Source of the DNA: Candidatus Micrarchaeota archaeon
GTDB taxonomy: Archaea; B1Sed10-29; JAJRYS01
Reading direction: 5' to 3'
Assembly: GCA_964643685.1 (NCBI GenBank)
Contig: CAZXTN010000001.1
Coordinates: forward strand, 96,001 to 160,000
DNA: 64,000 nt
In this document: one piece after another, positions 1 through 64,000 of the stretch
How the letters are laid out: each line of letters begins with the position of its first letter
Position numbering within the stretch: the stretch's first letter is position 1
The notes under the pieces: generated by a model
What the model was told of the DNA's origin: nothing
What the model saw: the letters and a program-made list of their open reading frames with translations, nothing else
The model's database searches: none
Translations under genes and position numbers: made by a program

Positions 1-2
1 TT

Positions 3-1148
3 GTAAAGCAGCCTGAGAAGGGACTGCATGAAAAAATTGCAGTATGCGACTTCCGTTCCTTATACCCTACTTTGATAATTGCTTATAACATTGACAAGAC
101 AACCTATAACAAGCCATGTAAGGATTACAACGTGTCTCCTAAAGGGCATAGGTTCTGCAAGAAGCCAATTGGCTTGATTCCAAAAATGCTTAAAGAATTT
201 CTTGAAAAGAGAATAGAAATAAAAAAGGAGATGAAAAAGTACAAGAAAGGAACTCCTCAATACAAGTTTAATTATTATAGGCAATGGGCTTTGAAAATAA
301 TAGCTAATTCTTCTTATGGTTACATGGTTTACGCTCGCGCCAAGTGGTACTCACGTGAAGCAGGTGAATCAGTTACTTCATGGGCGCGTGAAAAAATTCA
401 TGAGACAATAAAAAAAGCTGAACAAGAAGGATTCAGCGTCTTGTACGCTGACACTGACTCTGTTTTTTTAAAACTCGGTGACAGAAAAACCAAGCAGGAT
501 GTGTTTGATTTTGTTGAAAAAATAAATGCGAGTTTGCCAGAGGGAATGGAGCTTGAATTTGAAGGCTACTTCCCAAGAGGAATTTTTGTAAGCGGAAAAG
601 AAGGCAAGAGAGCTGTTAAGAAAAAATACGCTTTGATAAGAGAAGACGGCGGGCTTGAAATAAAAGGATTTGAATTAGTGAGAAGAGACTGGAGCAACAT
701 AGCAAAGGAAACGCAGAGGAAAGTAATCAAGGCAATTCTTGAACAAGGAAGCCCTGAAAAAGCAAAAGAGATTGTGAAAAAAACAATACAGGATATTAGG
801 GACAGGAAAATTGACTTGAAAGAATTTGTAATTTACACTCAGATTAAAAGAAAAATTGACAAGTATGAACAGCAGGCTCCTCATGTAAAAGCAGCTAAGA
901 AGCTGATTAAAGCAGGTTATAAAGTGAAAACAGGAACTATGCTTGAGTACGTGATAGTGCAGGGTTCAGGCAACATTTCAGACAGGGCAATTCCAATTCA
1001 ATTAATTGGAAACAAGAAGTATGACGCTGAGTATTACATTGAAAACCAAGTGCTTCCAGCTGTCATGAAGATAATAAGAGAAGTTGGGGTAACTGAAGAT
1101 GAGTTGAGGTACAAAGGCAAGCAAGAAGGGTTGAACAAATGGTTTTAA
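3..1148 (+). CDS. polB: Family B DNA polymerase, C-terminal part (5' end outside window)
   Basis: Frame open from base 3: DFRSLYP, KIIANSSYGY and YADTDS motifs, KKKYA; C-terminal PIP-box-like QEGLNKWF. Confidence 0.97.
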   Translation, partial: VKQPEKGLHEKIAVCDFRSLYPTLIIAYNIDKTTYNKPCKDYNVSPKGHRFCKKPIGLIPKMLKEFLEKRIEIKKEMKKYKKGTPQYKFNYYRQWALKIIANSSYGYMVYARAKWYSREAGESVTSWAREKIHETIKKAEQEGFSVLYADTDSVFLKLGDRKTKQDVFDFVEKINASLPEGMELEFEGYFPRGIFVSGKEGKRAVKKKYALIREDGGLEIKGFELVRRDWSNIAKETQRKVIKAILEQGSPEKAKEIVKKTIQDIRDRKIDLKEFVIYTQIKRKIDKYEQQAPHVKAAKKLIKAGYKVKTGTMLEYVIVQGSGNISDRAIPIQLIGNKKYDAEYYIENQVLPAVMKIIREVGVTEDELRYKGKQEGLNKWF

Positions 1149-1191
1149 AACAAAAAGGATTAAAAAGAAATTGAAAAGGAGATAATTGCAA

Positions 1192-2124
1192 ATGAACGAA
1201 GAGGAAATTGAATGGATTGAAGAAGAAGATCCTAACAGGTTTGATTATTACTTGAAAGCAGGTAAAGTAGCAGGTGAAGCTAGGAAAAAAGCAGCTTCTC
1301 TTGTCAAGCCAGGTAAGAGTGTTTACGAGTTAGTTGAAGAGGTTGAGCAATGGATTTTGAAACAGGACTGTGGTTGGAGCTTTCCAATTAACATTTCAAT
1401 AAACCACCAGGCAGCGCATTATACCCCTAAACTGAATGATGAATTGACATTCGGCGAAAATGATGTAGTGAAAGTTGATGTAGGAACTCATTACAAGGGT
1501 TATATTGGAGACACTGCTGAAACAGTTGACTTAAGCGGAGAAAATGGAAAGCTTGTTGAAGCAACTGAACAGGCGCTTGAAAATGCTTTGTCAGTGATAA
1601 AAGCAGGCATAGGCAGCCATGAAATAAGCAGGGAAATAGAGGAAACAATTAAAGAGTATGGTTTTAAGCCAGTTGAAAATTTAGGTGGGCATATGCTTGA
1701 ACAGTATGAGCTTCATGCTGGTTACTTCGTGCCTAATGTGGAGCAACAGGATTCATGGGAGTTGGAAGAAGGTTTTGCAATTGCGATTGAACCTTTTGCA
1801 TCAACTGGAAAAGGGCATGTAAGCGAAGGAAGTTACACTGAAATATTCACTTATGAGGGGGATGTGCTTACAAGAAACAGCACTGCAAGACAAGTTCTTG
1901 AAATTATAAGAAATGATTACCCTTCATTGCCTTTTGCTGAAAGATGGCTGGCTAAAAAATTCAAAGACAATGAATTTCAATTCAAGCTTGCTGTAAGGGA
2001 GTTAATGAAACTAGGTGCTTTGAAAGGATACCCAGTGCTTCAAGATGAAAAAAAATCGCTAGTAAGCCAAGCTGAAAAGACAATAATAGTTGAAAAAGAT
2101 TCATGCAGGATTACAACGCCTTAA
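1192..2124 (+). CDS. map: Methionine aminopeptidase type II
   Basis: AAHYTP, KVDVGTH..GYIGDTA, NLGGH, AIEPF and Q-x-E-x-T motifs. Confidence 0.95.
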   Translation: MNEEEIEWIEEEDPNRFDYYLKAGKVAGEARKKAASLVKPGKSVYELVEEVEQWILKQDCGWSFPINISINHQAAHYTPKLNDELTFGENDVVKVDVGTHYKGYIGDTAETVDLSGENGKLVEATEQALENALSVIKAGIGSHEISREIEETIKEYGFKPVENLGGHMLEQYELHAGYFVPNVEQQDSWELEEGFAIAIEPFASTGKGHVSEGSYTEIFTYEGDVLTRNSTARQVLEIIRNDYPSLPFAERWLAKKFKDNEFQFKLAVRELMKLGALKGYPVLQDEKKSLVSQAEKTIIVEKDSCRITTP

Positions 2125-2146
2125 AAAGAAACAGGTGTTTTGAAAA

Positions 2147-3004
2147 ATGAATTCAGATGAAAAAAAAGAAATGGTTCTTGAAATCTTTTTCCTGACTGCT
2201 TCAACTTTTTTATTCCTTTACTTTTTTTCAAAAACAGGCATAAGCTTTGACTACTCCTTTGACTTGACAAAAATGCAGGAGTTAGCAAGCACGGAGCTTG
2301 TTAAAAACTTAGCAGCTTCTGTTTTTTTCATTTCTTTCAGCATTTTTTTAATTAATTACTTCGCAAGAGGAATTGTAAAAAAAGAAAGAGCAGTGACTAT
2401 TACTTTAAGCATACTAACTGCCTCTCTTCTTTTTTATTACTTCAATGGATTGACAGAAGTAGGCATTGCAATGATTTTGTTCTACTGGATTGGGTTAATG
2501 TTCATCTCTGTCAAGACGCATAAGAAGCCGAAGAATGTCTGGGAAAAAATAGGAATTGGCTGGAGCCATTCCAAGAACATCACTCTTGCTCTTGCAATAG
2601 GAGGGCTTGTTGTTGGCTTGTATTTCACTAATGTTAACCTAAGCGAGTACCAGAATCTTGTTAAAGAATCAATAATAACAGTTTCAGTTGAAGCTTCTCA
2701 GCAGTTCATGCCTGAAGGCTATGAGTTAGATTCTTCAATTGCTTCAACGCAAAGAGCCTTGTTTGCTAGTTTAATTGAAGACATGCCCTTGTTTCAAAGT
2801 TTTTTAGACTCTCTTCCTTTGTTAACTGGCTTGATGCTGGCAAGCATAATTTACACAATAGGCAACATGACAATTCCCTTCATTACTTCTTTCCTGTGCT
2901 TGTTTTTAAAAACAGAAAAAGAACCTGAAGTGAAGTTAAAGCATAGGAAAGGATTGTTTGACAACGTGCCTGTTGAAGAAGAGGAAGAACGGCAAGAGCA
3001 GTGA
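2147..3004 (+). CDS. Hypothetical multi-pass membrane protein
   Basis: 285 aa ORF with GGTG RBS, about 6 hydrophobic segments and an acidic C-tail. Confidence 0.75.
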   Translation: MNSDEKKEMVLEIFFLTASTFLFLYFFSKTGISFDYSFDLTKMQELASTELVKNLAASVFFISFSIFLINYFARGIVKKERAVTITLSILTASLLFYYFNGLTEVGIAMILFYWIGLMFISVKTHKKPKNVWEKIGIGWSHSKNITLALAIGGLVVGLYFTNVNLSEYQNLVKESIITVSVEASQQFMPEGYELDSSIASTQRALFASLIEDMPLFQSFLDSLPLLTGLMLASIIYTIGNMTIPFITSFLCLFLKTEKEPEVKLKHRKGLFDNVPVEEEEERQEQ

Positions 3005-3051
3005 AAAAACTTTTTTCAATTTAATAAATTTTTTTATTGACTAAATAATTT

Positions 3052-3162
3052 GGGCCTGTAGCATAGTTTGGATTAATGCGCGCGGCTTCGGACCGCGAGA
3101 TCAGGGGTTCAAATATGCCTTGCGGATATTTCCGCATGCATGCGAAAATCCTCTCAGGCCCG
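3052..3162 (+). tRNA. tRNA-Arg(TCG) with T-loop intron at 59/60 (~3114-3148, 35 nt)
   Basis: Acceptor GGGCCTG/CAGGCCC; anticodon arm CGCGG-CT-TCG-GA-CCGCG; T-loop split TTCAAA|...CGAAAA|TCCTCT. Confidence 0.92.
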
Positions 3163-3280
3163 CTTCAACAATTGCAACTGATTCTGATTAGCAAGATTGA
3201 AAAGAAAAGGAAGAGAACAGAAAGAAGAAAAGGAAGTAAAACCTTTCTCCTTTCTTTCAGGGTTTCAGGAACTTGTTTTT

Positions 3281-3655
3281 TTAGATTGTTGCCAAGTCCC
3301 AGATTGTCTTTAAAGCGACAACAACTGCTGCTGGTGTTACGAAAGCCGCTATGTTGTTTATTATTGAAGCTAAAGGAACTCCAATGAATGGGATTAATGA
3401 TAATCCCCCTGCTGTTCCTCCAACTGCAACTAATGCGACTACTGCTAGCAAGAAAGCAGTTACGTCTTTTTCAACTAGGTTCAATAATCCTACAACAAGT
3501 CCTAGGATTACTAGGACAAGGATTACTGTTGCTGATGAGACGTCATCAAGCTGTCCTGCTGCAGACACTAATCCAGCAACTACAGCTATTAAGATACCTA
3601 GCAAGAATGCGTAGTATCCTATGTTGCTGTCGTTTGCTTTGCTTCTTCTAACCAT
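3281..3655 (-). CDS. Small hypothetical membrane protein (~4 TM)
   Basis: Uniformly hydrophobic ~124 aa ORF; TTTATAAA-like box upstream. Confidence 0.75.
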   Translation of the reverse strand: MVRRSKANDSNIGYYAFLLGILIAVVAGLVSAAGQLDDVSSATVILVLVILGLVVGLLNLVEKDVTAFLLAVVALVAVGGTAGGLSLIPFIGVPLASIINNIAAFVTPAAVVVALKTIWDLATI

Positions 3656-3729
3656 GTGTATCAATTAAAACAATAGATAAGCAGGGTTTATAAAGTTTTT
3701 TGTTTTTTAACGTCAAAAAGCGACAAAAG

Positions 3730-4557
3730 TTAGTTTTTTACAAGGATGTCAAATACAACTTGCACGACTGATGGCGAAAAAGGGCGGACAATTCTTTTAG
3801 AAATTATTTCAACCTCTTTTTTTTCTTTTTTTGCAATTTCCTTTATGCGTTTTTCAGAATCAGTATAAGGAAAGTCCTTTTTTGCGAAAGTGTAGAAGTG
3901 TATTATGCAATTTTCGCTAGCCTTCTCAAATGCCTTGCTTAGGAAATCTTCAGCTCCTTTTGGAAGGGGCATGATTATCCTGTCAAATTTAGGCAGTTCA
4001 TCAACAACTTCATTAACGTCTCCTAACACTGGTTTTATTACTTCCTCCATCTTGTTGAGTTTAATATTAGCTTTCAGGCTATTGAATGCATTTTCGTTAA
4101 GCTCAATGGCATAAATTAAAACTTTTTTATTTTTTTTGGCTATGACAAGTGGAAATGGACCTACTCCTGCAAACCATGCGCCTATTACTTCTCCTTCTTT
4201 GACTTGTTTTGCTATTCTTTCTCTTTCGTGGCTTAATCTTGGAGTGAAGTAAACTTTGTTTACGTCTAATCTCATTCTTACTCCTGATTCTTTATATTCT
4301 GTTTGTGTCGTGTTTTCTCCTGCTATCACTTCAACAGGGCGTATTCTGAAAACGCCTTGATGATGCCCTGCTCTTTTGCAGACTGTTTTAATGTTTTTGT
4401 TTAATTGAATGATTGCTTCTCCTATCTGTTTTTGTTTGTGTTGAAGTTCTGGGGGTATTTCAATTATTGCAATTGAACCTATTACGTCATAGCTTGTGAT
4501 TAATTTTTTCATTTCTTCTTCTGTGAGCTTGTCTTTCAGAAGTTCTTTCAAGTTCAT
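3730..4557 (-). CDS. Trm5/Taw2 (Met-10+-like) class I SAM-dependent tRNA-modifying transferase
   Basis: YDVIGSIAII, KVYFTPRLSHER, FAGVGPF SAM motif, DRIIMPLP, IIHFY. Confidence 0.9.
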   Translation of the reverse strand: MNLKELLKDKLTEEEMKKLITSYDVIGSIAIIEIPPELQHKQKQIGEAIIQLNKNIKTVCKRAGHHQGVFRIRPVEVIAGENTTQTEYKESGVRMRLDVNKVYFTPRLSHERERIAKQVKEGEVIGAWFAGVGPFPLVIAKKNKKVLIYAIELNENAFNSLKANIKLNKMEEVIKPVLGDVNEVVDELPKFDRIIMPLPKGAEDFLSKAFEKASENCIIHFYTFAKKDFPYTDSEKRIKEIAKKEKKEVEIISKRIVRPFSPSVVQVVFDILVKN

Positions 4558-4590
4558 AGTTTTATATTTACTCTCTTGATTAAAATAAAC

Positions 4591-5367
4591 ATGATGGATT
4601 GGTTGTCAGCTTATTTCATAGATCCTCTTGTAAAAGGCACAGGGTATAATATTGTTAACACTCTTTTTTTTGGAATTGTTTTTATAATTTTTTTATTTAT
4701 TATTGAAAAGGTTTCTGAGAAGATGAAAATAAAATTTGATGAGAAATTATTTTTTTCCCTTGCTCCATTTATAATTCTTGGGGGAGTTTTAAGGGCTTTG
4801 CAGGACACTGGTTTTTTTAATTTCTTGGGCTATTTCAGGTTCTTGTTTGTGACTCCTGGGATTTATTTTCTCATTTTTTCAATTGTTTTAATCAGCTTGT
4901 GGGTTGAGAAAAAAGGAGTTAAGAATTTTGCAGAGTTAAATGGAGTTGTGCTTGCTGCTTTTTTCTTAACAATTGCTTTGCTTGAGAGCAGGAATTGGAG
5001 CGGGTTTTTAATAGCTGTTTCCCTTGCTCTTATTTCTTTTTTTCTGAGTTTTTTGTTATTCAGAAAATTTCTGAAGTCAATGGAAGCTTGGACAGCTGTT
5101 TTTGCTCATTCGCTTGACGCTTGCAGCAGCGTCACTGCAATTTTAATTGTTGGTGGTTTTTGGGAGCAGCATGTGCTTCCTAAATTCTTATTGAATGCTG
5201 GGTTGTTTTGGCTGTTTATTCCATTGAAGATATTATTTGTTTTGTTTGTTTCTCGTTTTATTGAAGAAGAAAGCAGGGGTAATTGGAGATGGCTTTTTTT
5301 ATTTAGCTTAGTAGTGCTTGGCTTGGGGCCTGGAACGCGTGATGCTTTGGCAATACTTTTACATTAA
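4591..5367 (+). CDS. DUF63-like membrane protein
   Basis: GYNIVNT, GGVLRALQD, FVTPGIYF, AHSLD, EQHVL and LGLGPGTRD match my recollection of archaeal DUF63. Confidence 0.75.
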   Translation: MMDWLSAYFIDPLVKGTGYNIVNTLFFGIVFIIFLFIIEKVSEKMKIKFDEKLFFSLAPFIILGGVLRALQDTGFFNFLGYFRFLFVTPGIYFLIFSIVLISLWVEKKGVKNFAELNGVVLAAFFLTIALLESRNWSGFLIAVSLALISFFLSFLLFRKFLKSMEAWTAVFAHSLDACSSVTAILIVGGFWEQHVLPKFLLNAGLFWLFIPLKILFVLFVSRFIEEESRGNWRWLFLFSLVVLGLGPGTRDALAILLH

Positions 5368-5379
5368 AAAAGAGAGAAA

Positions 5380-5482
5380 TGCGCCTACCGGGAGTTTCAA
5401 GCACGAGAGTTGGTGCTCTTGTCTTGTTGAACCCGGTCCTTGAGCTTGGGAAGCTCACATCATACCTCTAGACTATAGGCGC
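5380..5482 (-). tRNA. tRNA-Gly(CCC) with 59/60 intron (5394-5425, 32 nt)
   Basis: Minus strand GCGCCTA...TGAGC-TT-CCC-AA-GCTCA...TTCAAC|...TGAAAC|TCCCGG-TAGGCGC-A; BHB helix TTCA/TGAA. Confidence 0.93.
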
Positions 5483-5554
5483 ATTAAACACTAAGATAAA
5501 TTAAAGAAAAAAGGAGTATAAAAAAATTAGGAGCAGGGAGAGTGATTATAAGAA

Positions 5555-5842
5555 TCACTCTATTACTTCTATTGTTCCTGTTTTTGGCACGTTTAGTTGG
5601 AGGTTGTTGTTCCATTCTCTTACGTATCCTCCTGTGATTTTGACTTTGTCTCCTGTTTTCAGCAGACTTGTCTTGTCTCCCCATAAAACGAGGACTATTT
5701 CTCCTGTGTCATCTTTTAGTGTTGCATTGGAGACTTTGTTTAAGCCGAATTTTGTGTTGACTTCTCTTGGTTCTGTTGTTTCTTTTACTTCTGCTTCTAT
5801 GTCTACGTCTTTCATGCCGTTTTGTATTTCATTTATTTTCAT
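5555..5842 (-). CDS. Single OB-fold ssDNA-binding protein (SSB/RPA-like)
   Basis: LKDDTGEIVLVLWG, GDKVKITGGYVREWNNNLQLNV OB-fold pattern; GGAGG RBS. Confidence 0.9.
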   Translation of the reverse strand: MKINEIQNGMKDVDIEAEVKETTEPREVNTKFGLNKVSNATLKDDTGEIVLVLWGDKTSLLKTGDKVKITGGYVREWNNNLQLNVPKTGTIEVIE

Positions 5843-5945
5843 TTTTAAAACTCCTCCTTGAATTAAAAGAATAAGAAAACTTTTTTCTTAACTTTTTTTT
5901 AAAAAAGAAAAAGAAAAAAGAAAGAAGTTAATCTCTTTCTTTTTT

Positions 5946-6158
5946 TTAGATTTTTCCTAAATTTTCAATGAAGAATTTTTTGATTTCTTCTTCATCTGGG
6001 AACCCTATTGCTGCTTTGTATCTTTTTTGTCCTGCTTTGTTGTAGAATCCTTTGCTTAGTGATATGAATTCTGCGTCTTCTACTTTTTTCCTTGCTATTT
6101 CAAGGAAGTTGTTTCCGTATTTGTATTCTTCTGCTTTTATTGTTTCATATTCTGGCAT
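5946..6158 (-). CDS. Small protein, possibly PC4-like ssDNA-binding fold
   Basis: 70 aa, GGAGTGA RBS; FISLSKGFY...G..RYK..IGF resembles the PC4 beta-sheet pattern. Confidence 0.6.
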   Translation of the reverse strand: MPEYETIKAEEYKYGNNFLEIARKKVEDAEFISLSKGFYNKAGQKRYKAAIGFPDEEEIKKFFIENLGKI

Positions 6159-6274
6159 TGTTAATTCACTCCTTTGGTTCCACAGTTCTGATGCGCGCTT
6201 AATGCGAACTGCTGTGGTTGTTGTGTGAATTGAGTAAATTGGTATATAAATACTTGACGATTAATAGAAATTGT

Positions 6275-7381
6275 ATGAAATTAGGGTTTGTTTTTGGCAA
6301 GAATTGGAAGCTTAGTTTGGCTGAACTGCTTGCTTTTTTTGAAAAAGAGGAAATTGAATGGAAGTTTGTTGACTTGACTAAGAAAGCGTTGGTTGTTGAA
6401 ACAGAAGTAGATCTAGGAGTAATAGACAAGCTTGGGGGAATTTTGAAGATTGTGTCAATTGAAGAGGAGTTCAGTTTCAGTGATTTAAAGAAACAGGATT
6501 TTGGCGAAGCAGTTAATTACCCTATTAGCGTTTATGGCAGTTATAAGTTGCTTCATAACGTGCGTAAAATTTTCAAAGTGATTCCGAAGGATGGAGTGCT
6601 GAGTGTGCGTGACAAGATAAGGAAGAAATGGAGTTATGAAAGTGCTTTGATTGTAACTCCTGATGAAAAATGCTATTATGGAGAAGTTGTAGCTTATTAC
6701 TCCCCTTATGAGCAGAAGAAAAGGGATTTGAACAGGCCTTACAAGGATTACTTAACAATCTCGCCTTCAAGGGCGATGATTTTAGTGAATTTAAGCAGGG
6801 CGAAGAAGAACTTATTGGATCCTTTTTGCGGTTTGGGAACAATTGCAATGGAGGCTATTGTGCTTGGCATTAAGAATATTTACATAAGTGACATTGACAA
6901 GAAAGTGTTAAGCAAGGCGAAGTCTAATTTAAAGTGGGCACAGAAGGAGTATGGTAAGATAAGCGTGCATGCTAAAGCAATGGATGCGCGTAACATGGAT
7001 TACAGGGGAATTGAGGCTATTGCAACTGAACCTTATTTGGGACCTGCTTTGAAAGAGAAGCCGAGCAAGAGAGATGCTGAGAAGATAGCAAAGCATTTGG
7101 AGGATTTGTATAGGAAGTTTTTCAACTCTGCTTATGATGTTTTGAAAAAAGATGGAAAGGTTGCTATTGTTTTTCCCGTGTTTAATGCTAAGAGAAGCAA
7201 GGTTTTTGTGAACAAGTTTTTCCCTGGTTTTGAGGTTGTTTATCCTTTTGATTCTATTCCTAAGAGGTACAGGGAAAGTTTAAAATTAACAAATCCTTTC
7301 ATTACAGATGAAGAGAGGGAAAAAGGCAAAGTTAGGAATGTAATAAGGGAGTTTTGCGTTTACAAAGTGAAAAAAAAGTAA
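6275..7381 (+). CDS. Trm11/TrmG10-like RNA methyltransferase
   Basis: LSLAEL N-terminus, RDLNRPY, LVNLS, LLDPFCGLGTI, IATEPYLGP. Confidence 0.8.
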   Translation: MKLGFVFGKNWKLSLAELLAFFEKEEIEWKFVDLTKKALVVETEVDLGVIDKLGGILKIVSIEEEFSFSDLKKQDFGEAVNYPISVYGSYKLLHNVRKIFKVIPKDGVLSVRDKIRKKWSYESALIVTPDEKCYYGEVVAYYSPYEQKKRDLNRPYKDYLTISPSRAMILVNLSRAKKNLLDPFCGLGTIAMEAIVLGIKNIYISDIDKKVLSKAKSNLKWAQKEYGKISVHAKAMDARNMDYRGIEAIATEPYLGPALKEKPSKRDAEKIAKHLEDLYRKFFNSAYDVLKKDGKVAIVFPVFNAKRSKVFVNKFFPGFEVVYPFDSIPKRYRESLKLTNPFITDEEREKGKVRNVIREFCVYKVKKK

Positions 7382-7397
7382 AGGGATGATGAGTTAA

Positions 7398-9635
7398 ATG
7401 AAGTACTTGAAATTTTTCGATGAGATTAGAAAAACAGATGTGGCAATAGTTGGAGGAAAATCAGCTAACCTTGGGGAAATGACTTCGCAGGTAATGGTTC
7501 CAGTGCCCTTTGGTTTCGCAACTACAAGCGACGCTTATTGGAAATTCATAAATGAAAACAAGCTGTGGCCGAAAATAGAAAGGGAGCTTAGGAAAGTGAA
7601 AAAGGCGAATGACACGAAGGTTCTTGAAAAAGCAAGTAAAAACATTCAAAAATTAATAAAGTCAGGAAAAATGCCTGTTGAAATGGAAAAAGAAATAATA
7701 CAGGCGTATAAGCAGATTGGCGGCGGTTTTGTTTCAGTGCGTTCATCTGCAACAGCAGAGGATTTGCCAGGAGCAAGTTTTGCAGGGCAACAGGAAACAT
7801 ACCTAAACGTAAAAGGAGAGAAGAAAGTGATTAAGAAAATAATTGAGTGTTATGCTTCTCTTTTTACAACGCGTTCTATTTTTTACAGAATGCAGAAGGG
7901 ATTCAGTCATGAAAAAGTTGCTTTAAGTGCAGCTGTTCAAAAAATGGTTAATTCAAAAGCAAGCGGGGTAATGTTCACTCTTGATGTGAGAAACGGGGAC
8001 AGGAGTAAGATAATAATTGAAGGAAGTTGGGGTTTGGGTGAATACATTGTCCAAGGAGTAGTGACACCTGATGATTACGTTGTTGACAAAAAAACAATGA
8101 AGATAGTGGAGAAGAAAATAAGCAAAGAAAAAAGAGTAATGCTTGTGCCTACAGCAAAAGGGGTTGAAGAAAAAAAAGTCCCTAGAAAACTGCAATCAAC
8201 TCCTGTTTTGACTCCGAAAGAAGTGAAGCAATTGGCTTATTATGCTTTGGAATTGGAAAAGCACTATAGAGTGCCACAGGATATTGAATGGGCTAAAAAC
8301 GAAGAAGGCCACTTGTTCATTTTACAAACTCGTCCTGAAACAGTGTGGAGCGAGAAGACAAAAACAGAGACAAAAAAGCTTAAAGGTAAAGTGATTTTGA
8401 AGGGATTGCCTGCTTCACCTGGTTTTGGAACAGGCACAGTGAGAATAGTTAAGGACATGAAAGACATTGACAAGGTGAAACCAGGGGACATCTTGGTAAC
8501 TAGAATGACTAACCCTGACATGGTTCCTGCGATGAAAAAAGCAGATGCCATAATTACAAATGAAGGAGGAGTGACTTCCCACGCTGCAATTGTTTCAAGG
8601 GAACTTGGAATTCCATGCGTTACTGGAACAGAAAAAGCAACAAAAGTATTGAAAGAAAAGCAGTTGGTAACAGTTGATGGAAACGAGGGATTGGTTTATG
8701 AAGGAGCAGTTGGAGAAGCAAAAAAACAACAATACAAGGATTACAGGACAAAAACAAAAATTTATGTTAACCTTGGAATTCCTGAAATAGCTGACAAAAT
8801 AGCAAAAAAACACGTTGACGGCGTTGGCTTAATGAGAGAAGAGTTCATAATAGCAACGTATATTAAAAAGCACCCTCTTTGGCTCATACAGCAGGGAAAA
8901 GAAAAAGAGTTTGTTGACAAGCTAGCTAAGGGAATTGAAAAGGTAGTGAAGGATTTCAAGCCACGTCCAGTCATACTAAGATTAAGTGACTTGAAGTCAA
9001 ATGAATACAGGGGCTTGGAAGGAGGAAAAAATTTCGAACCAGTTGAAGACAATCCAATGATTGGATGGAGAGGTTGTTCAAGGTACATCCACCCTGACTA
9101 CGAACCTGCATTCAGGTTGGAGTTACAGGCAATAAAAAAAGTTAGGAAAAAATACAAGAATCTTCACATAATGCTTCCTTTTGTAAGAAGCATAAACGAG
9201 TTGAAAAAAGTGACAGAGATATTGAAAAAAGAGGGGTTGGAGAGGAAAAAGGATTTCAAGCTTTACTTAATGGCTGAAATACCAGCAAACATTTTCCTAG
9301 CTGACTTGTTCTCACAGTACTGCGACGGGTTTTCAATAGGAAGCAATGACTTGACTCAATTAACTCTTGGCGTTGACAGGGACTCTGAACTCCTGGCAAA
9401 AATGGGTGAATTTGACGAACAAAACCTCGCAGTCAAGAGGGCAATAAGCCACTTGATAAAAACAGCACACAAGTACGGCAAAACAGTTGGAATCTGCGGG
9501 CAAGCTCCAAGCGAGTACCCTGAATTCACAAGATTCTTAGTAAGCAAGGGAATTGACACCATTTCAGTCAACCCAGATGTGATTGAAAAAACAAGATACA
9601 TCGTCCACGAAGCAGAGAAAAAATTAAAACGATGA
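7398..9635 (+). CDS. ppsA: Phosphoenolpyruvate synthase
   Basis: VGGKSANLGE, VRSSATAED, GGVTSHAAIVSRELG phospho-His, FSIGSNDLTQ, GICGQAPS. Confidence 0.97.
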   Translation: MKYLKFFDEIRKTDVAIVGGKSANLGEMTSQVMVPVPFGFATTSDAYWKFINENKLWPKIERELRKVKKANDTKVLEKASKNIQKLIKSGKMPVEMEKEIIQAYKQIGGGFVSVRSSATAEDLPGASFAGQQETYLNVKGEKKVIKKIIECYASLFTTRSIFYRMQKGFSHEKVALSAAVQKMVNSKASGVMFTLDVRNGDRSKIIIEGSWGLGEYIVQGVVTPDDYVVDKKTMKIVEKKISKEKRVMLVPTAKGVEEKKVPRKLQSTPVLTPKEVKQLAYYALELEKHYRVPQDIEWAKNEEGHLFILQTRPETVWSEKTKTETKKLKGKVILKGLPASPGFGTGTVRIVKDMKDIDKVKPGDILVTRMTNPDMVPAMKKADAIITNEGGVTSHAAIVSRELGIPCVTGTEKATKVLKEKQLVTVDGNEGLVYEGAVGEAKKQQYKDYRTKTKIYVNLGIPEIADKIAKKHVDGVGLMREEFIIATYIKKHPLWLIQQGKEKEFVDKLAKGIEKVVKDFKPRPVILRLSDLKSNEYRGLEGGKNFEPVEDNPMIGWRGCSRYIHPDYEPAFRLELQAIKKVRKKYKNLHIMLPFVRSINELKKVTEILKKEGLERKKDFKLYLMAEIPANIFLADLFSQYCDGFSIGSNDLTQLTLGVDRDSELLAKMGEFDEQNLAVKRAISHLIKTAHKYGKTVGICGQAPSEYPEFTRFLVSKGIDTISVNPDVIEKTRYIVHEAEKKLKR

Positions 9636-9642
9636 GATTAAA

Positions 9643-10815
9643 ATGCTTGGAATAAGTAAACGTGCAGAGAGATATGAAGGTTCCCCAATAAGAAGAATTA
9701 GCTCCATGCTTGAAAAAGCAGGCAATGACAAGTCAATCATAAGCTTTGGAGGAGGCGCTCCTTCACTCGCACCACCTAAAGAAGTTATTGACTACGTAGT
9801 TGAAAAACTTAAAGCAGAACCGCAACATTCAACTGCATATACATCAACTCCAGGACCAACACATACAAGAGAACTTATAAGCGAAGACCTGAAAAGAGAA
9901 GAAGGAGTAAACATACCAGCAGAGGAAATAATTTTAACAATAGGGGGAACAGAAGCGCTTTACGTTGCTTTTCAAACACTCATTAACCCAGGAGATGAAG
10001 TGCTTACCACTGACCCTGCTTATCTCGGCTACAACGAGCCAATAAAACTAGCAGGAGGAGTTAAAAAAACAATTCCAATTTACTGGAAAGAAAACTTTCA
10101 AATAAAAGAAGAAAGATTGAAAGAGGCAATCACAAGCAAGACAAAAGCAATGATTCTAATTTCACCAGACAACCCGACAGGAGCAGTGCAAGAAGAAAAA
10201 AACTTAAAAGCAATTGTTGAAATATGCGAAGATAAAGGAATATGGTTGATTACAGACGACATTTACAAGCACATTGTCTTCGAAGGAAAGTTCATCAACA
10301 CCAGGAAATTTGGAGGATACGAAAACACAATAAGTTTAGGCAGTTTTTCAAAATCAGCAAGCATACCAGGTGTAAGAATCGGCTATGCTTACGGGCCAAA
10401 AGAAGTGATTAAAAAAATAAGCGAGTTAAAACAAGCAACTAGCTTGACAGCACCTAAACTAGCAACTCTTTTCATAGATAAGTTCTTGGAAAACAACGCT
10501 GAAGTTAAGAAAAAATACTTATCTGAAATAGTTGTTCCAACTTACAAGGAAAGACGCGACTACATGGGCGAAATGCTGAAAAAATACACTGACTTGGAAT
10601 TCGCCACTCCACAAGGCGCTTTCTACTACTTCATTGACATAAGCAGGGAAGATGAAAAATTCAGCGACGAGTTGCTGAAAGAAAACATTGTAGTAATTCC
10701 AGGAAAGTACTTCGGTGAAAAAGGCAAAAACCACATACGCTTAACCTTCGTCTCTGAAACAAAAGAAAGAATAGAAAAAGGAATAAAAAAAATAGGGGAA
10801 AAATTAGCCCATTAA
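9643..10815 (+). CDS. PLP-dependent class I/II aminotransferase
   Basis: ISPDNPTG, DDIY, SFSKSASIPGVRIG (PLP lysine), PQGAFY. Confidence 0.93.
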   Translation: MLGISKRAERYEGSPIRRISSMLEKAGNDKSIISFGGGAPSLAPPKEVIDYVVEKLKAEPQHSTAYTSTPGPTHTRELISEDLKREEGVNIPAEEIILTIGGTEALYVAFQTLINPGDEVLTTDPAYLGYNEPIKLAGGVKKTIPIYWKENFQIKEERLKEAITSKTKAMILISPDNPTGAVQEEKNLKAIVEICEDKGIWLITDDIYKHIVFEGKFINTRKFGGYENTISLGSFSKSASIPGVRIGYAYGPKEVIKKISELKQATSLTAPKLATLFIDKFLENNAEVKKKYLSEIVVPTYKERRDYMGEMLKKYTDLEFATPQGAFYYFIDISREDEKFSDELLKENIVVIPGKYFGEKGKNHIRLTFVSETKERIEKGIKKIGEKLAH

Positions 10816-11463
10816 AATTACTCTTGTTTTTAAATCACTTGCTTCAACTAAAGACTTGAAACCACGTGCATTAGCAATTGTTTCTTTCAAAGTGCCGTAA
10901 TGCATTGGAATCACATACCTCGGCTGAAATGATTTAACTGCTTCAACTGCCTCTGCTTCATCCATTGTAAAAGTTCCTCCAATAGGCAACAAAGCAATAT
11001 CAATGTTCATTAAATTTTTCATTTCAGGTATGAAGTCAGTGTCCCCTGCGATGTAAATGCGCGTGCCATTCACATTAAAAATGTAACCATTGCCTTCTCC
11101 TTTTGGATGAAACACCTTCCCAGGCGCCCTGAACTTGTTAATATTATAAGCTGGAATTGACTCAATTTCAACTCCTTTAACTGAAAGCTTTTGAAAATTA
11201 GAAACAACTTCAATTTTTACTCCCAAGTCACTTAATTTCAAATTACAGAAAACAGGCGCCACAACAACAGTACCTTCCTTAATCAATTGCCTGATTTTCT
11301 CCTTGTCACAGTGGTCAAAATGCTCATGAGTAACAAGAATCAAATCAGCTTTCTCACAACCAGGAGTCAAAACAAAAGGGTCAGTGTAAACAACCAAACC
11401 ACTGCCTTTTATTTTAAAAGTAGCATGCCCAATCCATTCAACATCAACACTCATTAACTTCAC
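10804..11463 (-). CDS. Metallo-beta-lactamase fold hydrolase (UlaG-like)
   Basis: WIGHA, THEHFDH, IYIAGDT, LPIGG..TM, IPMHYG. Confidence 0.92.
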   Translation of the reverse strand: MKLMSVDVEWIGHATFKIKGSGLVVYTDPFVLTPGCEKADLILVTHEHFDHCDKEKIRQLIKEGTVVVAPVFCNLKLSDLGVKIEVVSNFQKLSVKGVEIESIPAYNINKFRAPGKVFHPKGEGNGYIFNVNGTRIYIAGDTDFIPEMKNLMNIDIALLPIGGTFTMDEAEAVEAVKSFQPRYVIPMHYGTLKETIANARGFKSLVEASDLKTRVILMG

Positions 11464-11580
11464 AAGACACCACCTTATTAGAAATTATATTTAATTTAAA
11501 TAAGTTAAAATATAAAAAACAATAAAAGAGCAACAAAATAAAAAGAAAAAACAGAACTGAAGGAGATATAAACCAAAAAT

Positions 11581-11686
11581 AGCCCTGTAGTCTAGTGGCC
11601 AAGGATGCGGGACTCTGGATCCTGCGACGCAGGTTCGAATAATTTTCGCTTTCAAAAGCGGAAAAACGAAAATCCTGCCAGGGCTA
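11581..11686 (+). tRNA. tRNA-Gln(CTG) with 59/60 intron (11640-11672, 33 nt)
   Basis: AGCCCTG/CAGGGCT acceptor; CGGGA-CT-CTG-GA-TCCTG; BHB helix TTCG/CGAA with AAT bulges. Confidence 0.94.
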
Positions 11687-11711
11687 TTCTCACTAAAAAA
11701 AAACAGGAAAA

Positions 11712-12302
11712 GTGAAAAAAATGGTGGACAAATACGAAGCACAAAAAAAGAGAGATGCTTTAGATGAAATAATTGCAAACGCTACACAAATAGAATGGGA
11801 AAAAGAATGGGAAGAAAGAGTTAGCAAAGAAGTTGCAGAAGCAAAAAAAAGAATAGAAGAAGAAATAGAAAAAAGAATAAAAAAAGGAGAACAACCGCAG
11901 AAAGTAATTGAAGAAATGGAAAACAAAATCCTCCCCAACGGAACAATACTAAAAGAAGAAAGAGAATGGATGAATCAGGCAATTGAAAAAGCCGAAGACA
12001 AAGCAAGATTAACAGAACAAGTAAGGAGAATAGAACAAAACCCAAACCTAAACAGGGACAAAAAAGAGCTATACAAAGTAGTAGCAGCAAGAAGAGTATA
12101 TCAAAAATGGAATAAAAAAGGAATGAACGCAAGAAATGAAACAGTGCCTAGGTTAGTAAAAGAAGCTGAAAAAGAAATTAAAAAGTGGGGCCCATTAGAA
12201 GCAATAAGGGGACCAGAAGAACAGGAAAAGGTAACAGAGTATAATAAAAAAAGAGAAAAAAAGAGAGGAGCAAAGAGAGGGAGTAGAAGGAGGCGTTTTT
12301 AA
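11712..12302 (+). CDS. Hypothetical charged helical protein with basic C-tail
   Basis: 196 aa E/K/R-rich ORF between tRNA genes; no recognisable motif. Confidence 0.65.
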   Translation: MKKMVDKYEAQKKRDALDEIIANATQIEWEKEWEERVSKEVAEAKKRIEEEIEKRIKKGEQPQKVIEEMENKILPNGTILKEEREWMNQAIEKAEDKARLTEQVRRIEQNPNLNRDKKELYKVVAARRVYQKWNKKGMNARNETVPRLVKEAEKEIKKWGPLEAIRGPEEQEKVTEYNKKREKKRGAKRGSRRRRF

Positions 12303-12303
12303 A

Positions 12304-12630
12304 ATGAGTAAATTATTAGATAAATTTAAGAGAATAAGAGAAAGAAAAAGAGCAAGGAGAGAGGACATAAAGCGTATTGAAAAAAACTTAGGGAAAATTG
12401 ACAGAGAGATAAGAGAAATAGAAAATGCTTTAAAAGGCGAGAGAAATTTACTTGAAGAAAGAGGAATGAAAGAGGATATGCCTGACTGGATTAAAGAAAA
12501 AATGGAAAGTGGAGTGGAACAAGAAGTAATTGGCATAGAAGGGAACCCTTCAGAGGTAATTTTAGAACAAAGGTTAATGGAACTTAAGAGAATAAGAAGG
12601 GGATTAAGAGAGGAGTTAAGTAGATTATAG
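12304..12630 (+). CDS. Hypothetical coiled-coil protein
   Basis: 108 aa, directly follows upstream ORF; the last base of its stop codon is the first base of tRNA-Val. Confidence 0.6.
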   Translation: MSKLLDKFKRIRERKRARREDIKRIEKNLGKIDREIREIENALKGERNLLEERGMKEDMPDWIKEKMESGVEQEVIGIEGNPSEVILEQRLMELKRIRRGLREELSRL

Positions 12631-12736
12631 GGCCCGTGGTCTAGTGGTTAGGAAAGCTGGCAGTGGAAAAGCTGTGGTTTTAGCAAACGTCGCCTTCACA
12701 CGGCGGAGATCGCTCGTTCAAGTCGGGCCGGGCCCA
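12630..12736 (+). tRNA. tRNA-Val(CAC) with D-stem intron (~23/24; 12653-12686, 34 nt)
   Basis: GGGCCCG/CGGGCCC; TCGCC-TT-CAC-AC-GGCGG; BHB helix GTTA/TAGC with GGA and AAA bulges. Confidence 0.9.
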
Positions 12737-12756
12737 CTTACAAAAAAACAAAAACT

Positions 12757-12801
12757 GCTTCCGTCTCCCAGGCCCAACTTCCTATGGGCGATCGGACAAG
12801 C
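12757..12801 (+). repeat. 10-nt copy of tRNA-Glu 5' end extended into an imperfect foldback hairpin
   Basis: GCTTCCGTCT equals 12827-12836; continues ...GCCCA-ACTTCCTA-TGGGC-GATCGGACAAGC. Confidence 0.6.
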
Positions 12802-12826
12802 CACACAAGGTGCCTTAAAAAAAATT

Positions 12827-12901
12827 GCTTCCGTCTTCTAGCTCGGTCAAGGATGAGGGACTCTCACTCCCTCGACGCGGGTTCAAATCCCGCCGGAAGC
12901 A
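12827..12901 (+). tRNA. tRNA-Glu(CTC), intronless
   Basis: GCTTCCG/CGGAAGC; AGGGA-CT-CTC-AC-TCCCT; GCGGG-TTCAAAT-CCCGC. Confidence 0.95.
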
Positions 12902-12964
12902 CTTAAAAGGAATAAAAAGCAGTGAAGGGTTTAAATCAGAGAAGAGAGTTAAAGAGGTATTAAG

Positions 12965-13408
12965 ATGGTTGATGAATTAGATTTGCAGATTTTAAGTATA
13001 CTTAGGAGAGATGCTAGGTTGTCTTATAGGAAGATAGCTGAGGAGTTAGGAGTAGCTACGGGAACTGTTCAGAATAGGATACAGAAAATGGAGCAGGAGA
13101 AGGTAATCACTGATTACCATGCAGGAATAGATTTAAGTAAATTAGGTTACAACATAGCTGCGATAATTGGAATATGTATTGATAGAAAAGAAGCAAGCAA
13201 AATAGAAAAAAAATTAGTCAAGCATTCAAATGTGTTTGCTGTTTATTCAGTAACAGGAGAGTATGACTTGTTTGTAGCAACAAGATTTAAGACAATGGAG
13301 GACCTTAATAATTTTATAAGAAAGGAATTGTCAAATGAATCAATACTGAAAACAAATACTTTCATAATATTAAACATTTCAAAAGAAACATACACCTTTC
13401 TAAAATAA
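12965..13408 (+). CDS. Lrp/AsnC family transcriptional regulator
   Basis: DELDLQIL..L..DAR.SY..IAEELGV HTH; VTGEYDL RAM domain. Confidence 0.95.
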   Translation: MVDELDLQILSILRRDARLSYRKIAEELGVATGTVQNRIQKMEQEKVITDYHAGIDLSKLGYNIAAIIGICIDRKEASKIEKKLVKHSNVFAVYSVTGEYDLFVATRFKTMEDLNNFIRKELSNESILKTNTFIILNISKETYTFLK

Positions 13409-13426
13409 AGAGGAGAAGATGAAAAA

Positions 13427-13885
13427 ATGGCAGAAGATGATTATATAATATTCGACGCAAAAGTAGGCAAATGGATAAGCATTAAAAAAATAAAAATAAA
13501 ACCAGACACAGAAAAAGCAGACGTAGCAAGACTCCTGGCAAGCATACATGACTCCATGCACAGGAAAATATGGGACTTCTTATCAGAAGAAGTAAACTTA
13601 AAAGAACTTGACGAAATAGCATATGAAATAACAGGAGCACAATTCGACAAGAAGAAAAAAACATACGTCGTAAAAGGAAGAAAATCAGAAGCACAAATAG
13701 CAGAAGCACTTGCAAAATGCAACTCCCCCTCAACGACAAAAAAGATAACAAAGTCTCCTAACAAGTATTACTTAGAAATAGCAAAAACTTACTTGACAAG
13801 AAAAGTCATCGACTTGCTTGGAGTAAGAATAGAAATAGACCCAAAAACAATTGAAAAATACATGGAACAAAAAAGCAAACTATAA
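13427..13885 (+). CDS. Conserved archaeal hypothetical protein (DUF2666-like)
   Basis: I.F.AK.GKW...KKIKI...TEK.DVARLLASI N-terminus resembles my recollection of DUF2666. Confidence 0.55.
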   Translation: MAEDDYIIFDAKVGKWISIKKIKIKPDTEKADVARLLASIHDSMHRKIWDFLSEEVNLKELDEIAYEITGAQFDKKKKTYVVKGRKSEAQIAEALAKCNSPSTTKKITKSPNKYYLEIAKTYLTRKVIDLLGVRIEIDPKTIEKYMEQKSKL

Positions 13886-13951
13886 AAAAAATCCTTTAAC
13901 AATTTCTTTTAAATACTAAAAAACAAACAAAAAATAGATAACACAAAAAAA

Positions 13952-14133
13952 GGGGCTATAGGGTAGTCATCGCTTACATTAAAAAAAAAGCGACTATAAT
14001 GGTCCATCCTTCCGGCTTTGGGAAAATTCTTCTCAACAGAAGAATTTAAAAACAGCCGGGGACCCCAGTTCGAACCTGCAATGAGTAAACTCACTGAGTT
14101 TTTCTCTTGCAAGAGAAAATCTGGGTAGCCCCA
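13952..14133 (+). tRNA. tRNA-Pro(TGG) with three introns: D-loop 13969-13999, 37/38 14023-14053, 59/60 14075-14119
   Basis: Removing three hairpin inserts gives GGGGCTA-TA-GGGTAGTCTGGTCCATCC-TT-CCGGC-TTTGGGA-GCCGG-GGAC-CCCAG-TTCGAAT-CTGGG-TAGCCCC-A. Confidence 0.9.
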
Positions 14134-14160
14134 TTAACAACTTCTCTAAAAAGAATAAAG

Positions 14161-14280
14161 TTAATTAAACAGAATACACAAGGGTTCCTTCTGCAACTAT
14201 GTTTACTATGCGTTTTGCAGAAGTTTCTTCTGCAACTGCGCTTGCTATGCGTTTTGCAGAAGTGGGGGAGCTTGGAAAAC
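14161..14280 (+). repeat. Degenerate copy of tRNA-Leu(TAA) upstream flank and 5' end, interrupted by two tandem 36-nt hairpins
   Basis: TTAATTAA..AGAA..CAAGGGT and GGAGCTTGGAAAAC match 14286-14328; units CTTCTGCAA...TTGCAGAAG at 14188-14223 and 14227-14262. Confidence 0.85.
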
Positions 14281-14303
14281 TCCCATTAATTAATATAGAA
14301 CAC

Positions 14304-14424
14304 GCAAGGGTGGCGGAGCTTGGAAAACGCGCAGGACTTAAGATCCGTACACAGGTTTTCAAACCTACCGGTTTGGTTATCCTGTGTCTCAGTGACTACG
14401 AGGGTTCAAATCCCTTCCCTTGCA
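14304..14424 (+). tRNA. tRNA-Leu(TAA) with 37/38 intron (~14343-14378, 36 nt)
   Basis: GCAAGGG/CCCTTGC; CAGGA-CT-TAA-G|...|A-TCCTG; long variable arm; GAGGG-TTCAAAT-CCCTT. Confidence 0.9.
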
Positions 14425-14603
14425 CTAATGGGTTTTATGCCCATGGGTTTTGATGCAACTTTTGTCAAAAGTTGCGTTTAAATCCCTTCCCTTGCACTTT
14501 GAAAAAAAATAAAGGGACTAAGCGAAGCGCATGTCGCTGGATTAAATGCAATTTTTGTTAAAAATTGCTGACAATCCCTTCCCTTGCACTAATGGGCTTA
14601 TGC
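14425..14603 (+). mobile_element. Two short palindromic inserts, each followed by a direct repeat of the tRNA-Leu T-loop-to-3' end (att-like)
   Basis: AATCCCTTCCCTTGCACT at 14409, 14481 and 14573; hairpins GCAACTTTT-GTC-AAAAGTTGC and GCAATTTTT-GTT-AAAAATTGC. Repeats are seen directly; mobility is inferred. Confidence 0.65.
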
Positions 14604-14620
14604 TTAATGGAGTTAATTTG

Positions 14621-14773
14621 ATGGGTAAGACTAAAAAAGATTTGAACAAACAAATGCAGTCAATTAAAAAAAGAATTGCTGAGTTAGAGGATAAAGCAAG
14701 AAAAGACCCTTTGAAGAAAAACAAAGCTTTGCATGAAGAACTAGCTAAATTAAAGAAAAAATTAAACAAGTGA
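14621..14773 (+). CDS. Small basic hypothetical protein (50 aa)
   Basis: MGKTKKDLNKQ...LAKLKKKLNK with GGAG upstream; helical pattern. Confidence 0.5.
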   Translation: MGKTKKDLNKQMQSIKKRIAELEDKARKDPLKKNKALHEELAKLKKKLNK

Positions 14774-14784
14774 AAAAGATAAGA

Positions 14785-15168
14785 TTAGATTTTTAGGGTT
14801 TTTTTAACAGCTTCTAATTCATTTTTAGGAATTCTCTTTTCAATTAAAAAATTATAAAAATCTACTTTAACCTTTCTAGGAAGCTTGTTAATATCCTGCG
14901 TTAAAAAGTTCCTCTTCAACCTAGTTTCTCTTAAAATTTGATTAGGATCAACTTTTGGAAGCAAAGTTGACATTGTTGCAAGATCTCCTGCTTCTCTTAT
15001 AGCAGAGTTGATGTCTCTCTGCATTTTTTCTTCTCTTAAATTCTTTCTTGCTTTTGAAAAAGAACGAGCCCATTTCCCATAAAGCCCCAATCTACCAGCT
15101 AAAGTAGCATCTTTAATTGCTTGACTAGCTGGGCTTCTACTACTCCTATTTTTACTTCTTGGTGCCAT
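14785..15168 (-). CDS. Hypothetical basic protein
   Basis: 127 aa ATG ORF with TTTAAATA box upstream; no recognisable motif. Confidence 0.55.
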   Translation of the reverse strand: MAPRSKNRSSRSPASQAIKDATLAGRLGLYGKWARSFSKARKNLREEKMQRDINSAIREAGDLATMSTLLPKVDPNQILRETRLKRNFLTQDINKLPRKVKVDFYNFLIEKRIPKNELEAVKKTLKI

Positions 15169-15225
15169 ATTCTTTTGTTAAGTTTTTTAAAGTATTTAAA
15201 ACCAAAACATAACAGAAAACTAAAA

Positions 15226-15407
15226 GCCTCGGTGGCTAAGACAGCAACAAAAACCAACTTTTTTGCTGTGGAAATGGTATAGCGCGTGCTTGGTAACTCT
15301 TTTGAAAAGGAAGAGACGAAAAGCACGAGGCCGCGGGTTCAATTCTGCGTTAAAAAAAATGAAAAAGAAGGAGTTTTTTTGCGCAGGTGAAAATCCCGCC
15401 CGAGGCT
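15226..15407 (+). tRNA. tRNA-Thr(GGT) with three introns: 15/16 15241-15274, 37/38 15296-15321, 59/60 15344-15393
   Basis: GCCTCGG/CCGAGGC acceptor; spliced D-arm GCTAAGTGGTATAGC; CGTGC-TT-GGT-AA-GCACG; T-loop BHB TTCA/TGAA. Confidence 0.9.
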
Positions 15408-15416
15408 CTTAACTAC

Positions 15417-15968
15417 TTATTCTTTAAGTGGAAGCAGTTCATTCAAGTTTTTTCTTTTGCCGTACCTGCCTATTGAATCATATGGCTTGCTTGCAGGTGT
15501 TTTTAATTCATGAAAAACCATTTTGCCAATAACCATTCCTTTAGTTAACACCACTTCAAAGGGACCTGAATTGCTGATTTCAAGAATTATTTTCCTTGCT
15601 TTTGGAATTCCATGCCCAGCGTGGATCAAAGGAGCAGTTTGCACGACACTTACCCCTACCCTAGCAAGCCCAGTGCGTCCAGTAATAAAACCACTGACAT
15701 CAAGAGGAATTGTAAATTTTTCAAGAGTACGTGCTAAAATAAAACTATTCGGCTTTAAAACAAAACCTTGCTTTGAAATACGTGTTTTTTTATAAAAAAG
15801 AGAGTAATCACTTACGCCTCTTGGATTTAACTTGCCTTGCTTGGCAATTGCTATTGCTGAATCCAAGTGAATCTTATAAGAATCAGGCTGCAAGTCTTTC
15901 TTGTTAAAAGGAGTTATTTTAAGCTTTTTAGAGTTAATTAATTCAAGAATGTCTTTATCAGAATACAT
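15417..15968 (-). CDS. dcd: dCTP deaminase family protein (divergent)
   Basis: SDKDI, LQPDSY.IHL, LKPNSFILARTLE, GRTGLARVG, ILEISN, GM.IG..VF. Confidence 0.85.
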   Translation of the reverse strand: MYSDKDILELINSKKLKITPFNKKDLQPDSYKIHLDSAIAIAKQGKLNPRGVSDYSLFYKKTRISKQGFVLKPNSFILARTLEKFTIPLDVSGFITGRTGLARVGVSVVQTAPLIHAGHGIPKARKIILEISNSGPFEVVLTKGMVIGKMVFHELKTPASKPYDSIGRYGKRKNLNELLPLKE

Positions 15969-16164
15969 ATAAATAAGAAAAAACCAAACAATGTTTATAA
16001 ACATTCGCTCATAAAATACAAATAAAAGGCAGGGACATGCAAACAATTAAAAAATTGTTTGAACCCCCTACATTATAAGACTGCTGTTAAAAATGCAGGG
16101 GTGCATGAACAAAGCAAGTTTGTTCAATCCCCAGCTTGCCACTATGACAAGCTATTAAGAACAA

Positions 16165-16389
16165 GCAGGGGTAGCCAAGAGGTCAACGGCGCCAGGTTCA
16201 GGTGAACTTCTTTCAAAAAGAAGTTCTGAAACGCCTGGTCTCTCAGTGAGTTCAAGGGTTCGAAAGCAGCCGTATCCGGCTGGCGGGCTAGACGACGTTC
16301 ACTTCGTTCAGTCGTCTGGTTTTCTTTTTAAAAAAGAAAAAGAGTCCGCTTTCAGCTGGAAACAGTTGACGGGAATCCCTTTCCCTGCA
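16165..16389 (+). tRNA. tRNA-Leu(CAG) with 37/38 intron (16203-16232, 30 nt) and long 59/60 intron (16265-16375, 111 nt)
   Basis: GCAGGGG/TCCCTGC; CCAGG-TT-CAG-G|...|G-CCTGG with BHB TTCA/TGAA; AAGGG-TTCGAA|...|T-CCCTT. Confidence 0.9.
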
Positions 16390-16425
16390 TTTATTTTCAA
16401 ATTACAAAAAATGAGTAAATGAAAT

Positions 16426-16500
16426 GCCGGGGTGGTTCAGCCTGCCCCTTTCTTTTAAAAAAAGAAAGCGACAAGTTCGCGGAAAGAAAAAAGGTTGAAA
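16426..16500 (+). pseudogene. Orphan tRNA-Met 5' exon plus a different intron-like sequence, no 3' exon
   Basis: GCCGGGGTGGTTCAGCC identical to 16516-16532; followed by 58 nt ending GTTGAAA (real intron ends GCTGAAA). Confidence 0.75.
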
Positions 16501-16515
16501 AACAATAGAAAAAAC

Positions 16516-16633
16516 GCCGGGGTGGTTCAGCCACTGCGTTGAAAAGATTTCAACGTGTTTTCAGCGCAGCTGAAATGGTTAGGACGCAAGACTCATAATC
16601 TTGAGATCGCTGGTTCAAATCCGGCCCCCGGCA
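16516..16633 (+). tRNA. tRNA-Met(CAT), elongator-type, with D-loop intron (16533-16575, 43 nt)
   Basis: GCCGGGG/CCCCGGC; CAAGA-CT-CAT-AA-TCTTG; strict BHB TCAG/CTGA, bulges CCA and AAT, outer stem CTGCG/CGCAG. Ile2(CAT) identity not fully excluded. Confidence 0.9.
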
Positions 16634-16640
16634 CTAAAAA

Positions 16641-16714
16641 AAGGGCTTTATACCCTTTTGGGTTTTGATGCAACTTTTGTTAAAAGTTGCCGAAGATCCA
16701 GCCCCCGGCACTAA
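16641..16714 (+). mobile_element. Palindromic insert followed by a copy of the tRNA-Met 3' end
   Basis: 16659-16690 matches 14444-14475 at 31/32 nt; ATCCAGCCCCCGGCACTAA repeats ATCCGGCCCCCGGCACTAA. Mobility inferred. Confidence 0.65.
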
Positions 16715-16781
16715 GAAATAAATGAAAAAAAGCCATAACAAAGCATTTAAATAATGCTTTAGATAAAAAAACATAGAAACC

Positions 16782-16924
16782 GCCGCAGTAGCACAGTCTG
16801 CAAGAAACGAAGTTTCTTGAGCTTCCACCTTGCAGGTGCAATGGTAGTGCGGCTGCCTTGTAAACAACCTTAAAAAGTTGTTCAGGACAGCAGCAGGTCA
16901 CCGGTTCAAATCCGGTCTGCGGCT
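16782..16924 (+). tRNA. tRNA-Thr(TGT) with 15/16 intron (16797-16841, 45 nt) and 37/38 intron (16863-16888, 26 nt)
   Basis: GCCGCAG/CTGCGGC; strict BHB GCAC/GTGC; GCTGC-CT-TGT-A|...|A-GCAGC. Confidence 0.92.
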
Positions 16925-17115
16925 CTACAATTTGTTGAACAAATTGTATTAAACAATCTATCTTCGGCGACAAGCGCCTTGATAGACTAGTTCAAACTTC
17001 TAACGAAGTTTGAAATCTTTTTTGCCTTACGGCAAAAAAATGAGCACTTCAGCAAGCTGAAGGGGTCAATTGATACAAACTTTTAAAGTTTGTTTTGCCT
17101 TACGGCAAAAAACAA
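16925..17115 (+). ncRNA. Candidate multi-hairpin structured element, copy 1 (tRNA-Thr trailer)
   Basis: First 31 nt identical to 17937-17967, then the same order of hairpins. Confidence 0.55.
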
Positions 17116-17157
17116 AAAGTGAAAGTAGCAAGATAAGAAAATAGGTGTTTTTTGAAA

Positions 17158-17472
17158 ATGATTAAGATATATAAGATACCAAATGAAAAACTGCAAGAAG
17201 CAAAGAAAGTGCTTGAAAACCCAGATGTAACAACAAACAATTGGGCTAGAAACGGCTACACACTAAGAGACGCTAAAATAATTGGCTTTGATGAAAACTG
17301 CAATTACCTATACGTAAAAGCAATTGAAGAATTCTTCCAACAAAACGAAAAACAAATAACAAGCATAGAAGGGGTTGCAATCTTGGAAGGAGAAGAATTT
17401 GAAAAAGTAAAAAACAAAATAGAGGAAGAGCAGGATTCAACAGCCTCAGGAATAGGAGCAATTTTCGGATAA
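17158..17472 (+). CDS. Conserved archaeal hypothetical protein
   Basis: GGTG RBS; W.RNGYTLRDA, YLYVKA, C-terminal A.GIGAIFG resemble a small archaeal family. Confidence 0.75.
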   Translation: MIKIYKIPNEKLQEAKKVLENPDVTTNNWARNGYTLRDAKIIGFDENCNYLYVKAIEEFFQQNEKQITSIEGVAILEGEEFEKVKNKIEEEQDSTASGIGAIFG

Positions 17473-17492
17473 AAAAAGAGAACAAGGTTAAG

Positions 17493-17565
17493 GGGCTCGT
17501 GGGCTAGTCTGGTATGCTCGGAGCTTCGGGAGCTCCTGACCTGAGTTCAAATCTCAGCGAGCCCA
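17493..17565 (+). tRNA. tRNA-Pro(CGG), intronless
   Basis: GGGCTCG/CGAGCCC; GGAGC-TT-CGG-GA-GCTCC; CTGAG-TTCAAAT-CTCAG. Confidence 0.93.
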
Positions 17566-17657
17566 GTTAACAAAAAAAACAGTTCAAAGAAAAAACAAGT
17601 TTGATAAGATACAATATTAATAAATAACAAAAATAAAAGAACAGATAATAAAAAAAT

Positions 17658-17768
17658 CCCGCTGTAGCTTAGTGGTAGAGCGCCTGGCTGTAGTATGGTT
17701 AAACGCGTGAAAAACGTGTTTTGCAGGTGGTCACCGGGAGATCGGGAGTTCAAATCTCCCCGGCGGGA
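17658..17768 (+). tRNA. tRNA-Tyr(GTA) with 37/38 intron (17694-17732, 39 nt)
   Basis: C1-G72 acceptor CCCGCTG/CGGCGGG-A; CCTGG-CT-GTA-G|...|A-CCGGG. Confidence 0.93.
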
Positions 17769-17808
17769 TTGCCTTTAAAAAAAGAAGAAAACATAAAAAA
17801 AGCAAAAT

Positions 17809-17936
17809 GCCCCGGTAGTCTAGTGGTTAGGATTCAGCCCTGTCGAGGCTGAGACTCGGGTTCAAAAGTGACTTTTCTTTTCAAAAAAGAAAAGACACCT
17901 GAAAAGAAAACACTACTGAAAATCCCGGCTGGGGCG
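17809..17936 (+). tRNA. tRNA-Asp(GTC) with 59/60 intron (17867-17922, 56 nt)
   Basis: GCCCCGG/CTGGGGC-G; CAGCC-CT-GTC-GA-GGCTG; TTCAAA|...TGAAAA|TCCCGG. Confidence 0.93.
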
Positions 17937-18222
17937 CTACAATTTGTTGAACAAATTGTATTAAACAGACCACACAAGGTAGTCTTATTCAAACTCTTTC
18001 AGAGTTTGAAATGTTTTTGCCTTCGCAAAAAAGCTTTGCTTCAAAGAAGGGTTGAAACAAAAATTATAAAAGACCCCTAAGAGAAGCACATGTGGTCTGC
18101 GAGGGAATCAGAAATTCCCTAGAAATCAATCGCCTAACGGCTCAAACGTTTTTCCCTAACAGGAAAAACTGAAAGGGGCAGCAAGTCCCCTGCGTTTCGG
18201 TGAGGATTCAGGCTGGGGCGCT
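17937..18222 (+). ncRNA. Candidate multi-hairpin structured element, copy 2, bounded by a repeat of the tRNA-Asp 3' end
   Basis: Same hairpin series as 16925-17115; GGCTGGGGCGCT at 17927-17938 and 18211-18222. Confidence 0.55.
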
Positions 18223-18251
18223 TTAGCTTTAAAGCAAAAAAGATACGAATA

Positions 18252-18265
18252 GAAAAGTATATATA
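18252..18265 (+). promoter_or_regulatory. BRE/TATA promoter of the rpoH operon
   Basis: GAAAAG-TATATATA about 60 nt upstream of the rpoH start. Confidence 0.55.
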
Positions 18266-18326
18266 CTTGGAAAGCAACAAAAGATACACCTATTTTTTTT
18301 CTATTTTTGGGCTGGGTGAAGTTAAT

Positions 18327-18560
18327 TTGAGCAAAAAAAAGATACTTGAGCATGAATTAGTGCCATTGCACGAGGTTTTACCAGAAGAAGAAGTTAGTCT
18401 TATTTTGAAGAAGTATGGAATTGCAAAAGAGCAGTTGCCTAAAATTTTATCAGATGATCCTGTTGTAAAAGCAATAGGAGCTAAAGAGGGGCAGGTTCTT
18501 AAGATTACAAGAAAAAGCCCAACTGTTCATGAAAGCATTTATTATCGTTTAGTGGTTTGA
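18327..18560 (+). CDS. rpoH: RNA polymerase subunit Rpo5 (H)
   Basis: HELVPLHEVL, QLPKIL.DDPV, ITRKSPT...YYRLV; TTG start after GGTGA. Confidence 0.96.
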   Translation: MSKKKILEHELVPLHEVLPEEEVSLILKKYGIAKEQLPKILSDDPVVKAIGAKEGQVLKITRKSPTVHESIYYRLVV

Positions 18561-18577
18561 ATAAAGGTGTTTGAAAA

Positions 18578-20050
18578 GTGTATCATTGGGAATTAGTTGA
18601 AGCATTGTTTAAAGAAAATCCATTGGTTAAGCAGCATATTGATTCTTATAACGAGTTTGTGAATAACAAAATTCACACTATAATACAAGAGTTAAATGAA
18701 GAGCAGAGTGAAAAAGAAAGAGTTAGGATAAAGTTTCATAAGGTAAGGCTTGAAAAACCAACTGTCATTGAAGCAGATGGTTCTAAAAGAAAAATAACTC
18801 CAAATGAAGCAAGGTTAAGGAACAGGAGTTACTCTGCATCTATGTATGTTGATTTAAGCATTATTGAAGAAGGAAAGGAAATTGACAGGGATGAGATTTA
18901 CATAGGAGAAATACCAGTGATGGTAAAATCAGATTTATGTCATTTGAAAGGATTGTCAAAAGAAGAGTTAATTGAAAAAGGAGAAGACCCATATGAGCAA
19001 GGGGGTTTTTTCATAATAAGCGGAAGCGAAAGAGTGCTTGTTGCAATTGAAGATCTTGCACCTAATCGTTTAATCATCTCAAAAGAAAACAAAGTAGGAA
19101 AAGAAATTGTAAGTGGAAGAATAACTTCTGTTAGAAAAGGATTCAGAGCAAGAACAGTGCTTGAAAGAAAAGAAGATGGAATAATGCACATTAGTTTCCC
19201 TGCTTCTCCTAAAAATTTAAACTTGTTCATGGTTTTAAAAGCACTTGGGTTTGACACCCCTAAGAAGATAAAAGAAGCTTTCTCAGATGACAAGCAAGTT
19301 ATAAACGACATTCTTTTAAATTTAGAGCAAATTGAAGCTAAAAACCAAGAAGAAGCAATTGACTACATTGGAAAAAAACTAGCAGCAGGCCAAATGGAAG
19401 AGTATAGAAAATCAAGAGCAAGATACGTGTTAGACAACTTCCTGCTTCCTCACTTAGGAGTAAGGGAAGAAGACAGGAAGAAAAAAGCGTATTACCTAGC
19501 ATCTGTAACTGAAAAAATGATAGAAGTAGCACAAGGAAAAAGAGAAGAAGACGACAGAGACAATTATACTAACAAAAGGTTGAAAATAACAGGAGTGCTC
19601 ATGGAAGAACTGTTTAGAACAGCCATAAACGCATTCATCAAAGACATAAAATACCAAATAGACAGGGCACATACAAGAGGCAGAAAAATGCAGATAAAAA
19701 CACTTACAAGACCAGATGCAATGACAGACAGGATAAGATTTGCAATGGGCACAGGACAATGGGTAGGTGGAAGAACAGGAGTTTCTCAATTGCTTGATAG
19801 AACAGCTTACATGGCAACAGTGTCACACTTAAGAAGAGTCCTCTCACCTTTGTCAAAAACCCAACAGCATTTCGAAGCAAGGGACTTGCACCCAACTCAC
19901 CTTGGAAAAATATGCCCAAACGAAACGCCAGAAGGACAATCAGTAGGGCTTGTTAAAAACCTTGCAATAGGCTGCTTCATATCCACAAAAGAAACACAAG
20001 GCTTGGAAAAAGAATTTTCAAAAATGGGCGTGGAATTAATAAAAAAATAA
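18578..20050 (+). CDS. rpoB2: RNA polymerase subunit B''
   Basis: QHIDSYNEF, GGFFIISGSERV, GRTGVSQLL, CPNETPEGQSVGLVKNLA. Confidence 0.97.
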   Translation: MYHWELVEALFKENPLVKQHIDSYNEFVNNKIHTIIQELNEEQSEKERVRIKFHKVRLEKPTVIEADGSKRKITPNEARLRNRSYSASMYVDLSIIEEGKEIDRDEIYIGEIPVMVKSDLCHLKGLSKEELIEKGEDPYEQGGFFIISGSERVLVAIEDLAPNRLIISKENKVGKEIVSGRITSVRKGFRARTVLERKEDGIMHISFPASPKNLNLFMVLKALGFDTPKKIKEAFSDDKQVINDILLNLEQIEAKNQEEAIDYIGKKLAAGQMEEYRKSRARYVLDNFLLPHLGVREEDRKKKAYYLASVTEKMIEVAQGKREEDDRDNYTNKRLKITGVLMEELFRTAINAFIKDIKYQIDRAHTRGRKMQIKTLTRPDAMTDRIRFAMGTGQWVGGRTGVSQLLDRTAYMATVSHLRRVLSPLSKTQQHFEARDLHPTHLGKICPNETPEGQSVGLVKNLAIGCFISTKETQGLEKEFSKMGVELIKK

Positions 20051-20076
20051 AAACACGAAAAAGAAGTGAAGATTAA

Positions 20077-21888
20077 ATGAAAAAAACAAAAGTGTACTTG
20101 AATGGAAAACTAATCGGATTCCACAGCAAACCGCAGGAATTAGCAGACTCAATAAGGCAAAAAAGAAGGCAAGGAGAACTGCCAGCAAACTTAACAGTCG
20201 TTTACTACGATGACTTGGATGAAATTTACATTAACACAGATGAAGGAAGAGCAATGCGCCCACTCATAGTTGTAAAAAATGGAAAATCAATGTACACTAA
20301 AGAACATGAAAAAATGATAAAAGAAGGTAAGATAAATTTCTCAGACTTAGTTAAAAACGGAGTAATAGAATACTTAGATGCTGAAGAAGAAGAAAACGCT
20401 TACATAGCATTGACAGAAAAAGAGTTAACAAAAGACCACACGCACTTAGAAATACACCCTTCATTAATGCTCGGAGCAGTTGCAGCAGTAGCTCCTTCAC
20501 CACAACACAATTCATCACCAAGGATAACAATGACAACAGCAATGCTTAAACAAGCATTAGGACAATACGCTTTAAACTACCAAATAAGGTCAGATACTCA
20601 GTCCCATATTATGTACTACACGCAAGAACCATTAGTGCAGACGAAATACATGAGCATAGTCGGGTTAGACAAAAAAGCAGCAGGACAAAACTTTGTAGTA
20701 GCAATAATGCCTTACTATGGATACAACATTGACGACGGATTAGTATTAAACAAAGCATCAGTAGAAAGAGGACTGGCAAGAACAGCTTACTTCAGAACAT
20801 ATGTAACAGAAGAAAGAACATACCCAGGAGGACAAAAAGACAAATTCCAGTTAATCAACCCAGAAGTACAAGGATACAGAGGAGAAGAGGCATACAAATA
20901 CCTAGATGACTACGGCATAGTAGAACCTGAATTCCACGTAAAAAGCGGAGAAGTAATAGTGGGAAAAACAAGCCCACCTAGATTCATAGAAGAAACAGGA
21001 GAATTTGGATTAATAGAAGAAAAAAGAAGAGAAAACTCACTAACAGTAAAATCAGGAGAACACGGAAAAGTAGACTGGGTGATAATCACACAAGGACAAG
21101 GAGGAAACAGGATAATAAAAGTAAGAACAAGAACAATAATGATACCTGAAATAGGAGACAAATTCGCAGCAAGACATGGACAAAAAGGAATCATAGGACT
21201 GCTAGCAGAAAGCAATGACATGCCATTCTCGGAAAAAGGAATAATACCAGACTTATGCATGAACGCACACGCAGTACCATCAAGAATGACAGCTTCATTC
21301 TTACTTGAATGCATAGGAGCAAAAAAAGTAGCATTAAAAGGAGAAATACAAGACGCAACAGCATTCGAACCAATAAACGAAGATGAGATAAAAAAAGCAT
21401 TAAAAGAATACGGCTTCAAAGAAAACGGAAAAGAAACGCTATACGACGGACTAACAGGAAGAAAAATAGAAGCAGAGATATTCACAGGGATAATATACTA
21501 CCAAAAACTAAAACACTTAGTAGCAAACAAGATACACGTAAGAGCAAGAGGACCAATACAAATACTAACAAGACAGCCAACAGAAGGAAGAGGAAGAGAA
21601 GGAGGACTAAGATTCGGAGAAATGGAAAGAGACTGCCTAATCGGACACGGAACATCAATGCTCCTCATGGAAAGATTACTAGAAGAATCAGACAAAGTAA
21701 CAGAACTAGTATGTTCAAAATGCGGAATGATAGCAATAGAAGACAAAATAAGAAAGAAAAAATACTGCCCAGTATGCGGCTCAACAGATGTAGTTCCAAT
21801 AGAAATGAGCTACGCATTCAAACTACTACTAAATGAAATGAAGTCAATGGGAGTATATCCAAAACTTGAATTGGGGGACAAAGCATGA
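20077..21888 (+). CDS. rpoB1: RNA polymerase subunit B'
   Basis: GDKFAARHGQKG, RQPTEGRGREGGLRFGEMERD, C-terminal Zn ribbon. Confidence 0.97.
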   Translation: MKKTKVYLNGKLIGFHSKPQELADSIRQKRRQGELPANLTVVYYDDLDEIYINTDEGRAMRPLIVVKNGKSMYTKEHEKMIKEGKINFSDLVKNGVIEYLDAEEEENAYIALTEKELTKDHTHLEIHPSLMLGAVAAVAPSPQHNSSPRITMTTAMLKQALGQYALNYQIRSDTQSHIMYYTQEPLVQTKYMSIVGLDKKAAGQNFVVAIMPYYGYNIDDGLVLNKASVERGLARTAYFRTYVTEERTYPGGQKDKFQLINPEVQGYRGEEAYKYLDDYGIVEPEFHVKSGEVIVGKTSPPRFIEETGEFGLIEEKRRENSLTVKSGEHGKVDWVIITQGQGGNRIIKVRTRTIMIPEIGDKFAARHGQKGIIGLLAESNDMPFSEKGIIPDLCMNAHAVPSRMTASFLLECIGAKKVALKGEIQDATAFEPINEDEIKKALKEYGFKENGKETLYDGLTGRKIEAEIFTGIIYYQKLKHLVANKIHVRARGPIQILTRQPTEGRGREGGLRFGEMERDCLIGHGTSMLLMERLLEESDKVTELVCSKCGMIAIEDKIRKKKYCPVCGSTDVVPIEMSYAFKLLLNEMKSMGVYPKLELGDKA

Positions 21889-24407
21889 TAGAAAAAGAAA
21901 TAAAATCAGTAAACTTCGGAATACTAAGCCCTGAAATGATAAGAAAAATGAGCGCAATAAGAGTAACTACTCCAGACACATACGACGACAGCGGATACCC
22001 AATAGAAGGAGGACTCATGGACTTAAGACTAGGAGTAATAGACCCGGGACTAAGATGCAAAACATGCGGAGGAAAAATGAACACATGCTCAGGACACTTC
22101 GGTTCAATAGAACTAGTAAGACCAGTAATACACATAGGACACATCAAAATGATAATGGGCTTACTTAAAGCAACATGCAACAAATGCGGAAGAATACTCA
22201 TCCCCCCTGAAAAACTAGAAGAAATAAAAAAACTAATGCTTGAAGAAGAAGACTTAGAAGAAGAAAAAATCCTCGACTTACTTGAAAAGTCAAAAAAAGC
22301 AACAAAATGCCCACACTGCGGAGCAAAACAAGGAAAAATAAAACTAATAAAACCAACAACATTCTACGAAGACGATCAAAGGCTATTCCCATCAGAAATA
22401 AGAGAAAGACTAGAAAGAATACCAGACGCAGACTTAAAATTAATAGGATTAAACCCAGAAAAAGCACGCCCAGAATGGGCAGTCCTAACAGTACTGCCAG
22501 TGCCACCAGCAACAACAAGGCCATCTATCACACTAGAATCAGGAGAAAGAAGCGAAGACGACCTGACACACAAACTAGTAGACATACTAAGAATAAACCA
22601 AAGACTAGCAGACAACATCGCAGCAGGAGCACCGCAATTAATAATAGAAGACCTATGGGACTTACTACAATACCACTTAACAACATACTTCAACAACGAA
22701 GTATCAGGAATACCACCAGCAAAACACAGGTCAGGAAGACCATTAAAAACCCTATTCCAAAGACTCAAAGGAAAAGAAGGAAGATTCAGGTGGAACCTTT
22801 CTGGAAAAAGGGTAAACTTCTCAGCAAGAACAGTAATATCCCCAGACCCAAACATATCAATAGAAGAAGTAGGAGTACCACAACAAATAGCAGAAGAATT
22901 AACAGTCCCAGTAATGGTAACAGAATGGAACAAAGAACAAATAAAAAAAATAATAAAAAGCGATGAATACCCAAAAGCAAACTACGTAATAAGACCAGAC
23001 GGCAGAAGAAAAAAAGTAACAGAACTAAACAAAGAAGAAATAATAGAAGAACTAGACATAGGCTACATAGTTGAAAGGCAACTAATGGACGGAGACATAA
23101 CAATATTCAACAGGCAACCATCACTACACAGAGTATCAATGATGGGACACAAAGTAAAAGTACTGCCAGGCAAAACATTCAGACTAAACGACGCAGTAGC
23201 AAAACCATACAACGCGGACTTCGACGGAGACGAAATGAACCTACACGTCCCACAAACAATAGAAGCACAAATAGAAACAGAAAAACTAATGGCAGTAAGC
23301 AAAAACATAATCTCAATAAGACAAGGAACACCAGACATATCAGCAAACCAAGACCACATAACAGGAGCACACCTACTAACAAGAGAAGGAACCTACTTTG
23401 ACAAAAAAACAACAGAATGGCTACTATCAGCAGTAGGAGTAAAAGAACTGCCAAAACCAGTGTCAAAAAACAAATACGCTGGAAAAGACATCTTCTCAAT
23501 GATAATACCAAAAGAAATAAACCTGAAATACAAATCAAAAATAGGAGAAATAGTCGAAATAAAAAACGGACAAATAGTAAAAGGAACAATGGAAGGACAA
23601 GGACTAAAAAACAACTTAATACTTGAAATAATAAACAAAAAAGGACCAGAAGCAGCAAGAAAATTCATAGACCAATCAACAAAACTAGCACTATACGCAA
23701 TAGTTCAAGAAGGATACACAATAGGATTATACGACTACGAATTGTCAGAAAAAGCACTAAAACAAACAGGAGAAATACTAACAAAAGCAGAAAAAGAAGT
23801 AGACAAATTAATAGAAAAATACAAACAAGGAAAACTTGAAAGAATGCCAGGAAAAACAACAGAAGAAACACTAGAAGACTTAATCATGCAAGTCCTATCA
23901 CAAGCAAGAACAGACGCAGGAAACATAGCAGGAGAAGACATGGGCATAAAGAACCCAGCAGTGTTAATGGGAAAAGCAGGCGTAAGAGGAAACATGCTAA
24001 ACGTAACACAAATGACAGCATGCGTAGGACAAACAGCACTAAGAGGAAAAAGAATACTAAGAGGATACAGAAAAAAAGCACTCCCATACTTCAAAGAAGG
24101 AGACATCTCAGCAAAAGCAAGAGGGTTCATAAGAAGCTCATACGTAGAAGGGCTCAACCCAATTGAATACTACTTCCACTCAATGTCAGGAAGAGACGGA
24201 CTAGTAGACAAAGGAATCAACACATCAAGATCAGGATACATGCAAAGAAGACTAGTAAACGCAATGATAGACCTCTCACTAAAAGAAGACATGACAGTAA
24301 GAAACGCAGCAGGAACAATAATACAATTCACATACGGAGAAGACGGAGTAAATCCGCAAAAAACAAAAACACAAAAAGCAATAAAAGTAGAAAAATTCCT
24401 TCAATGA
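21885..24407 (+). CDS. rpoA1: RNA polymerase subunit A'
   Basis: Catalytic YNADFDGDEMN; N-terminal Zn sites. Confidence 0.98.
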   Translation: MIEKEIKSVNFGILSPEMIRKMSAIRVTTPDTYDDSGYPIEGGLMDLRLGVIDPGLRCKTCGGKMNTCSGHFGSIELVRPVIHIGHIKMIMGLLKATCNKCGRILIPPEKLEEIKKLMLEEEDLEEEKILDLLEKSKKATKCPHCGAKQGKIKLIKPTTFYEDDQRLFPSEIRERLERIPDADLKLIGLNPEKARPEWAVLTVLPVPPATTRPSITLESGERSEDDLTHKLVDILRINQRLADNIAAGAPQLIIEDLWDLLQYHLTTYFNNEVSGIPPAKHRSGRPLKTLFQRLKGKEGRFRWNLSGKRVNFSARTVISPDPNISIEEVGVPQQIAEELTVPVMVTEWNKEQIKKIIKSDEYPKANYVIRPDGRRKKVTELNKEEIIEELDIGYIVERQLMDGDITIFNRQPSLHRVSMMGHKVKVLPGKTFRLNDAVAKPYNADFDGDEMNLHVPQTIEAQIETEKLMAVSKNIISIRQGTPDISANQDHITGAHLLTREGTYFDKKTTEWLLSAVGVKELPKPVSKNKYAGKDIFSMIIPKEINLKYKSKIGEIVEIKNGQIVKGTMEGQGLKNNLILEIINKKGPEAARKFIDQSTKLALYAIVQEGYTIGLYDYELSEKALKQTGEILTKAEKEVDKLIEKYKQGKLERMPGKTTEETLEDLIMQVLSQARTDAGNIAGEDMGIKNPAVLMGKAGVRGNMLNVTQMTACVGQTALRGKRILRGYRKKALPYFKEGDISAKARGFIRSSYVEGLNPIEYYFHSMSGRDGLVDKGINTSRSGYMQRRLVNAMIDLSLKEDMTVRNAAGTIIQFTYGEDGVNPQKTKTQKAIKVEKFLQ

Positions 24408-25547
<1,140 letters not shown>

Positions 25548-25566
25548 AAAAACAAAGGGATAAAAA

Positions 25567-25872
25567 ATGGACATCACAACAGCAATCAAAAGAATACTAA
25601 AAACAGGAAAAGTAGAATACGGCAGCAAAAAAGCAATAGAAAACACACTAACAGGAAAAGCAAAAGCAGTGATAATAGCTGAAAACTGCCCAAAAAACAC
25701 AAAAGAAGACCTAGAAACGTACACAAAGCAAGCAAGCATACCCCTAATAAAATACCCTGGAACAGCACTTGAACTAGGAGAAGTATGCGGAAGACCCCAC
25801 TTAATCGCAAGCATAACAATAATAAACGAAGGAGACGTTGACATCAAAAAACTAACAGAGGAAAAACCATGA
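25567..25872 (+). CDS. rpl30e: 50S ribosomal protein eL30
   Basis: TGKV.YGSK, ELGEVCGRP; operon position. Confidence 0.95.
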   Translation: MDITTAIKRILKTGKVEYGSKKAIENTLTGKAKAVIIAENCPKNTKEDLETYTKQASIPLIKYPGTALELGEVCGRPHLIASITIINEGDVDIKKLTEEKP

Positions 25873-26279
25873 TAAAATACACTCAAGAAGAAATACAACT
25901 AATAAACCACTTCGAAAAAGAAACAAGAACAACAGTAAAAGACTGCATAATAACACCTGAAAACATAACATTCATAGTAAAAAAAGGAGAGATAGGACAA
26001 GCAGTCGGAAAAAACGGCTCAATAATAAAAAAAATAAAACAAAAAATAGGAAAAGAAATAAACGTATACGAACACTCAGACAAACCAGAAGAATTCATAA
26101 AAAACCTTCTGTTTCCAGTAAAGATTAAAAACACAGAAATACAAAACAACACAGCAACAGTTAAAGTCGAAAAACAAGATAAAAAAAGAGCAATAGGAAA
26201 AGAAGGAAAAAAAATAAAAAAAGTAAAAGAAATAATAAAAAGACACTACCCAAACATAACAGAAATAAAAATAATATGA
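25869..26279 (+). CDS. nusA: Archaeal NusA (two KH domains)
   Basis: AVGKNG and AIGKEG KH motifs; conserved position. Confidence 0.93.
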
Positions 26280-26298
26280 AAAAGAGGATGAAAAAAAC

Positions 26299-26727
26299 AT
26301 GCCAGGAGAATTCGCAGCAAAAAAACTAGCAGATGACAGGCAACACTTCAGATGGAAAGATGTAAGATACCAGAAAAGAAAAAGAAGAGAAAGACACAAG
26401 GATACAGACCCATTAGAAGGAGCGCCACAAGCAAAAGGAATAGTAGTAGAAAAAAAAGGAGTAGAACAAAAACAGCCACACTCAGGAATAATAAAAGCAG
26501 TAAGAGTACAACTACTAAAAAACGGTAAGACAGTAACAGCACACGTACCAAGAGACGGAGCAATTAAATTCATAGACGAACACGACGAAGTACTAATAGA
26601 AGGACTAGGAGGCTCACAAGGAGGAGCAATAGGTTCAATGTGGGGAATCAAATACAAAGTAGTCAAAGTAAACGGAGTATCACTAGAAGAACTGAGAAAA
26701 GGAAAGAAAGAAAAAGCAAAAAGGTAA
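26299..26727 (+). CDS. rps12: 30S ribosomal protein uS12
   Basis: [22 protein letters not shown]. Confidence 0.96.
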
Positions 26728-26754
26728 GTAACTAAAAAAAGGAAAGGATGACAA

Positions 26755-27360
26755 ATGACACAACATGAACTCATATTCGGAAAATGGGAATCAAAAGCAA
26801 AAATAACAGACCCTGGAATAAGAAGATACTTGAATCTCGACGCAAGAATAGTGCTACACAATCAAGGAAGACACGCTAAAAAAACATTCGGAAAAACAAA
26901 AGTCCACATAGTAGAAAGACTCATAAACTCCTTAATGAGAGGAGGAACAGGCAGAAAAATAGGCGGAAAAGTAATCAGAGGCAGAGGAGGAACAGGAAAA
27001 AAAACAAAAATGCATGAAATAACAAAAAAAGCCTTTGAAATAATACACACAAAAACAAAACAAAACCCAGTAGAAGTGCTAGTAAAAGCAATAGAAAACG
27101 CTGCTCCAAGAGAAGAAACAACAAGAGTAAAATACGGAGGAGCAATCCAACACTTACCAGTAGACATAGCACCACAAAGAAGAATCGACTTCGCATTAAG
27201 AAACATTGCAAGAGCAGTGGCAATAAAATCATTCGACACCAAAAAAACAGCAGAAGAAGCACTAGCAGAAGAACTAATCCTAGCTTCAAAAAACGAGCCA
27301 AGCTCAAACGCAATAGCAAAAAAAATAGAAGTTGAAAGAATAGCAAAATCAAGCAGGTAA
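26755..27360 (+). CDS. rps7: 30S ribosomal protein uS7
   Basis: IVERLIN, AIENAAPREE, VDIAPQRR. Confidence 0.96.
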   Translation: MTQHELIFGKWESKAKITDPGIRRYLNLDARIVLHNQGRHAKKTFGKTKVHIVERLINSLMRGGTGRKIGGKVIRGRGGTGKKTKMHEITKKAFEIIHTKTKQNPVEVLVKAIENAAPREETTRVKYGGAIQHLPVDIAPQRRIDFALRNIARAVAIKSFDTKKTAEEALAEELILASKNEPSSNAIAKKIEVERIAKSSR

Positions 27361-27421
27361 AACTAAAAAAAAACAACAAAAACATGATTTTTCAAATTAA
27401 AAAAAAAGAGGATGTTGAATT

Positions 27422-29614
27422 ATGGGAAGAAAAGAACAAATGGCTGAAAAAGTGCACAAAATAATGCACGAACAAGAAAAAATAAGAAACATGGCAATAG
27501 TAGCACACATCGACCACGGAAAAACAACACTATCAGACAACTTAATAGCAGGAGCAGGCTTAATGAGCCAAGAACTAGCAGGCTCAGAAAGAGCAATGGA
27601 CTCCTACGAACTAGAAGCAGAAAGAGGAATCACAATCTTCTCAGCCAACATCTCAATGGTCTACCCATATAAAAACAACGAATACCTCGTGAACTTGATA
27701 GACACTCCAGGACACGTTGACTTCGGAGGAGGAGTAACAAGAGCAATGAGAGCAGTAGACGGAGCAATCGTCGTCGCCTGCGCAGTAGAAGGAGTAATGC
27801 CACAAACAGAAACAGTACTAAGACAAGCACTAAAAGAAAAAGTAAAACCAGTGCTATACATAAACAAAGTAGACAGGGCAATAAATGAACTGCAAATAAG
27901 CCCAGAAGAATTACAAAAAAGATTCGTCAAAATCATAGCAAAAGTAAACAACTTAATAAAAAAATACGCCATCGGCGACTTGAAAGAAAAATGGCAAGTC
28001 AGCGTAAAAGACGGTTCAGTTGCATTCGGAAGCGCTTACCACAACTGGGCATTATCAGCACCAGTAATGCAAGAAACAGGAATAGGATTCAAAGAAGTAT
28101 ACGAACACTGCCAAAACGACACACAAAAAGAACTAGCTAAAAAAATACCAGGATACAAGGCAATCCTAGACATGGCAATAAAACACCTACCAAACCCAAT
28201 AGAAGCACAAAAATACAGAATACCAAACATATGGGCAGGAGACAAAGAATCAGAGATAGGAAAAGACATGCTAACATGCAACAAAAACGGAAAAACAGCT
28301 TTAATGATAACAAGCATATCAATAGACCCACAAGCAGGAGAAATAGCAACAGCAAGAGTCTACTCAGGAACCTTGAAAAAAGGACAAAAACTACATTTAA
28401 TAAACTCAGTAAGAGACGCTGCAATACAACAAATAGGAATATACATGAACGACGGAAGAATCCAAGTACCAGACATACCAGCTGGAAACATAGCAGCAAT
28501 AATAGGATTAAAAGACGCATTCGCAGGAGAAACAGCAGCAGAAGAAAAAATAGAACCATTCGAATCAATCAAACACTACTCAGAACCAGTAGTCACAAAA
28601 TCAATCGAAGCAAAAAACCCAAAAGACCTGCCAAAACTAATAGAAGCATTAAGACAAGTAGCAAAAGAAGACCCAACAGTAAAAGTGCAAATCAACGAAG
28701 AAACAGGAGAACACCTCCTATCAGGAATGGGAGAACTCCACTTAGAAATACTTGAACACGTAATAAGAAAAGACAAAGGAGTAGACATTGAAACATCAAA
28801 CCCAATCGTAGTATACAGAGAAAGCTCAAACAAACTAGGAGACGAAGTAGAAGGAAAATCACCAAACAAACACAACAAATTCTACCTAACAGCAGAACCA
28901 CTCTCAGACAACATATACAACGCAATAGTAGAAGGTGAAATACCAGAAGGAAAAATCAAAAACCCAAAAGAACTAGCAGAAAAACTAAGAAACTTAGGAA
29001 TGGACAAAGACCAAGCAAAAAAAGTATGGCACGTTTACAACCATTGCATGATAATAGACGTTTCAAAAGGAGTACAAAACCTGCATGAAACAAGAGAACT
29101 AGTGATACAAGCATTCAAAGAAGCAATGGACGCAGGGCCACTAGCAAAAGAAAAATGCACAAAAGTACTAATCAAACTACACGACGCAGTCCTACACGAA
29201 GACGCAGTACACAGAGGACCATCACAAGTAATACCAGCAGTAAAAAGAGCAATACTCGCAGCAATACTAAAATCAGACGCAGTGCTCCTAGAACCAAAGC
29301 AAAAACTATTCATCTCAGTACCACAGGATTACATGGGAGCAGTTACAAACGACATACAAGGAAGAAGAGGACAAATCCTCGAAATGAACCAAGAAGAAGA
29401 CGCACTAACAATCCAAGCAAAAGTACCAGTAGCAGAAATGTTCGGATTCGCAGCAGCAATCAGATCAACAACACAAGGAAGAGCACTCTGGTCAACAGAA
29501 TACGCTGGATTTGAAAAAGTACCAAAACAACTGCAACCTCAAATAATAAAACAAATCAGAGAAAGGAAGGGACTAAAACCAGAACCACCAACAGCACAAG
29601 ACTTCCTATCATAA
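27422..29614 (+). CDS. fusA: Elongation factor aEF-2
   Basis: [21 protein letters not shown], diphthamide-site HEDAVHRG. Confidence 0.98.
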
Positions 29615-29657
29615 AAATAATATTAACATATGTTATAAAAAAACGGAGGTAAAAGCC

Positions 29658-30929
<1,272 letters not shown>

Positions 30930-30938
30930 AAAACCCAT

Positions 30939-30968
30939 GAAAAGGAGGTTATTTAAACCTCCTCTTTC
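30939..30968 (+). terminator. Stem-loop after tuf (possible terminator or processing site)
   Basis: AGGAGGTT-ATTTA-AACCTCCT followed by CTTTC. Confidence 0.45.
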
Positions 30969-31014
30969 AAAAAAAATAAACACTTAAAAAAAATAAACCG
31001 GTGAAAAAAACAAC

Positions 31015-31329
31015 ATGAGCCAAATAGCAAGCATAAAACTAGTAAGCCCAGAATACACAAAACTACAGAAAGTAAGCGAAGAAATAAAAGACATAGCTAA
31101 AAGAACAGGCGCAAAAGTAAAAGGGCCAATACCACTGCCAACAAAAAAACTAGTCATACCAACAATGAAATCACCATGCGGAGACGGCTCAAAAACATGG
31201 GAAAAATGGCAAATGAGAGTACACAAAAGACTCATCAACATCGTAGCAGACGAAAGAACACTAAGACAAATAATGAGAATACAAGTCCCAGACCAAGTGC
31301 ACATCGAAATTGAACTAAAATCAGAATAA
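31015..31329 (+). CDS. rps10: 30S ribosomal protein uS10
   Basis: GPIPLPTK, SPCGDGSKTWEKWQMRVHKR. Confidence 0.97.
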   Translation: MSQIASIKLVSPEYTKLQKVSEEIKDIAKRTGAKVKGPIPLPTKKLVIPTMKSPCGDGSKTWEKWQMRVHKRLINIVADERTLRQIMRIQVPDQVHIEIELKSE

Positions 31330-31380
31330 AAAAAAACACAAACTAATTCTTTAAAAAAACAGAAAAGAACAAGCTAATTC

Positions 31381-31388
31381 TTTATAAA
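31381..31388 (+). promoter_or_regulatory. TATA box of tRNA-Ser(TGA)
   Basis: TTTATAAA ending 30 nt upstream of the tRNA start. Confidence 0.65.
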
Positions 31389-31418
31389 CTTCAAATAACA
31401 TTTAGTATTAACATCAAT

Positions 31419-31546
31419 GCAGAGGTGGCAGAGTGGTAATGCGCTGGTTCACTTTCGCTCGGCGAAATGAACGACTGAACGGAGTGAGGCGAGTCTTGAA
31501 AACCAGTGTCCTCCGGGGCGCTAGGGTTCAAATCCCTACCTCTGCG
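31419..31546 (+). tRNA. tRNA-Ser(TGA) with anticodon-stem intron (~30/31; 31448-31493, 46 nt)
   Basis: GCAGAGG/CCTCTGC-G; spliced CTGGT-CT-TGA-AA-ACCAG; long variable arm; BHB CGCT/GGCG with GGT and AGT bulges. Confidence 0.92.
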
Positions 31547-31560
31547 CTTTACTTTTATAA

Positions 31561-31646
31561 TTTTACAGATTAAGTTGGTTACAAAATGAAATCAATCGCA
31601 AATAAAAGACATGAAGGCTCAAACTTTCATTTTTTATCTGTGAAAA
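31561..31646 (+). repeat. TCAATCGC...GCTCAA hairpin module upstream of Nudix gene
   Basis: Stems TTTTACAGAT/ATCTGTGAAA and AAAATGAAA/TTTCATTTT; relatives at 18122-18154 and 58459-58508. Confidence 0.8.
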
Positions 31647-31661
31647 TGGATGGTTAAAAAA

Positions 31662-32117
31662 ATGAAATACGAGTTGTTCAGAACATTTTTGAAAATCTGC
31701 AGGCACGAGTTTCCATTAGTAGGCGCAACTGCAATAATAACAAACAAGAAAAAAGAAGTGCTGTTAAGTAGAAGGAAAAAAAGCGGGTTGTTTTATCCTG
31801 GTTATTGGAACCTCCCAGGGGGCTTGATTGAAATAGGAGAAACAGCAACAAAAGCCCTTAAAAGAGAAGTAAAAGAAGAGATAGGAGTAGACATAAAAGT
31901 GAAAAAATACACTGGAAGGTATTATGAAAAAAATTTAATTAGAAACAAGAAAATATATTCTACAATTACCCTTCCTTTCTACGCAGAGATAATAAGAGGA
32001 GTTCCAAAACCGCTTGACGAAACAATTGACGTGAAATGGTTCAAACCAAGCGAAATAAGAAAAATGAAATTAGCTTACAATCATAAGGAAATATTAAAAG
32101 ACGAAAAAATAATTTAA
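31662..32117 (+). CDS. Nudix hydrolase
   Basis: Nudix box WNLPGGLIEIGETATKALKREVKEEIG. Confidence 0.93.
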   Translation: MKYELFRTFLKICRHEFPLVGATAIITNKKKEVLLSRRKKSGLFYPGYWNLPGGLIEIGETATKALKREVKEEIGVDIKVKKYTGRYYEKNLIRNKKIYSTITLPFYAEIIRGVPKPLDETIDVKWFKPSEIRKMKLAYNHKEILKDEKII

Positions 32118-32128
32118 AGGATATAAAA

Positions 32129-32185
32129 ATGTATGAACTTTTTGAACACAAGCAAACAAACTTGTTTGTTTGCGGTGTCGAATAA
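32129..32185 (+). pseudogene. Relic copy of archease first 7 codons fused to a hairpin (18-codon mini-ORF)
   Basis: ATGTATGAACTTTTTGAACAC (MYELFEH) versus gene ATGTACGAATTATTCGAACAC; then GCAAACAAA-CTTG-TTTGTTTGC. Confidence 0.7.
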
Positions 32186-32199
32186 TGAGGGATAAGGTT

Positions 32200-32613
32200 A
32201 TGTACGAATTATTCGAACACACGGCTGACATAGGCGTGCGCGGATATGGAAAAACAATTGAAGAAGCATTTGAAGAAACAGCAAAAGCAATGACATCAAT
32301 ACTAGTAGACCTGGACACAATCGAAGAAAAAAAGACAATTAAAATAGAAGCAGAAGCAGACACCCCTGAAGAACTTCTATTCGAATGGCTGAATGAAATA
32401 CTAGCACAAATAGACATTGAAGGGATGATATTTAAAAAATTCAAAATAACAAAACTAAAAAACAACAAGCTGGAAGCAGAGTTGACAGGCGAACAACTTT
32501 CACCTGAAAAACACCACACTAAAACGCAAGTAAAAGCAGCTACTTATTCACAGCTAAAAGTATACAAAGATGAAAACGGGCGCTGGATAAGCCAATGCAT
32601 CGTAGACGTCTAA
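32200..32613 (+). CDS. Archease
   Basis: YELFEHTADIG, VKAATY, C-terminal IVDV; directly upstream of rtcB. Confidence 0.95.
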   Translation: MYELFEHTADIGVRGYGKTIEEAFEETAKAMTSILVDLDTIEEKKTIKIEAEADTPEELLFEWLNEILAQIDIEGMIFKKFKITKLKNNKLEAELTGEQLSPEKHHTKTQVKAATYSQLKVYKDENGRWISQCIVDV

Positions 32614-32646
32614 AAAAAATCAAAAAAATTGGAGGTGTGCGGAAGT

Positions 32647-34080
32647 ATGGACTTAGCACAATTAAACAAAATATCAGAATACGAATGGGAAATAGAGCAA
32701 ACAGGAAACATGAACGTACCTGGAAAAATATTCGCTTCACAGTCACTAGTTGAAGCAATGGGAGACAAGGTAAAAGAACAGATTCAAAACGTGGCCCAAT
32801 TGCCAGGAATACAAAAAGCAGCAATGGCAATGCCAGACGCCCACTGGGGCTACGGGTTCCCAATAGGAGGAGTAGCAGCATTTGACCCTGAAGAAGGAGG
32901 AGTCATCTGCATGGGAGGAGTTGGCTACGACATCTCATGCGGAGTAAGGACACTTAAAACAAACATGACACTGGAGGAAATACAGCCTTACTTAGAGCCG
33001 CTAGCAGATGAATTATTTAAAACAGTACCAGCAGGGCTCGGAGTGCATGGAAAAATAAAATTAAACGTCGAGCAATTAGATGAAGTTTTAGTAAACGGAG
33101 CAGAATGGGTTATTGAAAAAGGATATGGCTTAGAAGAAGACTTGGAATACACTGAAGAAAGGGGAAAAATGGGAGGAGCAGACCCAACAAAAGTTTCATA
33201 CAAAGCAAAAAAAAGACAATTTAAAGAGATAGGAACACTCGGCTCAGGAAACCATTACCTAGAAATACAATACGTTGATGAAATCTATGATGAAAAAATA
33301 GCAAAAATGTATGGATTGGAAAAAAACCAAATAGTAATTTCACTGCATTGCGGTTCAAGAGCACTCGGACACCAAATAGGAGTTGATTACACAAAAACGC
33401 TGACAGAAGCAGCTGAAAAATACAAGCTAAATCTACCAGACAAAGAATTGGCAGCAGCTCCAATCAACTCGCCAGAAGGACAAGATTACTACGCTGCAAT
33501 GAAAGCAGGAGTAAACACAGCACTTGCAAACAGGCAAGTGATAGGTCACTTGGCAAGAACAGCATTTGAAAAAATAGTTCCAAACAGCGAAGTAAAAATG
33601 TTCTATGACATTTCACACAACACATGCAAAGAAGAAGAACATGTGATCGGCAACAAGAAAAAGAAATTATTCGTGCACAGGAAAGGGGCGACAAGAGCAT
33701 TCGGCCCAGGCAGAAAAGAACTGCCAAAAAAATACATGCAAGCAGGACAGCCAGTATTAATAGGCGGAACAATGGGAACATCTTCTTTCATTTTAGCTGG
33801 AACAGAAGAAGGAACTGAAAAAACATTCGGAAGCGCCTGCCACGGAGCAGGGAGAGGAATGAGCAGGAAACAAGCTAAAAAACAATTCCACGGAGAAAGC
33901 ATAGTAAGCCAGTTGAAACAGCAGCAGAAGATAATAGTAAAAGCCCATTCAGCAGCAGGAGTAGCTGAAGAAGCGCCAGGAGCTTATAAGAATGTAGAGG
34001 AAGTGGTAAATTCCGTGCATTACACTGGCTTAGCTAAAAAAATAATCCGCTTAAAGCCACTAATAAACATTAAAGGATGA
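32647..34080 (+). CDS. rtcB: RNA-splicing ligase RtcB
   Basis: MPDAHWGYGFPIG, GYDISCG, GSGNHY, HCGSR, HRKGAT, CHGAGR, EEAPGAYK. Confidence 0.97.
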   Translation: MDLAQLNKISEYEWEIEQTGNMNVPGKIFASQSLVEAMGDKVKEQIQNVAQLPGIQKAAMAMPDAHWGYGFPIGGVAAFDPEEGGVICMGGVGYDISCGVRTLKTNMTLEEIQPYLEPLADELFKTVPAGLGVHGKIKLNVEQLDEVLVNGAEWVIEKGYGLEEDLEYTEERGKMGGADPTKVSYKAKKRQFKEIGTLGSGNHYLEIQYVDEIYDEKIAKMYGLEKNQIVISLHCGSRALGHQIGVDYTKTLTEAAEKYKLNLPDKELAAAPINSPEGQDYYAAMKAGVNTALANRQVIGHLARTAFEKIVPNSEVKMFYDISHNTCKEEEHVIGNKKKKLFVHRKGATRAFGPGRKELPKKYMQAGQPVLIGGTMGTSSFILAGTEEGTEKTFGSACHGAGRGMSRKQAKKQFHGESIVSQLKQQQKIIVKAHSAAGVAEEAPGAYKNVEEVVNSVHYTGLAKKIIRLKPLINIKG

Positions 34081-34102
34081 AAAGCAGAAAGTAACAATAA
34101 CC

Positions 34103-34110
34103 TTTATAAA
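34103..34110 (+). promoter_or_regulatory. TATA box of the rpl3 superoperon (long leader)
   Basis: TTTATAAA about 200 nt upstream of the rpl3 ATG. Confidence 0.55.
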
Positions 34111-34306
34111 TAAGTCGGATTACAAATTATAACACCTACTTATGGTAAAACATGGTAGTCCGGCACTTTAAGGTTGTTTATTTTTTAAACCTGAGGCGTA
34201 TTTTTCAAAACGCTTGAATTTCAAAACTAGCAAGCTTCATGCTTACAAAAAATTAACTCAAAAAAAATCAAAGCATTGAATTAAAATTAATTGGTGAAAA
34301 AATCAA

Positions 34307-35296
34307 ATGGGAAAAAGAACAGGACCAAGACACGGTTCAAAAGCATTTTATCCAAGGGGAAAAGCTAAAAGGCAGTACGTTACAATAAACTCATACCCAG
34401 AATCAAGTAAAGCAAAGCTTCTCGGCTTTCCAGCTTACAAGGCAGGAATGACAAGAGCAATTGCAACTGAAACATATGAGCATTCTCCAAAATACGGAAA
34501 AGAAGTTGCAATACCAGTGACAATCCTAGAAGCACCACCAGTGTACGTATTTGCAGTAAGGCTTTATGAAAAAACAGCAGAAGGATTGAAAGCATTAACA
34601 GAAATTTACGCTGAAAAATTACCTAAAGAACTTGGAAGAAAAATAATCCTGCCTAAAAAATACGACTCTAAAAAAGAACTGGAAGAAGCTGAAAAACTCA
34701 TTGAAAAAACAGCTGAAATAAGAGCAGTTGTATGCACTCAGCCTAAAAAAATAAAACTCAAAAAAACACCTGAAATAATTGAAATAAAAATAGGCGGAGC
34801 AATAGAAGAAGCCTGGAATTACGCCAAAGAAAAGCTCGGAAAAGAAGTTCAAGCAAAAGAAGTCTTCGAAGAAGAAGGAAAAATGCTTGACATTGCAGGA
34901 GTAACAAAAGGAAAAGGAACACAAGGGCCAGTTAAAAGATTTGGAATAAAAGTACAAAGAAGAAAAGCACACGGCCACAGGAGACACCCAGGAGCAATTG
35001 GAGCATGGCACCCAGCAAGAGTACTATGGACCGCGCCAATGGCAGGACAAATGGGATATCAAAGGAGAACAGAACTCAACAAGCAACTTCTGAAAATAGG
35101 TGAAGATGGAAAAGAAGTAACACCAAAAGGAGGATTCACAAACTACGGAGAAGTAAACTCACCATACATCATGATAAAAGGTTCAATACCAGGGCCAAAA
35201 AAAAGACTGGTAATGACAAGAGAAGCAATCAGGAAACAAAAAGAAAAACCACTGCCAGCAATCAAAGAAATAATAACACAATCACAACAAGGATGA
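34307..35296 (+). CDS. rpl3: 50S ribosomal protein uL3
   Basis: PRHGS..FYPR, YKAGMT, TKGKGTQGPVKRFG. Confidence 0.97.
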   Translation: MGKRTGPRHGSKAFYPRGKAKRQYVTINSYPESSKAKLLGFPAYKAGMTRAIATETYEHSPKYGKEVAIPVTILEAPPVYVFAVRLYEKTAEGLKALTEIYAEKLPKELGRKIILPKKYDSKKELEEAEKLIEKTAEIRAVVCTQPKKIKLKKTPEIIEIKIGGAIEEAWNYAKEKLGKEVQAKEVFEEEGKMLDIAGVTKGKGTQGPVKRFGIKVQRRKAHGHRRHPGAIGAWHPARVLWTAPMAGQMGYQRRTELNKQLLKIGEDGKEVTPKGGFTNYGEVNSPYIMIKGSIPGPKKRLVMTREAIRKQKEKPLPAIKEIITQSQQG

Positions 35297-35339
35297 AGGG
35301 AAAATCAAACCCTTTCATTTGAAAGAAAAGTGAATGAAA

Positions 35340-36134
35340 ATGAAAGCAATTGTATATGACATTGAAGGAAAAGAAAAAGAAGAAATAGAACTGCCAGAAA
35401 CATTTGAAGAAGCAGTACGCCCAGACATAATCAAAAGAGCATTCTTATCAATACGTTCAAAAGCATACCAAATCAAAGGAACAGACCCACTTGCAGGACT
35501 AAGGACATCAGCAACATACATCTCCAGAAGAAAAAGAGTATACAGGACAGCAATGAACATCGGAAGAGCAAGAGTAACAAGAATAAAAGAACCAGAAGCA
35601 AGATGGGGAGCAGCAAGAAGAGCATCACACGTAGTAAAAGGAAGAAGAGCACACCCACCAAAAGCAGAAAAAAAAATACAAGAAAAAATAAACAAGAAAG
35701 AAAACAAGAAAGCAATACGCTCAGCAATATCAGCAACAGGAATAATAGAATGGGTGAAAAAAAGAGGACACTTAATCACAAAAATAAAACAACTGCCAAT
35801 AATAATAGAAGACAAATTCCAAGAAATCAAAAAAACAAAAGAAGCAAGAGAAGTGCTAAAAAAATTAAACCTCGAAGAGGACATAAAAAGAGCAGAGAAG
35901 AAAAAAATAAAAGCAGGAAAAGGAAAAACAAGAGGAAGAAAATACAAAAAGAAAAAATCAATACTAATAGTGATAAAAGAAGACAAAGGAATCAAAAAAG
36001 CAGCAAAAAACATACCAGGAGTAGAAATAGCAGAAGTGAAAGAACTTAATGCAGAACTGCTAGCACCAGGAGGACAACCAGGAAGACTCACAATATACAC
36101 AAAATCAGCAATAGAAGAAATCAAAAAAATGTGA
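35340..36134 (+). CDS. rpl4: 50S ribosomal protein uL4
   Basis: RPDIIKRA, KGRRAHPPK, LLAPGG.PGRLT. Confidence 0.96.
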   Translation: MKAIVYDIEGKEKEEIELPETFEEAVRPDIIKRAFLSIRSKAYQIKGTDPLAGLRTSATYISRRKRVYRTAMNIGRARVTRIKEPEARWGAARRASHVVKGRRAHPPKAEKKIQEKINKKENKKAIRSAISATGIIEWVKKRGHLITKIKQLPIIIEDKFQEIKKTKEAREVLKKLNLEEDIKRAEKKKIKAGKGKTRGRKYKKKKSILIVIKEDKGIKKAAKNIPGVEIAEVKELNAELLAPGGQPGRLTIYTKSAIEEIKKM

Positions 36135-36141
36135 TTGAAAA

Positions 36142-36390
36142 ATGATAATAAAATACCCTTTACTAACAGAAAAAGCAGTAGGGCTCATTGAAAAAGAAAA
36201 TAAAATAGCATTCATAGTCGACAAAAACGCCAACAAAGAAGAGATAAAAAAAGAAGTGGAAGAAAAATACGGCGTAAAAGTAGAAAAAGTAACAGTAGTA
36301 AATACTATGAAAGGAAGAAAAAAAGCATACATAAAGCTAAAGCCTGAATTCAAAGCAACAGACTTGGCTTTAAAACTCAAGATAATTTAA
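36142..36390 (+). CDS. rpl23: 50S ribosomal protein uL23
   Basis: [15 protein letters not shown]. Confidence 0.96.
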
Positions 36391-36403
36391 GGATGGTTGA
36401 AAA

Positions 36404-37114
36404 ATGGGAAAACCACTGATGACACAAAGAAGAGGAAAAGGAAGCCCAAGCTTCAAAGCACCTTCACACAGGTTCAAAACAGAAGCAAAATACAAAAAAG
36501 ACGCTGAAGAAACAATTAAAGCAGAAGTAATGGGATTCATAGACGACCCAGCAAGAACAACACTGTTAATGAAACTAAGATACGAAGATGGAGAAGAAGT
36601 GCTAATACCAGCTCCGGAAGGAATCAAAAAAGGAGACGAAATAGAACAAGGGGAAAAAGCAAAAATTAAAATCGGAAGCATCCTTCCTCTTGAAAAAATA
36701 CCAGAAGGATACCCAGTATTCAACATAGAATTAAGAGCAGGAGACGGTGGAAAAATATCACGCTCATCAGGAGCAGTATGCTATATAATATCAAAAGACA
36801 AGAAAAACGTGACAGTAAAACTGCCATCAGGCAGATTAAAAAAATTCCCTCTAAAAGCAAGGGCAACAATCGGAAACGCAGCAGGAGGAGGAAGAACAAA
36901 AAAACCAATGCTAAAAGCAGGAATTAAAAGAAAAAAGAGGAAAGCGAGGGGACAGCTCTACCCAATAGTAAGAGGAGTAAAAATGAACCCAATTGAACAC
37001 CCATACGGAGGAAAAGAACACCACGGTGCAAAACAAAGAAAAGGAAAAGGAGGAGCGCCAGGACAGCACGTCGGTTCATTCGGAGCAAAGAGAACAGGAA
37101 GAAGGAAAAAGTAA
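36404..37114 (+). CDS. rpl2: 50S ribosomal protein uL2
   Basis: QRRGKGSP, VRGVKMNPIEHPYGG. Confidence 0.97.
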   Translation: MGKPLMTQRRGKGSPSFKAPSHRFKTEAKYKKDAEETIKAEVMGFIDDPARTTLLMKLRYEDGEEVLIPAPEGIKKGDEIEQGEKAKIKIGSILPLEKIPEGYPVFNIELRAGDGGKISRSSGAVCYIISKDKKNVTVKLPSGRLKKFPLKARATIGNAAGGGRTKKPMLKAGIKRKKRKARGQLYPIVRGVKMNPIEHPYGGKEHHGAKQRKGKGGAPGQHVGSFGAKRTGRRKK

Positions 37115-37126
37115 GAGTGGTAATAA

Positions 37127-37516
37127 ATGGCTAAAAAAGAATTCACATACAGAGGAAAAAAACTTGAAGAGCTTCAAAAAATGGACTTGGAGCAATTCGC
37201 AGAATTACTGCCAGCAGCGCAAAGAAGAAAAATCAAAAGAGGACTGAAAGAAGTTGAGAAAAAATTAATAAAAGAAGCTGAAAAACACAAAGGACACAAG
37301 CCAATAAGAACACACGCAAGAGACATGATAATAATTCCACAATTCGTTGGAAAAAAATTCGCAATACACAACGGAAAAGAATGGAATATCGTTGAAATAG
37401 CCCCTGAAATGATAGGACATGTAATGGGTGAATTTTCATTAACAAGAAAGAAAGTAAGCCACTCAGGACCAGGAATAGGAGCAACAAGAGGAACAAAATT
37501 CACATCAGTAAAATAA
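37127..37516 (+). CDS. rps19: 30S ribosomal protein uS19
   Basis: RTHARDM, HNGK, MIGH..GEFS.TRK. Confidence 0.97.
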   Translation: MAKKEFTYRGKKLEELQKMDLEQFAELLPAAQRRKIKRGLKEVEKKLIKEAEKHKGHKPIRTHARDMIIIPQFVGKKFAIHNGKEWNIVEIAPEMIGHVMGEFSLTRKKVSHSGPGIGATRGTKFTSVK

Positions 37517-37532
37517 AATAAGTGATTGAAAA

Positions 37533-37967
37533 ATGCCATACTCATACCAGAAATCAGAGAAAAAAACAGCAAAAGCATACGGAAAAGAAATAAACGTGTC
37601 ATGGAAACAATGCAATGAAGTATGCAATTTCATTAAAGGAAAAAATGTAAACAAAGCAATAAAGTACCTCGAAAAAGTCACAAAAAAAGAAGAATTCATA
37701 CCATACAGGAGGTACGTAAAAGGAGTTGGACACAGGACAGGAGGACAAATAGGAAGATACCCAGTAAAAGCATCAAAAATAATAATAAAACTCCTTGAAA
37801 ACGCAAAAGCAAATGCAGAATTCAAAAACTTAGAAGCTGATAAAATGAAAATAGAACACGCATCAGCATACAAAGCAATGACGCTTGACAGAATAAAGCC
37901 GAAAGGGAGAGCAAAAACACACAACATTGAATTGACAAACATTGAAATAGTTTTAAAAGAGGCATAA
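37533..37967 (+). CDS. rpl22: 50S ribosomal protein uL22
   Basis: GRYPVKA, LLENAKANAE. Confidence 0.96.
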   Translation: MPYSYQKSEKKTAKAYGKEINVSWKQCNEVCNFIKGKNVNKAIKYLEKVTKKEEFIPYRRYVKGVGHRTGGQIGRYPVKASKIIIKLLENAKANAEFKNLEADKMKIEHASAYKAMTLDRIKPKGRAKTHNIELTNIEIVLKEA

Positions 37968-37971
37968 GAAA

Positions 37972-38859
37972 ATGATTGAAAAAAAATTCATAAAAGAAGC
38001 AATGAAGCGCTTGAAAGCAAAGCAATACATTGAAAAAAACCTTGAAAGAGCAGGAGTAGTTGACGTCAAAATTCAAAGGACAACAATGGCAACAAGAATA
38101 GGCATAATCGCAGAAAGGCCAGGCTTAGTTATAGGGAGAAAAGGAGCAGGCATAAAAGACATAGGCGAACAAATAGAAAAAGAGCTTGGAATAGAAAACC
38201 CACAAATAGAAGTCACAGACGTCAGAAAACCTAACCTTGAACCAAAAGTCATAGCAAATTACATCAAAAGCGCTTTAGAAAGAGGAAACAAGCCAAGAAA
38301 AGTAGCAAAATACGCTCTGTCAAGAATAATGAAAGCAGGAGCAATGGGAGCAGAAGTAATAATCAAAGGAACATCAGGAAAAGGAGGCAGAAGCAGAAAA
38401 GAAAGAGCCTTCGCAGGATACATGAAAAAAGCAGGAGATTCAGTAAAACAAGTAAAAGAAGCAAAAGAACAAGCAAAACTAAAACAAGGAGCACTTGGAA
38501 TAATAGTAAGAATAGTACCACCAGAAGTAATATTCCCGGACAAAATAGAAATCAAAAAAACAGGGCTTGAAGAAATCACAGAAGAAATAAAACCAACACT
38601 AGAAGAAAAACAAGCAGCTGAAATAGCAACAGAAAGCAAAGGAATAGAAGAAATAGCAGAAGAAGTAAAACCAACAAAAGCAGAAGAAAAAACAACAAAA
38701 GAAACACTAAAAGAAACAGCTGAAAAAACAATAGAAGAAGAAAAAAAAGAAAAAAAGAAAAAAACACCTGCAAAAGCAAAAGAAAAAACAGAAGAAAAAA
38801 AGACATCAACAAAAAAGAAAACAACAAAGAAAAAAACAAAAAAAGAAGAAAAAGAATGA
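37972..38859 (+). CDS. rps3: 30S ribosomal protein uS3 with long charged C-tail
   Basis: RPGLVIGRKG KH motif, AGAMGAEV; ~100 aa E/K/T-rich extension. Confidence 0.96.
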   Translation: MIEKKFIKEAMKRLKAKQYIEKNLERAGVVDVKIQRTTMATRIGIIAERPGLVIGRKGAGIKDIGEQIEKELGIENPQIEVTDVRKPNLEPKVIANYIKSALERGNKPRKVAKYALSRIMKAGAMGAEVIIKGTSGKGGRSRKERAFAGYMKKAGDSVKQVKEAKEQAKLKQGALGIIVRIVPPEVIFPDKIEIKKTGLEEITEEIKPTLEEKQAAEIATESKGIEEIAEEVKPTKAEEKTTKETLKETAEKTIEEEKKEKKKKTPAKAKEKTEEKKTSTKKKTTKKKTKKEEKE

Positions 38860-38865
38860 TGCTTA

Positions 38866-39087
38866 ATGGCAATATACAAAGCAAAAGAATTAAGAGCAAT
38901 GACAAAAGAAGAGCTTAATGAAAAGCTCCAGCAACTTGAAACAGAGTTAGGAAGAGAAAAAGGAGCAGTAGCAAGCGGAACAAAACCAGAAAATCCTGGA
39001 AAAATAAGAGAAATGAGAAAAACAATAGCAAGAATACTTACAATAATGAAAGAAAAGCAAAAACTAGAGGTGAAGCCCAAGAAATGA
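38866..39087 (+). CDS. rpl29: 50S ribosomal protein uL29
   Basis: NPGKIREMRKTIARILT. Confidence 0.95.
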   Translation: MAIYKAKELRAMTKEELNEKLQQLETELGREKGAVASGTKPENPGKIREMRKTIARILTIMKEKQKLEVKPKK

Positions 39088-39389
39088 GTAACATATGCCC
39101 AAAATGCGGGCTGCCAAAAGACATATGCGTCTGCGACGAAATAACAAAAGACAAAGAGAAAATAAAGATAAAAATCGAGCAGAAAAAATACAGAAAAAAA
39201 TACACGATCATAGAAGGATTTGACAAAGACACAGACATCAAAAAAATAGCAAAAGAACTTAAAAACAAACTCGCATGCGGAGGAACAGCAAAAGAGAAAC
39301 ACATCGAACTACAAGGAGACCACAGAGACAAAGTCAAACAAATCCTCTTAAAAATGAACTACACAGAAGAACAAATTGATGTTCAATGA
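39084..39389 (+). CDS. Translation initiation factor aIF1 (SUI1)
   Basis: CPKCGLP.DICVC, LACGGT, IELQGDH. Confidence 0.95.
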   Translation: MSNICPKCGLPKDICVCDEITKDKEKIKIKIEQKKYRKKYTIIEGFDKDTDIKKIAKELKNKLACGGTAKEKHIELQGDHRDKVKQILLKMNYTEEQIDVQ

Positions 39390-39649
39390 ACAAAAAAGAA
39401 ATCATACTAGGAGAAATAATTGGAAAAAAAGTAAAAATTACAAAAAGCACTTCAAAAGAAATGATCGGCAGAACAGGAAAAATAATAGACGAAACAATGA
39501 AAACAATCATAATAGAAGAAAAAGGAAAAAAAACAATAATTCCAAAAAAAGGAACAACATTTGAAATAGAAGGAGTTGAAATACAAGGAAAAGGAATAGC
39601 ATACAGGCCAGAAGAAAGAACCAAGAAAAACTGGAGGAAATTCAAATGA
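39386..39649 (+). CDS. rnp1: RNase P protein Rpp29
   Basis: E.IG, G.IIDET, IPK, RPEER; conserved position. Confidence 0.92.
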   Translation: MNKKEIILGEIIGKKVKITKSTSKEMIGRTGKIIDETMKTIIIEEKGKKTIIPKKGTTFEIEGVEIQGKGIAYRPEERTKKNWRKFK

Positions 39650-39909
39650 AAAAAAACACAAAAATCAAAGTAAGAGGAAACATAATAGAAGGAATAGTGG
39701 TAAGCACAAAGCCAAAAAACACAGCAATCATACAAAGAGAATACTTCAAGTTCATCCCAAAATACGAAAGATATGAAAGGAGAAAAAGTAAAATAAACGC
39801 TCATTTGCCAGAAGGAATGGAAGTAAAAGTAGGAGACAAAGTAAAAATAGGGGAAACAAGAAAAATCAGCAAAACAAAAAGCTTCATAGTCCTAGAAAAA
39901 ATAGAGTGA
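39646..39909 (+). CDS. rps17: 30S ribosomal protein uS17
   Basis: PKYERYERR, GETRKISKTKSF. Confidence 0.96.
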   Translation: MKKNTKIKVRGNIIEGIVVSTKPKNTAIIQREYFKFIPKYERYERRKSKINAHLPEGMEVKVGDKVKIGETRKISKTKSFIVLEKIE

Positions 39910-39916
39910 TGACAAA

Positions 39917-40315
39917 ATGAAAGGAATATCAACTAAAATCAACGGAGGATTGACAATCGGCTCAGTAATAAAAGTAGACGACAACTCAGGAGCCAAAAAA
40001 CTAAGAATAATAGGAAAAGAAGGATACCAAGGAAGAAGAAAAAGAATACCAGGAATAGGAATAGGGCAAATCTTCTTCGGCTCAGTCATCGCAGGAAAAA
40101 AAGACCTAAGGAAAAAAATAGTAAGGGCAGTTGTAATAAGACAAAGAAAACCTTTCAAAAGAGCAAACGGACTGACAGTCCAATTCGAAGACAACGCATG
40201 CGTAATAATCACAGACAAAAACGAGCCAAAAGCTTCTGAAATAAAAGGAGTAGTGGCAAAAGAAATAGGAGAAAAATACCCAAAAATATCAACAATCGCA
40301 AAAAACGTAGTATAA
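39917..40315 (+). CDS. rpl14: 50S ribosomal protein uL14
   Basis: DNSGAK, AVVIRQRK, FEDNACV. Confidence 0.96.
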   Translation: MKGISTKINGGLTIGSVIKVDDNSGAKKLRIIGKEGYQGRRKRIPGIGIGQIFFGSVIAGKKDLRKKIVRAVVIRQRKPFKRANGLTVQFEDNACVIITDKNEPKASEIKGVVAKEIGEKYPKISTIAKNVV

Positions 40316-40326
40316 AGTGATAATCA

Positions 40327-40683
40327 ATGACAATCGCAACTAAACCAAGAACGCAGAGAAGAAACTTGTACAACCTGCCAATGCACAAGAGAAGAAAACA
40401 AGTAAGCGCAGGGCTAAGTAAAGAATTGAAAAAAGAATACGGAAAAAACAGCGTGCCAATTGTAAAAGAAGACGTAGTCAAGATAATAAGAGGAGAATAC
40501 AAAGGAAAAAAAGGAAAAGTAGTAAGAGTAAACTTGAAAAACTATAAAATATACGTTGAAGGAATCACAGTAAAAAAACCAGATGGAAAAGAAGAACACA
40601 TTGCAATAAGCCCATCAAACGTCATGATAATAGAATTGAATTTAAAAGATGAGAAAAGAAAACAATCTATAAAGAGGAAATAA
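40327..40683 (+). CDS. rpl24: 50S ribosomal protein uL24
   Basis: KPRTQRR, LSKELK..YG, KOW motif, PSNVMI. Confidence 0.96.
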   Translation: MTIATKPRTQRRNLYNLPMHKRRKQVSAGLSKELKKEYGKNSVPIVKEDVVKIIRGEYKGKKGKVVRVNLKNYKIYVEGITVKKPDGKEEHIAISPSNVMIIELNLKDEKRKQSIKRK

Positions 40684-40685
40684 AT

Positions 40686-41405
40686 ATGGGAAGCAAAGGA
40701 GGAAAAAACCACTTGAAAAGGCTCGCGACGCCTAAAAAAGTAAAAATACTTAGAAAAAACACTGTCTGGACAGTAAGAGGAAACCCAGGAGCACACAAGC
40801 TCACAGAATCAGTGCCACTAACAACAATCATCAGAGACTACCTGGGATACGCAAAAACAGCAAAAGAAGCTGAAAAAATAATCAAAGAAAAAAAAGTATT
40901 AATTGACAAAAAACCAGAAACAAACCCAAAAAGAACAGTTGGATTCATGGACTTAATAGACATCCCCCTTACAAAAGAACAATACAGAGTAACGCTTGAC
41001 AACAAAGGAAGAATAATCCTCAAAAAAATAGAAAAGCCAACAGACTTCAAACTAGTCAAAATCAAAGGCAAAAAAATCCTCAAAAAAGGAACAACACAAC
41101 TAAACCTCCACGACAACAGAAACATACTCGTAAAAAACGACACTTACAAAGTAGGAGACGTCCTGAAAATAAAATTACCAAACCAAGAAATTGAAAAACA
41201 CTTGAAAATGGAAAAAGGAAACATAGCATATATAACAAAAGGAAAACACGCAGGAAAAACAGGAAAAATAACAAACATAGAAAAAGGAACCCTTCAAAGA
41301 AAACCACTAGTAACAATCAAAAAAGATGAACAAGAATTCACAACAAGAAAAGACAACATCTTCATCATAGGAGAAAAAACAAGCGAACTTGAAACGATAG
41401 AATAA
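40686..41405 (+). CDS. rps4e: 30S ribosomal protein eS4
   Basis: HLKRLA.P, PGAH, QLNLHD.RN, GKHAG. Confidence 0.96.
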   Translation: MGSKGGKNHLKRLATPKKVKILRKNTVWTVRGNPGAHKLTESVPLTTIIRDYLGYAKTAKEAEKIIKEKKVLIDKKPETNPKRTVGFMDLIDIPLTKEQYRVTLDNKGRIILKKIEKPTDFKLVKIKGKKILKKGTTQLNLHDNRNILVKNDTYKVGDVLKIKLPNQEIEKHLKMEKGNIAYITKGKHAGKTGKITNIEKGTLQRKPLVTIKKDEQEFTTRKDNIFIIGEKTSELETIE

Positions 41406-41425
41406 AAAAAAGAGATGAAAAACAA

Positions 41426-41917
41426 ATGATATCCATTGAAAAAGTCACAATCAACATAGGAGTCGGGCAAGCAGGAGAACAAATGGAAAAAGCCAAAAAG
41501 CTAATTGAAAAACTAACAGGACAAAAAGCAATAGAAAGGCACACACAAAAAAGAATACCAACCTGGGGAGTCAGAAAAGGACTAGCAATAGGAGCAAAAA
41601 CAACACTAAGAAAACAAAAAGCAGAAGAATTCCTAAAAAAATGCCTAGACGCAGTTGACAACAAAATCAAATCAAAATCATTCGATGAATATGGAAACTT
41701 CGGATTCGGGGTAAAAGAATACATAGACCTACCAGGAGTAAAATACGACCCAGAAATAGGAATGTTTGGATTCGACGTAAACGTGACAATGAAAAAATGG
41801 GGATACAGAAACACAAAAAGAAAAATAAAACAAACAAAAATACCAAAAAAACACAGGGTTACAAAACAAGAAGCAATTGATTACATGAAGCAAAAATACA
41901 ACGTAGAGGTGGAATAA
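41426..41917 (+). CDS. rpl5: 50S ribosomal protein uL5
   Basis: IEKVTINIGVG, GNFGFGVKEYID, YDPEIG. Confidence 0.96.
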   Translation: MISIEKVTINIGVGQAGEQMEKAKKLIEKLTGQKAIERHTQKRIPTWGVRKGLAIGAKTTLRKQKAEEFLKKCLDAVDNKIKSKSFDEYGNFGFGVKEYIDLPGVKYDPEIGMFGFDVNVTMKKWGYRNTKRKIKQTKIPKKHRVTKQEAIDYMKQKYNVEVE

Positions 41918-42091
41918 TTGACAAAAGTAAAAGAAAAGCAAACATACAAGCACCCAAGAGCAGGTGAACCAGGAAGATACTGCGAAATCTGCGGAAGAAA
42001 CAGGGGACTAGTAAGAAGATACGGCTTAACCTTATGCAGGCAATGCTTCAAAGCAAAAGCAAAAGAATTAGGCTTCGAAAAATACAACTAA
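41918..42091 (+). CDS. rps14: 30S ribosomal protein uS14 (Zn-binding; absent from ORF track, TTG start)
   Basis: Manual translation gives ...[38 protein letters not shown]; GAGGTG RBS. Confidence 0.95.
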
Positions 42092-42109
42092 AAAAAAGAG
42101 GGCTTAAAA

Positions 42110-42496
42110 ATGGCAGACAACTTAACAAACGCATTAATCAACATAAAAAACAACGAAAACGCTGGAAAAAAAGAGTGCATAATAAAACCAGCATCCAAGC
42201 TAATCGGAGGAGTGCTGAAAATAATACAAAAAGAAGGATACATCGGCAAATATGAATACATCGAAGACGGAAAAGCAGGACAATACAAAGTCCAGCTAAT
42301 AGGAAAAATCAACAACTGCAAAGCAATCAAGCCAAGATACGCAGTAAAAAAAGACGAGTATGCAAAATGGGAGCAAAGATACCTCCCATCAAAAAACTTA
42401 GGAATACTCATAATCTCAACACCTAAAGGGCTAATGACACAACACGAAGCAAAAAAAGCAGGAACAGGTGGAAAACTAATAGCATACATATACTAA
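42110..42496 (+). CDS. rps8: 30S ribosomal protein uS8
   Basis: [21 protein letters not shown]. Confidence 0.96.
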
Positions 42497-42513
42497 AAAT
42501 CAAGTGATAACAG

Positions 42514-43038
42514 ATGGTAAAATACGAAATTGAAATCCCAGAAGAAGTGGAAATAAAAATAGAAAAGAACAAGGTAACAGTAAAAGGACCACTAGGACAA
42601 GTTGAAAGGGAATTCAAACTAAACGGAATAAAAACAATACTGGAAAAAGACAAACTTACTCTTCAAAAAGAAGAAGCCAGAAAAAAACAAAAAGCATACC
42701 TTGGAAGCGTAAGAGCACACATCAAAAACATGATAAAAGGAGTAACAAAAGGACACACTTACCAGTTAAAAATAGTCTACAAGCACTTCCCAATAAACGT
42801 GGCACTGCAAGGAAACCAACTAGCAATCAAAAACTTCGCAGGAGAAAAAAAGCCAAGATTTGCAAAAATATTAGATGGAGTAAAAGTAGACATAAACAAC
42901 AACATAATAGAACTAACAGGAATAGACATTGAAAAAGTAGGACAAACAGCAGCAAACATAGAACAAAAAACAAGAATAAAAGACAAAGACATAAGAATCT
43001 TCCAAGACGGAATATTCATCATAAAAAAATCAAATTAA
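42514..43038 (+). CDS. rpl6: 50S ribosomal protein uL6
   Basis: VKGPLG, HFPI, VGQTAANIEQ, D.RIFQDGI. Confidence 0.96.
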   Translation: MVKYEIEIPEEVEIKIEKNKVTVKGPLGQVEREFKLNGIKTILEKDKLTLQKEEARKKQKAYLGSVRAHIKNMIKGVTKGHTYQLKIVYKHFPINVALQGNQLAIKNFAGEKKPRFAKILDGVKVDINNNIIELTGIDIEKVGQTAANIEQKTRIKDKDIRIFQDGIFIIKKSN

Positions 43039-43056
43039 TCCCGGTGAAAACAAAAA

Positions 43057-43521
43057 ATGATTAAAAAATTAAAAAAACCAAAATTCCACAGGCAAAACAG
43101 CCAAGTAAAAAAAAGACAAGGCACAAGATGGAGAAAACCAAAAGGAATAGACTCCAAACAAAGAGAAGGCCACAAATCAAGAGGAGCAAAACCAACAACA
43201 GGATACAGACAGCCTAAAAAAATAAGAGGACTCCACCCATCAGGATACGAAGAAATACTAATCACAAACTTAAAGCAAATAGAACAAATCAACCCAGAAA
43301 AACAAGCAATAAGAATAAGCTCCTCAATAGGAGCAAAAAAGAAACAAGAAATAGTGAAAAAAGTACAAGAGAAAAAAATCAAGATATTAAACCCAAAAAT
43401 AAACAAGAAAAAAACAAAAACAGCAGACAAAAAAGAAGAAACTGAAAAAAAGAAAGAGAAAGACGAAAAGAAAAAACAAGAAAAAGCAACTCCTGAAAAA
43501 GAAAAAGGTGAAAAGAAATGA
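43057..43521 (+). CDS. rpl32e: 50S ribosomal protein eL32 with K/E-rich tail
   Basis: WRKPKGIDSKQR, RGLHPSG. Confidence 0.96.
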   Translation: MIKKLKKPKFHRQNSQVKKRQGTRWRKPKGIDSKQREGHKSRGAKPTTGYRQPKKIRGLHPSGYEEILITNLKQIEQINPEKQAIRISSSIGAKKKQEIVKKVQEKKIKILNPKINKKKTKTADKKEETEKKKEKDEKKKQEKATPEKEKGEKK

Positions 43522-43961
43522 ATTTGAACCAAGTGAAAGAAATAGGAAAAAAAGTCTTAAAAGCAGGGAAAAAAAGAATAAAAATAAGAAAGCCTGAAGA
43601 AGCACTGCAAGCAATGACAAGAGACGATGTAAGAGACTTGGTTAAAAAAGGAGTTGTTGAAAAAAAGAAGAAAAAAGGAACAAGCAGAATAAGAGCAAAA
43701 AAAATAAAAGAACAGAAAAAGAAAGGCAGGAAAAAAGGAAAAGGAAAAAGAAAAGGAGCAACAGGAGCAAGAACAAACAAGAAAGAGAAATGGATGACAA
43801 AAATAAGGTCGCAAAGAAAATACTTAAGAGAAATAAAACCAAAACTAAAAGAAGACGCTTACAGAAAACTATACTTAATGTGCAAAGGAGGATACTTCAG
43901 AAGCAAAGCACACCTCAACCTGTACATAAAAGAAAAAAAATTATGGAAACAAAACAAATAA
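43518..43961 (+). CDS. rpl19e: 50S ribosomal protein eL19
   Basis: AMTRDDVR.L, KRKG..GAR, YRKLY..CKGG.F. Confidence 0.95.
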   Translation: MNLNQVKEIGKKVLKAGKKRIKIRKPEEALQAMTRDDVRDLVKKGVVEKKKKKGTSRIRAKKIKEQKKKGRKKGKGKRKGATGARTNKKEKWMTKIRSQRKYLREIKPKLKEDAYRKLYLMCKGGYFRSKAHLNLYIKEKKLWKQNK

Positions 43962-43973
43962 AAATGATGAAAA

Positions 43974-44438
43974 ATGGCAAGCAAAACAACATACAAGGTA
44001 AAATTTAAGAGAAGAAGAGAAGGAAAAACAGACTACGCAAAAAGACTAAGGCTGCTTAAAGGAAAAAAAGAAAGAGCAGTCATAAGAATAACGAACAACA
44101 ATGTAATCGTGCAAGTAATCAAATACGTGCCAAAAGGAGACGAGACAATAATAAACACAACAGCACTTGAACTAAAAAAATACGGATACAAAGGACACAA
44201 AGGAAACAAAAAAGCAGCATACTTAACAGGATACTTATGCGGCAAAAAAGCAGTAAAAAAAGGAGTAAAAGAAGCAATAGCAGACATTGGATTAAAAACA
44301 CCAGTGCACAAGTCAAACGTGTTCGCAGCAATAAAAGGACTCACAGATGCAGGGTTAAAAATGAATTACAAAGAACAAGCAATTCCTGAAGTAACTGAAA
44401 CCGAGAACATTAAAAACGAAATTGATAAAAAATATTAA
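43974..44438 (+). CDS. rpl18: 50S ribosomal protein uL18
   Basis: RRREGKTDY, AAYLTG, D.GL. Confidence 0.96.
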   Translation: MASKTTYKVKFKRRREGKTDYAKRLRLLKGKKERAVIRITNNNVIVQVIKYVPKGDETIINTTALELKKYGYKGHKGNKKAAYLTGYLCGKKAVKKGVKEAIADIGLKTPVHKSNVFAAIKGLTDAGLKMNYKEQAIPEVTETENIKNEIDKKY

Positions 44439-44449
44439 GGGATGAAAAA

Positions 44450-45079
44450 ATGAGAGAAAGAAGAAGAGTAGAAGAAAAAAAACCAGAATGGGTGCCTAAA
44501 ACAAAACTTGGAAAAATGGTTCAAAACAACGAAATAACAAGCATGGAACAGATATATGAAAAAGGATTGCCAATACTTGAACCTGAAATAGTAGACAAGC
44601 TCATACCAGACTTAGAAGAAGAAGTGCTTCAAATAAAAAGCGTTCAAAGAACAACAGACTCAGGAAGAAAAGCCTCATTCATGGTGACAGTCGCAGTAGG
44701 AAACAAAAAAGGATATGTAGGAGTAGGAACAGGAAAAGGCCTTGAAGTCCGCCCAACAATAGAAAGAGCAGTAAGAAACGCCAAAAAGAACATAATAAGC
44801 ATTAGAAGAGGATGTGGTTCATGGCAATGCGGATGCAATGAAGAGCACTCACTGCCACATAAAGTCAAAGGAACATACTCATCAATAAAAGTAGAATTAA
44901 TGCCAGCTCCAAAAGGAACAGGAATAGTAGCAGGTAAAAAAGCAGCGCAAATACTAAAACTCGCTGGAATAAAAGACGTCTGGAGCAAGACAAGCGGAAA
45001 CACAAGGACAACCTTCAACTTCGCAAAAGCAATAATAAAAGCATTAAAACAAACAAGAAAAATGAAAGTAAAAGAGTGA
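44450..45079 (+). CDS. rps5: 30S ribosomal protein uS5
   Basis: WVPKTKLG, RGCGSWQC, PAPKGTG. Confidence 0.96.
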   Translation: MRERRRVEEKKPEWVPKTKLGKMVQNNEITSMEQIYEKGLPILEPEIVDKLIPDLEEEVLQIKSVQRTTDSGRKASFMVTVAVGNKKGYVGVGTGKGLEVRPTIERAVRNAKKNIISIRRGCGSWQCGCNEEHSLPHKVKGTYSSIKVELMPAPKGTGIVAGKKAAQILKLAGIKDVWSKTSGNTRTTFNFAKAIIKALKQTRKMKVKE

Positions 45080-45086
45080 AAACAAA

Positions 45087-45530
45087 ATGACAATAGCAAT
45101 AATAAGACTAAGAGGGAAAGTAGGAGTAAATAAGGGAATAGAAGACACAATGCAAATGCTAAAACTAAAAGCACCTTACAACTGCGTAATAATACAAGAA
45201 AATCCTCAGTACAAAGGAATGCTTCAAAAAATAAAAGACTACGTGACATTCGGAACAATCACAAAAGAAACATTTGAAAAAATGCTATTCAAATGGGGAA
45301 GGGTGGAAGGAGACAAAAAAGTAACCCCAGAATACTTAAAAGAAAAAAACACAACACTGGAAGAGCTATTCACAGGAAAAAAGAAATTCAAAGAAGTGGG
45401 AATAAAACAGCCATTCAGGCTACATCCACCAACAAAAGGACTTAAATCAATCAAAAGACCATTCACAATGAAAGGAGACCTCGGAAACAGAGGAGATAAA
45501 ATCAACGAGTTACTTGAAAGAATGATTTAA
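45087..45530 (+). CDS. rpl30: 50S ribosomal protein uL30
   Basis: IAIIRLRG, KDYVTFG, FRLHPP, G.LGNRG..INELL.RM. Confidence 0.95.
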   Translation: MTIAIIRLRGKVGVNKGIEDTMQMLKLKAPYNCVIIQENPQYKGMLQKIKDYVTFGTITKETFEKMLFKWGRVEGDKKVTPEYLKEKNTTLEELFTGKKKFKEVGIKQPFRLHPPTKGLKSIKRPFTMKGDLGNRGDKINELLERMI

Positions 45531-45546
45531 AGAAAGTGATTAAAAA

Positions 45547-45981
45547 ATGACAACGAGACACAAAGCCAAAATAAGCAAATTAAGAGGCAAAAGAAGCCAC
45601 GCAAGAGGAAAAGCAAAAAGAGGAAGAGGACGCGGAAGCAGAATGGGCAGAGCCTCAGTAAAAAGAAGCCAAAGGAACATACAGCATATCATAAAATATG
45701 AGCCTGAAAGATTCCATCAAAAAGGATTCCATTCACTAAGCAAAAAACTAAAAACAATAAACGTCACAGACTTAGAAAAAATATCAGAAAAACAAAATAA
45801 AACAAGCTTCGCACTAAAAAACATCAAAGTCCTTGGTAAAGGAAAAATAACAAAAAAATTAAAAGTCACAGCAAGCGCTTTTACAAAAAAAGCAATGGAA
45901 AAAATAACCAAGGCAGGAGGACAAGCGATTGTCGCAAAAGGTGAAAACATTGGACTTGAAAGTACTGAAACCAATAATTAA
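45547..45981 (+). CDS. rpl15: 50S ribosomal protein uL15
   Basis: KLRG.RSH, KVLGKG, A.EKI..AGG. Confidence 0.93.
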   Translation: MTTRHKAKISKLRGKRSHARGKAKRGRGRGSRMGRASVKRSQRNIQHIIKYEPERFHQKGFHSLSKKLKTINVTDLEKISEKQNKTSFALKNIKVLGKGKITKKLKVTASAFTKKAMEKITKAGGQAIVAKGENIGLESTETNN

Positions 45982-47326
45982 AATGCTACCAGAAGTAACC
46001 AGCCCTGAAAAAAAACCAGTACTAAAACAAAGACTATACTGGGTCGGCTTTGCATTACTAGTTTTTGCAATTTTAGGTGTAACAAAACCAATAGGAGTCG
46101 CAGCAGTTGAACAATCAAACTATTTGCAGCAAATACAATTAATAACAGCTTCTAAAATAGGTTCACTTGCAACACTTGGAATAGGACCAATAGTAATGGC
46201 ATCAATAATACTCCAACTGCTAATGGGAGCCAAAATAATAGACATCAACCTGCAAGACAAAGAGCAAAAAAAGTTATACCAAGGACTTCAAAAAATAGCA
46301 GGCATACTATTCGCATTCTTTGAAGCAGGAATCTACGTAATGAGCGGATTCGTACCAGCACAACCAGGAATAATCAGCACCTTCTTCTTAATATTCCAAC
46401 TAGCATTCGCAGCAATAATCCTAATGTACTTAGACGAACTCATATCAAAATACGGAATCGGCTCAGGAATAGGGTTATTCATAGCAGCAGGAGTTTCATT
46501 TACAATAATATGGAGAGCGCTATCATGGGTAAAAGCACCAGGAACAATGACATACATAGGACTCATACCACAGTTATTCCAAGGGATAATGACAGGGAAC
46601 ATACCAGAAACAGCAATATTCCCATTAATATCAACAGTAATAGTCTTCCTAGCAGTAGTCTTCGCCGAATCCATGAAAATAGAAATACCTCTAACTTTCG
46701 GAAGAATAAAGGGATACGGAGCAAAATACCCACTTAAATTCTTATACGTTTCAAATATACCCGTCATATTCGCAGCAGCACTCCTATCAAACATACAGCT
46801 AATAGGAATAACACTACAAGGATTCGGATTCCCAATACTAGGACAATTCGTAAACAACAGACCAGTCAGCGGAATAGCATACTACCTAAAAGCACCATAC
46901 GGAGCATTAGCAAACCCAGCGCAGATAGCAATCACACTAAGCTCAACACAAACAATACTAAACATAATAGTTTACGCAATAGTATTAACAGTACTTTGCG
47001 TCATATTCGGAAAATTCTGGATAGAAATAAGCGGAATGAGCTCAAAAGAAGTAGCACAACAACTCCAGCAAGTAGGATTACACGTACCAGGATTCAGAAG
47101 AGACCCAAGAGTAATAGAAAGCGTACTAGACAGATACATCCCAATAATAACAGTAGTTGGATCAGCAGCAGTAGGACTACTTGCCATATTCGCAGACCTC
47201 ACAGGAGCACTTGGAACAGGTACAGGAATCCTCCTAACAGTAGGAATACTCTATAAGATGTACGAAGAACTCGCAGCACAACAAGCAGCAGAACTAATGC
47301 CAATGCTAAAAGGGTTAATAGGATAA
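45950..47326 (+). CDS. secY: Preprotein translocase SecY
   Basis: LGIGPIVMASII.QLL, GIGSGI.LFI, YVSNIPVI, PGFRRDPR; probable TTG start after GGTGA. Confidence 0.97.
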   Translation: MDLKVLKPIIKMLPEVTSPEKKPVLKQRLYWVGFALLVFAILGVTKPIGVAAVEQSNYLQQIQLITASKIGSLATLGIGPIVMASIILQLLMGAKIIDINLQDKEQKKLYQGLQKIAGILFAFFEAGIYVMSGFVPAQPGIISTFFLIFQLAFAAIILMYLDELISKYGIGSGIGLFIAAGVSFTIIWRALSWVKAPGTMTYIGLIPQLFQGIMTGNIPETAIFPLISTVIVFLAVVFAESMKIEIPLTFGRIKGYGAKYPLKFLYVSNIPVIFAAALLSNIQLIGITLQGFGFPILGQFVNNRPVSGIAYYLKAPYGALANPAQIAITLSSTQTILNIIVYAIVLTVLCVIFGKFWIEISGMSSKEVAQQLQQVGLHVPGFRRDPRVIESVLDRYIPIITVVGSAAVGLLAIFADLTGALGTGTGILLTVGILYKMYEELAAQQAAELMPMLKGLIG

Positions 47327-47339
47327 AGTGAAAAATAAA

Positions 47340-47813
47340 ATGGCAATAATAGAACTAACAGCATCAGGAACAGAAGTAACATTAATAGCAATAGCAATAA
47401 CTTTGCTAACATTCACAGCAAACAAAATATTTATCAACCAAGATGAATTTGAAAAAGTGCAAAAAAGAACAAAAGAAATAAACAAAAACATGAAAAAACA
47501 CGCAAAAACAACAGACGAAAACATAATGAAAAAAATAGAAGAAGAACAAAAAGAGCTAATGGAATTAATGAGCAAACAATTCAAAATGAGCATAAAACCA
47601 ATGATAGTGACATTAATCCCAATAATGATAATATTTACAGCAATAAAAGCAAAATATGACAAATCAGGAACAATAGCAACACTCCTTGGAATAAACCTCA
47701 CATGGTTCTGGTGGTACTTTGTAGTTGTAATCATAACAAGCTCAATACTTAACAAAGCATACACAGCAATAAGACAATACAAAAAAACAAAGAAAGCAAA
47801 GGAGGGAAAATAA
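47340..47813 (+). CDS. EMC3/TMCO1 (DUF106) family membrane protein
   Basis: TM, coiled coil, KPMIVTLIP, W.WWY; conserved position after secY. Confidence 0.88.
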   Translation: MAIIELTASGTEVTLIAIAITLLTFTANKIFINQDEFEKVQKRTKEINKNMKKHAKTTDENIMKKIEEEQKELMELMSKQFKMSIKPMIVTLIPIMIIFTAIKAKYDKSGTIATLLGINLTWFWWYFVVVIITSSILNKAYTAIRQYKKTKKAKEGK

Positions 47814-47814
47814 A

Positions 47815-48138
47815 ATGCCAAGACCAAGCGAAAGAACAACAAAAAGAAGAAAAATATACAAAAAGACACCAAAAGGAACAGTAAAAAAAATAGTCAAAAG
47901 AAGAACAACAACAAAAGCAAAATGCGCAATCTGCGGAAAAACACTACAAGGAGTAAAAACAACAAAAGGACTTGCAAAAACAAAAAAACGCCCAGGCAGA
48001 AAATACTCAGGACACTTATGCTCAACATGCACACAAAAAATCATAAAACTACAAACAAGAATAAACGAAGGAAAAATGTACAAAAAAGACGCTGACATAA
48101 AATACCAAAAATATCTAACAGGCAAACAAAAACAATAA
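47815..48138 (+). CDS. rpl34e: 50S ribosomal protein eL34
   Basis: KTPKG, CAICGK.L.G, RP.R.YSG.LC..C. Confidence 0.94.
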   Translation: MPRPSERTTKRRKIYKKTPKGTVKKIVKRRTTTKAKCAICGKTLQGVKTTKGLAKTKKRPGRKYSGHLCSTCTQKIIKLQTRINEGKMYKKDADIKYQKYLTGKQKQ

Positions 48139-48152
48139 AAAAAGATGAAAAA

Positions 48153-48713
48153 ATGCAAGTAACAATAGCAGGAGAACCAGGAGCAGGAAGCACAACAATA
48201 GCAAAAAAACTCGCAAAAAAAACAGGATACAAATTAATAACAACCGGAGAAATAGTAAAACAAATAGCAAAAAAACAAAACAAGACAATAGAACAACTCT
48301 GGCAAGAACAAGACAAAAACCCAAAAAAAGAAAAACAATTCAACAACAAAATAAACAAACAGCAAAAAGAACAAGCAAAAAAATACAAAAACGTGATAAT
48401 AAACGGAAAACTAAGCGCATACAACAACCCAAAAGCAGAACTCAAAATACTCCTAACAGCAGACATAAAAACAAGAGCAAAAAGAACAGCAAAAAGAGAC
48501 AAAAGAACAATAAAAAAACAACAACAAGAACTTGAAAAAAGAGAAAAAGAAGAAAGAACAAACTGGAAAAAAATGTACAAATTCGACTACGTAAAAGACA
48601 AAAACAAATACGACATGATAATAGACACAACAAACCTAACGCCGATAAAAATAACAAACGCAATAATAAAAGAAATAAAAAACATACAAGAACAAGCAAA
48701 AAGGAGGAAATAG
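48153..48713 (+). CDS. cmk: Cytidylate kinase (archaeal type)
   Basis: ITIAG.PGAG.TT P-loop, RAKR..RD, YD.IIDTT; conserved position. Confidence 0.85.
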   Translation: MQVTIAGEPGAGSTTIAKKLAKKTGYKLITTGEIVKQIAKKQNKTIEQLWQEQDKNPKKEKQFNNKINKQQKEQAKKYKNVIINGKLSAYNNPKAELKILLTADIKTRAKRTAKRDKRTIKKQQQELEKREKEERTNWKKMYKFDYVKDKNKYDMIIDTTNLTPIKITNAIIKEIKNIQEQAKRRK

Positions 48714-48715
48714 AA

Positions 48716-48982
48716 ATGGCAATCATAGAAAAAGGAAGAATCTGCATAATAACAAAAGGAGCAGACACAGGCAAAGAAGCAGTAATCAAAGAAGTAATAG
48801 ACAAGAACTTCGTAATAATCATAGGAGAGAAAGTAAAAGAAAGACGCTCAAACATCAAGCACTTGGAACCAACAGACAGGACAACAAATACAATGCCAAC
48901 ACCAAAAACAAAACCAGCAAAAGAAAAAAAGCCGCAGCAAACAAAAAAAGCAGCACCTAAAAAGGAAGAAAAGAAAAAATAA
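48716..48982 (+). CDS. rpl14e: 50S ribosomal protein eL14
   Basis: GRIC..TKG.D.G, IDKNFV, RR.NI.HLEPT. Confidence 0.93.
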   Translation: MAIIEKGRICIITKGADTGKEAVIKEVIDKNFVIIIGEKVKERRSNIKHLEPTDRTTNTMPTPKTKPAKEKKPQQTKKAAPKKEEKKK

Positions 48983-49023
48983 AAACCCAACAGCTACTTC
49001 TCTTTTTTCCAAGTGAATAAAAA

Positions 49024-49854
49024 ATGAAAGGAATAATAATCCTAGACAAGCCGAAAGGCATGACAAGCAACCAAACAAGTCTAGCAGTAAAGCAAATTCT
49101 AAACGAAAAAACAGCACACGTAGGAACACTAGACCCAAACGTAACAGGCATCCTGCCAATACTAGTAGGAAAAGCAATCAAACTGCAGGAATTTCTACAA
49201 GCACATGACAAAGAATACGTATGCATAATGAAAACAAAAGAAAAAATTCCAGAAGAGGAGATAAAAAAAACATTCGAAGAATTCACTGGAAAAATTTACC
49301 AAAAACCACCTGAAATAAGCGCAGTAGCAAAAAAAACAAGAGTAAGGAAAATTTACTCACTTGAATTACTGGAAACAAAAGACAACTTCATCTTATTCAA
49401 AACCTTCTGCCAGCACGGCACATACATAAGAAAATTAATCGAAGACTTTGGATTAATCTGGGGAACAGAAACAGAAATGATAGAACTCAGAAGAACAAAC
49501 GCAGGAGGATTCACAGAACAAGAAGCAGTAACTTTGCAGGAAGTCTTAGATGCTGTCAAATTAAAAGAAAAAAAACCAGAACTATTAAACAAAATAATCA
49601 AGCCAGTTGAATACGCAGTTAAAAGAATGCCCAAGGCAATAGTTAAAAACACAGCAGTTAAAAACATCCAAAACGGGGCGCCAGTATACTCAGCAGGAAT
49701 AATCGAATTAAAAGGAGACGTAAAACACGACAAGCCAGTGGCAATCTTAACGCAGGAAGGAAAGTTAATAGCAGTTGGAATAAGCTTGTACGATAAGCCA
49801 GAGACAAGGAAACATAAAAAAGCAATAAAAACAAAAAAAGTAATGAGAATATGA
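49024..49854 (+). CDS. cbf5: Pseudouridine synthase Cbf5/TruB with PUA domain
   Basis: LDKP.G.TS, HVGTLDP catalytic Asp, GTYIRKL, ELRRT. Confidence 0.93.
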   Translation: MKGIIILDKPKGMTSNQTSLAVKQILNEKTAHVGTLDPNVTGILPILVGKAIKLQEFLQAHDKEYVCIMKTKEKIPEEEIKKTFEEFTGKIYQKPPEISAVAKKTRVRKIYSLELLETKDNFILFKTFCQHGTYIRKLIEDFGLIWGTETEMIELRRTNAGGFTEQEAVTLQEVLDAVKLKEKKPELLNKIIKPVEYAVKRMPKAIVKNTAVKNIQNGAPVYSAGIIELKGDVKHDKPVAILTQEGKLIAVGISLYDKPETRKHKKAIKTKKVMRI

Positions 49855-50406
49855 GATATGACTACTATGATAAATTCATTGACAAAAAAACAATAGGGAT
49901 AAGAGACATAACTCCCATATTTTACAAAAAAAAAGGCATTCAACCAACTAATCAAAGACATGTCAAAACCATTTAAAAAACAAAAAATAGATAAAATAGC
50001 AGCTATTGACGCAATGGGATTTATACTCGGCTCAGCAATGGCTCTAGAATTAAAAACAGGATTTGTGCCAATAAGAAAAGAAGAAAGATTACCTGGAATG
50101 AAAAAAATAAGCACTTCATTCATAGATTTCAGCAAGAAGAAAAAAGCACTTGAAATAAACCAAGCATCAATTAAAAAAAATGAAAAAATATTAATAGTAG
50201 ATGACTGGATGGAAACAGGCTCACAAATAAGAGCAGCAATCAAGCTAATTCAAAAACAAAAAGGAAAAGTAATAGGCATAAGCCTCTTTGCAGCAGAAAA
50301 AAAAGAAGAAACAAAAGAACTGTTTGACAAATACAAAATAAAAGCAGTAGGAGTATTTGAAGGAGAAGAACTTGAAAGAATAAAAAAACAAATAAAAAGG
50401 TATTAA
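49851..50406 (+). pseudogene. apt: Adenine phosphoribosyltransferase-like gene with a frameshift near 49920-49934
   Basis: RDITPIF lies in the frame of ATG 49851; AFNQLI, IDAMGF, PIRK and LIVDDWMETG lie in the +1 frame; T4 and A9 runs at the junction. Confidence 0.75.
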
Positions 50407-50433
50407 GGAGTATAATAACTATAAAAAATAAAA

Positions 50434-50627
50434 GCGGTGGTCGCATAGTCCCTCGTAAAAACGAAGTTTTTTCGTTGGGTGCAATGGCTATTGCGCCAGC
50501 CTGGAAACAACCCATAAAAATACAAAAAGGTTGACTGCAAGCTGGTGTCCTCCGGGGCACGCGAGTTCAAGTTTGCGACAAGGTTCCCTCGTCGAACTTT
50601 TCGCAAGCGAAAATCTCGCCCACCGCG
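50434..50627 (+). tRNA. tRNA-Ser(GGA) with three introns: 15/16 50449-50484, 37/38 50507-50539, 59/60 50572-50613
   Basis: GCGGTGG/CCACCGC-G; CCAGC-CT-GGA-A|...|A-GCTGG; variable arm TGTCCTCCGGGGC as in Ser(TGA). Confidence 0.9.
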
Positions 50628-50650
50628 CTTTAGAAAGATAAATCAAAACG

Positions 50651-50658
50651 TTTATAAA
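50651..50658 (+). promoter_or_regulatory. TATA box of the rps13 operon
   Basis: AAAACG-TTTATAAA about 125 nt upstream of rps13. Confidence 0.6.
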
Positions 50659-50781
50659 TGAATTGAATTACAAATAATACACTTAAAAATTCTTTTTAAA
50701 AAAAGTCGGCGAGCTCCTTAAAAGCGATGACCTACTGGAAACAAAACTAATTCAAAAAAAAATTGGAAAAAAAGATGCAAG

Positions 50782-51363
50782 ATGGCTAAAGTTAAAGAAG
50801 TTAAAAAAGAAAAACCTAAGCAGGAAAAGCAGAAAAAGAAAATTGTCCAGGAAAATTCAGAATTTAAAGGAAGGTTAAGGATAGCTGGAAAAGAAGTAAA
50901 AGGGCAGTATTCTATTAAAAAAGCAATTAGTCAAATAAGAGGAATTGGAACTAATTTAGCTGACACTCTTGAAAAAATTATAATTAAAAAATTAAACCTT
51001 AAAGAAAATGAAAAAATAGGAAACTTGACAGATGAGCAGTTAGATGAACTTGAAAAAATAATAGCAAATCCGAAAGAAAACGGAGTACCTGCTTGGATGT
51101 TGAACAGAAAAAAAGACCCTGAAACAGGAGAAGATAAGCATTTAATATCATCAGATCTTGACTTCCAGAAAAAACAAGACATAAAAGGATTAATTAAAAT
51201 AAAGGCATACCGCGGAGTAAGGCACATGTATGGATTGACATCAAGAGGACAGAGGACAAAAACAAGCGGAAGAAAAGGATTAACTCTTGGAGTACAGAGG
51301 AAGAAAAACAAGCCTGCTCAGAAGAAGAAATCAAGCGGGCAATCAAGTGGAAAAAAGAAATAA
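50782..51363 (+). CDS. rps13: 30S ribosomal protein uS13
   Basis: IRGIG, P.WMLNR.KD.ETG, YRGVRH..GL..RGQRT. Confidence 0.96.
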   Translation: MAKVKEVKKEKPKQEKQKKKIVQENSEFKGRLRIAGKEVKGQYSIKKAISQIRGIGTNLADTLEKIIIKKLNLKENEKIGNLTDEQLDELEKIIANPKENGVPAWMLNRKKDPETGEDKHLISSDLDFQKKQDIKGLIKIKAYRGVRHMYGLTSRGQRTKTSGRKGLTLGVQRKKNKPAQKKKSSGQSSGKKK

Positions 51364-51376
51364 AAAAAGTGATTAA

Positions 51377-52144
51377 ATGGGTTCGCCAAGAAAACTAAGG
51401 AAAAAATACAACACCCCCTCACATCCATGGGAAAAAGAAAGAATAAAAGAAGAAAACAGGTTCCTTAAAGAATATGGGTTGAAAAACAAAAGAGAAATTT
51501 GGAAAGCAAAAACCATGCTTAAAAAGTACAGGCAACAAGCAAGAGAATTAGTAGGTTTGTCAGGAGAAGAGAGAAAAGAAGCTGAACAAATACTTGTGTC
51601 AAAACTTCAAAGATTAGGTTTACTGCAAAAAGAAGCAGGATTAGATGAAATTTTATCCTTAAAAGTAGAAGACTTGCTATCAAGAAGACTACAGACAATT
51701 GTATGGAAAAAAGGATTGGCATTAAGCCCAAAGCAAGCAAGACAATTCATAACACACGGTCATATCTCATTAAATGGAAGAAAAGTAACAGCACCTGGAA
51801 TGATGATAAAAGTAGAAGAAGAAAAAGAAATTGACTGGTATGGCAAACCAATTGAATTGCAGTACCCTAAAAAAGACACTACTCTTGAAGTAATTGAAAA
51901 AGAAGCAAAAAAAGACAAGGAAACGACAAAATTAGAAGAAAAAGCAGCTGAAGAAATAATTGAAGAAGAGCAAGCAAAAGAGGAGAAACAAGAGAAAGAG
52001 GAAGAAAAAGAAGCAGCTGAAACAGCAGAAGAAATTCAAGAAGAAAAAGAAAAAACAATAAAAGAAATAGCAGAAGAAGCAAAACCAACACCAGAAGAAA
52101 AACAAGCAGCAGAAGAGGTAAAAAAAGAAGCAGAAAGTGAATGA
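51377..52144 (+). CDS. rps4: 30S ribosomal protein uS4 with acidic C-tail
   Basis: [25 protein letters not shown]; ~90 aa E/K-rich extension. Confidence 0.96.
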
Positions 52145-52146
52145 TT

Positions 52147-52542
52147 ATGGCAGCTAAAAAAGACATTTGGGCAGTAGCACATATTTACTCATCAAAAAAC
52201 AATACAATAATAACAATAACAGACTTGACGGGAGCAGAAACAATAGCAAAATGCTCAGGTGGAATGGTTACTGACTCTCAGAGAAAAGAAGGAGCAGCTT
52301 CAACAGCAATGGTAGCAGCTCAAAAAGTAGCAGAAGTATGCAAAAACAGAAACATTTACGGATTACATATTCAAGTAAGAGCCCCAGGCGGACACAAGTC
52401 AAAAATGCCAGGACAAGGAGCACAAGCAACAATAAGAGCCCTTGCAAGAAGCGGAATAAGAATAGGCAGAATAGAAGACGTGACCCCAATCCCACATGAC
52501 ACGACACAAAAACCAGGTGGAAAAAGAGGAAGAAGAGTATGA
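52147..52542 (+). CDS. rps11: 30S ribosomal protein uS11
   Basis: [27 protein letters not shown]. Confidence 0.97.
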
Positions 52543-53132
52543 GCATGAAAATTGAAAACATAAAAGAAAAAGGAGACAAGATCACATTTACTTTAAAAGG
52601 ACCTGTTGAATTAGCAAACGCAATAAGAAGAACAGCAATGGCAGAAGTTCCAACAATGGCAATAGATGAAATAGACGTGTATGAAAATACTTCAAGCTTG
52701 TTTGATGAATTCATCGCCCACAGGCTAGGAATGATCCCATTAACAACTGACCTTAAAACATACGACATAAACAGCAAGTCAGAAAACAAAAAATCAGTCA
52801 TAATAAGTTTAGACATTCAAGGGCCAGGAGTGTTTTACTCAAAAGAACTTAAATCAAAAGACCCTGCAGTAAAACCAGTCTACGACACAATCCCAATAAT
52901 AGAATTAGCAGAAGGGCAAGCCCTTAGAATAGAAGCAAAAGCAAGACTAGGCAGAGCAAAAGAACATGCCAAGTTCCAATCATGCCTATGCTACTACAAG
53001 GAAAAAAAGCCAGATGAAGAATACCAAGTAACAATAGAAAGCTACGGAAACCACAAGCCTAAAACAGTGCTCGAAGAAACAATAAAAATACTGAAAAGCA
53101 AAGCAGAAGAACTTGAAAAGCAACTAAAATAA
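52539..53132 (+). CDS. rpoD: RNA polymerase subunit Rpo3 (D), short form without Fe-S insert
   Basis: ANAIRR...[24 protein letters not shown]. Confidence 0.95.
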
Positions 53133-53151
53133 CAAAAGGTGCTAAGTTAAA

Positions 53152-53487
53152 ATGAAAAAAGGAACAACTAACCCGGAATTAAAAAAACTCATAATTACCT
53201 TGAAAAAAACAAAAAAACCAGCATTCATAAAAATAGCTGAAATGCTGGAAAAGCCAAACAGAAAAAGGCCAGAAGTCAATTTATGGAAAATAAACAAACA
53301 CGCAAAAGAAGGAGAATTAATAATAGTGCCAGGAAAAGTACTTGCTCACGGTGAACTTACAAAAAAATTAACAATAGCTTCATTCAACGCATCAAAAAAA
53401 GCAATTGAAAAAATAAACAAAACAGGCAAATACATCAAAATACAAGATGCATTAAAAGAAAAAGCGAGAATAAGAATAATGGGATGA
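53152..53487 (+). CDS. rpl18e: 50S ribosomal protein eL18
   Basis: TNP.L, EVNL.KI, VPGKVL..G. Confidence 0.95.
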   Translation: MKKGTTNPELKKLIITLKKTKKPAFIKIAEMLEKPNRKRPEVNLWKINKHAKEGELIIVPGKVLAHGELTKKLTIASFNASKKAIEKINKTGKYIKIQDALKEKARIRIMG

Positions 53488-53494
53488 ACAAAAA

Positions 53495-53917
53495 ATGATA
53501 ATCATAGACGGCGAAAACAGCATAATGGGAAGACTCGGAGCAAAAGTAGCAAAAGAACTCCTAAAAGGAGAAGAAGTCAGAATAATAAACGCTGAAAAAA
53601 TAATCATAACAGGAAACCCAAAAAACACCGTGGAAAAATACATGCAAAGAAGAAACTTAAGAGACCCAGCAAAACCAGAAAAAAGCAGGAAAACACCAAG
53701 ACGCCCTGACTTATTCGTAAAAAGAATAATAAGAGGAATGCTTCCATACAAGTCAAAAAAAGGACAAGAAGCATACAGAAGACTCCTAGTGCACATTGGA
53801 ACGCCAAAAGAATATGAAGGAAAAGCAGTCAGAATAGCAGAGTCAAAATCAAACACAAGCGATTACAAATACATTACAATTGAAAAACTATGCAAAGAAC
53901 TAGGATGGAAAGGATGA
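53495..53917 (+). CDS. rpl13: 50S ribosomal protein uL13
   Basis: MGRL..VAK, NAEK..ITG, IRGMLP. Confidence 0.96.
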   Translation: MIIIDGENSIMGRLGAKVAKELLKGEEVRIINAEKIIITGNPKNTVEKYMQRRNLRDPAKPEKSRKTPRRPDLFVKRIIRGMLPYKSKKGQEAYRRLLVHIGTPKEYEGKAVRIAESKSNTSDYKYITIEKLCKELGWKG

Positions 53918-53922
53918 GAAAA

Positions 53923-54354
53923 ATGGCAGTAAAGAAAAAAGAAAAGATAGTAGTTACAAAAGGAAAAAAGAAAAAAGCAGTAGCAAGAGTAAGAATAAGA
54001 GAAGGCAAAGGAGCAATAAGAATAAACAGGAAGCTAATAGACTCAATTGAAGAAAATTACTCAAAAGAAGTCATACTTGAACCAATAAAAATAGCAGAAG
54101 AAGTGCTTGGAAACAACTTCTACGAAAAACTAGACATAAGCATAAACGCGCAAGGAGGAGGAATAATGGGCCAAGCACACGCAGCAAGAACAGCCCTAGG
54201 AAAAGCGCTTATAGAATGGACAGGAAATGAAAAACTAAAAGAAAAATACTTAGAATATGACCGTTCACTTGTAATAGATGACATAAGACAGAAAGAACCT
54301 AAGAAGTACTTAAGAAAAGGAGCAAGAGCAAAACCAATCAAATCATACAGGTAA
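53923..54354 (+). CDS. rps9: 30S ribosomal protein uS9
   Basis: GK.K.AVAR, GGG.MGQA.A.R, GARAK..KSYR. Confidence 0.96.
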   Translation: MAVKKKEKIVVTKGKKKKAVARVRIREGKGAIRINRKLIDSIEENYSKEVILEPIKIAEEVLGNNFYEKLDISINAQGGGIMGQAHAARTALGKALIEWTGNEKLKEKYLEYDRSLVIDDIRQKEPKKYLRKGARAKPIKSYR

Positions 54355-54367
54355 AGAGGTAAAAAAG

Positions 54368-54562
54368 ATGATAATACCAGTAAGATGCTTTTCATGCGGA
54401 AAGCCAATAGCACAACATTGGGATGAATACCAGAAAAAAATAGCTGAAGGCCAAACACCTGAAACAGCACTAAATGACCTGGGAATTGAAAGATACTGCT
54501 GCAGAAGAATGTTCCTCTCACACAAGGATTACCTGAAAGAAATAATCAAATACAAAAAATAA
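54368..54562 (+). CDS. rpoN: RNA polymerase subunit Rpo10 (N)
   Basis: IPVRCFSCGK, RYCCRRM. Confidence 0.97.
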   Translation: MIIPVRCFSCGKPIAQHWDEYQKKIAEGQTPETALNDLGIERYCCRRMFLSHKDYLKEIIKYKK

Positions 54563-54569
54563 AAAAAGA

Positions 54570-55748
54570 GTGTTTTCCTTGATAAAAAAAATAATAATCA
54601 GAAAAATAAAAAACTCAAAAAAAGAAGACACCATAGAAACAACAATAACCACAAACAAAGGAAAAACAAAAGCATCAGCTCCTTCTGGAACATCAGCAGG
54701 AAAACATGAAGTAAAAGCATACAACAAAACAATTGAAAACTCAATAAAAGAAGCAAAACAAGTTCTTCCGAAACTAATAGGCGAAGACGAAACAAACCAA
54801 GAAGAAATAGACGAGTTCTTGAAAAGCAACATAAAAAAGATAGGCGGAAGCATAGCAATAGCCACTTCAATAGCAATCGCAAGAGCAGGCGCAAAAAAAC
54901 AAAAAAAACAACTATACCAATACATCAACAAAGGAGAAGAATACTCAAAACCAATAATGCTAGGAAAATGCATAGGAGGAGGAGCGCATGCAAAAAACTC
55001 GACAACAATACAAGAATTCCTCAGCATACCCCTAACAGAAAACATGCGCAAAGCAGTGAAGATAAACAAGATAGTTCACAAAGAAACAGCAAGAATACTG
55101 AAAAACTACAAAGGATTCACTAAAAAACTAGACTATGAAGGAGGATGGACAGCAAACATAACAGACGAAAACGCCCTAGGAGTATTATCAAGCGCAATTG
55201 AAAGAACAAGCAAAAAAACAAAAACAAACATCGCGTTAGGAATAGACGTCGCAGCAAGCGAATTCTGGGACGGAAAAAAATACAAATACAAAAAACACTC
55301 AAAAACACCAAAACAACACTATGACTTCATAAAATACTTAATAAAAGAATATGACATTTACTACATAGAAGACCCATTCCATGAAGAAGACTTCAAGTCA
55401 ACAGCAAAGTTAACAAAACAATTCAAAGACAGGCTAATAGTCGGAGACGACTTGTTCACAACAAACCCTAAACGCCTCAAAAAAGGCATAAAATTAAAAG
55501 CAGGAAATTCAATAATAATCAAGCCAAACCAAATAGGCACATTGACAGAAGCTTATGAAACAGTTGAAATTGCAAAAAATAACGCTTACACGCCAGTGAT
55601 CTCGCATCGCTCAGGCGAAACCAAAGATCCAGCAATAGCGGATCTTGCTGTTGGATGGGGCATCCCTTTCATCAAAATAGGAATAAAAGGAAAAGAAAGG
55701 GAAGCAAAAACCAACAGATTGATAAAAATAGAGAAGGTGATGAAATGA
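54570..55748 (+). CDS. eno: Enolase (short, divergent)
   Basis: PSGTS.G.HE, DVAASE, IEDPF, VGDDLFTTN, KPNQIGT, SHRSGET. Confidence 0.93.
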   Translation: MFSLIKKIIIRKIKNSKKEDTIETTITTNKGKTKASAPSGTSAGKHEVKAYNKTIENSIKEAKQVLPKLIGEDETNQEEIDEFLKSNIKKIGGSIAIATSIAIARAGAKKQKKQLYQYINKGEEYSKPIMLGKCIGGGAHAKNSTTIQEFLSIPLTENMRKAVKINKIVHKETARILKNYKGFTKKLDYEGGWTANITDENALGVLSSAIERTSKKTKTNIALGIDVAASEFWDGKKYKYKKHSKTPKQHYDFIKYLIKEYDIYYIEDPFHEEDFKSTAKLTKQFKDRLIVGDDLFTTNPKRLKKGIKLKAGNSIIIKPNQIGTLTEAYETVEIAKNNAYTPVISHRSGETKDPAIADLAVGWGIPFIKIGIKGKEREAKTNRLIKIEKVMK

Positions 55749-56434
55749 AAAAAAATGAAAAACAGCAAACAGCCCCAGATGAAATGACAATAGAAAAATC
55801 CCTAGTGCCCCTTGAAAAATACCTGGAAGCAGGAGTGCACATCGGCTCAAAATACAAGTCAGGGCAAATGAGAAAATTCATATATAAAATAAGAAACGAT
55901 GGGCTCTGCATACTAAACATAAACGAGTTAAACAAAAGAATAGCAATAGCAGCAAAATTCCTGGCACAATACGAGCCATCAGACATACTAGTAGTAGCAG
56001 GAAGAAACTACTCACAAAAACCAGCAAAAGTATTTGCTGAAACAATCGGAGCAAAATATATAATAGGAAGATTCATACCAGGAACCCTAACAAACCCTGA
56101 AAACGAAAACTTCATAGAACCAAAAATACTATTCACAGCAGACCCACCAGTAGACAGGCAAGCAATAAAAGAAGCAAAAAAAGCAAAAATACCAGTAATT
56201 TCACTATGCGACACAAGCAATCTCACAAAAAACATAGACTTAGTAATACCATGCAACAACAAAGGAAAAAAATCAATAGCATTAATCTACTGGATACTAG
56301 CAAGAGAATACCTAAAACTAAAAGGAATCATCGAATCAGACAAACAATTTGAAAAAACACCAGCTGACTTCGAAACAAGAATAAAAAGAACAAACAAAGA
56401 AAGAGACACAAGAAGAAGATTCCAAAGAAGGTAA
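55745..56434 (+). CDS. rps2: 30S ribosomal protein uS2
   Basis: YLEAGVHIG, GRFIPGTLTNP, IPCNNKG. Confidence 0.96.
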   Translation: MKKNEKQQTAPDEMTIEKSLVPLEKYLEAGVHIGSKYKSGQMRKFIYKIRNDGLCILNINELNKRIAIAAKFLAQYEPSDILVVAGRNYSQKPAKVFAETIGAKYIIGRFIPGTLTNPENENFIEPKILFTADPPVDRQAIKEAKKAKIPVISLCDTSNLTKNIDLVIPCNNKGKKSIALIYWILAREYLKLKGIIESDKQFEKTPADFETRIKRTNKERDTRRRFQRR

Positions 56435-56450
56435 ACAAAAAACCTTCATC

Positions 56451-56468
56451 CCCTTTTTTTATTTATTT
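56451..56468 (+). terminator. Oligo-T tract terminator after rps2
   Basis: CCCTTTTTTTATTTATTT in an otherwise T-poor strand. Confidence 0.55.
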
Positions 56469-56524
56469 AAGCATAAATAATAAGTCTACTTCTTGTTTTA
56501 AAAAAAACAAAAACCTATAAACAA

Positions 56525-57748
56525 ATGAGTAAAATGAAAGAGTTAATCAGAAAACACGCCTTAAAAAACGCATTAGAACATGAAGGAAAAGCAGCACCAG
56601 GCGCAGTGATAAACAGGGTCCTAGGAGAAAACCCAGAGCTAAAAAAAGACATGAAAACACTAGGACAAGCAGTAAAACAAGAAATAGAAAAAGTAAACCA
56701 AATGACTCTAAAAGAAATAAAACAAGAGCTTGAACAAAAACACCCTGAACTGCTTGAAAAAAAAGACGAAGAAAGAAGAGACTTACCTGAACTGCCAGGC
56801 GACACTTCAAAAGTAGTCATGAGAATGGCTCCAAACCCAAACGGTCCACTGCACTTAGGACACGCAAGACAAGCTATACTCAACTGGTTCTACGTAAAAA
56901 AATACAATGGAAAATACATACTAAGATTCGACGACACTGACCCAAAAAACAAAGTGCCACTAAAAGAAGCATATGACTGGATAATAGAAGACCTAAAATG
57001 GCTAGGCATAAAACCCGACGAAATACTTTACGCCTCAGACAGGCTAGATCTTTACTACAAATACGCTGAAAAATTAATTGAAATGGAAAAAGCATACATC
57101 TGCACGTGCCCACCTGAAAAATTCAGAGAATTAAAAAACAAAGGAGAACCATGCCAATGCAGGAACCTGCCAAAAGAAGAGCAGATGAAAAGATGGAAAA
57201 AAATGTTCACAGAATACAAAGAAGGAGAAGCAGTATACAGAGTAAAAACAGACTTGAAAGACCCAAACCCTGCTCTGCGCGACTGGCCTGGATTTAGAAT
57301 AATTGAAAACAACAAACACCCACGCAACAAAAACGCAAGAGTATGGCCATTGCTTAACTTCAACTCATCAATAGACGACCACCTCACAGGAGTCACGCAT
57401 ATAATAAGAGGAAGAGACCTTGACTTCACAGAACACCAGCAAAAATACTTATACAATCACTTCAACTGGAAATACCCAGAAACAATAGTTACAGGAAAAC
57501 TAAACCTAGAAGGAGCAATACTAAGCTCGTCAGAAATAAAAAAAGGAATACAAGAAGGAAAATACACAGGCTGGGACGACAAACGACTAGGAACGCTAAA
57601 AGCATTGAGAAAAAAAGGACTAAAACCAGAAGCAATAAAACAACTAATCTGGGACCTTGGAGTCAGAAAAAACAACGCCACAGTAACATGGGCAAACATA
57701 GAAGCAGCTGCAAAAAAAGCAGAAAAAAACAAGACATACAAAGAATAA
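56525..57748 (+). CDS. gltX: Glutamyl-tRNA synthetase, apparently without C-terminal anticodon-binding domain
   Basis: APNPNGPLHLGH, LRFDDTDP, DDHL.GVTHIIRG, ILSSS, GWDD.RL.TL; only 407 aa. Confidence 0.9.
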   Translation: MSKMKELIRKHALKNALEHEGKAAPGAVINRVLGENPELKKDMKTLGQAVKQEIEKVNQMTLKEIKQELEQKHPELLEKKDEERRDLPELPGDTSKVVMRMAPNPNGPLHLGHARQAILNWFYVKKYNGKYILRFDDTDPKNKVPLKEAYDWIIEDLKWLGIKPDEILYASDRLDLYYKYAEKLIEMEKAYICTCPPEKFRELKNKGEPCQCRNLPKEEQMKRWKKMFTEYKEGEAVYRVKTDLKDPNPALRDWPGFRIIENNKHPRNKNARVWPLLNFNSSIDDHLTGVTHIIRGRDLDFTEHQQKYLYNHFNWKYPETIVTGKLNLEGAILSSSEIKKGIQEGKYTGWDDKRLGTLKALRKKGLKPEAIKQLIWDLGVRKNNATVTWANIEAAAKKAEKNKTYKE

Positions 57749-57751
57749 ACC

Positions 57752-57759
57752 TTTATAAA
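57752..57759 (+). promoter_or_regulatory. TATA box of the rpl7ae operon
   Basis: TTTATAAA just after the gltX stop, about 95 nt before the ATG. Confidence 0.6.
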
Positions 57760-57852
57760 TGACAAAATTGAAAAAAATAATACTCATTCTCAAAAAAAGC
57801 CAATGAGTTTTAAGCAGCGTAAAAAACTGCAATGAAAAAGGAGGAATTAAAA

Positions 57853-58221
57853 ATGGCAAGCCCATACGTGAAATTCAAAGTACCTAAAGAAATAGCAGAA
57901 CAAACATACCAAGCAGTTGAAAAAGCAAGAGACACAGGAAAAATCAAAAAAGGAGTAAACGAAGCAACAAAAGCAGTTGAAAGAGCAACAGCAAAACTAG
58001 TTGTGATAGCAGAAGACGTAGCACCACCAGAAATAGTTGCATACCTGCCAATACTCTGCGAAGAAAAGAAAATACCCTACACATTCATCCCAACAAAAAA
58101 AGAACTAGGAAAAGCAGCAGGAATAAAAGTAGGAACAACAGCAATAGCAATAATAGAAGAAGGAAGCGCAAAACAACTTGTTGAAAACATTGCAAAAAAA
58201 GTCGAAGAACTGAAAAAATAA
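57853..58221 (+). CDS. rpl7ae: Ribosomal protein eL8 (L7Ae)
   Basis: [22 protein letters not shown]; GGAGG RBS. Confidence 0.97.
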
Positions 58222-58236
58222 GGGGATGAATAAAAA

Positions 58237-58446
58237 ATGGCAGACGACGCAGTACCAGCACAAGTAATGGAAATAATAGGAAAAACCGGCGTACACGGCG
58301 AAATATGGCAAGTCATGGTAAAAATACTAGAAGGAAGAGACAAGGGGAGAATCATAAGAAGAAACGTAAAAGGACCAGTAAGAAAAGACGACTTGCTAAT
58401 GCTAATAGACACAGAAACAGAAGCAAAACCAATAAGAGGACGCTAA
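58237..58446 (+). CDS. rps28e: 30S ribosomal protein eS28
   Basis: [16 protein letters not shown]. Confidence 0.96.
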
Positions 58447-58449
58447 ATA

Positions 58450-58516
58450 GGTGAAAATAAATGAAATCAATCGCAAAAGAAGGATATGAAAGCTCAAGAT
58501 TTCATTTTCTTACTAT
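58450..58516 (+). repeat. Copy of rpl24e RBS/start fused to TCAATCGC...GCTCAA hairpin module
   Basis: GGTGAAAATAAATGAAAT versus GGTGAAAGCAAATGAAAT (58524-58541); stem AAATGAAATC/GATTTCATTT. Confidence 0.8.
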
Positions 58517-58534
58517 AAAGAAAGGTGAAAGCAA

Positions 58535-58717
58535 ATGAAATGTTCATTTTGTAAACAAGAAATACCAAAAGGAAGCGGAAAACTCTACGTGCTGAAAGAC
58601 GGCACTAGATATTACTTCTGCTCCAGCAAATGCCAAAACAATATGCTTAAACTCAAAAGAAAACCAAGAAAAGTAAAATGGATAACAAAAAAGAAAAAAG
58701 AGGAGAAAAAGCAATGA
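58535..58717 (+). CDS. rpl24e: 50S ribosomal protein eL24
   Basis: CSFC...I..G.G, FCSSKC, PRKVKW. Confidence 0.96.
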   Translation: MKCSFCKQEIPKGSGKLYVLKDGTRYYFCSSKCQNNMLKLKRKPRKVKWITKKKKEEKKQ

Positions 58718-59379
58718 CTAAAAACTACATATTCCTAGGAAGACCAGGTTCAGGAAAAGGAACATACTCAACAAAAGTAGCAAAAGAACTGAACATCCCA
58801 CACATCTCAACAGGAGACATCTTCAGAGAGAACATAAAACAACAAACAGAACTAGGGAAAAAAATACAAGAATTAGTAAAAGAAGGAAAACTAGTTCCAG
58901 ACGGGATAGTCAACGAAATAGCAAAAAACAGATTAGAGCAAGAGGACTGCAAAGAAGGATTTATACTAGACGGATACCCAAGAACAATACAACAAGCAGA
59001 AACACTAGACACATACAAAAAAATAGACAAAGTACTAAACATAGACGTTCCAGAAGAAGTAATCATAAGAAGAATAACAACAAGAAGAGTATGCAAAAAC
59101 TGCGGAGCTGTATACAACATACTGACACTAAAACCAAAACAAGAAGGAATCTGCGACAAATGCGGAGGAGAATTATACCAACGCCCAGACGACACAGAAG
59201 AAGCAGTAAAAATAAGGCTACAGGAATACGAAAACTTAACACAACCATTAATAAAATATTACGAAGAAAAAGGCATTCTCAGAACAGTAAAATACGACAA
59301 GTCCATGATACCAGAAGGAGAAATGGACATACCAATAGAAGTAATGCTTCAGAAGATACTAGACATTCTAAAACAATAA
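58714..59379 (+). CDS. adk: Adenylate kinase (bacterial-type, Zn lid)
   Basis: GRPGSGKGT, HISTGDIFR, GFILDGYPR, C..C...CDKCGGELYQRPDD. Confidence 0.95.
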   Translation: MTKNYIFLGRPGSGKGTYSTKVAKELNIPHISTGDIFRENIKQQTELGKKIQELVKEGKLVPDGIVNEIAKNRLEQEDCKEGFILDGYPRTIQQAETLDTYKKIDKVLNIDVPEEVIIRRITTRRVCKNCGAVYNILTLKPKQEGICDKCGGELYQRPDDTEEAVKIRLQEYENLTQPLIKYYEEKGILRTVKYDKSMIPEGEMDIPIEVMLQKILDILKQ

Positions 59380-59490
59380 AAAAACAACAGCAAGCAAGAA
59401 AGCAATTAAAAAAAAGGAATGTCCTCCGGCTTAACACCAAACAAAAACCAAGCTGAGGAACTAATTAAAAAAAGAAACAGATGAAAAAAA

Positions 59491-61221
59491 ATGAGCGTAA
59501 GATCACCAATAGTAACAGTGCTAGGACATGTAGACCATGGAAAAACAACCCTGCTAGACAAAATAAGAGGCACAGCCATAGCTTCAAAAGAAGCAGGAGC
59601 AATAACCCAACACGTAGGAGCATCATTCATACCCACAAGCGTGATAAAAAAGCAATGCAAAAAGCTCCTTGAAAAATACCACGTGGAACTAACAATACCT
59701 GGCCTCCTGTTCATAGACACGCCTGGACACGAAGCATTCACAAACCTCAGAAAAAGAGGAGGTTCAATAGCAGACTTAGCAATAGTAATAATTGACATAA
59801 ACCAAGGCATACAACCGCAAACAGTAGAATCAATAGAGATACTTAAAGTAAACAAAGTGCCATTCATAATAGCTGCAAACAAGATAGACTTAATCAACGG
59901 CTGGAACAGCCAGCCAGAAAAAACAATAATAGAATCAATAAATAGTCAAAGAGAATTCGTGCAACAAATAGTAGAACAAAAAATATACGAAATAGTAGGG
60001 CAACTAGCAGAACAGGGAATAAGTTCAGAAAGATACGACAGAGTAACAGACAGGACAAAAGAAGTCATGATAATCCCAGTATCAGCAAAAACAGGAGAAG
60101 GAATAGAAGAACTCCTCCTGACACTAGCAGGACTTTCACAAAAATACATGCTGAAAAAACTAGACATAGACACTGAAAAACACGCAAAAGGAACAGTACT
60201 AGAAGTGAAAGAAGCAACAGGACTCGGAACAACAATAGACGTCATAATATACGAGGGAAAAATACAGCAAGGAGATACAATAGCACTAGCAGGAAAAAAA
60301 GGCGCATTCACAACAAAAGTAAGAGCGCTTCTGGAACCAGCGCCGCTTGAAGAGATAAGGGATACTGGAAAAAAGTTCAAGTCAGTGAAAGAAGTGCATG
60401 CAGCAGCAGGAGTTAAGATATCAGCACCTGGATTAGAAGAAGCACTGGCAGGCTCTCCGCTGATAATAAAAGATAACGCAGAAGAAGCACTAGAAGAAGT
60501 AAGAAAAGAAGTTGAAAAAATAGAAATAGAAACAAAAGAAGAAGGAGTGATAGTAAAAACAGACGCTCTCGGCTCACTTGAGGCAATAGAAAAGCTGTTT
60601 AAATTGAACGGCATACCAATCAAAAAAGCAGAAGTAGGGATAGTTAACAAGAAAGACCTCACAGAAGCTGAGACAATCAAAAAACAGAACAGGTACTATG
60701 GAGTAATATTTGCATTCAATACAAAAGTGCCAGAAGAAATAAGACAAGAAGCGCACAAGAACAACATAAGAATATTTGAATCAAAAGTAATATACCAGCT
60801 GGAAGAAGAGTACAAAGAATGGAAAGAACAGGAAAAGAAAAAAGAAAAAGAAGAGCAATTAACAAATTACATCTACCCTGCAAAAATAAAAATATTGCCA
60901 GGACACATATTCAGAATAAGCAAACCAGCAGTAGTAGGAGTAGAAGTGCTAGCAGGGATAATAAAAAGCGACTACCCATTAATGAACGAGCATGGCGAAA
61001 CAATCGGCAGGATAAAAAGCATACAAAAAGAACAGCAGAAAGTGGACAAAGCAGAGAAAGGGGACAAAGTAGCAGTTTCAATAGAAGGAGCAGTTGCAAA
61101 CAAAAACATACACGCAAAACAGACCCTATTCACAGCAGTTCCAAAAGAACAGTTGTATGAAATAGAAGACAAGATAGAGGATAAGGAACTAATAAAAGAA
61201 TTGAAAAACATAAAAAGATAA
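59491..61221 (+). CDS. infB: Translation initiation factor aIF5B (IF-2)
   Basis: RSPIVTVLGHVDHGKT, DTPGHEAF, NKID. Confidence 0.97.
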   Translation: MSVRSPIVTVLGHVDHGKTTLLDKIRGTAIASKEAGAITQHVGASFIPTSVIKKQCKKLLEKYHVELTIPGLLFIDTPGHEAFTNLRKRGGSIADLAIVIIDINQGIQPQTVESIEILKVNKVPFIIAANKIDLINGWNSQPEKTIIESINSQREFVQQIVEQKIYEIVGQLAEQGISSERYDRVTDRTKEVMIIPVSAKTGEGIEELLLTLAGLSQKYMLKKLDIDTEKHAKGTVLEVKEATGLGTTIDVIIYEGKIQQGDTIALAGKKGAFTTKVRALLEPAPLEEIRDTGKKFKSVKEVHAAAGVKISAPGLEEALAGSPLIIKDNAEEALEEVRKEVEKIEIETKEEGVIVKTDALGSLEAIEKLFKLNGIPIKKAEVGIVNKKDLTEAETIKKQNRYYGVIFAFNTKVPEEIRQEAHKNNIRIFESKVIYQLEEEYKEWKEQEKKKEKEEQLTNYIYPAKIKILPGHIFRISKPAVVGVEVLAGIIKSDYPLMNEHGETIGRIKSIQKEQQKVDKAEKGDKVAVSIEGAVANKNIHAKQTLFTAVPKEQLYEIEDKIEDKELIKELKNIKR

Positions 61222-61242
61222 GCAAAAGGAGGAGTATGAAAA

Positions 61243-61638
61243 ATGAAAATAGTGATTTCAGATCCAAAAACAGGAAAAAGCTACCAAACAGAAATAGATG
61301 AAAACAAAAGCAAAGCACTATACGGCACAAAAATAGACGAAGAGATAGACGGAGCACTCATAGGACTAAACGGGTACAAGCTCCAGATAAGAGGAGGAAC
61401 AGACAAAGACGGATTCCCAATGAGAAAAGACGTGCATGGAACAGAAAGAAAAAGAATTCTAATCTCGTCAGGCCCAGGCTTCAAGAAAAAAAGGAAAGGA
61501 GAAAGAAGAAGAAAAGGAGTGAGAGGAAACACCATTTCAGAATTCATAGAGCAAGTCAATTTGAAAGTTGTTAAAGAAGGAAATAAAAAACTTGAAGAAG
61601 TATATGGAAAAAAAGAAGAAAAAAAAGAAGGTGAGTAA
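61243..61638 (+). CDS. rps6e: 30S ribosomal protein eS6
   Basis: ISDPKTG, IRGGTDKDGFPM, RRK.VRG. Confidence 0.96.
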   Translation: MKIVISDPKTGKSYQTEIDENKSKALYGTKIDEEIDGALIGLNGYKLQIRGGTDKDGFPMRKDVHGTERKRILISSGPGFKKKRKGERRRKGVRGNTISEFIEQVNLKVVKEGNKKLEEVYGKKEEKKEGE

Positions 61639-61640
61639 GT

Positions 61641-62834
61641 ATCAAAAAAGTAATTCAATCTGAAGTAAACATCGGAGTAGTCGGCCACGTAGACCATGGA
61701 AAAACGACATTAGTAAAAGCACTTACAGGAGAATGGGCTGACAAGCACTCTGAAGAAATCAAAAGAGGAATAACAATTAGATTGGGTTACGCAGAAGCTT
61801 CAATATACTACTGCAAAAAAAGCAAGAAGTACTCTCCAAAACAAGACTGCGGAAACGGAGAAAAAGGAGAATTTAAAAGAAAAGTGTCATTCGTAGATTG
61901 CCCTGGACACGAAACCTTAATGGCAGTGACAATGAGCGGAGCTTCACTCATGGATGGAGCAATACTCATAATCGCTGCAAACGAGCCATGCCCACAACCG
62001 CAGACAAAGGAACACTTGCAAGCCCTTAATATTTCAGGAATAAAAAACATTGTAGTTGTGCAAAACAAGATTGACACAGTTACAAAAGAAGAAGCATTGA
62101 AAAACTACAAGCAAATAAAAGAATTCTTAAAAGGAAGCATAGCTGAAAACGCTCCTATAATACCAGTAGCTTCAAACTATGGGTTGAACATAAGCGCTTT
62201 ACTTGAAGCAATTGAAAAAACAATACCAACTCCAAAAAGAGATGAAAAGAAAAATCCTAAAATGCTAATCGCACGTTCATTTGACATAAACAAGCCTAAC
62301 TCGGAAATAAAAAAACTAAAAGGAGGAGTAGTTGGGGGATCAGTAATTCAAGGAAAATTAAAAGTAGGTGATGAAATTGAAATTTCACCTGGAATAAAAG
62401 TAAATGGAAAATATTTGCCCCTTAAAACAAAAATAGTAAGCTTATCTACAAAAGAAGGACAGATTAAAGAGGCCCATCCAGGAGGATTAATAGGTGTAGG
62501 CACAACTTTAGATCCTTCACTAACAAGAGGAGACAATTTAATTGGAAACATTGTTGAATTGAAAGGAAAAACAACCAAGCCAAAAAACTCAATATTAATC
62601 AAATTCAAATTATTTGAAAAATTCAAGAACGAGCCATTGAAAAAAGGCGAAACAATTGTAATAAATTCAGGCACAACAACCACAATAGGAACAGTTGAAC
62701 ATGAAAACAGGAAAAAAGAAGAAGCTGAAATCAGCTTAAAAAAGCCAATATGCGCTGAGAAAGGAGACAAGATAGGAATTTCAAGAAAAGAAAGAAGATG
62801 GATTCTCATAGGACACGGAGAACTGTTGAAATGA
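61641..62834 (+). CDS. eif2g: Translation initiation factor aIF2 gamma (no in-frame ATG/GTG/TTG; probable ATC start)
   Basis: Frame extends upstream of the tracked ORF: QSEVNIGVVGHVDHGKTT, EEIKRGITIRLGY, DCPGHE, NKID; in-frame TGA at 61632. Confidence 0.93.
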   Translation: MKKVIQSEVNIGVVGHVDHGKTTLVKALTGEWADKHSEEIKRGITIRLGYAEASIYYCKKSKKYSPKQDCGNGEKGEFKRKVSFVDCPGHETLMAVTMSGASLMDGAILIIAANEPCPQPQTKEHLQALNISGIKNIVVVQNKIDTVTKEEALKNYKQIKEFLKGSIAENAPIIPVASNYGLNISALLEAIEKTIPTPKRDEKKNPKMLIARSFDINKPNSEIKKLKGGVVGGSVIQGKLKVGDEIEISPGIKVNGKYLPLKTKIVSLSTKEGQIKEAHPGGLIGVGTTLDPSLTRGDNLIGNIVELKGKTTKPKNSILIKFKLFEKFKNEPLKKGETIVINSGTTTTIGTVEHENRKKEEAEISLKKPICAEKGDKIGISRKERRWILIGHGELLK

Positions 62835-63196
62835 AAGTGATTATTGACACTAACGCATTTGCAATGATAGAACAATTCAAAATAGATTTGATTGAACAAA
62901 TCAAAAAAGAGATTCCAAACGCGGAGATAATCACAATAAAACAAGTGATAAGTGAATTGAAAAATTTGAAAGACAAAAAAGCAGCAAGATATGCTCTTGC
63001 TTTAATAGAAAAAGAAAAAATAAAAATAGAAGACGCAGGAGAAGGAAAAGCAGACGACGTGATAATCAAATATGCTGAGGAAAAAAAAGCAGCAGTTGCA
63101 ACAAACGACAAAGAACTTAAAAAAAGATGCATAGAAAAAGAAATTCCAATAATTTACATGAGGCAAAAGAAAAGAATTGAAACAAGAGGGATGTAA
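62831..63196 (+). CDS. PIN-domain protein (Fcf1/Utp24-like)
   Basis: VIIDTN, V..EL, ADD.I, VATND..LK; conserved position. Confidence 0.92.
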   Translation: MKVIIDTNAFAMIEQFKIDLIEQIKKEIPNAEIITIKQVISELKNLKDKKAARYALALIEKEKIKIEDAGEGKADDVIIKYAEEKKAAVATNDKELKKRCIEKEIPIIYMRQKKRIETRGM

Positions 63197-63199
63197 AAC

Positions 63200-63709
63200 A
63201 TGAATTACAAAACAATAAAATGGGGAAAAATTGAAGAATTGAATGTAATTATTGAAATTCCAAAAGGAAGCAGCAACAAATATGAGTACGACAAAGAAAA
63301 CGACTTGTTCAAACTTGACAGGACAATGCACTCAGCAGTATTTTATCCCTTTGACTACGGCTTCATTCCCGGAACAGAAGCAGAAGACGGCGATGCATTA
63401 GATGCAATAGTGCTCGTGGAAAAGCCTACTTTTCCAGGATGCCTTGTCAAAGCAAGACCCGTTGGCTTGCTTGAAATGGAAGATGAAAATGGAAAAGATT
63501 ATAAGATAATTACCGTGCCTATTGAAAAGATAGAGCCGAGAAAAGCAGAAATAAAAACAATAGAAAACTTAAGTAAACATGAAAAAGAGGAAATTGAAGA
63601 ATTCATGAAACATTACAAGGACCTTGAACCTAGGAAATGGGTTAAGATAACAGGCTTCAAATCAAAAGAAGAAGCAATTAAGATCATTGAAAAAAGCATA
63701 AAGGAGTGA
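63200..63709 (+). CDS. ppa: Inorganic pyrophosphatase (family I)
   Basis: IEIPKGS.NKYE, YPFDYGF, DGDALD, YKDLE. Confidence 0.97.
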   Translation: MNYKTIKWGKIEELNVIIEIPKGSSNKYEYDKENDLFKLDRTMHSAVFYPFDYGFIPGTEAEDGDALDAIVLVEKPTFPGCLVKARPVGLLEMEDENGKDYKIITVPIEKIEPRKAEIKTIENLSKHEKEEIEEFMKHYKDLEPRKWVKITGFKSKEEAIKIIEKSIKE

Positions 63710-63717
63710 AGATAAAC

Positions 63718-64000
63718 ATGTATGAATTGGTTACAATGAAGGACACTATAAGAATCCCGCCTAAACTGTTTTCAAAATCCCTTGAAGAATCAGCTGTAAA
63801 AGCACTTAAAGAAAGGTATGAAAGCAAAATAATCCCTGACTTAGGAGTAGTTATAACAGCAGTAAACCCAAGGGAAATAACAGACGGAAGAATCATCCCA
63901 GGAGACGGAGGGACTTATCACAACATAACTTTCGATTTGCTTACTTTCAAGCCAAAACCGCATGAAATAATAAAAGGAAAAGTCACTGAATTAGCTGAGT
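63718..64000 (+). CDS. rpoE1: RNA polymerase subunit Rpo7 (E'), 3' end outside window
   Basis: Manual translation MYELVTMKDTIRIPP...GRIIPGDGG...FKP...EII.G.V. Confidence 0.93.
   Translation, partial: MYELVTMKDTIRIPPKLFSKSLEESAVKALKERYESKIIPDLGVVITAVNPREITDGRIIPGDGGTYHNITFDLLTFKPKPHEIIKGKVTELAE

Follow-up and report, generated by a model that had tools for sequence, protein, structure and literature searches.

A duplicated archease start in a micrarchaeal genome, possibly turned into a coupling upstream reading frame within a structured leader

In this work we have examined the start of the archease gene in a Candidatus Micrarchaeota genome, within a stretch of 64,000 nucleotides to which we refer as the window. 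The gene lies between those of a NUDIX hydrolase and of the RNA ligase RtcB (Table 1) and its first seven codons are present twice, as ATGTATGAACTTTTTGAACAC at 32129-32149 and as ATGTACGAATTATTCGAACAC at 32200-32220, with 71 nt from start to start. The upstream copy is ATG TAT GAA CTT TTT GAA CAC, the downstream copy is ATG TAC GAA TTA TTC GAA CAC, and the product of both is MYELFEH. The original prediction, made from the letters of this DNA, had described the two starts and their distance correctly. It was also right that the three codons which differ (TAT/TAC, CTT/TTA and TTT/TTC) are all synonymous, although these differences involve four bases and not three. A repeat search of the window returned the copies as 22-nt direct repeats with 82% identity. 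Positions 1-136 of the Pfam Archease profile align to residues 2-137 of the ORF which begins at the downstream copy. As had also been noticed, the upstream copy runs into a hairpin and is closed after 18 codons. An ATG in the archease frame, at 32185-32187, shares its first base with the TAA. This short ORF could be translated, as was proposed. The order of elements in the leader is direct copy, hairpin 1, inverted copy, Shine-Dalgarno region and direct copy. The inverted copy was expected to pair back to the upstream copy, and in the single-sequence fold four such base pairs (GUGU/ACAC) do form, but its main partner is the downstream start copy, with CGAAUAAU pairing with AUUAUUCG.

Table 1. 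Features of the archease locus (window coordinates) and of three further duplicated protein starts (contig coordinates).
Feature	Position	Strand	Basis or remark
NUDIX hydrolase gene, upstream neighbour	31650..32117	+	ORF; Pfam NUDIX, E=1.5e-20; TAA stop 32115-32117
AGGA, weak Shine-Dalgarno-like motif 8-11 nt before upstream ATG	32118..32121	+	putative role, from sequence
Upstream (stranded) archease start copy, ATGTATGAACTTTTTGAACACA	32129..32150	+	repeat search; site corresponds to start position in insert-less relative L002
Short upstream ORF, 18 codons (MYELFEHKQTNLFVCGVE) and TAA at 32183-32185	32129..32185	+	sequence
Hairpin 1, perfect 9-bp stem, GCAAACAAA-CTTG loop-TTTGTTTGC	32152..32173	+	predicted; folds, two-species consensus
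Inverted copy of archease nt 8-21, GGTGTCGAATAAT; 5' arm of hairpin 2	32174..32186	+	sequence, consensus pairs
Hairpin 2, encloses archease Shine-Dalgarno and AUG; 3' arm is codons 3-7	32175..32218	+	predicted; folds, consensus
Shine-Dalgarno region of functional start (GAGGGAT, AAGG), loop of hairpin 2	32187..32197	+	putative role
Downstream copy, functional archease start	32200..32221	+	repeat search, Pfam alignment
Archease gene, 137 aa	32200..32613	+	Pfam PF01951, E=9.2e-46
RtcB RNA ligase gene, downstream partner, own GGAGGTG	32647..34080	+	Pfam PF01139, E=7.3e-168
Class I aminoacyl-tRNA synthetase, 769 aa, start duplicated	C3:63939-64099 (L279 140-300)		ATG 64068
GatE, start duplicated, MADYK vs MTDYK, 118 nt apart	C4:52766-52902 (L280 167-303)		ATG 52887
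212-aa protein, no Pfam family	C6:34488-34617 (L281)	-	83-nt tandem duplication

Could the second start be a product of assembly? We compared the contigs of four public runs over 31650-32700. A contig of run X1, which is possibly the source of the assembly, covers the full 1051 nt with 0 differences, and one of run X2, from another study, covers the full stretch with 2 differences, both within the NUDIX gene. Two shorter records are identical to the window: X4 record 18 (32088-32316) covers both copies, and X3 record 12 (32136-32365) begins inside the upstream copy. No joints or indels at the locus were reported in the contigs of the four runs, and among these contigs, which drop rare variants and so show presence only, there was no variant without the 71 nt. 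The duplication is real DNA; the assembly chimera which the original prediction had named as one possible refutation is contradicted by the contigs of independent runs. Its expectation of comparable cases elsewhere in the genome was likewise borne out. When every two ATGs no more than 300 nt apart were compared across the 695-kb genome, three pairs, archease included, agreed in six or more residues following the methionine; 20 block shuffles gave 0 such pairs, with a mean of 0.05 for five residues. At the base level the match (17/21) is unremarkable alone in DNA of 36% G+C.

Archease is present in 35 of 41 related genomes, the closest being 60-61% identical, and no second species of the same genus was found among the related genomes searched. 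In one relative (genome G004, locus L002) the NUDIX stop overlaps the archease ATG directly (ATGA) with nothing between them, from which it follows that the ancestral start lay where the upstream copy now sits. A metagenome scan yielded 79 archease loci, of which one, L031, is close, with an archease 83% identical. A further scan of contigs with archease gave 45 loci, most of them titled as Planctomycetota-type bacteria; the best was a partial match of 46% identity (40% full-length) and none was close enough. In L031 the NUDIX gene adjoins archease too and the layout is the same: the NUDIX stop is followed by an A-rich spacer with AGG, the upstream copy, a hairpin (CAAACAATT-AAA-AATTGTTTG), TCGAATAAC, GGTGAT and the archease ATG at 1501. 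Its upstream copy, ATG AAT GAA TTA TTC AAA CAC at 1431, reads MNELFKH. An upstream ATG-led copy occurs in two archease loci, those of this genome (G000) and L031, and is absent from the other 97 of the 99 loci which had 120 nt or more of sequence in front of the gene.

Four-fold degenerate sites are identical between G000 and L031 in 169 of 281 cases overall (0.60), the values for the single genes being 0.37 for NUDIX, 0.49 for archease, 0.61 for RtcB and 0.89 for S10. The upstream copy keeps 16 of its 21 bases and the spacer 34 of 49. The stranded frame has 18 codons in G000 and 25 in L031, where it ends with a TGA 5 nt inside archease, and the two peptides diverge after KQT (NLFVCGVE in G000, IKNCLMYRITGDKYV in L031), because the length of the spacer differs by one base and the frames are therefore different. 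The AGG motif lies at -11 to -9 from the stranded ATG in L031 and AGGA at -11 to -8 in G000, a distance which has been kept despite an intergenic spacer 15 nt longer in L031. Parsimony over the four copies makes both copies identical (ATG TAT GAA TTA TTC GAA CAC) at the split of the lineages. The derived changes would then be three in the upstream copy of G000, all synonymous, two in that of L031, both non-synonymous, and one, synonymous, in each functional copy. On this reconstruction the CTT and TTT codons of G000, in which the original prediction saw a possible former or donor allele, are derived; alternatively, they may be an older allele, with gene conversion in L031. Since the L031 copy reads MNELFKH, the synonymous-only pattern is particular to G000 and no longer speaks for a selected peptide or a donor allele. 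The broader claim, that the copy is an allele or an upstream ORF and not a neutral slip, survives in so far as slippage and artefact are set aside and the short ORF is translatable, but not in its argument from synonymous-only divergence.

According to the folding models, the conserved feature of the leader is the RNA structure and not the peptide. RNAalifold on the leaders of G000 and L031 predicts the same two hairpins with 24 pairs, and 3 of the 24 have changed on both sides and still pair (two in hairpin 1, one in hairpin 2), so that the covariation comes from three pairs in a leader known from two sequences. Hairpin 1 has nine pairs in both species. In hairpin 2, GU.UCGAAUAAY of the spacer (32175-32186) pairs with RUUAUUCGA.AC of archease codons 3-7, and the loop holds the AUG and the Shine-Dalgarno sequence, which is GAGGGAU in G000 and GGUGAU in L031. 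The predicted hairpin would occlude the main start in both species, and in both the upstream ORF enters its 5' arm. The changed pair, U-A to C-G, consists of a synonymous GAA-to-GAG change in L031 and a U-to-C change in the spacer. The 5' arm, TCGAATAAY, is read in different frames by the two upstream ORFs, which means that it is conserved as nucleic acid and not as codons. Compared with shuffled sequences, the G000 leader is stable with z=-2.55 (2/200 shuffles as stable) and the L031 leader with z=-3.72 (0/200). A perfect complement of at least 9 nt between the 50 nt upstream and the first 30 nt was found at 12 of 832 ORF starts and at 61 of 4998 random positions, a frequency of 1.2-1.4% at these controls.

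The archease start is not the only gene end which is duplicated in this genome. Outside long ORFs, a seed-and-extend scan brought out 56 local direct repeats with a length of 15 nt or more, 57 with archease; 12 of the local repeats touch the end of an Rfam tRNA hit, and 9 include the start of an ORF of 60 aa or longer. Clear duplications of protein starts beyond archease concern a class I aminoacyl-tRNA synthetase, GatE and a 212-aa protein. For the synthetase, 34 nt are identical at a distance of 127 nt, and the stranded frame of 40 codons stops inside GGTGA. The stranded frame of GatE has 30 codons, and in the 212-aa gene the duplication spans the Shine-Dalgarno sequence, the ATG and ten codons, the upstream copy having decayed. 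In all three cases the stranded frame is open across the insert and stops shortly before the real ATG, by 7, 28 and 5 nt respectively, none of them in the frame of the gene. The null probability of such a stop position is 0.14-0.37 per locus for these three and 0.14-0.49 with the archease loci of G000 and L031 included, and the product for the four G000 loci is 0.004, a lead rather than a test, as the window of -30 to +10 was picked after seeing the data. Hairpin 1 belongs to a palindrome family, CAAACAA-N(2-10)-TTGTTTG, of which this genome carries 4 copies; a count in 20 relatives gave 0, and one in shuffles 0.0. Apart from hairpin 1, the copies are in the 5' flanks of tRNA genes, two in inserts upstream of them and one in a relic module which folds as relic arm, hairpin and complementary arm (z=-4.05). 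The hairpin of this module is identical to hairpin 1 of the L031 archease leader at 22 of 23 positions; for a match of this length the E value of 0.03 is marginal. The parallel which the original prediction drew with tRNA 5' relics is supported by this recurrence and by the three or more other duplicated protein starts.

We have also made a number of observations on the tRNA genes themselves. At 14404-14596 of the window a tRNA 3' end (AATCCCTTCCCTTGCACT) occurs three times with inserts of 49 and 74 nt between; each insert ends in a GCAACTTTTGTCAAAAGTTGC-type hairpin, and the same family is found after tRNAs at C2:16640 and at window 16642. Just upstream of a tRNA, at 14184-14263, direct and inverted repeats are interleaved, with GTTCCTTCTGCAACT and CTATGCGTTTTGCAGAAGT both present in two copies at a spacing of 39 nt. 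The tRNA with anticodon CAT at 16422-16718, of initiator or Met type, carries an extra D-loop segment; a copy of its first 17 nt stands 90 nt upstream and one of its last 16 nt stands 77 nt downstream. Two relic modules, each made of a copy of the acceptor 5' strand, a hairpin and the complementary strand, precede a tRNA at 16024-16150, and the hairpin of the first (CAAACAATTAAAAAATTGTTTG) nearly equals hairpin 1 of the L031 archease leader. At 17867-17922 an intervening sequence of 56 nt with a good bulge-helix-bulge (BHB) motif lies in a tRNA T-loop (anticodon GTC); the hairpin of this sequence (CTTTTCTTTT...AAAAGAAAAG) is found again in the insert of the synthetase start and in inserts of tRNA 5' relics. 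Elsewhere, at C6:36369-36626 and C1:166623-166804, tRNA 3' ends are repeated two or three times and are split by G+C-rich structured inserts of about 95-115 nt (ACCACTAAGCGAAGCGCATGTGGT... GGGGG...CCCCC), which occur at several loci. No BHB links from tRNA T-loops to 3' relics were found, and the relics are therefore no obvious alternative exons. In the tRNA between S10 and NUDIX (L031 about 660-900, window 31390-31546) a 5' relic and a T-loop insert are confined to L031, and a different internal insert to G000. Such relics and intervening sequences come and go even among closely related genomes, while the archease leader stayed.

How did the second start arise? A tandem duplication does not account for it: only 22 nt repeat, not the whole 71-nt unit, and the spacer is unlike its flanks. 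In alignments of the spacer with the flanks, 759 and 940 of 1000 shuffles were as good, so no decayed copy of a flank is present. A diversity-generating retroelement pair was rejected on the nature of the differences (T/C, C/T, T/A and T/C, upstream/downstream), which are not adenine-specific, and on the lack of an RVT_1 match in the genome. A known RNA family was discarded as well, the five Rfam matches in the window at gathering score all being tRNAs with none at 32100-32230. The degenerate start-copy pattern matched one viral contig (L160), by chance inside an unrelated ORF; no viral donor was found by this search, and the hairpin pattern fits more than 118 viral places, which in a collection of that size tells nothing. 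The insert is flanked by direct repeats (22 nt, 32129 and 32200) like a mobile element, and its 49-nt spacer holds no mobility gene. A BLAST search of the genome with a 51-nt spacer query returned only the self match. As regards a MITE-like repeat, the whole spacer is unique, only the palindrome of hairpin 1 recurs, and duplication lengths vary across sites. Tyrosine recombinase, reverse transcriptase and Cas1 (PF00589, PF00078 and PF01867) gave no match in this 91.75%-complete genome, and PF07282, the TnpB-type zinc ribbon, matched only below cut-off. An Xer-type recombinase is normally expected in a genome; all 14 control genomes matched PF00589. What remains as the origin of the leader is the insertion of a small hairpin module with target duplication, or recombination which used the conserved gene end as its anchor and joined illegitimately on the other side.

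The best explanation we can offer, to which we give about an even chance, is that the original start was left stranded next to the NUDIX stop by an old insertion accompanied by duplication, and that this start now serves as a coupling upstream ORF within a structured leader. In the common ancestor of G000 and L031, about 49 nt of foreign or rearranged sequence and a duplicate of the gene's first 22 nt would have entered archease behind codon 7. The upstream copy would be the original start, left just past the NUDIX stop with its weak AGG(A) and ATG retained, and the insert would have brought hairpin 1, the inverted copy of codons 3-7 and a new Shine-Dalgarno sequence, so that the gene now starts at 32200. 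The leader may act in translation, with hairpin 2 keeping the real Shine-Dalgarno sequence and AUG in a closed loop. Ribosomes starting at the stranded ATG would translate the short frame across hairpin 1 as far as the 5' arm of hairpin 2 and stop a few bases from the real AUG; they, or ribosomes coming from NUDIX, would melt hairpin 2 and pass to the real start by termination-reinitiation. Archease, and perhaps RtcB also, would thereby be coupled to upstream translation, and the identity of the peptide would be an inherited by-product without selection. In favour of coupling, an upstream ORF with a start codon and a ribosome-binding motif lies on the same strand as archease in both species; counted from the real ATG, its stop begins at -17 in G000 and at +5 in L031. 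With null probabilities of 0.37 and 0.49, a frame that stays open is not improbable at a single locus, and these positions are weak evidence alone. We infer the translation of the upstream ORF and its effect on archease from this arrangement. Against it, hairpin 2 is AU-rich and, the organism coming from vent samples, may be weak at growth temperature; the functional start, with its own Shine-Dalgarno sequence in an open loop, may need no help.

Alternatively, the duplication and the spacer may be a functionless scar left by an old insertion or by illegitimate recombination at the conserved 5' end of archease, in which case the real start would simply use its own Shine-Dalgarno sequence and the similarity of L031 would reflect limited time. 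We consider this rather unlikely, although the upstream copy is decaying, with 5 of 21 bases different between the species compared with 2 of 21 in the functional copy, and has taken two non-synonymous changes in L031. The identity of the leaders, at 0.69-0.76, is also only modestly above the overall four-fold value, and similar duplications of gene ends are common in this genome, with 57 local repeat pairs outside long ORFs. However, scars do turn over, as the neighbouring tRNA relics and introns differ between G000 and L031, whereas the archease leader was kept, with both hairpins retained and all nine bases of the hairpin-2 arm (9/9) kept or compensated. The ATG and the AGG spacing were maintained as well, although the intergenic length changed by 15 nt.

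It might also be that the inverted copy pairs either with the stranded copy, around hairpin 1, or with the real start region, the duplicate acting as the decoy partner of an attenuator-like switch by which the real start would be open or closed; a geometry of 1:2 against 2:3 is the classical attenuator layout. In isolation, the stranded copy, hairpin 1 and inverted copy form a two-tier stem of -15.9 kcal/mol in G000 and -9.8 kcal/mol in L031, and the inverted copy with the downstream copy gives -14.4 and -14.8 kcal/mol, respectively. Yet the stranded partner is degenerate: its stem is interrupted in G000, and in L031 it amounts to six pairs rich in A and U. Its pairing with the inverted copy has been weakened by substitutions in either lineage, and the whole-leader and consensus folds prefer hairpin 2, which makes such a switch improbable. 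Is the peptide itself selected, as a regulatory leader peptide or a micro-protein for which the MYELFEH start is important? All four base differences between the G000 copies are synonymous, and a rough estimate puts the chance that all changes in the G000 upstream copy are synonymous at about 0.003, which hints at some peptide-level constraint or at another allele; coupling from the stranded start needs neither. Over both lineages, 3 of the 5 changes reconstructed in the upstream copy are synonymous against about 14% expected (an estimate), a weak hint at most. With E replaced by K, a charge is reversed in the L031 peptide; beyond KQT the frames differ and the peptides show no relation, their lengths are 18 and 25 codons, and we regard selection on the peptide as quite improbable.

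Highly improbable, in our opinion, is an intron at the RNA level, with the tRNA splicing endonuclease and RtcB removing 71 nt and joining the upstream start to the gene body. The idea has its appeal in a genome rich in BHB introns and for the gene of a ligase cofactor, and excising exactly 71 nt would restore the same protein. However, a scan which recovered a control tRNA intron of 56 nt found no BHB motif spanning the 71 nt of G000 or the corresponding 70 nt of L031; none joins the copies in G000, none lies anywhere in the L031 leader, and the sole BHB-like match (35 nt, G000 only) stems from the palindromic TCGA in hairpin 2. Finally, chance resemblance or an assembly artefact can be rejected with near certainty, for although 17 of 21 matching bases at this distance are not rare in AT-rich DNA, the peptide-level match exceeds that of shuffles, independent contigs from the runs of other studies carry the duplication and L031 has the same layout.

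If the stranded start has indeed become a coupling upstream ORF, it would show how a potentially lethal insertion at a 5' end is rescued and later made into a regulatory element. Archease is the cofactor of RtcB, the ligase which joins tRNA exons, and as the tRNA genes of this genome are heavily interrupted, it is likely to be of consequence for the cell how archease output is controlled. More tentatively, and with considerable doubt, we suggest that the archease leader is the domesticated and conserved product of an undescribed insertion process active in this small-genome archaeal lineage. In such a process short hairpin modules would enter the ends of tRNA and protein genes and duplicate the gene end; insertions at protein starts would survive only where the frame of the stranded start delivers ribosomes to the new one. 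Such a process may also give rise to tRNA introns and to new 5' leaders. Three of the four start-duplicated protein genes, those of archease, the class I synthetase and GatE, serve tRNA function. We believe that the gene-end duplications across the genome are a more novel lead than the archease leader itself: four protein genes and many tRNA genes with duplicated ends in 695 kb could be natural intermediates for the gain of intervening sequences.

Among known systems, the leader resembles those in which translation is coupled by termination and reinitiation or in which a leader ORF unmasks a hairpin-occluded start, as in ermC-type translational attenuation. Like these it has a short upstream ORF, a weak Shine-Dalgarno sequence and a stop a few bases from the next start, and, as in ermC-type leaders, its hairpin takes in early codons and encloses the Shine-Dalgarno sequence and the AUG. 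Unlike the latter, the upstream ORF opens with the gene's own first seven codons and the occluding arm is their inverted copy; no stalling signal or ligand is evident at archease. We know of no described leader built from the start of the gene it regulates, and on the present folds archease is best read as having a structured leader with a coupling upstream ORF that would be unusual in just this respect. Keyword searches of the literature library used here found no duplicated archease start and no similar duplications of archaeal gene starts.

Three further comparisons concern the origin of the insert. BHB introns have been described in archaeal protein-coding genes such as cbf5 (PMC2738675), and the archease insert is likewise an intervening sequence near the start of an RNA-processing gene in an intron-rich archaeon; by contrast, no BHB spans it and archease is complete without splicing. 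Casposons and small non-autonomous elements make target-site duplications at tRNA 3' ends (PMC5137440). As with such elements, direct repeats of the target flank a short insert and a hairpin family recurs at several sites, but the duplications vary in length here, from 15 to 60 nt, and neither a transposase nor terminal inverted repeats turned up. Sugahara et al. 2012 (PMC3293823) report partial copies of tRNA genes which result from the integration of mobile elements in Archaea, and link such events to intron gain. Their Caldiarchaeum case, a tRNA 5' fragment left by a 1.8-kb element encoding a recombinase, is the nearest precedent: there, as at archease, a fragment of the 5' end stands upstream of the intact gene with inserted DNA between them. 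In contrast to that case, the archease insert is only 49 nt long and carries no gene, and its target is the start of a protein-coding gene.
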